Below are positions 1-18,792 of a stretch of 18,792 bases of DNA, one piece after another. The stretch is from positions 1 to 18,792 of the forward strand of contig CAZSWP010000057.1 in assembly GCA_964610875.1 (NCBI GenBank). The letters are read 5' to 3'. Below the pieces are notes generated by a model. The model was not told the origin of the DNA, did not search any database, and saw nothing but the letters and a program-made list of their open reading frames with translations. This stretch comes from an uncultured archaeon. Lineage in GTDB: Archaea; Asgardarchaeota; Thorarchaeia; Thorarchaeales; Thorarchaeaceae. The position numbers were made by a program, and so were the translations under genes. Within the stretch, counting starts at the first letter, position 1. Each line of letters begins with the position of its first letter.

Positions 1-1183
1 TGGTAGCGATAATCACTGCAAAGACTGCAGTAGCTAGAGTGATAGACCCTGAAGTATATGCTGGAGCTGCAATAGCTACAACTGCACCCGCAGAAACAAA
101 TCCTCCGATGAAAGCTGCAGCAATCATTCCTGCATCATTGAAGAATCCTTGAAGTACTAGAGAAATCAAGGTGATGAATGAAAATACTAATGCAAATCGT
201 AGGGCTGCTCCTAGCTCAAAAGGTGAAACGAACTTCAGGTCAATAGGTTCATCCCCATCGTCCTCGATCAATTCTCTTTCTTGGAACATTCTTAGTGCTC
301 CCACAATGCTAAGAATTACAAGTGGCACCATATAGTATCGGAGAATGAGAAGAGTAGGATCCAAGATTAATACAATTACACCATTGCGAAGAACCATGGC
401 TAGATTTGCGAAAATGGTGGAAAGGGAGATTCTGCCTGGCGACTTTCTTCCTGTTTTCACATGGAAGTCTGCAAGACTTGAAACCGTGGCCTCACTATTT
501 GCAAATCCTCCAAAGAAACCAAAGAAATAGACCCCTCTATTCTCGTACTTCTTCACAAGAAGATAGTTTGCAAAACTGATACTGAGAAGAATGACAATCA
601 GATAGTATGTCTGGAAGAGGGGGAATGGGTCAGGTAATCCTGGAATCTCAACAAATTCTGGGATTAAAGGCCAGAAGAATAAGATTAGTACTCCAAGCTC
701 TGCGGCACTTATCATTTCATTACGGGTAATGCCCGAAATTGCTTCAGCTAATTCCTGTTTGAAACTAAGGATAAGGAATGTGAGAAATGCAACTGTCATA
801 GCTAAGACTTGTAGAGGTCCCAACAATTGTCCCTCAGGCGGCACATCTATTCCAACTAGTGTACCAAGAACATATGAGATTGCAAAGACAATTGTTGTAG
901 TCATTCCTTTTCTCATGGACCTAATAATTTTCAGATACAAATGCATACCAACTAGAATAAGGGAGACAACTGTAGTATATACCAGAACAACAGCATTTTC
1001 TGAAACATAGAACACATACGCTGCAAGTGTTCCCATCAGACTATGAAGACCAAAAGAACGAACACCAAAAATATCATCCTCTGCCATCTTCTGACGTTCA
1101 AGCCCGATAAGAGCCCCCACGGAAAAACCCACCAACAATTTTACAACTAACTCTGGGCTGAGAAGCTCAATACCAACTTGCAT
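1..1183 (-). CDS. MgtC/SapB family membrane protein with DUF4010-like C-terminal region (3' end outside the window; not in the ORF track)
   Basis: Hand translation from ATG at 1183 (SD-like AGGTGA just upstream): MQVGIELLSPELVVKLLVGFSVGALIGLERQ...FGVRSFGLHSLMG, then GMTTTIVF, FGGFANSEAT, SPFELGAALRFAL and GGFVSAGAVV. LIGLER/GxRxF is the MgtC signature; the later motifs are DUF4010-type. The frame stays open to the window edge. Confidence 0.88.
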   Translation of the reverse strand, partial: MQVGIELLSPELVVKLLVGFSVGALIGLERQKMAEDDIFGVRSFGLHSLMGTLAAYVFYVSENAVVLVYTTVVSLILVGMHLYLKIIRSMRKGMTTTIVFAISYVLGTLVGIDVPPEGQLLGPLQVLAMTVAFLTFLILSFKQELAEAISGITRNEMISAAELGVLILFFWPLIPEFVEIPGLPDPFPLFQTYYLIVILLSISFANYLLVKKYENRGVYFFGFFGGFANSEATVSSLADFHVKTGRKSPGRISLSTIFANLAMVLRNGVIVLILDPTLLILRYYMVPLVILSIVGALRMFQERELIEDDGDEPIDLKFVSPFELGAALRFALVFSFITLISLVLQGFFNDAGMIAAAFIGGFVSAGAVVAIAAPAYTSGSITLATAVFAVIIAT

Positions 1184-1264
1184 TCCTATCACCTTTGTGG
1201 ATATAGAAATGCAGAGTGCTCCAATTTAAGGAGTGTTATTATTCAAAAAGAAAGGAAGACTGGA

Positions 1265-1975
1265 TTAACCTACATCCAGTCTTGTATTCTCAAGTAGAGT
1301 CTGTAAAGGTATGTCGAAGAATTCTCCTGTTGGTAATGAACGTCGAACTGTCATCGGCAATACTCCAGATGCAAGCTCTAGTTCTGCCAAGGTGAAGAGC
1401 TCATTGGGTGCTTTAGTCATATCTATGAGAACTGGCGCGCCCATTGAAATCTGTAACGCGCGTGCTCCGATTATTCTCGCTTTTTCAAAGCGTGTGAGCC
1501 ATTTTGGACCAGCTGGTACGCCCATGCCTTTCTTTTCTTCCTCCAGTCCCGTTTTTAGCGATGTTCGCTCTGTTACTGTTTTGATTTCTTCACCTGGAGG
1601 TAATTCATGGATATCTGGGTCCGGTTCTGGTGCTTTCTTTCGTTTTGACCTCTTTGGTTTCGTTGGATCGAATTCGCCTGATTCGATTTTTTCCTGGAGA
1701 TCAGCTGCTTCACTAAGAACCCCTTCAGCTTTTGATACACTAAGTCCCTGAATGGCTTCTGCGAGTTCCTCAGCAGGTGTGTCAAGGACTTCTTCAATTG
1801 TGTCATATTCTGCTTCGACGAGTTTTTCTGCTGTCTTAGGGCCAACACCTGGAATATTAGTGAGAATCTCTTGTTTCTTTTCCTTCGATAAATCACTATA
1901 ATCTATTGCTGTTTCTTTTTCCTCGTCTTTGCCCTTCTCATCGTCTTTTTTCTTACTTTTGGGTTCTTTCGACAT
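1265..1975 (-). CDS. rpoK: DNA-directed RNA polymerase subunit Rpo6 (RpoK/RPB6) with N-terminal helix-hairpin-helix extension
   Basis: C-terminal WLTRFEKARIIGARALQISMGAPVLI...ELASGVLPMTVRRSLPTG is the Rpo6/RPB6 core. The N-terminal part contains LTNIPGVGPKTAEKLVEAEYDTIEEV...IQGLSVSKAEGVL, a tandem HhH (HHH_5-like). Confidence 0.93.
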   Translation of the reverse strand: MSKEPKSKKKDDEKGKDEEKETAIDYSDLSKEKKQEILTNIPGVGPKTAEKLVEAEYDTIEEVLDTPAEELAEAIQGLSVSKAEGVLSEAADLQEKIESGEFDPTKPKRSKRKKAPEPDPDIHELPPGEEIKTVTERTSLKTGLEEEKKGMGVPAGPKWLTRFEKARIIGARALQISMGAPVLIDMTKAPNELFTLAELELASGVLPMTVRRSLPTGEFFDIPLQTLLENTRLDVG

Positions 1976-2011
1976 ATCTCAGTACACCTACACAGCTGCG
2001 TTTGACTCTTT

Positions 2012-3649
2012 CTATTCGTCGTCCATATCTCCGCCCATATCGCCTGGTGGGCCACCCATTCCGCCGCCACCTTTTGAGCTGATAACGTCATCAATCTTTA
2101 AGATCATTTGTGCTGCTTCAGCTGCTGACATGACGATTTGTCTATTGACTAGAGCTGATTCAATAACACGAACTTTCTTCATGTCATCAACTTTTCCTTT
2201 GTCAATATTTACACCATGAGTGACTTTTCCTTCAGTGTGAGCAGTTCTTAGGGAAACGATGATGTCGATTGGATCGAGACCAGCATTATCAGCGAGAGTT
2301 TCTGGTAGGCCTTCAATAGCTGTTGCAAATGCATTAACTGCATATTGTTCTCTACCCTCAAGTTTCTCAGCATAGTCTCTAAGTTCCTTAGCAATCTCAG
2401 CAGCTAAGGCTCCTCCTCCATATGTAACATATGGATGGACGACAACATCCTTGACGACATTAAGTGCGTCGTTAAGTGCACGGTCTACCTCATCAACAAT
2501 GTGGTCTGTGCCACCTCTTACGATGAGAGTAACAGCTGATGACTTAGGTGTGCCTTCAATGAAGAGCATCTTGTCATCACCGACAATGCGTTGCTCAACT
2601 AACTTTGCTTTTCCAAGGTCTGATGCAGTCAGATTAGCTATCTTAGAAATAATTGTTGCACCAGTTGTCTTGTGCAATCTTTCAACATCTGATTTCTTGA
2701 TTCTTCGTACTGCTAGAATGCCTGCTTTGGCAAGGTAATGCTGAGCTACATCATCAATCCCCTTTTGGGCAATGACAACATTTGCACCAGAATCAATAAT
2801 TTGTTGAACCATGGTTTTTAGCATCTGTTCTTCTTCGTCAAGGAACTTCTGCATCGACATCGGGTCAGTTATAGAAATTTTTGCATCGAATTCGGTCTTT
2901 GTGACCTCAATTGGGCATTCGAGCAATGCAATCTTTGCACTCTCTGCGCGTTTTGGCATTCCGGGATGAACTATCTCTTTGTCAAGAATAATACCTTTTA
3001 CAAGCTCGGTCTTAGATACTGCAAGACCCTTTTGCTTCTGTCTTGGTATATTATCCATGTCAAATTCATCATCTGGACTGCGGTCTTTCTCGATTGCCAA
3101 CACTGCATCGACAACAACCTTTGCTAGGTCGTCTCTTGAAGTAGATACAAATTTGCTGGACATCGATGTCTTTGCAACATCCACGAGGATTTTCTTGTAT
3201 TCCTTATCCTCAGGATCAACCTTCTCTGCAACTTTATCGATGACTTCCAATGCCTTTTCAGCTGCTTTTCTGTATCCGCTGATAATTGTAGTTGGATGTA
3301 TCTTTTGATCGAGCAGTTCTTCAGCAAACTTAAGCAGGTTTCCTGTCAATATTGCAGAAGTGGTAGTTCCATCACCGACTTCAGCATCAACAGTCTTAGC
3401 GACCTCGATAACCATCTTTGCTGCAGGATGTGCGACATCCATCTCTTTCAGAATTGTAGCACCATCATTACTGACAGTGACGTCTCCGAAGGAGTCCACG
3501 AGCATCTTATCCATACCCTTTGGACCGAGTGCAGACTTGACTGCTTCGGCAATCACAATTGCGGCCATAATATTATTCCTTTGAGCGTCTCGGCCACGGG
3601 TTCGCTCTGTGTCCTCTCTCAATACAAGGATTGGTACTTGTTGACTCAT
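2012..3649 (-). CDS. ths: Thermosome subunit (group II chaperonin), 545 aa
   Basis: Motifs [54 protein letters not shown] and a GGM/acidic tail. Start re-assigned to ATG 3649 ([10 protein letters not shown]), preceded by a GGAGGT SD at 3662-3657; the ORF track's 43-aa extension is unlikely. Confidence 0.97.
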
Positions 3650-3731
3650 TATGCATACCTCCATCCTAATCTGGAGTGTTCCAGACATAGAATGTAAAAC
3701 TGTACATGCACTTCGCATTCTGTTTAATTGA

Positions 3732-3752
3732 TTTTTAAACGTTGTCTTCTGC
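3732..3752 (-). promoter_or_regulatory. Putative BRE/TATA promoter of the thermosome gene
   Basis: Minus strand reads GCAGAAGACAACG-TTTAAAAA, about 85 nt upstream of the ATG. A small TCTGGA-N4-TCCAGA hairpin lies in the inferred 5' UTR (3670-3685). Confidence 0.45.
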
Positions 3753-3781
3753 ACTCTGGTCTGGTCAAGATGCACCAAAGC

Positions 3782-4735
3782 CTATAGGATAAAAACGTTG
3801 TCAACTGGTACATTTCTTCTTATAGTAGATGGTCTCTGGAGAATCACATTATCTCCTTTCTTGGCACCAAGGATTTCTGATATGTGGGGACATTTTGCTC
3901 GCGTGATATAGTATGTTTCAACACCTATGTTTTCTTGAATCTCCGGAAAGGTCTCAATATTTGCTTGCCCTTTTGAGATGACAAGGTCTGCCTGTTCTAT
4001 CAGTTTGATGAATTCATCACTGACCCATTGCAATGGCACACCATGTGCCCATGCACCGGTATCAGCTATTCTAGATATTCTCTCAATCTCAATTCCCTCA
4101 ACATCTTCTCGTGTGGCATCATTAGCCATTGCTTTCCCTTTTACCACATATGTTATCTTCCATCCGTGCTCATGTAAAATATGGAGTAGTGGAATATCGA
4201 AGTATGTTTCTCCTGCATTATCTGCAAGATAGACAACTATCCCTGGTGCTCCATTAATAGTGAACCAGAGTTGTTTTGAATTATCAATGGCAAATCCTCG
4301 TTCAAGGATATTGAAAAATAATGAACTCAATTTCTGAAGTTCAGGTTCATGTCCTGCAGTATTGAAATCTATTACATTCCCAACAATTGCAGCTGCTATT
4401 GCTGCTCTAAGCTTGTCGTATTTCTCTAAAGTTTCAATATGTTCCAGTATTATAGGCAATGCTTTCTTTGCGGCATCATTACTCATTCTTTTGATTTCTA
4501 GATAAGGATCATCAACACCCGCTTTGTTGTATAATTCTTGATATAGTCTAATACTCAAAGGTGCAGGTTCAAGTCTTTTGGAAAACCCCTCTGACAGTAT
4601 CTTGTAGGCATAAGAGAACAGCTCGAATTGTTTTTGCTCATTATTGGAGAGTAGCGGTATTAGTGTCTGTAGCGTGTTCAATATGCAAGTGGAACAATCT
4701 GGAATGAGCGGGACTCGAATTCTATTGTTACTCAT
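3782..4735 (-). CDS. DUF89/ARMT1-like metal-dependent damage-control phosphatase
   Basis: N-terminal CxxC (DCSTC), DPYLEIKRMSN, GNVIDF, DNAGETYFD, NDAT and KGQANIE. Start re-assigned to ATG 4735 (MSNNRIR), with a GAGGAG SD and an 8-nt overlap with the end of the upstream gene. Confidence 0.9.
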   Translation of the reverse strand: MSNNRIRVPLIPDCSTCILNTLQTLIPLLSNNEQKQFELFSYAYKILSEGFSKRLEPAPLSIRLYQELYNKAGVDDPYLEIKRMSNDAAKKALPIILEHIETLEKYDKLRAAIAAAIVGNVIDFNTAGHEPELQKLSSLFFNILERGFAIDNSKQLWFTINGAPGIVVYLADNAGETYFDIPLLHILHEHGWKITYVVKGKAMANDATREDVEGIEIERISRIADTGAWAHGVPLQWVSDEFIKLIEQADLVISKGQANIETFPEIQENIGVETYYITRAKCPHISEILGAKKGDNVILQRPSTIRRNVPVDNVFIL

Positions 4736-5243
4736 CTGAGTAATTCTCCTCTTCAGGTGGTCCATCAGACTCATGTCTTTTCACCATAAGATATGCATCC
4801 TCACCATCTCGATAGTATCCCTTTAGAACTCGTTTTATCTCAAAGTCAAGACTCTCATAGATTCCAATTGCAGCTTTGTTTGTCTTTCTAACCTCAAGGA
4901 AGAATTCTGAAACACCATATTCAACCATCCCCTTCATTCCTGCATGCACCAATGCAGTTCCAACTCCTAATCTTCGCTTTTCCTCTAAAACTGCAATTGA
5001 TACAATATGTCCTTTCTTTACTGGGAATTTGTTATAACTAGAAAGACCTCTTTCAATTCTACACATTATGTAGCCGCAGACTTCTCCATTACATTCTGCA
5101 ACTATGAATGATTTTGGAGCGTGATAATGAAGACCAAGAAAGAATTGGTCTGGATAGTTCTCAGGTAAACATGACCGATTTATTTTCACAACTGAACCAA
5201 TATCGTCTCTGGTGAATTGTCGGATGCCAATTTGAGCACACAT
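4728..5243 (-). CDS. ard1: N-alpha-acetyltransferase, Ard1/Naa10 (RimI-like GNAT)
   Basis: LPENY, GYIMCRIE, GHIVSIAV, RRLGVG (acetyl-CoA binding), LEVRKTN and YYRDGEDAYLM, all characteristic of archaeal Ard1 and eukaryotic Naa10. Confidence 0.92.
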   Translation of the reverse strand: MCAQIGIRQFTRDDIGSVVKINRSCLPENYPDQFFLGLHYHAPKSFIVAECNGEVCGYIMCRIERGLSSYNKFPVKKGHIVSIAVLEEKRRLGVGTALVHAGMKGMVEYGVSEFFLEVRKTNKAAIGIYESLDFEIKRVLKGYYRDGEDAYLMVKRHESDGPPEEENYSDE

Positions 5244-5314
5244 ACCAAAATCACTATCCGTTGTAGTCGCGTTTCACGACTTCTGCTTACTTTTATCAGT
5301 TATGCAGATGACAT

Positions 5315-6055
5315 TTACGGATTGTCCTCATGCTCAATCATCTTTTTAAGTTCCTCCGCATCAATCTCGGAGGTCAAGCGATTTGCTCTATCGACCCATG
5401 ATTTAACATCAGCCAGAGTTATACCCATATCCTGCGGCAAAACAAATTCATCTCTATGTAATGATTCTGTGATTTTAGTCAGTAGTTCATTTTCATTTAC
5501 TACTGTCAGTTCTATTACTGATTTTATTTTCCCGCCAATTGTAATAGCTTTAGCATGACCAATCCACATTTCAGCAATCTCTAATTCCACACCACAGATA
5601 TCCGAAATCGTTTCTTCATCTTCTCCTGCAAGATCCTCAATATTGTTTATATCTTCAAGAATGAGGTCTTCAGCACACAAGTCATCAATCCCCTCAATGA
5701 CCTGTAATGGAACACCGAGGTCTAGCTCGTCTTCTGTTTCGAATTCAGCAATAATCTCAATGTCTATTGATTCATCGTCCATCTCTTTTTCAATTGTTCT
5801 TCTGATATGTCTTTCAATTTCACTGACTCTTCTTTGGTATCGGGACTTTGATTGTCTTGGTGATTCTCTCTCATAACTCATCAATGCGCTGGTCTTTGAA
5901 ACTCCATATAGACATAATGACTGAGTAACTAAGGTGATTGCGCCAATTAATAGTATGGCAGCTAAAACTGTATTGATCCACCAAATAAGAACTGAAATTA
6001 AAATCAATAGTGCTGATATGAACAAATTCCTGGTTCGTGATGTAATGGGACTCAT
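5315..6055 (-). CDS. Membrane-anchored protein with acidic C-terminal HhH / DUF4332-like region
   Basis: Likely start MSPITS at 6055. Two N-terminal hydrophobic helices, a basic/coiled linker, then PLQVIEGIDDLCAEDL...INNIEDLA...ICGVELEIAEMWIGHA and ...DVKSWVDRAN, resembling DUF4332/HHH_5 repeats. Confidence 0.65.
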   Translation of the reverse strand: MSPITSRTRNLFISALLILISVLIWWINTVLAAILLIGAITLVTQSLCLYGVSKTSALMSYERESPRQSKSRYQRRVSEIERHIRRTIEKEMDDESIDIEIIAEFETEDELDLGVPLQVIEGIDDLCAEDLILEDINNIEDLAGEDEETISDICGVELEIAEMWIGHAKAITIGGKIKSVIELTVVNENELLTKITESLHRDEFVLPQDMGITLADVKSWVDRANRLTSEIDAEELKKMIEHEDNP

Positions 6056-6092
6056 TGGATTCTGCCTGCTTGGGTTTTCTTTGTATTGATTT

Positions 6093-6100
6093 CTTATAAG
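6093..6100. promoter_or_regulatory. Palindromic TATA (CTTATAAG), possibly a bidirectional promoter
   Basis: Sits between the divergent starts at 6055 (-) and 6155 (+). Confidence 0.4.
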
Positions 6101-6154
6101 CCATGACTGTGTCGGAACCAATTCCTTATTTAGGATTGCAAATGGCGGCAAGAT

Positions 6155-6730
6155 ATGAGTTTAGTCCTGATTGGTGGCACACCTGGTACTGGCAAATCCA
6201 CAGTTGCGACACTTTTAGCTAAGAAACAAGAAGTCAATCTAGTGGAACTTGGTGACTTAGCTGAAAACAATGGTTGTATAAATGAAATGGATGCTGATAG
6301 GGATACCGCTGTTATCGATGAGGACTGTCTTGTAGCTGCGATTGATGATCTGCTAGATGGAAACAATGAGAGAATGGTCATCGCTGGACACTACATTGAT
6401 CTGATACCGCCTAGTAAGGTAGAAAGAGCTTTCATCTTGCGTACTAGACCATCTCTTTTGAAACTACGCCTCGAAGAACGCGGATATGCAGAACAAAAAG
6501 TTCAGGAAAATGTTGAGGCTGAAGTATTTGGTGTCTGTCAGATGGATGCTCTAGAAGTATTTGACGAAATGCAAGTCTTTGAGATTGATACAACAGGACG
6601 AAAGGTTGATGAAACGGTAAAGGAAATTATGCGAATCCTTGGCAATGATGATGAAGAGCCTGAACGTTATGATTGGATGACCGAGTTAGAAGATCAAGGT
6701 TGTTTGGATGAGTATATTGGTGATTGGTAA
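6155..6730 (+). CDS. Adenylate kinase, AK6/Fap7/hCINAP type
   Basis: P-loop GGTPGTGKST, hhh-GH motif (VIAGHY), LKLRLEERGY..KVQENVEAE, EIDTT and YDW. Confidence 0.92.
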   Translation: MSLVLIGGTPGTGKSTVATLLAKKQEVNLVELGDLAENNGCINEMDADRDTAVIDEDCLVAAIDDLLDGNNERMVIAGHYIDLIPPSKVERAFILRTRPSLLKLRLEERGYAEQKVQENVEAEVFGVCQMDALEVFDEMQVFEIDTTGRKVDETVKEIMRILGNDDEEPERYDWMTELEDQGCLDEYIGDW

Positions 6731-6731
6731 C

Positions 6732-7334
6732 CTATTCTTTCTCTCGAAGTGTTATTGATATCAATGCTAGTAGCGCAACAATAAGCATTACAAATGGTGT
6801 ACCTGTTGCATAAATCACAGCATCTGGGTCAACGGTGACAGCAAATGTAATCAGAAAATAAACGGTAATTCCGGACATTGCCATCATCATTGCTGGTATG
6901 GCTGCAACCCAAGGCCATCGTGGATCTTTGTATGCAAAAATTCCACAGATTATCAAGAATACACCAGCAATCAAAGGGAATGCAAAGAATAGACTTCCTC
7001 CACTGAATAGAACATCCAAAAATGTATCGAAACCAATACCTGGTGGGTGCACCATTACTTGTTGGAATTGTGTAAAAATTGCCATGACTCCAGAAAGAAT
7101 GAGTGTTGCTGCTGGCCATCTATATGTGAGAATTCCAAGTTCTCTTTTGCGTAACTGTTTCCTTAGTTCCTGTGCTTTTCTAATCCTCTCTTGTTCCTTG
7201 TCTTTCTCAACTTCTCGTTCACGTGGGGAGAGGCCATCTTCATTGTCTTTAATGTCAGGGTTTTCTCTGACTGCATCTACCATGTCTTCAGCCATTCTCT
7301 CAGATTCTTCGTTATTTGAATCACCATCGAACAT
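6732..7334 (-). CDS. Hypothetical membrane protein (acidic/coiled-coil N-terminus, about 4 TM helices)
   Basis: 200-aa ORF with a charged N-terminus followed by clear hydrophobic segments; TTATATAA box about 30 nt upstream (7363-7372). Confidence 0.8.
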   Translation of the reverse strand: MFDGDSNNEESERMAEDMVDAVRENPDIKDNEDGLSPREREVEKDKEQERIRKAQELRKQLRKRELGILTYRWPAATLILSGVMAIFTQFQQVMVHPPGIGFDTFLDVLFSGGSLFFAFPLIAGVFLIICGIFAYKDPRWPWVAAIPAMMMAMSGITVYFLITFAVTVDPDAVIYATGTPFVMLIVALLALISITLREKE

Positions 7335-7394
7335 TGAAATTCATCTTTCTGCTTACTCTTGTATTATATAAGCCTCAGCATCTAAGAAGTGAAA

Positions 7395-9179
7395 TCACAT
7401 TCTTGGTGATGACTCAATGTTTCTCACCAATGGTGAGCTGAGGATATCATTGACCTCCTTTATTATTGAGGTATCTTTTGTTTCAGAGAGTAATCTCTCA
7501 ATTTCTATAATCCCGCTACCTAGTCTGTCTGACAATCTGTCCGCCAAATCCTCTGAGAAGAAGTAATTCTGATAGACCAAAGCATCACAAATACTGTCTA
7601 GATGTCTGAAGTCGCGAACAGATTCAGTAGTATTCTGTTGCGCAATATATTGAAGTGATTTGAATAATGCACGACAGATATTCTCTTGTTTTGGATAGAC
7701 AATGGGAATCTCTTCCATGATTCCTGTGTTGAGACACGTAGTTAATTCGGAATAATTTGTAAGATATTTGATGCTGATATACTTGATAAGACGAGAATTT
7801 AAAATGAGCCCAATAACGGCGGGATCCATACGTTCGTCCAAAATATGGATTCGGACAATACCGCCACCATGGATGATTCCCTTCGGTTTTATGATACATC
7901 TTGGATGCGGAAAGTTTTTCGTAGCGACAAGAAATTCTTCTTCAAAAGATATCTTTAATTTTGCATCTCGTTGATAGGTATTGTTGGCAAACATCAGCTT
8001 CTCGTTATTTATCTTGTATCTCTTGACACTTCCACCTTTTGTTATGTAAGGTATTAGATATTTTGAGGATTGTTCCCAACTGACATTTTCATGCTCTAGG
8101 TCTCTCCCTCTTACTGCCTTTAGTAGACCTGTTTCTCCTCTTTGTAAAATGAGTTCATAAAGTCCATCATAGTAAATGGGAAAGAGTCGTAATCTTGTAA
8201 GCAGTTCCTTTGGTACAACACCAGAGCTTTCCAAGTTTTCTCTTCTTGAATTCACGTGCAACTCATCTAAGCTTCCTATGGATGAAGGACTGCAATGGAG
8301 CGTTACCATTTCCAGTGTTACTTCAGAGAAAGGACTTCCTTCATCAGTTATTCCCCATAATCCTAAATTCTGCATCAAATATTTTCTTGTCTTTGTGAAT
8401 TGTCTAACTCTGAGTATTGAGTTTGGTACAAGAAATCCTAGCTCACCTTTCTTACTAAGAAGTTGACCAGCTCGTGCTATAAAAAGAGCAGCAGCATTCC
8501 AAGTTCCATCTCTGCCTGATGCTACTAATTTCCCATAATCATTACTTAACCAATCACGTTCTATTGAAGAGAGAATATTCCCATAGGGTGGATTACCAAG
8601 TATAATGTCAAATCCTGGTTCTTCTCCAATCATAATATCAGGAAATTCAAGATACCAATGAAATGGAGATACTTCTTGAGGGGGATACACCTTTGGTTCA
8701 AGAGTGTCAAAGAATCCCACTAGACCATTTCCTTGCTTAATTTGAAGTGGAAGTGTTACAGAATTGCCTGCCCAATCAAGTAGATTTGAAATGGTTTCCC
8801 ATATTGACTCGTCTCGAATATCAACTCCAAACAGATTATTGGTCACAATCTCCTCTTTCAATTCATTCTCTGATAGTCCATCTTCTAGCAATTTTCGTTG
8901 ATTTAGGATAGACTCCGCTGCTGCTATTAGGAAGACACCATCACCAACAGATGGGTCTAATACTCTAATCTCCGCAAGATAATCAAGAGCTTTGCTTCTC
9001 TGGGATTCTGAGAGATTTCCTGTAGTAAATATGCTATAATCTGTTGATTCAAGATTTCTCTGTAACCATCTATGAATTGCTTTTTCAGTTATCATTTGAG
9101 CTAAATTATAGGGTGTATAGAAAGTACCTGTCTGTTTCTTCTGTTCATGTGTCAGCGGTGTCTGCAAACGGAGACTCAA
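7395..9179 (-). CDS. Amino (N6-adenine-type) DNA methyltransferase, Eco57I/TaqI-like gamma class, orphan
   Basis: GTFYTP (motif X), VLDPSVGDGVFL (motif I), GVDI, FHWYLEFP, FDIILGNPPY (motif IV), FLVPNSIL, and a C-terminal TRD-like region (LILNSRLI...IPI). Confidence 0.9.
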   Translation of the reverse strand: MSLRLQTPLTHEQKKQTGTFYTPYNLAQMITEKAIHRWLQRNLESTDYSIFTTGNLSESQRSKALDYLAEIRVLDPSVGDGVFLIAAAESILNQRKLLEDGLSENELKEEIVTNNLFGVDIRDESIWETISNLLDWAGNSVTLPLQIKQGNGLVGFFDTLEPKVYPPQEVSPFHWYLEFPDIMIGEEPGFDIILGNPPYGNILSSIERDWLSNDYGKLVASGRDGTWNAAALFIARAGQLLSKKGELGFLVPNSILRVRQFTKTRKYLMQNLGLWGITDEGSPFSEVTLEMVTLHCSPSSIGSLDELHVNSRRENLESSGVVPKELLTRLRLFPIYYDGLYELILQRGETGLLKAVRGRDLEHENVSWEQSSKYLIPYITKGGSVKRYKINNEKLMFANNTYQRDAKLKISFEEEFLVATKNFPHPRCIIKPKGIIHGGGIVRIHILDERMDPAVIGLILNSRLIKYISIKYLTNYSELTTCLNTGIMEEIPIVYPKQENICRALFKSLQYIAQQNTTESVRDFRHLDSICDALVYQNYFFSEDLADRLSDRLGSGIIEIERLLSETKDTSIIKEVNDILSSPLVRNIESSPRM

Positions 9180-9354
9180 CTCCGTTCTTACACTCTACTA
9201 ACTAAACTTGAAGTTGTATAAAACAGAGAGAATACTCACAACACAGATGTTTAGAATAAATTCAGAGAAAATCAATTGTGAGAAAATTACTGGAGCGGAA
9301 TTGGATATTACTTTGATTAAGAAACTAACAGAATTAGCTGTTGGATTACTATGA

Positions 9355-9394
9355 AATAGAAAATAGAGTGAGTGTTGGGTGATTACCACCCAAC
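9355..9394 (-). terminator. Stem-loop plus pyrimidine tract downstream of the SPFH gene
   Basis: Perfect 8-bp inverted repeat GTTGGGTG-N5-CACCCAAC (9374-9394), 13 nt past the stop, followed on the minus strand by ACTCACTCTATTTTCTATT. Confidence 0.65.
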
Positions 9395-9407
9395 CAAATT
9401 ACTAGGA

Positions 9408-10289
9408 TTATCCGACTTTTTGTCCACAATTGGGACAGAACTTCGCACCCTCTAGAGCAGTACCACAGCTAGAGCAGAACTTTGCGCCAGCGGGAGTGCT
9501 ACCTCCACCGCCTTGCTGTCCTCCTCCCATTGCTCCTGACATTGCTCCCATGAATCCCATACCTGCGCCAAATCCAGCACCTGAACTCTTTCCAAGTGAG
9601 GAGGCTGCATCTTTCATGGTTTCCATGCCAGCAAGCTGTGAACCACCGACTCCTCCTGTTCTAAGCCAGAAGAGTCTCTCACGGTACTTCTCAGTTGTGT
9701 CAATTCCTTCAAACTTGAGATCGACTAGTTCGAGACCAATTCGTTCGAATGCCATCCTGACTTTGGTCTTGACCTTCATTGAGGTTTCATCAAGCTGTGT
9801 GAAGACTGCCTGTAGGTCATAATGAGCGAACTCATCTATTATGCGTTCATTCATGAATGATCTAAGATAGTCATTGATACGCTTGGTACTGAATGCGTTC
9901 TGGTTGCCAACAACATCTTGAACGAAGATATTTGATTCCTTGACGCGGAACCAAAAGTTTCCATGAAACATCAATGGTGCAAGGTCACTTGTCTGGCCTC
10001 TTCCTCCAAATTTTCCTTGGAATTGTGACCGTGAAATGAAAACACATGTTGCCTCAAAAACATCACCCTTGATTTTCTTCTGCAGCCATCCAGCCAAACT
10101 AGGCATGCTGCTAGTAGTTAGCTTGTGGCGTCCAGCAAGAAATGTATCAAGTGCTTTGCCATCTCTATAGAAGATAGCAGCTTGGTTCTCCATTACAATC
10201 AGCTGAGAGCCCCAATCGATTCTGTTATCGGGGTAACGCCAGACAATCTGATCCGGTCCAGCGTTGGTCCATTCAATCGCATCTGCCAT
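9408..10289 (-). CDS. SPFH/band 7 domain protein (YdjI-like) with C-terminal double zinc ribbon
   Basis: IVWRYP...GSQLIVMENQAAIFYRDGKALD...GRHKLTT (YdjI/Band_7_1-type start), Gly/Met-rich GAGFGAGMG linker, and KFCSSCG...AKFCPNCG. Confidence 0.9.
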   Translation of the reverse strand: MADAIEWTNAGPDQIVWRYPDNRIDWGSQLIVMENQAAIFYRDGKALDTFLAGRHKLTTSSMPSLAGWLQKKIKGDVFEATCVFISRSQFQGKFGGRGQTSDLAPLMFHGNFWFRVKESNIFVQDVVGNQNAFSTKRINDYLRSFMNERIIDEFAHYDLQAVFTQLDETSMKVKTKVRMAFERIGLELVDLKFEGIDTTEKYRERLFWLRTGGVGGSQLAGMETMKDAASSLGKSSGAGFGAGMGFMGAMSGAMGGGQQGGGGSTPAGAKFCSSCGTALEGAKFCPNCGQKVG

Positions 10290-10438
10290 GCTTTATACAC
10301 CCGTAAATAATTCGAGTTCTGTTAGTACGTGATAGTTGATAGGTTTTAAACATTGACATGTCCTATACCCCCCACTATTTTAATCAAAAATGCTGGTTTG
10401 CCTAAGTTCATAAGATAAAAGATGAATTCAGTGTCATC

Positions 10439-10933
10439 TTGACCGAAGAAAAAACTCCTCCTTCCAATATTGAGAATTCAGAAGAAGATAAACAGGAGGG
10501 TTCTGAAGAACAGGAAGAGCCAGAAAAAGAATATGGTAGACCTTTCAATCCGATGAAGACGTATATTCAGATTGCTATTGCAATTTTCATTTCCTATTCC
10601 GTTCTATACATTCTTGGTTACGAATTTCTTTTGATGATTATGCTCTTCTTTCTTGTTTCAATTTTGAGAGACACAATCTTTGTGCTTCAGACATATGACC
10701 ATGGATTTGCCAGAAAGGCTGCTATATTCAATGCGTTCCATTCTACTGCGTGGTTCTTGGTGTTAGCAATTAATGGCTATTTCATCATTCTAGGACAGAC
10801 TCCTCTAATTCTACCATCGATTCCAAACCTCACAGAACTTGCTCCATTATTTGTATTGATGGCCGCATTTGGATCAAAGAATCTAATGGACATGTACGCA
10901 CCAAAAGAAAAGCCAAGATATTCTTGGTCATAA
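10439..10933 (+). CDS. Hypothetical membrane protein (acidic N-terminus, about 4 TM helices)
   Basis: 164-aa ORF with TTG start and hydrophobic segments; divergent from the SPFH gene and convergent with the MBL gene (6-nt overlap). Confidence 0.75.
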   Translation: MTEEKTPPSNIENSEEDKQEGSEEQEEPEKEYGRPFNPMKTYIQIAIAIFISYSVLYILGYEFLLMIMLFFLVSILRDTIFVLQTYDHGFARKAAIFNAFHSTAWFLVLAINGYFIILGQTPLILPSIPNLTELAPLFVLMAAFGSKNLMDMYAPKEKPRYSWS

Positions 10934-11683
10934 TTTAAAATCCATTAAATCTCTTCCAAAGACCACTTCGATGTCGGATTCTCCCTTAACCAATGAAATG
11001 ACTTCATCTTCATTCGCAACAACCTCAGGAGAAACATGGGTCAATACTACTTTTCGTGGTCTTGCGTCTGCTACCACTGATGCAAGCTCCGATGGTGAAG
11101 TATGAACGCCTTCGGGGTGTTCTCCATCCAGCCAGTTACACTCATGTAATAGGATTTCTGCACCTCTCGCAAGTTCAATCACTTCTTCACATGGTGCAGT
11201 ATCTGCTGAGTATACAATACTCCCTTCTGGGCTATCAATTCGGTATGCCCGCACATCATGAATACTGTGTGTTGTAGGTGCAGTTGTGACTTTTATTTCA
11301 TTGAATTCTGCAGAAAAAAACTTCTCTATCTCATACACTATTACTTTGATTTTGTCCTTGTAAAATGGAAGAGCAACCTCAGAGAGACCTCTCCACCACT
11401 CTTTGATTGGAGGCGGTCCATATACATTCAGAGGACGGTCATATCCTAAGAGCCAGATGGTCTGGATTAATGCAAGAAAATCTGAACAATGGTCAACATG
11501 AAAATGACTAATGAATACAGCATCGATAGTAAGAAAATCAAATTCGATTTCCGTCATTCTATGTAGTGTCCCTGAACCAATGTCAATTATGTAAGACATT
11601 TCATGTTTCTGAACCAGTACCCCTGATTGAACCCTTTCAGGATCTGGATACGATGTACCTGTCCCTAACAATGTAATCTTCAA
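10928..11683 (-). CDS. MBL-fold metallo-hydrolase, RNase Z/BN-like, lacking the flexible arm
   Basis: LLGTG, DIGSG, SHFHVDH (HxHxDH), YSADT, HEC, HTS and LTHV. Only a few residues separate RAYRI from IVYSADT, so there is no tRNA-binding exosite. Confidence 0.88.
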   Translation of the reverse strand: MKITLLGTGTSYPDPERVQSGVLVQKHEMSYIIDIGSGTLHRMTEIEFDFLTIDAVFISHFHVDHCSDFLALIQTIWLLGYDRPLNVYGPPPIKEWWRGLSEVALPFYKDKIKVIVYEIEKFFSAEFNEIKVTTAPTTHSIHDVRAYRIDSPEGSIVYSADTAPCEEVIELARGAEILLHECNWLDGEHPEGVHTSPSELASVVADARPRKVVLTHVSPEVVANEDEVISLVKGESDIEVVFGRDLMDFKL

Positions 11684-11747
11684 TTTATATCAAAAACCAC
11701 AATCGAGTTTCTTACTAATCAGTCTTATCCGATGTTCTTCTTTAAAA

Positions 11748-12158
11748 TCAAATCGTATCTGTGATAACATTGTATTTGATTTGTGGGGGTGATCTTGGCA
11801 TGACTGTGTGTTCCATCATGCATTTGAATAGAGTAAGATCCTTCAAAATTCGTTCATTACTAAAATCATTGGCTTCTAGGTATGTCCTTAGGTCTACACA
11901 ATTAATTGATTTCAATACACGTAGCATAGCAATAGATTCAACCTGAATCATTCCTTCTTGTACCGCTTTCCAGAGGGTTTCCATGTTTTGTTCGAGTTTA
12001 TTTTGATATACTAGAAGTAATGACCTGTCATTTTGTTCAGACAAGCTTTCTATCATTTTTGTGGCTATTTTGCAAATAGCATGTATTGCGCGGTCTTTAT
12101 TAAAAGACTTGTCTAGTACTAATGTTTCTTTTTCTGTGTCATACTCGCTAGGTAACAC
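11748..12158 (-). CDS. Hypothetical protein
   Basis: 136-aa ORF with GTG start and helical, protein-like composition; co-oriented with the MBL gene; no motif recognised. Confidence 0.6.
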   Translation of the reverse strand: MLPSEYDTEKETLVLDKSFNKDRAIHAICKIATKMIESLSEQNDRSLLLVYQNKLEQNMETLWKAVQEGMIQVESIAMLRVLKSINCVDLRTYLEANDFSNERILKDLTLFKCMMEHTVMPRSPPQIKYNVITDTI

Positions 12159-12749
12159 CTAGAACCACCACTAGTTCAGCCATGCACGGTGCTATTTATT
12201 TTCCTCGACTTCTGTTCTCATGAGATTGGAATCAGATATTACTTGGAATTTGTTTGTCCGGGGAAATCCATGATTCCCGGGACTTTACTCTCTCTTACGA
12301 TTTCCGTTTTATGAATGCGAGGCTAAGAATAATTAAGACCCCCACATAAATACCACCAACTAATCCCCTCTATAATTGTCCCATATTTAGTATATCAGAA
12401 GCTACTAGTGGTGTAGCACATTCAGTTGCCGGCAAAGTGGGTGCTGGATATGGGGATGGCATTTCTTCTTGTGTATTTGTTTCTGATTTTGAAACTCTTC
12501 AAGGTCATACAGGTCGCAACAAGATTGACAATCTGAACCATTAATTCAGGTTTTGGTACAAGGAAGTAAATATATGGAACAATCAGAATCAAGTATTATC
12601 ACCATTTACTTCATCAAAAGAATACATAGTTTTTGATGTATTTTACACTACTTATTTAATGGAAAAGACATTGAAATGCAAAGAACGAAAATATTATGAG
12701 ATATAGTAACTTATCACGGGATTTCTTGTTAAGATTGATTAATATGATG

Positions 12750-12782
12750 TTTATATCTTTAGATTTCATAAGATTCGGGGAG
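12750..12782 (+). promoter_or_regulatory. Putative TATA box and SD for the mannosyltransferase gene
   Basis: TTTATAT at 12750-12756 and GGGGAG at 12777-12782, upstream of the TTG at 12794. Confidence 0.45.
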
Positions 12783-12793
12783 TAAATCTCAAT

Positions 12794-14056
12794 TTGCGAT
12801 CACAAGAATACAATCACCCTACTGAATTGGAAGAACCAGACATTGAATCATCATCAAATAGATTTGAGGATATAACAAGGCATCTACATACTTTATCTCA
12901 GAGATTGAAAACAAGGCGAATCCCTTTCTATTTTATTGCAGTTATCTTCGTGCTGATACTAGCAAAAATAGCTGTTCTGTCTGTTCTTCTCTACATGATT
13001 CAAGAGGACATGATCGTTTATACTGGTGACTTGGACAATACCTCAGATCTGCTACTCGCACTTGGTTATCAATGGGATTCACATCATTTCATTTCAATTG
13101 CGGAGAACGGCTATCCATCCAATGCAGATGATCCATTGCTATTTGCTTTTGCTCCGTTATATCCATGGACGATTTCCACATTCAACCCTCTCTTTGGTAA
13201 TTATGCTTTAACGAGCGTGATTATTTCAAATTCCTTCTATTTTCTCTCAATTCCTGCCTTTTTCCTAGCTGTTCGTGAATACATGTCATATGAACAAGCC
13301 TGCTGCATGAGTCTCTTGATGGGTCTTTTCCCAACATATTTAGCATACAGTACTTTTGCTTATACTGAGGCACCATATCTTTTCTTTGCATGCATTTCTC
13401 TTTATTTCTTCAATAAGAAGCAATATCCAATTTCAGCTATATTCACGACATTCTGTATACTAACTAGATATCTAGGTGCGTTATTGTTAGCAATTTATGG
13501 GTTTACTTATCTCTTAAGATGGATCAAGAAAACAACAAAAGATGATAGTCTTCTTGAAACCTTTGATATTTCCATCCTATCCTTCCTTATTCCGATTGCA
13601 GCTTTAGTTCTTCTGTTTTATTATTTTCAAATTATTACCGGTGATTTCTTTGTCGCCATTACTGCACATGGTCGATTTGCAGATAATCTAGCAACACCTT
13701 ATCACCAGTTCAGATGGTTTTTTGAGGGTTTTTATGTTGATATTAATCCTCGTGTAAACCCGCTTCTATTAATGCTTGAAAGGTATATCTTTACCATACC
13801 CTTCTTCCTTCTGACTCTTCTTCTATTGAGGGAGGATATTGAGCTATTCGTGTATGGTTTTCTGTTCATGTACATCACACTGTCTATGGAGGGAATATCT
13901 TCTGTTGCATCACCTCGTATTATGCTTGCGAGTTGGGTTTCCTTAATGGCTCTAAAGAAACACGCTTCGAAAGAAATGACTGCTGTCTTAGCTGCACTGT
14001 TCTTTTTTGTAGGGCTCTGGGTTGTATTCAAATTTCAAACAGGATTCTTTGCATGA
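12794..14056 (+). CDS. GT-C fold mannosyltransferase, PIG-V/Gpi18 (GT76)-like
   Basis: QWDSHHFISIAENGY, FAFAPLYP, AYTEAPY and LTRYLG, with about 10 TM segments; matches the WD..F..IA..GY / AF.PLYP / Y(T/S)E pattern of the PIG-V family. Confidence 0.85.
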   Translation: MRSQEYNHPTELEEPDIESSSNRFEDITRHLHTLSQRLKTRRIPFYFIAVIFVLILAKIAVLSVLLYMIQEDMIVYTGDLDNTSDLLLALGYQWDSHHFISIAENGYPSNADDPLLFAFAPLYPWTISTFNPLFGNYALTSVIISNSFYFLSIPAFFLAVREYMSYEQACCMSLLMGLFPTYLAYSTFAYTEAPYLFFACISLYFFNKKQYPISAIFTTFCILTRYLGALLLAIYGFTYLLRWIKKTTKDDSLLETFDISILSFLIPIAALVLLFYYFQIITGDFFVAITAHGRFADNLATPYHQFRWFFEGFYVDINPRVNPLLLMLERYIFTIPFFLLTLLLLREDIELFVYGFLFMYITLSMEGISSVASPRIMLASWVSLMALKKHASKEMTAVLAALFFFVGLWVVFKFQTGFFA

Positions 14057-14271
14057 CCTTATTTGAATGCGTACTTCGCCCTTTATATTAGGCTTAAATT
14101 CTCCAATATAATTGTTCAATGAAATAGTGACGGGTAGTGAACTATCATCATTCTCTATATTCATTTTCGCGACTAGGTCGCGCAGAAACCTGCCTTTAAT
14201 AGCAAATTAATCACAATACATAGCTTTACAGTACATAGTGTTGCTATATACTAACTAAGAGTGTGTAACCA

Positions 14272-14484
14272 ATGGGATTACGTGAATAAATCCTGAGAAG
14301 AAGCATCTACATGTTTCTCTTAGTGGTAGCTGTAGTATGTTTCAACTTCTTTCTCTTCAGACTCCCCACACTCGTACTTGGTGCAAGTCCGGTCGATTTG
14401 ATGATCAGCGAAGAACTGAGAAGAAATCTAACTAGGGATGCTCTTGAACAACTGTATCTACGGTTTGGACTCGTTCCTGATCCC
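14272..14484 (+). pseudogene. 5' fragment of a DppB/OppB-type peptide ABC transporter permease
   Basis: ATG 14272: MGLRE*ILRRSIYMFLLVVAVVCFNFFLFRLP...SPVDLMI...LYLRFGLVPDP. The in-frame TAA at 14287-14289 replaces the conserved Tyr of YILRR. The rest of the permease is absent. Confidence 0.8.
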
Positions 14485-14815
14485 GTATTAGATGATCTAT
14501 CTATCATTATTAAATTGAAAGACAATCAATGGTTCTTCTTTGTGGTTGTTGCCATGCTGGCATAATTAATACAGTTGATCATCTTAGAGAAATCAATCAA
14601 ATGATGTTAGGTTTATCATCGGTGGCTTTCATTTACATGATGCTTCTAATAGATGTATAGAAAAAACTGCCGAACGATTACACAAACTCTCCTTGGAAAG
14701 CATAGCCCCTTGTCATTGTACTGGATTGAGAGATAAAGCGATTTTATTATCTAAGTTTGGAGATAGATTCAAACATGTAGGTACAGAATCATTATTGACC
14801 TTCGAATCCTACTAA
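14473..14815 (+). pseudogene. 3' fragment of a COG1237-type MBL-fold hydrolase, two frameshifts
   Basis: Read across three frames: VPDPVLDDLSIIIKLKD / SMVLLCGCCHAGIINTVDHLREI (from 14526) / SNDVRFIIGGFHLHDASNRCIEKTAERL...IAPCHCTG...FGDRFKHVGTESLLTFESY* (14597-14815). DD, GCxHAG, GGFHL and PCHCTG are the COG1237 motifs in the correct order. Confidence 0.88.
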
Positions 14816-14986
14816 TAGCTGTTTGTATAATTCAGAAAGAGAATACCCCTTTGCTGCTCTTGGAATACTTGAAATTCGTTCTATTGAATTAACTCTGATT
14901 TTATACGTATGTGGATATATTCTGAATTCAATTCAGGTATTCTTGTAATCATTTGGAATCGTACTGATTACAGGAATTAGTTACAG

Positions 14987-15016
14987 TTGAGAGCATCAAA
15001 AATCTGATGCTCCCAA
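14987..15016 (-). terminator. 12-bp stem-loop downstream of the 39-aa ORF
   Basis: Minus-strand RNA UUGGGAGCAUCA-GAUUUU-UGAUGCUCUCAA pairs fully with one G-U wobble; the plus strand would have an A-C mismatch there. Confidence 0.55.
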
Positions 15017-15051
15017 AGTTCGACTCGGTACAGAGAAGAAGAGAGTGTTGA

Positions 15052-15171
15052 TTACCTTACAAGAGAACCTACATGTCTAACGTAAGTGAGTGACGTGTCG
15101 GTTGCTCGATGCTTAGATTCGATGCACTCCCAACGACCCTGTGATTTTCTTTTGAATATGCTTAATGCCAT
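15052..15171 (-). CDS. Unannotated 39-aa small protein MALSIFKRKSQGRWECIESKHRATDTSLTYVRHVGSLVR
   Basis: ATG 15171 to TAA 15052; GAGG SD 8 nt upstream; minus-strand TTTATATA at 15256-15249; pyrimidine tract and hairpin downstream. Below the ORF-track length cutoff. Confidence 0.6.
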   Translation of the reverse strand: MALSIFKRKSQGRWECIESKHRATDTSLTYVRHVGSLVR

Positions 15172-15222
15172 TTTCGTTTCCTCATTGGTTGTCTGTCTTG
15201 GTACAAGACTCACACTTTTTTG

Positions 15223-15292
15223 TTACAAGGTGTAATACTTACACTAAGTATATAAACTTATGGAATAAAGTGTAAAAATTACACTTTATATA
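15223..15292. promoter_or_regulatory. Divergent promoter with two palindromic operators GTGTAA-N3-TTACAC
   Basis: Site 1 is GTGTAA-TAC-TTACAC (15230-15244). Site 2 is ATAAAGTGTAA-AAA-TTACACTTTAT (15265-15289, perfect 11-bp arms). The cores are exactly 40 bp apart. TTTATATA occurs on the minus strand (15256-15249) and on the plus strand (15285-15292). Confidence 0.8.
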
Positions 15293-15357
15293 TCAATTAG
15301 TATAACCGATGCAATAATAAATGAACAAGCATCTTGTTTACAGTAGGAGAAAGAACG

Positions 15358-16263
15358 ATGACCAAAAAAAACAACAAGTCGGATAAACTCCTAGAGTATC
15401 CTGAGGGCTTACCTGATACAAAAGTACGGAGTTATGTATCCATTACTGATCCTTCAATTGTCGATTCGTTCTTGGACCCGATTCGTAGAGCTATACTTGT
15501 GACACTTAGGCATGGTATTGACAGCATCAAAAAAGAAAGCAAGGAGAGCATCATTACAAGGGATGATGGAACTACCGTGAAGACTATTGTTGTTGAAGAA
15601 ACGAAAGTCAAAAGGATGTGGATGAGCGTTCCTGAGATTGTAAGCAATACAATGGGAGAAGTTGAAGTATCAAAGTACAACTGTTATTATCATCTACCCA
15701 TCTTGATCCAACAAGGTCTTGTTGAGCAGTATCCTCCTCCTGAATATGATAAGGATGGTAGAGAAACCTCAAGTAGACGTGGTTTATACTATCGTAGAAC
15801 TGCTAAGGTATTTGTTATTTCTAGCTCAAAGATGAGCGACGATCTTGTGAAAGATTACATGACATTGTTCGAGAAAGGTTTTGGAATGAGCATGACCAAA
15901 AAAACACGGGAGCGATTAGAAGATCTCATGATACGTCAGGTCGAACTGATTGATGAAGCAATGGAGTATATCGCTGTACACCTAAAAGAGGTAGAGCTTG
16001 ATTCCACTGTACTGAATGATATGCTTACAGAGATGTCCTATGTCTTCTTATCTGATAATCAAGACTTTCTTAAAATTCAGCGTGAGATTAAACGACTCGT
16101 ATTGACACCATGTTGTGGGAAGGCTGCTGATATGACGGGTGTTTGTTCGTTTTGTGGTGACACACTATTAGAAGACGCAGTTGTAAGAGTAGTAGATGGT
16201 AAGGAACAATCGTTTTGCTCAGACACATGTGCTACCAGTTACCTAAATGAATGCGCTGGCTAG
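15358..16263 (+). CDS. ArsR-like winged-helix transcriptional regulator with C-terminal TRASH/YHS-like metal-binding domain
   Basis: DPIRRAILVTL...MSVPEIV...SKYNCYYHLPILIQQGLVE...YYRRTAK (wHTH with an inserted beta-hairpin). C-terminal CSFCG-...-VDGKEQSFCSDTC is TRASH-like, preceded by an extra PCCG. Start re-assigned to ATG 15358 behind AGGAG (15345-15349). Confidence 0.82.
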   Translation: MTKKNNKSDKLLEYPEGLPDTKVRSYVSITDPSIVDSFLDPIRRAILVTLRHGIDSIKKESKESIITRDDGTTVKTIVVEETKVKRMWMSVPEIVSNTMGEVEVSKYNCYYHLPILIQQGLVEQYPPPEYDKDGRETSSRRGLYYRRTAKVFVISSSKMSDDLVKDYMTLFEKGFGMSMTKKTRERLEDLMIRQVELIDEAMEYIAVHLKEVELDSTVLNDMLTEMSYVFLSDNQDFLKIQREIKRLVLTPCCGKAADMTGVCSFCGDTLLEDAVVRVVDGKEQSFCSDTCATSYLNECAG

Positions 16264-16304
16264 AAAAATCAAGAAGACTTTTTCTTTACTTGGTTTCAAT
16301 GGTA

Positions 16305-16631
16305 TCAATTATCTTTGGGTTTTACAATAAAATGATAACGAATCATTTCAATCGACATTATCAAAAGCACAAGAACAGTTGGTAGTACAAAATAGTTTAC
16401 CATGTGATTATATATTTCCGAGGGTGAAGGATGGATTGCTTCTGAAGGCATTTCTACAGGTAGCAATTTCGTAGTTGTCCATATCATATGGATTGAGAGA
16501 CCTATCCATACCAAGAGTATGATGAATGAACTAAGCAAGTCATCTCTATTCCTGTCAATCCTAGCAAAGATCAGAAATAGAACAAGTCCTCCAGCGTTTA
16601 AGAGTAGATACCAAATTGGAATTGCTAACAA
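16305..16631 (-). CDS. Hypothetical membrane protein (3 TM helices)
   Basis: 108-aa ORF with three hydrophobic segments; SD-like GGTGGGGG upstream of the TTG. Confidence 0.65.
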   Translation of the reverse strand: MLAIPIWYLLLNAGGLVLFLIFARIDRNRDDLLSSFIILLVWIGLSIHMIWTTTKLLPVEMPSEAIHPSPSEIYNHMVNYFVLPTVLVLLIMSIEMIRYHFIVKPKDN

Positions 16632-16858
16632 TCCCCCACCTCAAGTACACTATATATTATTCTACATTAAGTCTAATTTTAGAACAGCGATTATGGAACA
16701 AACGTACTGTATTCTCCAAAAAAGTAATCTTGGAATTAGCTGTATAATATGGTTGGGTGGAAAAGTAGTAGACTGTGGTAAAGAATGAAACTGCCAGTTG
16801 TGTTCAAGAAGATTGGATATCCTACATCGTTAATAACAGAACGCATTGTAGAATCAAT

Positions 16859-17038
16859 AGATTATATCACGATTCTGGATTTGATTGCATTGAGAAACTA
16901 GCAAATACAAATGGTGAGGAACTAATACGGGTAACCAAGGAGTTCATTGAAAGAACTGGATTCGAAGGAATTCCCGCAAAAAAAACAGCAAATACTATCA
17001 AATCTGCCAAGCGGTTGTCAATCTTACTTGAGCTGTAG
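16859..17038 (+). pseudogene. Probable C-terminal remnant of a DUF4332-type protein
   Basis: RLYHDSGFDCIEKLANTNGEELIRVTKEFIERTGFEGIPAKKTANTIKSAKRL resembles, from memory, the RLYxDAG.DT.EKLA...FVERTGF.GI...A..L ending of DUF4332 proteins. The upstream part is not recognisable. Confidence 0.55.
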
Positions 17039-17287
17039 ATTGTGTATTAAGAATCAACTTATAGATTAGAAGACTACTAAGTTATGTTGTCATCATTGGC
17101 GTGATATCGATGCTAATGACATTGTTAGTTGGAATATAGGTATTTCTTTATTCAGTGTTCCAAATGGATACAAGTTGCCAGATATAAGATAAGTAGTAAT
17201 CCTCCTATTCGACCGCAACTTGATTCTCATGTTTAGGTATATTAGTAGATAATCTCTAATAATTGGTAAAAAATTGGTAGTTATTTC

Positions 17288-18409
17288 ATGGCAGAAAAAG
17301 AAAATATTGTTGGCAAACATACCAAACTTAGGAAATTAGTGATTTTATTGGCGATTATCGGTATGATCTTTATAGGAACACTTGGAATTAGGTATAACTA
17401 TTTCAGTAATCGACTCGGTGAATCATACCAACCAGAAGCATATGATGTGGTCGGTGTATCATTATTAGTTCCTAATGGGTGTCGATTGGAATGGCACCCT
17501 GATGGGGAGTCGATCATATATGATATGATAGATGAAGATATGGGAATCGTTGAAAAAGAACCAGTATTCAATATTTTCAGTTATAATCTTACTACCGGTA
17601 CATCAACTCGATTAATTCCCACAAATATTAGCGAGCTTCCCCGAAATCGAGGTAATCCTGCATTATCACCAGATGGCGACTGGCTTGTCTTCCAAGGCGA
17701 GTATGCAGACCATAATGGTTATCGCATTTGGGCGGACCCTGGTAAAGGGAAATTCAATAATATCTGGATAATGAATATTTCTTCGGCGGAATTATTCCAA
17801 ATAACTGAGTATGCAGATAAATTAGGGGCTCTTCATCCACATTTTGATAAGTCCGGGGCGCGACTAACATGGACTCACCTTTATTCAGAGGCAGGAATTA
17901 CTGGATCTTGGAAAATAATGCTTGCCGATTTTTCAGTTGTAGATAACGTTCCGACTTTATCAAATATAGTTTCATTGAAACCTGGTGCTGACCTTGATGA
18001 TAACAAAATATTCTATGAAACTCATGGTTTTTCTCCTGATGGTTCCAAACTAATCTTTACATCAGATATAACAACAGGAGCAATGGGATTGAGTGAAATT
18101 TTTACCTATGATCTCAACACGGAAGAACTAGTACAACTCACCCAATCAATTGATTGTCATGATGAACATGCAATGTATAGCCCGGATGGTAAAAAAATAT
18201 CATGGATCTCGAATATGCAAGCCCAATTTCGGTGGGGACACACAGATCTATTCATTATGGATAGTGATGGAAATAATCAAAAATTGTTGGTGGAATCCCC
18301 AAATCAAGTTATTGCTGACAATTCTTGGTGTCCCGATGGTAGTAAGCTTGCATTTTACGATCTAAGAGGTAGAATAACAGGGATTTATCTTGTGACCTTT
18401 AATTTCTAA
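17288..18409 (+). CDS. Membrane-anchored TolB-like (PD40 repeat) beta-propeller protein
   Basis: N-terminal basic + hydrophobic anchor; six repeats: WHPDGESIIY, LSPDGDWLVF, FDKSGARLTW, FSPDGSKLIF, YSPDGKKISW and WCPDGSKLAF. Confidence 0.9.
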   Translation: MAEKENIVGKHTKLRKLVILLAIIGMIFIGTLGIRYNYFSNRLGESYQPEAYDVVGVSLLVPNGCRLEWHPDGESIIYDMIDEDMGIVEKEPVFNIFSYNLTTGTSTRLIPTNISELPRNRGNPALSPDGDWLVFQGEYADHNGYRIWADPGKGKFNNIWIMNISSAELFQITEYADKLGALHPHFDKSGARLTWTHLYSEAGITGSWKIMLADFSVVDNVPTLSNIVSLKPGADLDDNKIFYETHGFSPDGSKLIFTSDITTGAMGLSEIFTYDLNTEELVQLTQSIDCHDEHAMYSPDGKKISWISNMQAQFRWGHTDLFIMDSDGNNQKLLVESPNQVIADNSWCPDGSKLAFYDLRGRITGIYLVTFNF

Positions 18410-18577
18410 AATCATTTTATGAAAAGCTTTGAAAAGTTGTATCAAAAGAGTCGTGATGGACCGCATCATGATGCGTAGTTTACCATTAAATACGCAAAGA
18501 AGTTGCTAATTCCACTTGAAATCTAGATGACTAAATCAAAATCCACATCGAACATATCTTCATGCATAGTATAGTTT

Positions 18578-18618
18578 GAATAAGAAATAGAGTGCAAGTC
18601 TGGGGGATGCCCCCCAGA
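18578..18618 (-). terminator. Stem-loop plus pyrimidine tract downstream of the terminal partial CDS
   Basis: Perfect 8-bp inverted repeat TCTGGGGG-ATGC-CCCCCAGA (18599-18618), 14 nt past the TAG, followed on the minus strand by CTTGCACTCTATTTCTTATTC. Confidence 0.65.
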
Positions 18619-18632
18619 ACTCGAAAAATGAA

Positions 18633-18752
18633 CTAGTCTTGATAACCTTTCATGTAGCCTTCACGCTGCTTCCACTTCTCTTCGAGGCGCTGCATAATGG
18701 TCCACATTCGGTAGGTGTAGTTCCAAGCATCATCGAACTTGCCTTGGTTTAA
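18633..18752 (-). CDS. C-terminal fragment of an unidentified protein at the window edge
   Basis: LNQGKFDDAWNYTYRMWTIMQRLEEKWKQREGYMKGYQD* followed by a terminator-like hairpin. The upstream frame is unclear (TGA at 18788-18786). Confidence 0.5.
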   Translation of the reverse strand, partial: LNQGKFDDAWNYTYRMWTIMQRLEEKWKQREGYMKGYQD

Positions 18753-18792
18753 TGGTCTCGGCGCTGCTGATGGCGCTGGTGGCGATCATCTA

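Follow-up and report, generated by a model that had tools for sequence, protein, structure and literature searches.

A helix-hairpin-helix arm on RNA polymerase subunit Rpo6 in one family of Asgard archaea: a candidate nucleic-acid grip

Archaeal RNA polymerases are usually thought to contact promoter DNA only via TBP, TFB, TFE and the cleft. Appendages of polymerase have been described in other lineages. In bacteria, the C-terminal domain of the alpha subunit (alpha-CTD), a small domain of the helix-hairpin-helix (HhH) type that is tethered to its subunit by a linker, recognises UP elements and activators. In the Sulfolobales the polymerase carries Rpo13, a separate subunit with a lysine-rich tail that lies near the N-terminal part of Rpo5 and is restricted to this archaeal lineage; through its C-terminus the Sulfolobus protein binds dsDNA in a non-specific manner, and it stabilises the hold of the polymerase on DNA (PMC3479171). 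In eukaryotes the core of Rpb6 is located at the clamp base of the polymerase, and an acidic, disordered N-terminal tail projects from it and binds TFIIH p62 (PMC8754651). The archaeal counterpart Rpo6, or RpoK (Rpb6/RPABC2 in eukaryotes and omega in bacteria), is typically 52–120 aa long (PMC13257274). The system closest to the one presented here is the Rpo6 of Thorarchaeota, whose long N-terminus was mentioned in one sentence by Shematorova and Shpakovski (Int J Mol Sci 2026;27:4679; PMC13257274). Using AlphaFold3 they detected a helical module there, for which they referred to Shao and Grishin's paper on the HhH fold; they reported no experiment.

The protein described here belongs to the same family and gives rise to the same observation, namely an Rpo6 core preceded by a long N-terminus with a helical module of the HhH type. 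The bare architecture is already in print; it has been noted rather than characterised. The published account does not include the affinity of the domain to RadA, the conserved linker motif, the limitation to one family, the convergent fusion at the C-terminus or the recurrence of the same cassette in the genome. We hold with moderate confidence that the arm is a non-sequence-specific grip on nucleic acid, probably on duplex DNA.

The stretch of DNA that we analysed (the window) is 18,792 nucleotides long and comes from an uncultured archaeon of the Thorarchaeaceae (contig CAZSWP010000057.1). Its minus strand holds, at 1265–1975, a complete rpoK/rpo6 gene, which is one uninterrupted open reading frame of 236 codons from an ATG start to a TAA stop at 1265–1267. 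The initial annotation had read the same single frame and let an intact Rpo6 core start at WLTRFEK near nt 1501. Indeed, Trp159 lies at nt 1501, and the core (residues 152–236, nt 1268–1522, minus strand) is recognised by two models above their cut-offs: RNA_pol_Rpb6 (PF01192) on residues 158–207 with 30.3 bits (cut-off 26), and the NCBIfam RpoK equivalog NF002207 on residues 152–234 with 92.5 bits (cut-off 71; E 1.5e-26). RpoK/Rpb6 chains in the PDB match the core with E-values of 4e-14 to 1e-9, and in Foldseek the core of the model aligns to Rpb6 and RpoK chains, among them Rpb6 in Pol II, with an rmsd of 1.3 Å over 73 residues and a probability of 1.00. When the 3.75-Mb genome (95% complete) was searched with PF01192, this gene was the single match and no second, short Rpo6 was found. 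Thus, we regard the gene as the organism's working Rpo6 and not as a paralog, and as the one true Rpo6 (RpoK) subunit of an Asgard RNA polymerase of the Thorarchaeota type. From the conservation of the core we infer that it is built into the polymerase at the clamp base. Compared with a typical archaeal Rpo6, the core is standard and is preceded by about 150 extra residues that include a folded domain. Overlapping open reading frames in other frames (e.g. 1311–1751 on the plus strand and 1573–1896 on the minus strand) have no support and were taken as spurious.

Pfam HHH_5 matches residues 37–92 with 43.4 bits against a cut-off of 27 (E 5e-11). Both hairpins that had been proposed from the stretches IPGVGPKTAEKL and IQGLSVSKAE are present and form part of a real (HhH)2 domain ahead of the core; the motifs were found at about nt 1855–1724, which is close to the span of nt 1870–1690 first given. 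In a full-length AlphaFold2 model, built on an alignment of 76 sequences, a disordered tail at residues 1–30 is followed by five helices at 31–98, an extended stretch and a confident Rpo6 core. The charged tail (residues 1–30, nt 1886–1975, minus strand) is variable in length and sequence and is predicted to be disordered, with pLDDT values of 36–62. The five-helix (HhH)2 domain (residues 31–98, nt 1682–1885, minus strand) has its hairpins at G43-V-G45 and G77-L-S79, and both the score and the model agree with the HHH_5 fold of two HhH motifs, a connector helix and five helices in all. From this domain a linker of near-fixed length (residues 99–151, nt 1523–1681, minus strand) leads to the core. 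It contains a near-invariant basic/proline motif (residues 105–127, nt 1595–1663, minus strand) of the form K-x-K-S-K-R-K-K-A-P-E-P-[DE]-P-x-x-H-E-L-P-P, and the basic patch KPKRSKRKK of the initial annotation was located in it at residues 106–114. The pLDDT of the linker is about 60 for residues 101–120 and 75–90 for residues 121–150, with a short helix at 143–150.

As Foldseek with the full-length model gave Rpb6 cores only, the N-domain was modelled separately, which yielded five helices with a pLDDT of 93.8 and a pTM of 0.78. The best structural relatives of this model are N-domains of RadA (rmsd 1.0–1.1 Å over 57–59 residues, 37–43% identity); further matches are Topo V (HhH)2, NusA AR1/AR2 (TM 0.69–0.81), UvrC and ERCC1/XPF. 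The family profile run against the PDB gave a similar picture, with Topo V at 3e-13, RadA/Rad51 at 3e-12 to 2e-10, haloarchaeal L32e at 5e-8 and NusA at 5e-4. The best fold relative is the N-terminal (HhH)2 domain of RadA/Rad51, which on the Rpo6 arm occurs without a recombinase core. An origin from the RadA of the same genome, with a RadA-like polymerisation motif following the domain, was considered and found to be unsupported: the similarity between the two covers the first hairpin region only (43% over 37 aa) and stops there.

The appendage had initially been called alpha-CTD-like. This holds as a functional analogy and not as homology, since RadA/Rad51, Topo V and NusA are the closest relatives and alpha-CTD matches are lacking. 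Bacterial alpha-CTD was absent among the 60 PDB profile matches listed and among the top 50 Foldseek matches, and PF03118 (alpha-CTD) was not among the Pfam matches of this protein at E-values up to 1. Only one of the convergent C-terminal forms presented below (P0178) scores above the cut-off of Pfam RNA_pol_A_CTD. What the two systems share is a small HhH-type domain tethered on a linker to a polymerase subunit, a tethering that is evident here from the sequence; the subunit is another one and the terminus is the opposite one. Rpo13 is comparable as a lineage-restricted appendage of an archaeal polymerase, but its fold is unrelated, and it is a subunit of its own whereas the HhH module is covalently fused to Rpo6.

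The conservation of each segment was calculated over 120 homologs. The mean pairwise identity is 0.78 for the core (residues 152–234, 82–83 aa), 0.65 for the HhH segment (residues 36–96), which is always 61 aa long, and 0.37 for the N-tail (residues 1–35), which varies in length between 16 and 126 aa. The linker (residues 97–151) has a mean pairwise identity of 0.61 and the motif inside it (residues 105–127, 22–24 aa) one of 0.76. In the HhH segment G45, P46, K51, A72, G77, S79 and K82 are invariant and position 47 is either K or R. Within the linker motif R112 and P120 are invariant, and the motif is kept even in the most divergent members (P0149 and P0150). The linker had been described as flexible at first, and this description does not hold: its length is 54–56 aa in 120 of 120 homologs, and the motif KSKRKKAPEP..HELPP is as conserved as the core. 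The near-fixed length and the core-level conservation of the motif imply that the linker is more than a passive tether. Regular-expression scans detected the motif nowhere else in the genome, with one occurrence only in the six-frame translation. As these scans find this gene only, the idea that the motif is a shared docking peptide was dropped.

The net charge of the HhH segment (residues 36–96) is −11 in this protein, and over the family it ranges from −11 to +5 with a median of −4. For residues 1–35 the net charge is 0 here and the family median is −6. It had been argued from the acidity of the domain that protein binding is at least as plausible as DNA binding. The domain is indeed acidic in this ortholog; the strong acidity is, however, a property of this ortholog and not of the family, which makes it a weak argument for protein binding.

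These observations bear on an alternative that we consider rather unlikely, in which the arm recruits proteins. The (HhH)2 domain and/or the proline/acidic motif would bind a transcription, repair or chromatin factor, on the model of NusA-AR2, which binds alpha-CTD, or of the eukaryotic RPB6 tail, which binds the PH domain of TFIIH p62. The near-invariant PEP[DE]P..HELPP of fixed length looks like a short linear docking motif, but the six-frame scan places it in no other gene of the genome and the linkers of the convergent C-terminal fusions are unrelated to it. Likewise, the acidity of the HhH domain in this ortholog is in line with protein recruitment, whereas the spread of its charge up to +5 over the family is not. 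The fold itself is close to NusA AR1/AR2, the RPB6 tail of eukaryotes is a proven protein-binding platform (PMC8754651), and the N-domain of RAD51 has been seen with a bound histone H4 tail (PDB 8xbw); on the other side, the cassette is also found in this genome on Topo VI-A and on ribosomal proteins, which have nucleic acid in common and no obvious protein partner. The conserved proline/acidic half of the linker is the best hint of an additional contact, which may be to a protein or intramolecular.

The fusion proved to be widespread in one lineage, and not unique to this assembly. The architecture is shared by 573 database proteins of about 215–250 aa, some of them on contigs of 0.5–3 Mb, and is visible in precomputed Pfam annotations. 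Those that are named are RpoK of Thorarchaeota, apart from a few that their submitters labelled Loki-, Hod- or Promethearchaeota; the homologs labelled Thorarchaeota RpoK have 57–70% identity. When 400 Asgard genomes were searched, about 78 of the other 85 members of the window's family (f1) gave near-full-length matches, and the full architecture is present in every f1 genome that has an Rpb6 match and a gene uncut by a contig end. Six f1 genomes gave weak, non-Rpo6 matches only; five of these were re-searched with PF01192 and have no Rpb6 match at all, so the gene is unassembled there and not unfused. Apparent exceptions are genes truncated at contig ends, among them a short "unfused" Rpo6 of 90 aa in one genome (G326). 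In the other 32 Asgard families among the 400 genomes the full N-terminal architecture was not found: only residues from about 105/136 to 234 match, mostly from about 140–155. Rpo6 of other Asgard lineages has lysine-rich N-tails of 40–80 residues. Where the open frame around Rpo6 is longer in other Asgard families, the excess is non-coding upstream sequence and not a fusion. An apparent open frame of 786 aa, spanning thermosome and Rpo6 in two genomes, proved at the locus to be two genes with a normal stop between them.

Could the fusion consist of two genes joined by mis-assembly or by a wrong gene call? We consider this next to impossible, as the frame runs without interruption from a conserved start in hundreds of independent assemblies, among them single-contig genomes, and the genome has no second Rpo6. 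Two sequences (P0159 and P0175) look like free-standing HhH proteins, but they diverge within the basic motif, which is the typical pattern of a frameshift error.

The sister family, which is represented by a single genome, has an Rpo6 of 153 aa with an acidic or charged extension and without HhH. This extension cannot be aligned to the f1 linker; the BLASTP alignment starts at residue 147. On the basis of this comparison the motif is family-specific, and we dropped the idea that the HhH domain was inserted into an older homologous linker. The distribution, confined to f1, identifies the fusion as a synapomorphy of one family, and judged from the sequences it is neither a general Asgard trait nor a step towards eukaryotic RPB6. 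The N-terminal cassette, consisting of (HhH)2, the K/R patch and the proline/acidic motif, would have been gained in the ancestor of f1.

The eukaryotic RPB6 tail and the arm are alike in that both extend the N-terminus of this subunit outwards from the clamp base. Unlike this tail, which is without a folded domain, the Thorarchaeota arm has a folded HhH. Residues 1–30 are predicted to be disordered, but the net charge of residues 1–35 is zero, and a profile of the linker (residues 97–158) found no Rpb6 tail in the PDB and no counterpart there better than E 1.1. A likeness by eye of HELPPGEE to a segment of human RPB6 was rejected, since the best PDB profile match, the one at E 1.1, is ribosomal L5. 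Because the fusion is confined to one Asgard family we regard it as a side branch, and it says nothing about how the eukaryotic tail arose.

When 1.84 billion representatives were searched exhaustively with HMMER, only three full-length fused clusters at 50% identity were returned. The same search also revealed the reverse order, with the Rpo6 core N-terminal and the HhH modules C-terminal. Two such proteins, both metagenomic, are P0178, with 237 aa and two C-terminal HHH_5 modules, and P0210 with 183 aa; their cores are closest to a second Asgard family (f10). One f10 genome (G049) encodes an Rpo6 of 190 aa with a lysine-rich linker and a C-terminal HHH_5. The C-terminal HhH fusion, with one or two HHH_5 modules, thus occurs in a subset of f10 (G049) and in the two metagenomic proteins. 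In f1 itself, two members (P0002 and P0003) have two N-terminal HHH_5 modules. As far as sequences can tell, the independent gain at either end of the subunit together with the variable copy number argues for a selectable and generic function of a tethered HhH on Rpo6.

[quoted passage not shown] Such packing is suggested by the AlphaFold3 models of Shematorova and Shpakovski, in which the Thorarchaeota model has extra Rpo6-Rpo5 and Rpo6-RID contacts (PMC13257274), and it would be in accordance with the near-fixed length and high conservation of the linker and with the pLDDT of 75–90 at residues 121–150. Fusion at the opposite terminus and a varying number of HhH modules speak, however, against one precise docking site, and residues 101–120 have low model confidence. 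We regard this reading as quite improbable. Our own complex prediction, which covered residues 28–135 with Rpo1'' (A5), long Rpo5 (A4) and the Rpo6 core, gave ipSAE values of 0.03 and 0.01 (mark 0.32) and speaks neither for nor against such contacts.

Several other proteins of the same genome carry HHH_5 fusions, usually with a lysine-rich linker. They are the ribosomal proteins eS25 and eL32, Topo VI-A, a HEAT-repeat protein and a multipass membrane protein. The module is C-terminal in eS25, N-terminal in eL32, as in haloarchaea, and present in three N-terminal copies in Topo VI-A. Against the profile of the Rpo6 HhH, Topo VI-A scores 96 bits as a whole with its three modules and 33–39 bits per module, eS25 scores 49, eL32 43, the membrane protein 37 and the HEAT protein 36, and the N-domain of the genome's own RadA scores 35. 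For eS25, the fusion recurs in 56 of 57 f1 genomes, and no sign of it was seen in the sister family. Judged by sequence, one (HhH)2 cassette has been distributed in f1 among several machines that mostly act on nucleic acids. A precedent of this kind is haloarchaeal L32e (PRK12766; PDB 1jj2, 1s72), where a (HhH)2 module has likewise been added to an information-processing protein in one archaeal lineage; the host protein differs, and the profile match to it is the one at 5e-8.

The ribosomal carriers point to another role for the arm, as an RNA-binding or coupling module. It would hold the nascent transcript, or it would link the polymerase to ribosomes bearing the cassette on eS25 and eL32 by HhH-HhH pairing or a shared ligand. 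We find this improbable. The cassette is found on eS25 throughout f1 and on eL32 in this genome, but Topo VI-A, an enzyme acting on DNA, has three copies of it, and (HhH)2 domains classically bind duplex DNA. The position of Rpo6 at the clamp base, adjoining the stalk side of the enzyme, would suit such a role (PMC8754651). A broader version, which we consider very unlikely, is that the (HhH)2-plus-lysine cassette on Rpo6, eS25, eL32 and Topo VI-A is a lineage-wide addressing module directing these machines onto a common scaffold. The scaffold in such a reading may be the chromosome, or the carriers may bind each other through HhH-HhH pairing of the kind seen between NusA-AR2 and alpha-CTD. 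If true, an Asgard archaeon would have its transcription and translation physically organised or coupled by such a module. The wider question is why f1 attaches HhH modules to information-processing machines.

To return to the preferred reading, a grip on nucleic acid and probably on duplex DNA would work as follows. The Rpo6 core would sit at the clamp base, its place in all archaeal and eukaryotic polymerases, and the cassette would project from it on the conserved linker of about 55 residues. Contacts to the sugar-phosphate backbone of duplex DNA would come from both hairpins and from the lysines behind them (K47, K51 and K82), with electrostatic affinity added by the KSKRKK patch. The arm would thereby strengthen the hold of the polymerase on promoter-flanking or downstream DNA, with the grip anchored at the clamp base, adjoining Rpo5 and the TFE platform (PMC13257274).

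This grip is supported by the 61-aa HhH segment, its invariant hairpin glycines, the lysines after the hairpins and the core-level conservation of the linker motif, as read from the alignments. The tolerance of the fusion to position and copy number would fit a generic tethered binder, and most of the cassette carriers in the genome handle nucleic acids, which supports the same reading. (HhH)2 domains are classically binders of duplex DNA, and engineered chimeras of Topo V HhH domains with a polymerase reportedly have higher processivity and salt tolerance. The (HhH)2 domains of Topo V itself bind DNA (PDB 8df7–8df9), and Rpo13 is an archaeal precedent for a polymerase-borne, non-specific hold on dsDNA. 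Against a DNA grip count the very acidic HhH of this protein, the family median of its charge, which is negative as well, and the analogy to the structurally similar NusA AR1/AR2, which bind proteins. PEP[DE]P..HELPP, which resembles a peptide-docking motif, is left unexplained by a model in which the arm would only hold DNA. The HhH on ribosomal proteins, moreover, could equally be compatible with RNA or with a shared protein partner.

Bacterial alpha-CTD and Sulfolobus Rpo13 each give their polymerase an auxiliary grip on DNA. A DNA-binding-type domain built into a core subunit would add a third case, and it occurs in a lineage related to eukaryotes. The fusion of a second family at the other end of Rpo6, the near-invariant linker motif and the presence of the cassette on ribosomal proteins and Topo VI-A make the arm a good experimental target.

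The gene upstream of rpoK on the minus strand encodes a thermosome (group II chaperonin; 2012–3649; Cpn60_TCP1, E 6e-179) and ends 36 nt before the rpoK start. No TATA-like box was seen in this 36-nt gap, suggesting that thermosome and rpoK are likely co-transcribed. Directly after the rpoK stop, a T-rich tract read from the sequence (1245–1259, minus strand) may serve as an archaeal oligo-T terminator. The order of genes around rpoK is conserved in f1: a GNAT acetyltransferase, an ARMT1-like phosphatase, the thermosome, rpoK and a DUF4010/MgtC membrane protein. The portion comprising thermosome, rpoK and membrane protein is kept in the sister family, and the adjacency of thermosome and rpoK recurs in a distant Asgard genome.

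The rpoK gene sits in a conserved cluster that occupies positions 2-5243 of the window on the minus strand. Here a GNAT acetyltransferase (4728-5243, minus) is followed by an ARMT1-like damage-control phosphatase (3782-4774, minus), the thermosome (2012-3649, minus), rpoK and a DUF4010/MgtC membrane protein (2-1192, minus). The window's own family retains the complete GNAT-to-DUF4010/MgtC order and the sister family the thermosome-rpoK-membrane protein segment; in a distant Asgard genome (L027) the thermosome again adjoins rpoK. In Rpo6 proteins of other Asgard lineages (L026:1739-2221, minus, 160 aa; L027:1928-2323, minus, 131 aa) the N-terminal extension contains no folded domain; it is strongly lysine-rich and resembles a histone tail.

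Two database proteins of 122-158 aa, P0159 and P0175, look like free-standing "HhH plus linker" proteins. Both depart from the family exactly within the KSKRKK motif, the conserved basic part of the linker between the HhH domain and the Rpo6 core, and continue into unrelated sequence. Rather than split genes, these entries most likely reflect frameshifts or misassembly within a homopolymer-rich AAG/AAA stretch.

The cassette seen on Rpo6, an HHH_5 module usually with a lysine-rich linker, was also found on other proteins of the window's genome (G000). It is present on a 244-aa HEAT-repeat protein (G000:C10; L102:349-1083, minus), composed of HHH_5, lysine-rich linker and HEAT repeats, and at the C-terminus of a 546-aa multipass membrane protein (G000:C22; L015:115-1755, plus). 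Topo VI subunit A (G000:C21; L017:1378-3327, plus) has three HHH_5 modules in tandem ahead of its Spo11-like part, and proteins from other family genomes have four or five.

Two ribosomal proteins carry HHH_5 as well. In eS25 (G000:C14, 338 aa; L016:763-1779, plus) the S25e domain is followed by a long repetitive Lys/Glu/Pro linker, with repeats of the EEKKEETPKKKPAK type, and a C-terminal HHH_5. This long form occurs in 56 of the 57 family genomes, and the match to the sister-family genome is restricted to the S25e part. In eL32 (G000:C13, 296 aa; L021:895-1785, minus) HHH_5 is N-terminal with a lysine-rich linker, so that an Asgard archaeon shows the architecture familiar from L32e of haloarchaea.

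Rpo5 (G000:C49; L029:1483-2043, minus) is 186 aa long, whereas the usual archaeal Rpo5 has ∼80 aa. As its Rpb5_C domain is preceded by a restriction-endonuclease-like N-terminal domain (Mrr_cat, E 2e-6), it is a long, Rpb5-like form. Many family genomes contain a tandem pair of Rpo5 copies, with ∼60% identity between each copy and the query match of the other; one copy was seen in G000.

Follow-up and report, generated by a model that had tools for sequence, protein, structure and literature searches.

Small proteins controlled by metalloregulators are known from bacteria, where Escherichia coli MntR regulates MntS (42 aa) and Bacillus subtilis Fur regulates the basic peptides FbpA, FbpB, and FbpC; these small proteins act on other components of the cell. 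Archaeal small proteins are badly under-annotated, and to our knowledge next to nothing has been learned about gene regulation in the Asgard archaea, the prokaryotes to which eukaryotes are most closely related. Archaeal regulators of the CopR/CopT type (e.g., Pyrococcus furiosus PF0739) consist of a helix-turn-helix (HTH) domain followed by a Cys-rich C-terminal domain of the TRASH clan, and their genes are divergent from the target, with the operators in the common intergenic region (PMC7830388). CopR itself is an octameric, global regulator of the Lrp type, which adjoins copA and senses copper (PMC7830388). A further point of reference is the bacterial Spot 42/SpfP, a base-pairing sRNA that has a structured 3′ end and also contains a very short ORF; the protein encoded by this ORF may target a transcription factor (PMC8916003; review PMC12310071).

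Here we describe a divergent gene pair in an 18,792-nucleotide stretch of an uncultured thorarchaeal genome (contig CAZSWP010000057.1; the whole stretch is referred to as the window). It comprises a regulator gene on the plus strand (15358..16263), whose 301-aa translation carries the motifs PCCG, CSFC, and FCSDTC, and a peptide gene on the minus strand (15171..15052), in which 39 codons extend from the ATG at 15171 to position 15055 and are followed by the stop codon TAA (15054-15052). According to an initial annotation, the peptide gene belongs to a minus-strand unit with a TATA box, an operator, a hairpin, a GAGG Shine-Dalgarno (SD) sequence, the ORF, a pyrimidine tract, and a stem-loop, and all of these features were found where they had been placed. 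The locus resembles the CopR/CopT systems in the domain order of the regulator and in the divergent arrangement with operators between the genes. It differs from CopR by its ArsR-like HTH, a tail with zf-FCS as the best Pfam match, a single sharp palindrome, and a target that is the gene of a 39-aa peptide, whereas a transporter is not nearby. With MntS and the Fbp peptides it has in common that a repressor would control a tiny, long-overlooked protein, which is also basic in the case of Fbp. However, those systems are bacterial, and no sequence relationship with the peptide described here was detected, which had zero matches in Pfam and NCBIfam. Moreover, MntR and Fur govern many genes, whereas the regulator described here seems to have the peptide gene as its single target. 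As for Spot 42/SpfP, a short transcript combines a tiny ORF with a structured 3′ end, and the encoded product may target a transcription factor; the present system is archaeal, and base pairing of its transcript with a target would be hypothetical.

Orthologues of the regulator (E<1e-100) were detected in 16 of the 86 genomes of the family, and exactly the same 16 genomes contained the peptide ORF. Single-sequence and profile searches retrieved full-length peptide matches in 12 genomes, and the remaining four possess more divergent ORFs of 37–39 codons at the same position. The ORF was also located beside the regulator in 21/21 further loci on public contigs, most of which duplicate the 16 genome loci. 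Hence, the back-to-back position of the peptide gene and a winged-helix regulator with a TRASH-clan tail, as initially annotated, is strictly maintained (16/16 genomes). Every orthologous locus also has the ORF, the layout of TATA box and operator, and the 3′ stem, as befits the complete, unannotated gene that had been proposed. Among the ORFs of at least 70 aa in the flanks of the 16 loci (up to 3 kb per side, fetched for the 15 loci other than the window), only the regulator was conserved across genera. Neither the window, where the lack of a local transporter had already been noted, nor the flanks retrieved for the other 15 loci encoded a metal transporter or chaperone, and the peptide gene is therefore the only visible target of the regulator. 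A profile search of 400 genomes phylum-wide yielded no convincing peptide beyond the genera g1, g8, and g6 of one family; a divergent copy in a fourth genus (g3) was spotted by inspection. Judged from this distribution, the two genes are a self-contained module confined to some Thorarchaeota, and the peptide family is new and restricted to this lineage.

In the promoter of the peptide gene, the TATA box (TTTATATA; 15256-15249, minus strand) conforms to TTTATA(A/T), as it does in 16/16 loci. Four nucleotides downstream of it lies operator 1, the palindrome GTGTAA-N3-TTACAC (GTGTAAGTATTACAC; 15244-15230), and this spacing is 3–4 nt in all 16 genome loci, consistent with the initial description of an operator immediately downstream of the TATA box. 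Operator 1 is thus situated between the TATA box and the expected start site, which is predicted near 15226 from the usual archaeal TATA-to-start spacing, so that the operator position relative to +1 is uncertain by a few bases. The palindrome is exact in 12 of the 16 loci and deviates by one mismatch in three and by two mismatches in one. In genome G000 (3.75 Mb), three exact copies were counted versus ~0.4 expected by chance; two of them are located at this locus, 40 bp apart, and the third, on another contig inside an ORF for a membrane protein, is consistent with chance. In each of the genomes G047, G048, and G058, operator 1 is the sole exact copy. Across these four genomes, the exact palindrome is essentially unique to the locus. 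A wider regulon was not apparent either, as one-mismatch palindromes were not enriched (8 versus 17 for the reversed control). Operator 2, a second perfect palindrome (15270..15284; 40 bp from operator 1), lies between both TATA boxes and abuts the regulator-side TTTATATA (15286-15293). It is complete in only ~4 of the first 10 aligned loci, while in the remaining ones it is reduced to a TTACAC half-site or, in the case of genus g6, replaced by a GTG-type half-site next to the TATA box on the regulator side. Because of this poor conservation, autoregulation of the regulator is uncertain.

The N-terminal part of the regulator (residues ~30–155) is a winged helix of the ArsR/PH1932-like kind, into which a long beta-hairpin is inserted, followed by a helical region (residues ~160–248) and a six-Cys domain of the zf-FCS/TRASH clan (residues 252–295). 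Of the 16 orthologues, 15 matched HTH_20, with a best E of 3e-7, and seven matched HTH_5, while the regulator of the window itself stayed under the curated winged-helix cutoff (18.5 versus 27 bits); among the matches listed for the HTH domain, there was none to the Lrp/AsnC family. An AF2 model based on an alignment of 86 sequences reached a pLDDT of 88.7 and replaced an earlier, unusable model from the 16 orthologues only (pLDDT 50.8). Although a sequence search of the PDB with the regulator retrieved nothing meaningful, Foldseek placed this model closest to PH1932, an ArsR homologue of Pyrococcus horikoshii (PDB 1uly and 2cwe; E 4e-8 and 4.5e-7, probability 1.0). Both proteins have a winged helix and then a C-terminal domain, but they share only 18% identity with a TM-score of 0.36–0.54, and PH1932 has neither the long beta-hairpin insertion nor the six-Cys tail. 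The titles of the PH1932 PDB entries name neither a function nor a partner.

Pfam zf-FCS matched the tail of the window regulator with 25.4 bits (cutoff 22.4) and 10 of the 16 orthologues; weaker tail matches were DUF7576, zf-FLZ, L24e, YHS, ATPase-cat_bd, Arc_trans_TRASH, and TRASH_HVO_1752_C. The tail is nearly invariant among the 16 orthologues, in which seven Cys residues are invariant, one of them (C109) within the HTH domain. Its signature C263-x2-C266-x19-F286-C287-S288-x2-C291, with the four Cys and F286 invariant in the 16 orthologues, conforms as CX2C-X19-FCSX2C to that of zf-FCS domains, CX2C-X14-30-FCSX2C (PMC4047054). In other proteins, zf-FCS is a structural zinc finger that makes protein or nucleic-acid contacts (PMC4047054), and the tail therefore need not be a sensor. 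Metal or redox responsiveness of the regulator, as initially proposed, is a conjecture from the domain family. Paralogues have the N-terminal domain in common and carry PAS arrays in place of the tail, which indicates that the C-terminal part is a variable sensor slot. The Thorarchaeota possess a lineage-specific winged-helix platform that is joined to either PAS arrays or a Cys-rich finger, offering a first handle on one-component signaling in this group.

From this arrangement we infer how the peptide gene is repressed, which signal may relieve the repression, and what the peptide does. The regulator is probably a dedicated one-component repressor, with the peptide gene as its sole clear target and the peptide as the output of the switch. 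The winged helix would read the 7-3-7 palindrome AGTGTAA-N3-TTACACT (17 bp), the helical region is the probable dimerization part, and the six-Cys zf-FCS/TRASH-clan tail presumably serves as the input module. The palindrome would span about −18 to −4 of the peptide promoter. Archaeal repressors that are bound downstream of the TATA box act by blocking polymerase recruitment, and since the palindrome has this position, the bound regulator should likewise block the polymerase and keep the peptide gene off. A change at the Cys-rich tail, perhaps in metal occupancy or by thiol oxidation, would free the promoter from the regulator, and derepression would give rise to a short mRNA with a stem-loop at each end, which is translated into the basic peptide of ~39 residues. 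The regulator's own promoter has partial sites, but the peptide gene alone appears to be a high-affinity target; as the only clear one, it points to the peptide as the switch output. By analogy with MntS and the Fur-regulated basic peptides, the peptide would most likely be a small effector that acts on a partner encoded elsewhere. The locus offers a clean case for testing: the operator is sharply delimited at 17 bp, the regulator can be produced separately, the peptide is small enough for synthesis, and the promoter architecture predicts repression.

Alternatively, the peptide could be an anti-repressor or co-repressor that binds the regulator next to it and thereby establishes a feedback loop, as initially suggested. 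Bacterial precedents exist, as MgrB feeds back on PhoQ and SpfP (15 aa) binds CRP (PMC8916003). In keeping with such a loop, both genes are strictly co-inherited with one control region in common, and zf-FCS domains can mediate protein–protein contacts (PMC4047054). However, a plain regulator–target pair predicts the linkage equally well, and the peptide is far less conserved than the regulator: in an alignment of 16 sequences only M1 and R39 are invariant, compared with the nearly invariant regulator tail. Prediction of a complex of regulator and peptide gave a score of 0.00, which was obtained without control runs and carries no weight either way. Altogether, we consider a feedback loop unlikely, albeit worth keeping in mind. 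Similarly doubtful, in our estimation, is a bolder reading, in which the locus is a new kind of archaeal stress switch: a regulator with a Cys-based sensor would be devoted to one micro-protein that, perhaps aided by the CU-rich 3′ portion of the transcript (see below), reprograms a core process, possibly through feedback on the regulator or through an action on RNA or translation. If true, this switch would be an Asgard-specific signaling module with no bacterial or eukaryotic counterpart, and the few archaeal micro-proteins whose function is understood would be joined by a new family if the peptide regulates a core process.

Another reading concerns the transcript, which may have a dual function as the peptide mRNA and, through its 3′ part, as a base-pairing small RNA. 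This 3′ part would consist of an accessible CU-rich tract, a stable stem-loop, and oligo-T, and it thus resembles trans-acting sRNAs, which are typically composed of a seed plus a terminator. The tract (15047-15031, minus strand) is located in the 3′UTR, has the form of roughly TCTCTCTAT followed by C/T-rich bases, and has similar counterparts in 13/16 loci, where its column identity of 0.60 exceeds the 0.31–0.42 of the flanks but is inflated by low sequence complexity. The tract is not a general terminator motif, since it is not enriched 3′ of stop codons genome-wide, whereas oligo-T is. No consistent intramolecular pairing partner of the tract was found, and sequestration of the SD by the tract was rejected, as there was no consistent pairing between the two. 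The stem-loop (15014-14989, minus strand) has 11 pairs with compensatory changes in all of them, and 89.6% of cells were paired compared with 73% in shuffles (0/500 reached 89.6%) and 41–52% in slid controls. It forms on the sense strand via G-U pairs; in the window, the one G-U pair would be a C-A mismatch on the opposite strand. The 3′ stem-loop of the peptide transcript therefore covaries and, in agreement with its first description, is strand-specific. Oligo-T follows the stem in many loci. On the other hand, the CU tract is missing from three loci that retain the ORF, and Rfam gave no match at the gathering thresholds or at E<=5; a tRNA search found none. All in all, a second role of the transcript as a small RNA seems rather improbable. 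The 5′UTR hairpin GTCTTG-GTA-CAAGAC is present in the window at 15209-15195 (minus strand) as initially annotated, yet its folding does not exceed chance there (z −0.93). Stem-loops of different sequence occupy the equivalent 5′UTR position in other loci (z −1.5 to −4.4, with the SD unpaired), and no alignable or consensus structure was shared across the loci.

The regulator might alternatively be a CopR/CopT-type regulator of copper or heavy-metal resistance that lost its transporter partner, considering that its tail is of the TRASH clan and that CopR, too, is divergent from its target (PMC7830388). This is highly improbable, as the DNA-binding domain is ArsR/PH1932-like rather than Lrp-like, the window and the flanks retrieved for the other 15 loci encode no P-type ATPase or chaperone, and the operator is essentially confined to the peptide promoter. 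Nor did any of the four genomes scanned show the palindrome 5′ of a copA-like gene. The peptide itself is unlikely to be a metal binder: the one Cys and two His that had initially been noted are not conserved and vary among the 17 orthologues (0–2 Cys, 0–2 His).

The coding status of the peptide gene was assessed for 17 loci, i.e., those of the 16 Thorarchaeota species genomes with the regulator and one extra metagenome locus. All of them start with ATG and comprise 35–39 codons. The SD sequence GAGG (15183-15180, minus strand) precedes the ATG of the window by 8 nt, and a GAGG(T) or GGTGA-type SD is found 6–10 nt 5′ of the ATG in 16/16 loci. The peptide frame is open in 17/17 loci and free of frameshifts beside orthologous regulators, whereas each of the other five frames is open in 0–2 of the 17 loci, with 22–39 stops in total. 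Differences at the three codon positions were 0.34, 0.23, and 0.52, the third position being the most variable, and dN/dS was ~0.1–0.3 with saturated synonymous sites. One orthologue has a 12-nt deletion that keeps the reading frame. Conservation of just a regulatory region or a non-coding RNA, with an incidental ORF, would fit a gene too short for most gene callers, a peptide without a family match, and the absence of 6/7 looked-up orthologues from a collection of 15 billion proteins, but is strongly disfavored by the codon-position asymmetry, the low dN/dS with saturated dS, the constant start and length with an in-frame deletion, the single open frame, and the conserved SD. Judged by these coding signatures, the peptide gene is real, previously unannotated, and under purifying selection on the protein sequence. 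Its product is basic (pI 10.4) and hydrophilic; no confident fold was predicted, and no relatives beyond its own family were detectable.

Several minor observations concern the surroundings of the module and its searches. Weak matches of the peptide profile in other families correspond to a short GCWECxE motif within DUF3795 proteins and were judged to be due to chance. Neither a similar peptide nor a palindrome of this type accompanies the paralogous regulator in the same genome (locus L021), and an origin from a mobile element was discarded, as no relative of the regulator was detected on viral contigs. The possibility that the peptide is a leader for the downstream gene was likewise rejected, because that gene is kept within one genus only; there it encodes an RNase PH-like protein and lies beyond the 3′ stem-loop.

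The minus-strand ORF at 15171–15055 reads from an ATG through 39 residues to a TAA and is separated by a 186 bp spacer from the divergent regulator gene (15358–16263, plus strand; translated to 301 aa). A search with the 39-mer across 86 genomes of the family retrieved full-length matches in nine other genomes, and a profile made from these matches added two further genomes. Every matched ORF was divergent to a regulator orthologue (53–63% identity) at a distance of ~190–260 bp. In the reverse test, regulator orthologues (E < 1e-100) were detected in 16 of the 86 genomes, and the four of these genomes which had no profile match each contained a 37–39-codon ORF with the same position and overall pattern. 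Hence, the ORF was present beside the regulator in all 16 species genomes, no regulator lacked it, and none of the searches run returned a significant ORF match without a regulator. It was also found in 21 of 21 loci on contigs of public genomes and metagenomes, most of which were repeats of the same 16 loci, with one new variant gained. The window belongs to a Candidatus Thorarchaeota MAG, and this name is shared by all related loci.

All gene copies start with ATG and comprise 35–39 codons; the single 35-codon copy has lost 12 nt in frame. In 16 of 16 loci, a GAGG(T) or GGTGA motif is located 6–10 nt before the start codon (in the window, a GAGG Shine-Dalgarno sequence 8 nt upstream). Pairwise dN/dS values (Nei-Gojobori) were mostly 0.1–0.3, with dS at or past saturation, and differences at codon positions 1, 2, and 3 amounted to 0.34, 0.23, and 0.52, respectively. 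The coding frame was open in 17 of 17 copies, while the other five frames were open in 0–2 copies and contained 22–39 stops in total. Judged by these sequence comparisons, the small ORF codes for a protein and is subject to purifying selection. The hidden peptide gene proposed in the initial annotation was thus borne out, and the homology search suggested there revealed both the synonymous-biased divergence and the linkage to the regulator. Of seven orthologues looked up among ~15 billion collected proteins, six were missing and one was present but unnamed, which indicates that gene callers almost never report this gene.

The peptide had been described as basic with one Cys and two His. All 17 copies are indeed basic (pI 9.6–11.4) and also hydrophilic, but the numbers of Cys and His each vary from 0 to 2 among the copies, and these residues of the window peptide are therefore not a conserved metal site. 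Across 16 aligned peptides, invariance is limited to M1 and the C-terminal Arg, whereas W14 and R32 are kept in ≥90%; further recurring features are a cluster of basic residues at the N-terminus and an aromatic residue around position 30. Pfam and NCBIfam contained no matching family. In one genus, a GCWECxE motif in the center of the peptide resembles a stretch of DUF3795 proteins from another Asgard family (L053:1333–1731, plus strand; also in loci L055 and L063); this match is short and weak and probably due to chance.

In the spacer, the TATA box of the peptide promoter (TTTATATA, 15256–15249, minus strand) is followed by the perfect palindrome GTGTAA-N3-TTACAC (15244–15230), the putative operator, and a second perfect copy is located at 15270–15284. 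All spacer motifs that had been named before were present at their stated coordinates. Ten spacers were aligned and all sixteen were then scanned, which yielded a single invariant block that reads, on the peptide strand, TTTATA(A/T), 3 nt (4 in the window), and the palindrome. The palindrome was exact in 12 of the 16 loci, and had one mismatch in three and two mismatches in one. An operator immediately downstream of the peptide TATA, as noted in the initial annotation, is an arrangement common to all 16 loci. Archaeal TATA boxes are usually centered near −26, so that the start site is expected near 15226 and the palindrome would span about −18 to −4. This is the position from which archaeal repressors that bind behind the TATA box exclude RNA polymerase. 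Judging from the operator position, binding of the regulator to this palindrome would repress the peptide gene.

The exact palindrome occurs three times in the 3.75-Mb genome of the window (~0.4 copies expected), twice at this spacer. The third copy (L076:3001–3015, equal to G000:C14:15365–15379) is located on another contig, ~125 nt into the ORF of a 255-aa membrane protein, and is consistent with chance. One-mismatch palindromes in this genome were no commoner than a reversed control. Three other genomes contain a single exact copy, at the peptide promoter, and two further genomes have a slightly degenerate local site and no exact copy genome-wide. Because of this rarity, the regulon looks local. 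The second palindrome was full in only ~4 of the first ten loci aligned; the remaining loci of genus g8 have a TTACAC half-site at its position, and genus g6 has a GTG(T/C)(G/A)A-type half-site after the regulator-side TATA. It is thus plausible that the regulator also controls its own promoter, albeit in a form that is not conserved.

Downstream of the peptide stop, a CU-rich tract (15047–15031, minus strand) is followed by a stem-loop (15014–14989, minus strand). The stem-loop is present in 16 of 16 loci with compensatory changes at all 11 pairs, and 89.6% of the alignment cells pair as compared to 73% after column shuffling (none of 500 shuffles attained the observed value) and 41–52% with slid partners. 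Frequent G-U pairs make it specific to the peptide sense strand, in agreement with the strand-specific hairpin first described. In many loci it is followed by oligo-T, a motif enriched after stop codons genome-wide. The pyrimidine tract, likewise noted before, recurs between stop and stem in 13 of 16 loci (the window and 12 others) and is better conserved than the adjoining sequence (column identity 0.60 versus 0.31–0.42 in the flanks); no consistent pairing partner was found for it within the transcript, and according to a genome-wide survey after stop codons it is not a general 3′-end motif. The small 5′ hairpin (15209–15195, minus strand) exists as annotated, but is weak (z = −0.93; other loci reach −4.4). 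Although the 5′UTRs shared no alignable structure across loci, each of 11 folded loci had its own stem-loop that left the Shine-Dalgarno sequence free. Rfam and tRNA scans of the window gave no matches.

For the window regulator, Pfam detected zf-FCS above threshold (residues 263–295) and HTH_20 below it. Among 16 orthologues, HTH_20 was found in 15, HTH_5 (ArsR) in seven, and zf-FCS in ten, besides weak matches to several other TRASH-clan families. The orthologues share seven invariant Cys, of which one lies in the HTH and the other six in the tail (CC-x9-CxxC-x20-CxxxC), consistent with the winged-helix regulator with a TRASH-type Cys tail that had been proposed. The zf-FCS signature from the literature, CX2C-X14-30-FCSX2C (PMC4047054), is matched by the last four tail Cys along with F286 and S288. 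A structure model from 16 sequences was poor, whereas a set of 86 sequences, which also contained paralogues retrieved by exhaustive profile searching, gave a model (pLDDT 88.7) in which the winged helix is split by a long beta-hairpin and which further comprises four long helices and a small tail resembling a beta/alpha zinc finger. The only significant Foldseek matches were structures of the ArsR homologue PH1932. The family has only 63 representatives at E ≤ 0.001 among 1.8 billion proteins, and every named match in a separate word-index search was labelled Thorarchaeota or Promethearchaeota. In many paralogues the same N-terminal 150–160 residues are fused to PAS-domain arrays, an exchange which marks the N-terminal domain as a putative lineage-specific DNA-binding platform and the C-terminal part as an exchangeable input module. 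Such paralogues often form divergent pairs of a ~250–300 aa protein and a fusion to a very long multi-PAS protein (G007:C21:150945–152406, G005:C65:8162–9416, and G008:C6:34772–36239), which suggests a Thorarchaeota-specific one-component sensor family.

Taken together, the sequence data support a dedicated one-component regulator with a conserved micro-protein gene as its sole clear target. For the peptide we favor, by analogy with the bacterial effectors MntS and Fur-regulated basic peptides, the role of an effector whose partner is encoded at another locus. Feedback of the peptide on the regulator ranks second, and a dual-function peptide transcript third. Copper sensors such as CopR (PMC7830388) belong to the TRASH clan, as do purely structural fingers for protein or nucleic-acid contacts (PMC4047054). 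A CopR/CopT system is ruled out, since HTH type, neighbors, and site architecture all differ. Precedents exist for divergent regulator-target pairs, for TRASH-tailed regulators, and for small proteins controlled by a repressor. New are the peptide family, which is without relatives and which gene finders almost always miss, the regulator subfamily, which lacks prior characterization, and, in Asgard archaea, the devotion of a sensor-type regulator to a single 39-aa product; our literature search found no paper describing this module.

As already stated in the initial annotation, no metal transporter, and also no chaperone, is encoded in the window. Its other genes are unrelated (thermosome subunit, GNAT acetyltransferase, SPFH protein, MBL hydrolase, PMT_2 glycosyltransferase, and an Eco57I/MmeI-like N6-adenine methylase with a TaqI-like specificity domain at 7395–9179, minus strand, probably a type IIG/IIL restriction-modification enzyme). 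Among flanking ORFs of ≥70 aa, the regulator alone is conserved across genera, and no relatives of it were found on viral contigs. Within genus g8, an RNase PH-like (exosome-type) gene directly follows the peptide 3′ stem-loop on the same strand (L078:1774–2478, minus strand; equivalent in four other g8 loci), a position not conserved in other genera. In the window, the 1 kb at 14057–15050 has no ORF >84 aa and no Pfam match to its short fragments, and looks like gene debris. Contig C5 contains an intact ABC-permease-like gene (357 aa); positions ~14217–14483 share 80% DNA identity with its 5′ part, and an overlapping 84-aa ORF from 14311 is 98% identical to its product over the first 58 residues. 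Two other frames contain later fragments that are ~50% like an MBL-fold (COG1237-like) gene of 309 aa on contig C42.
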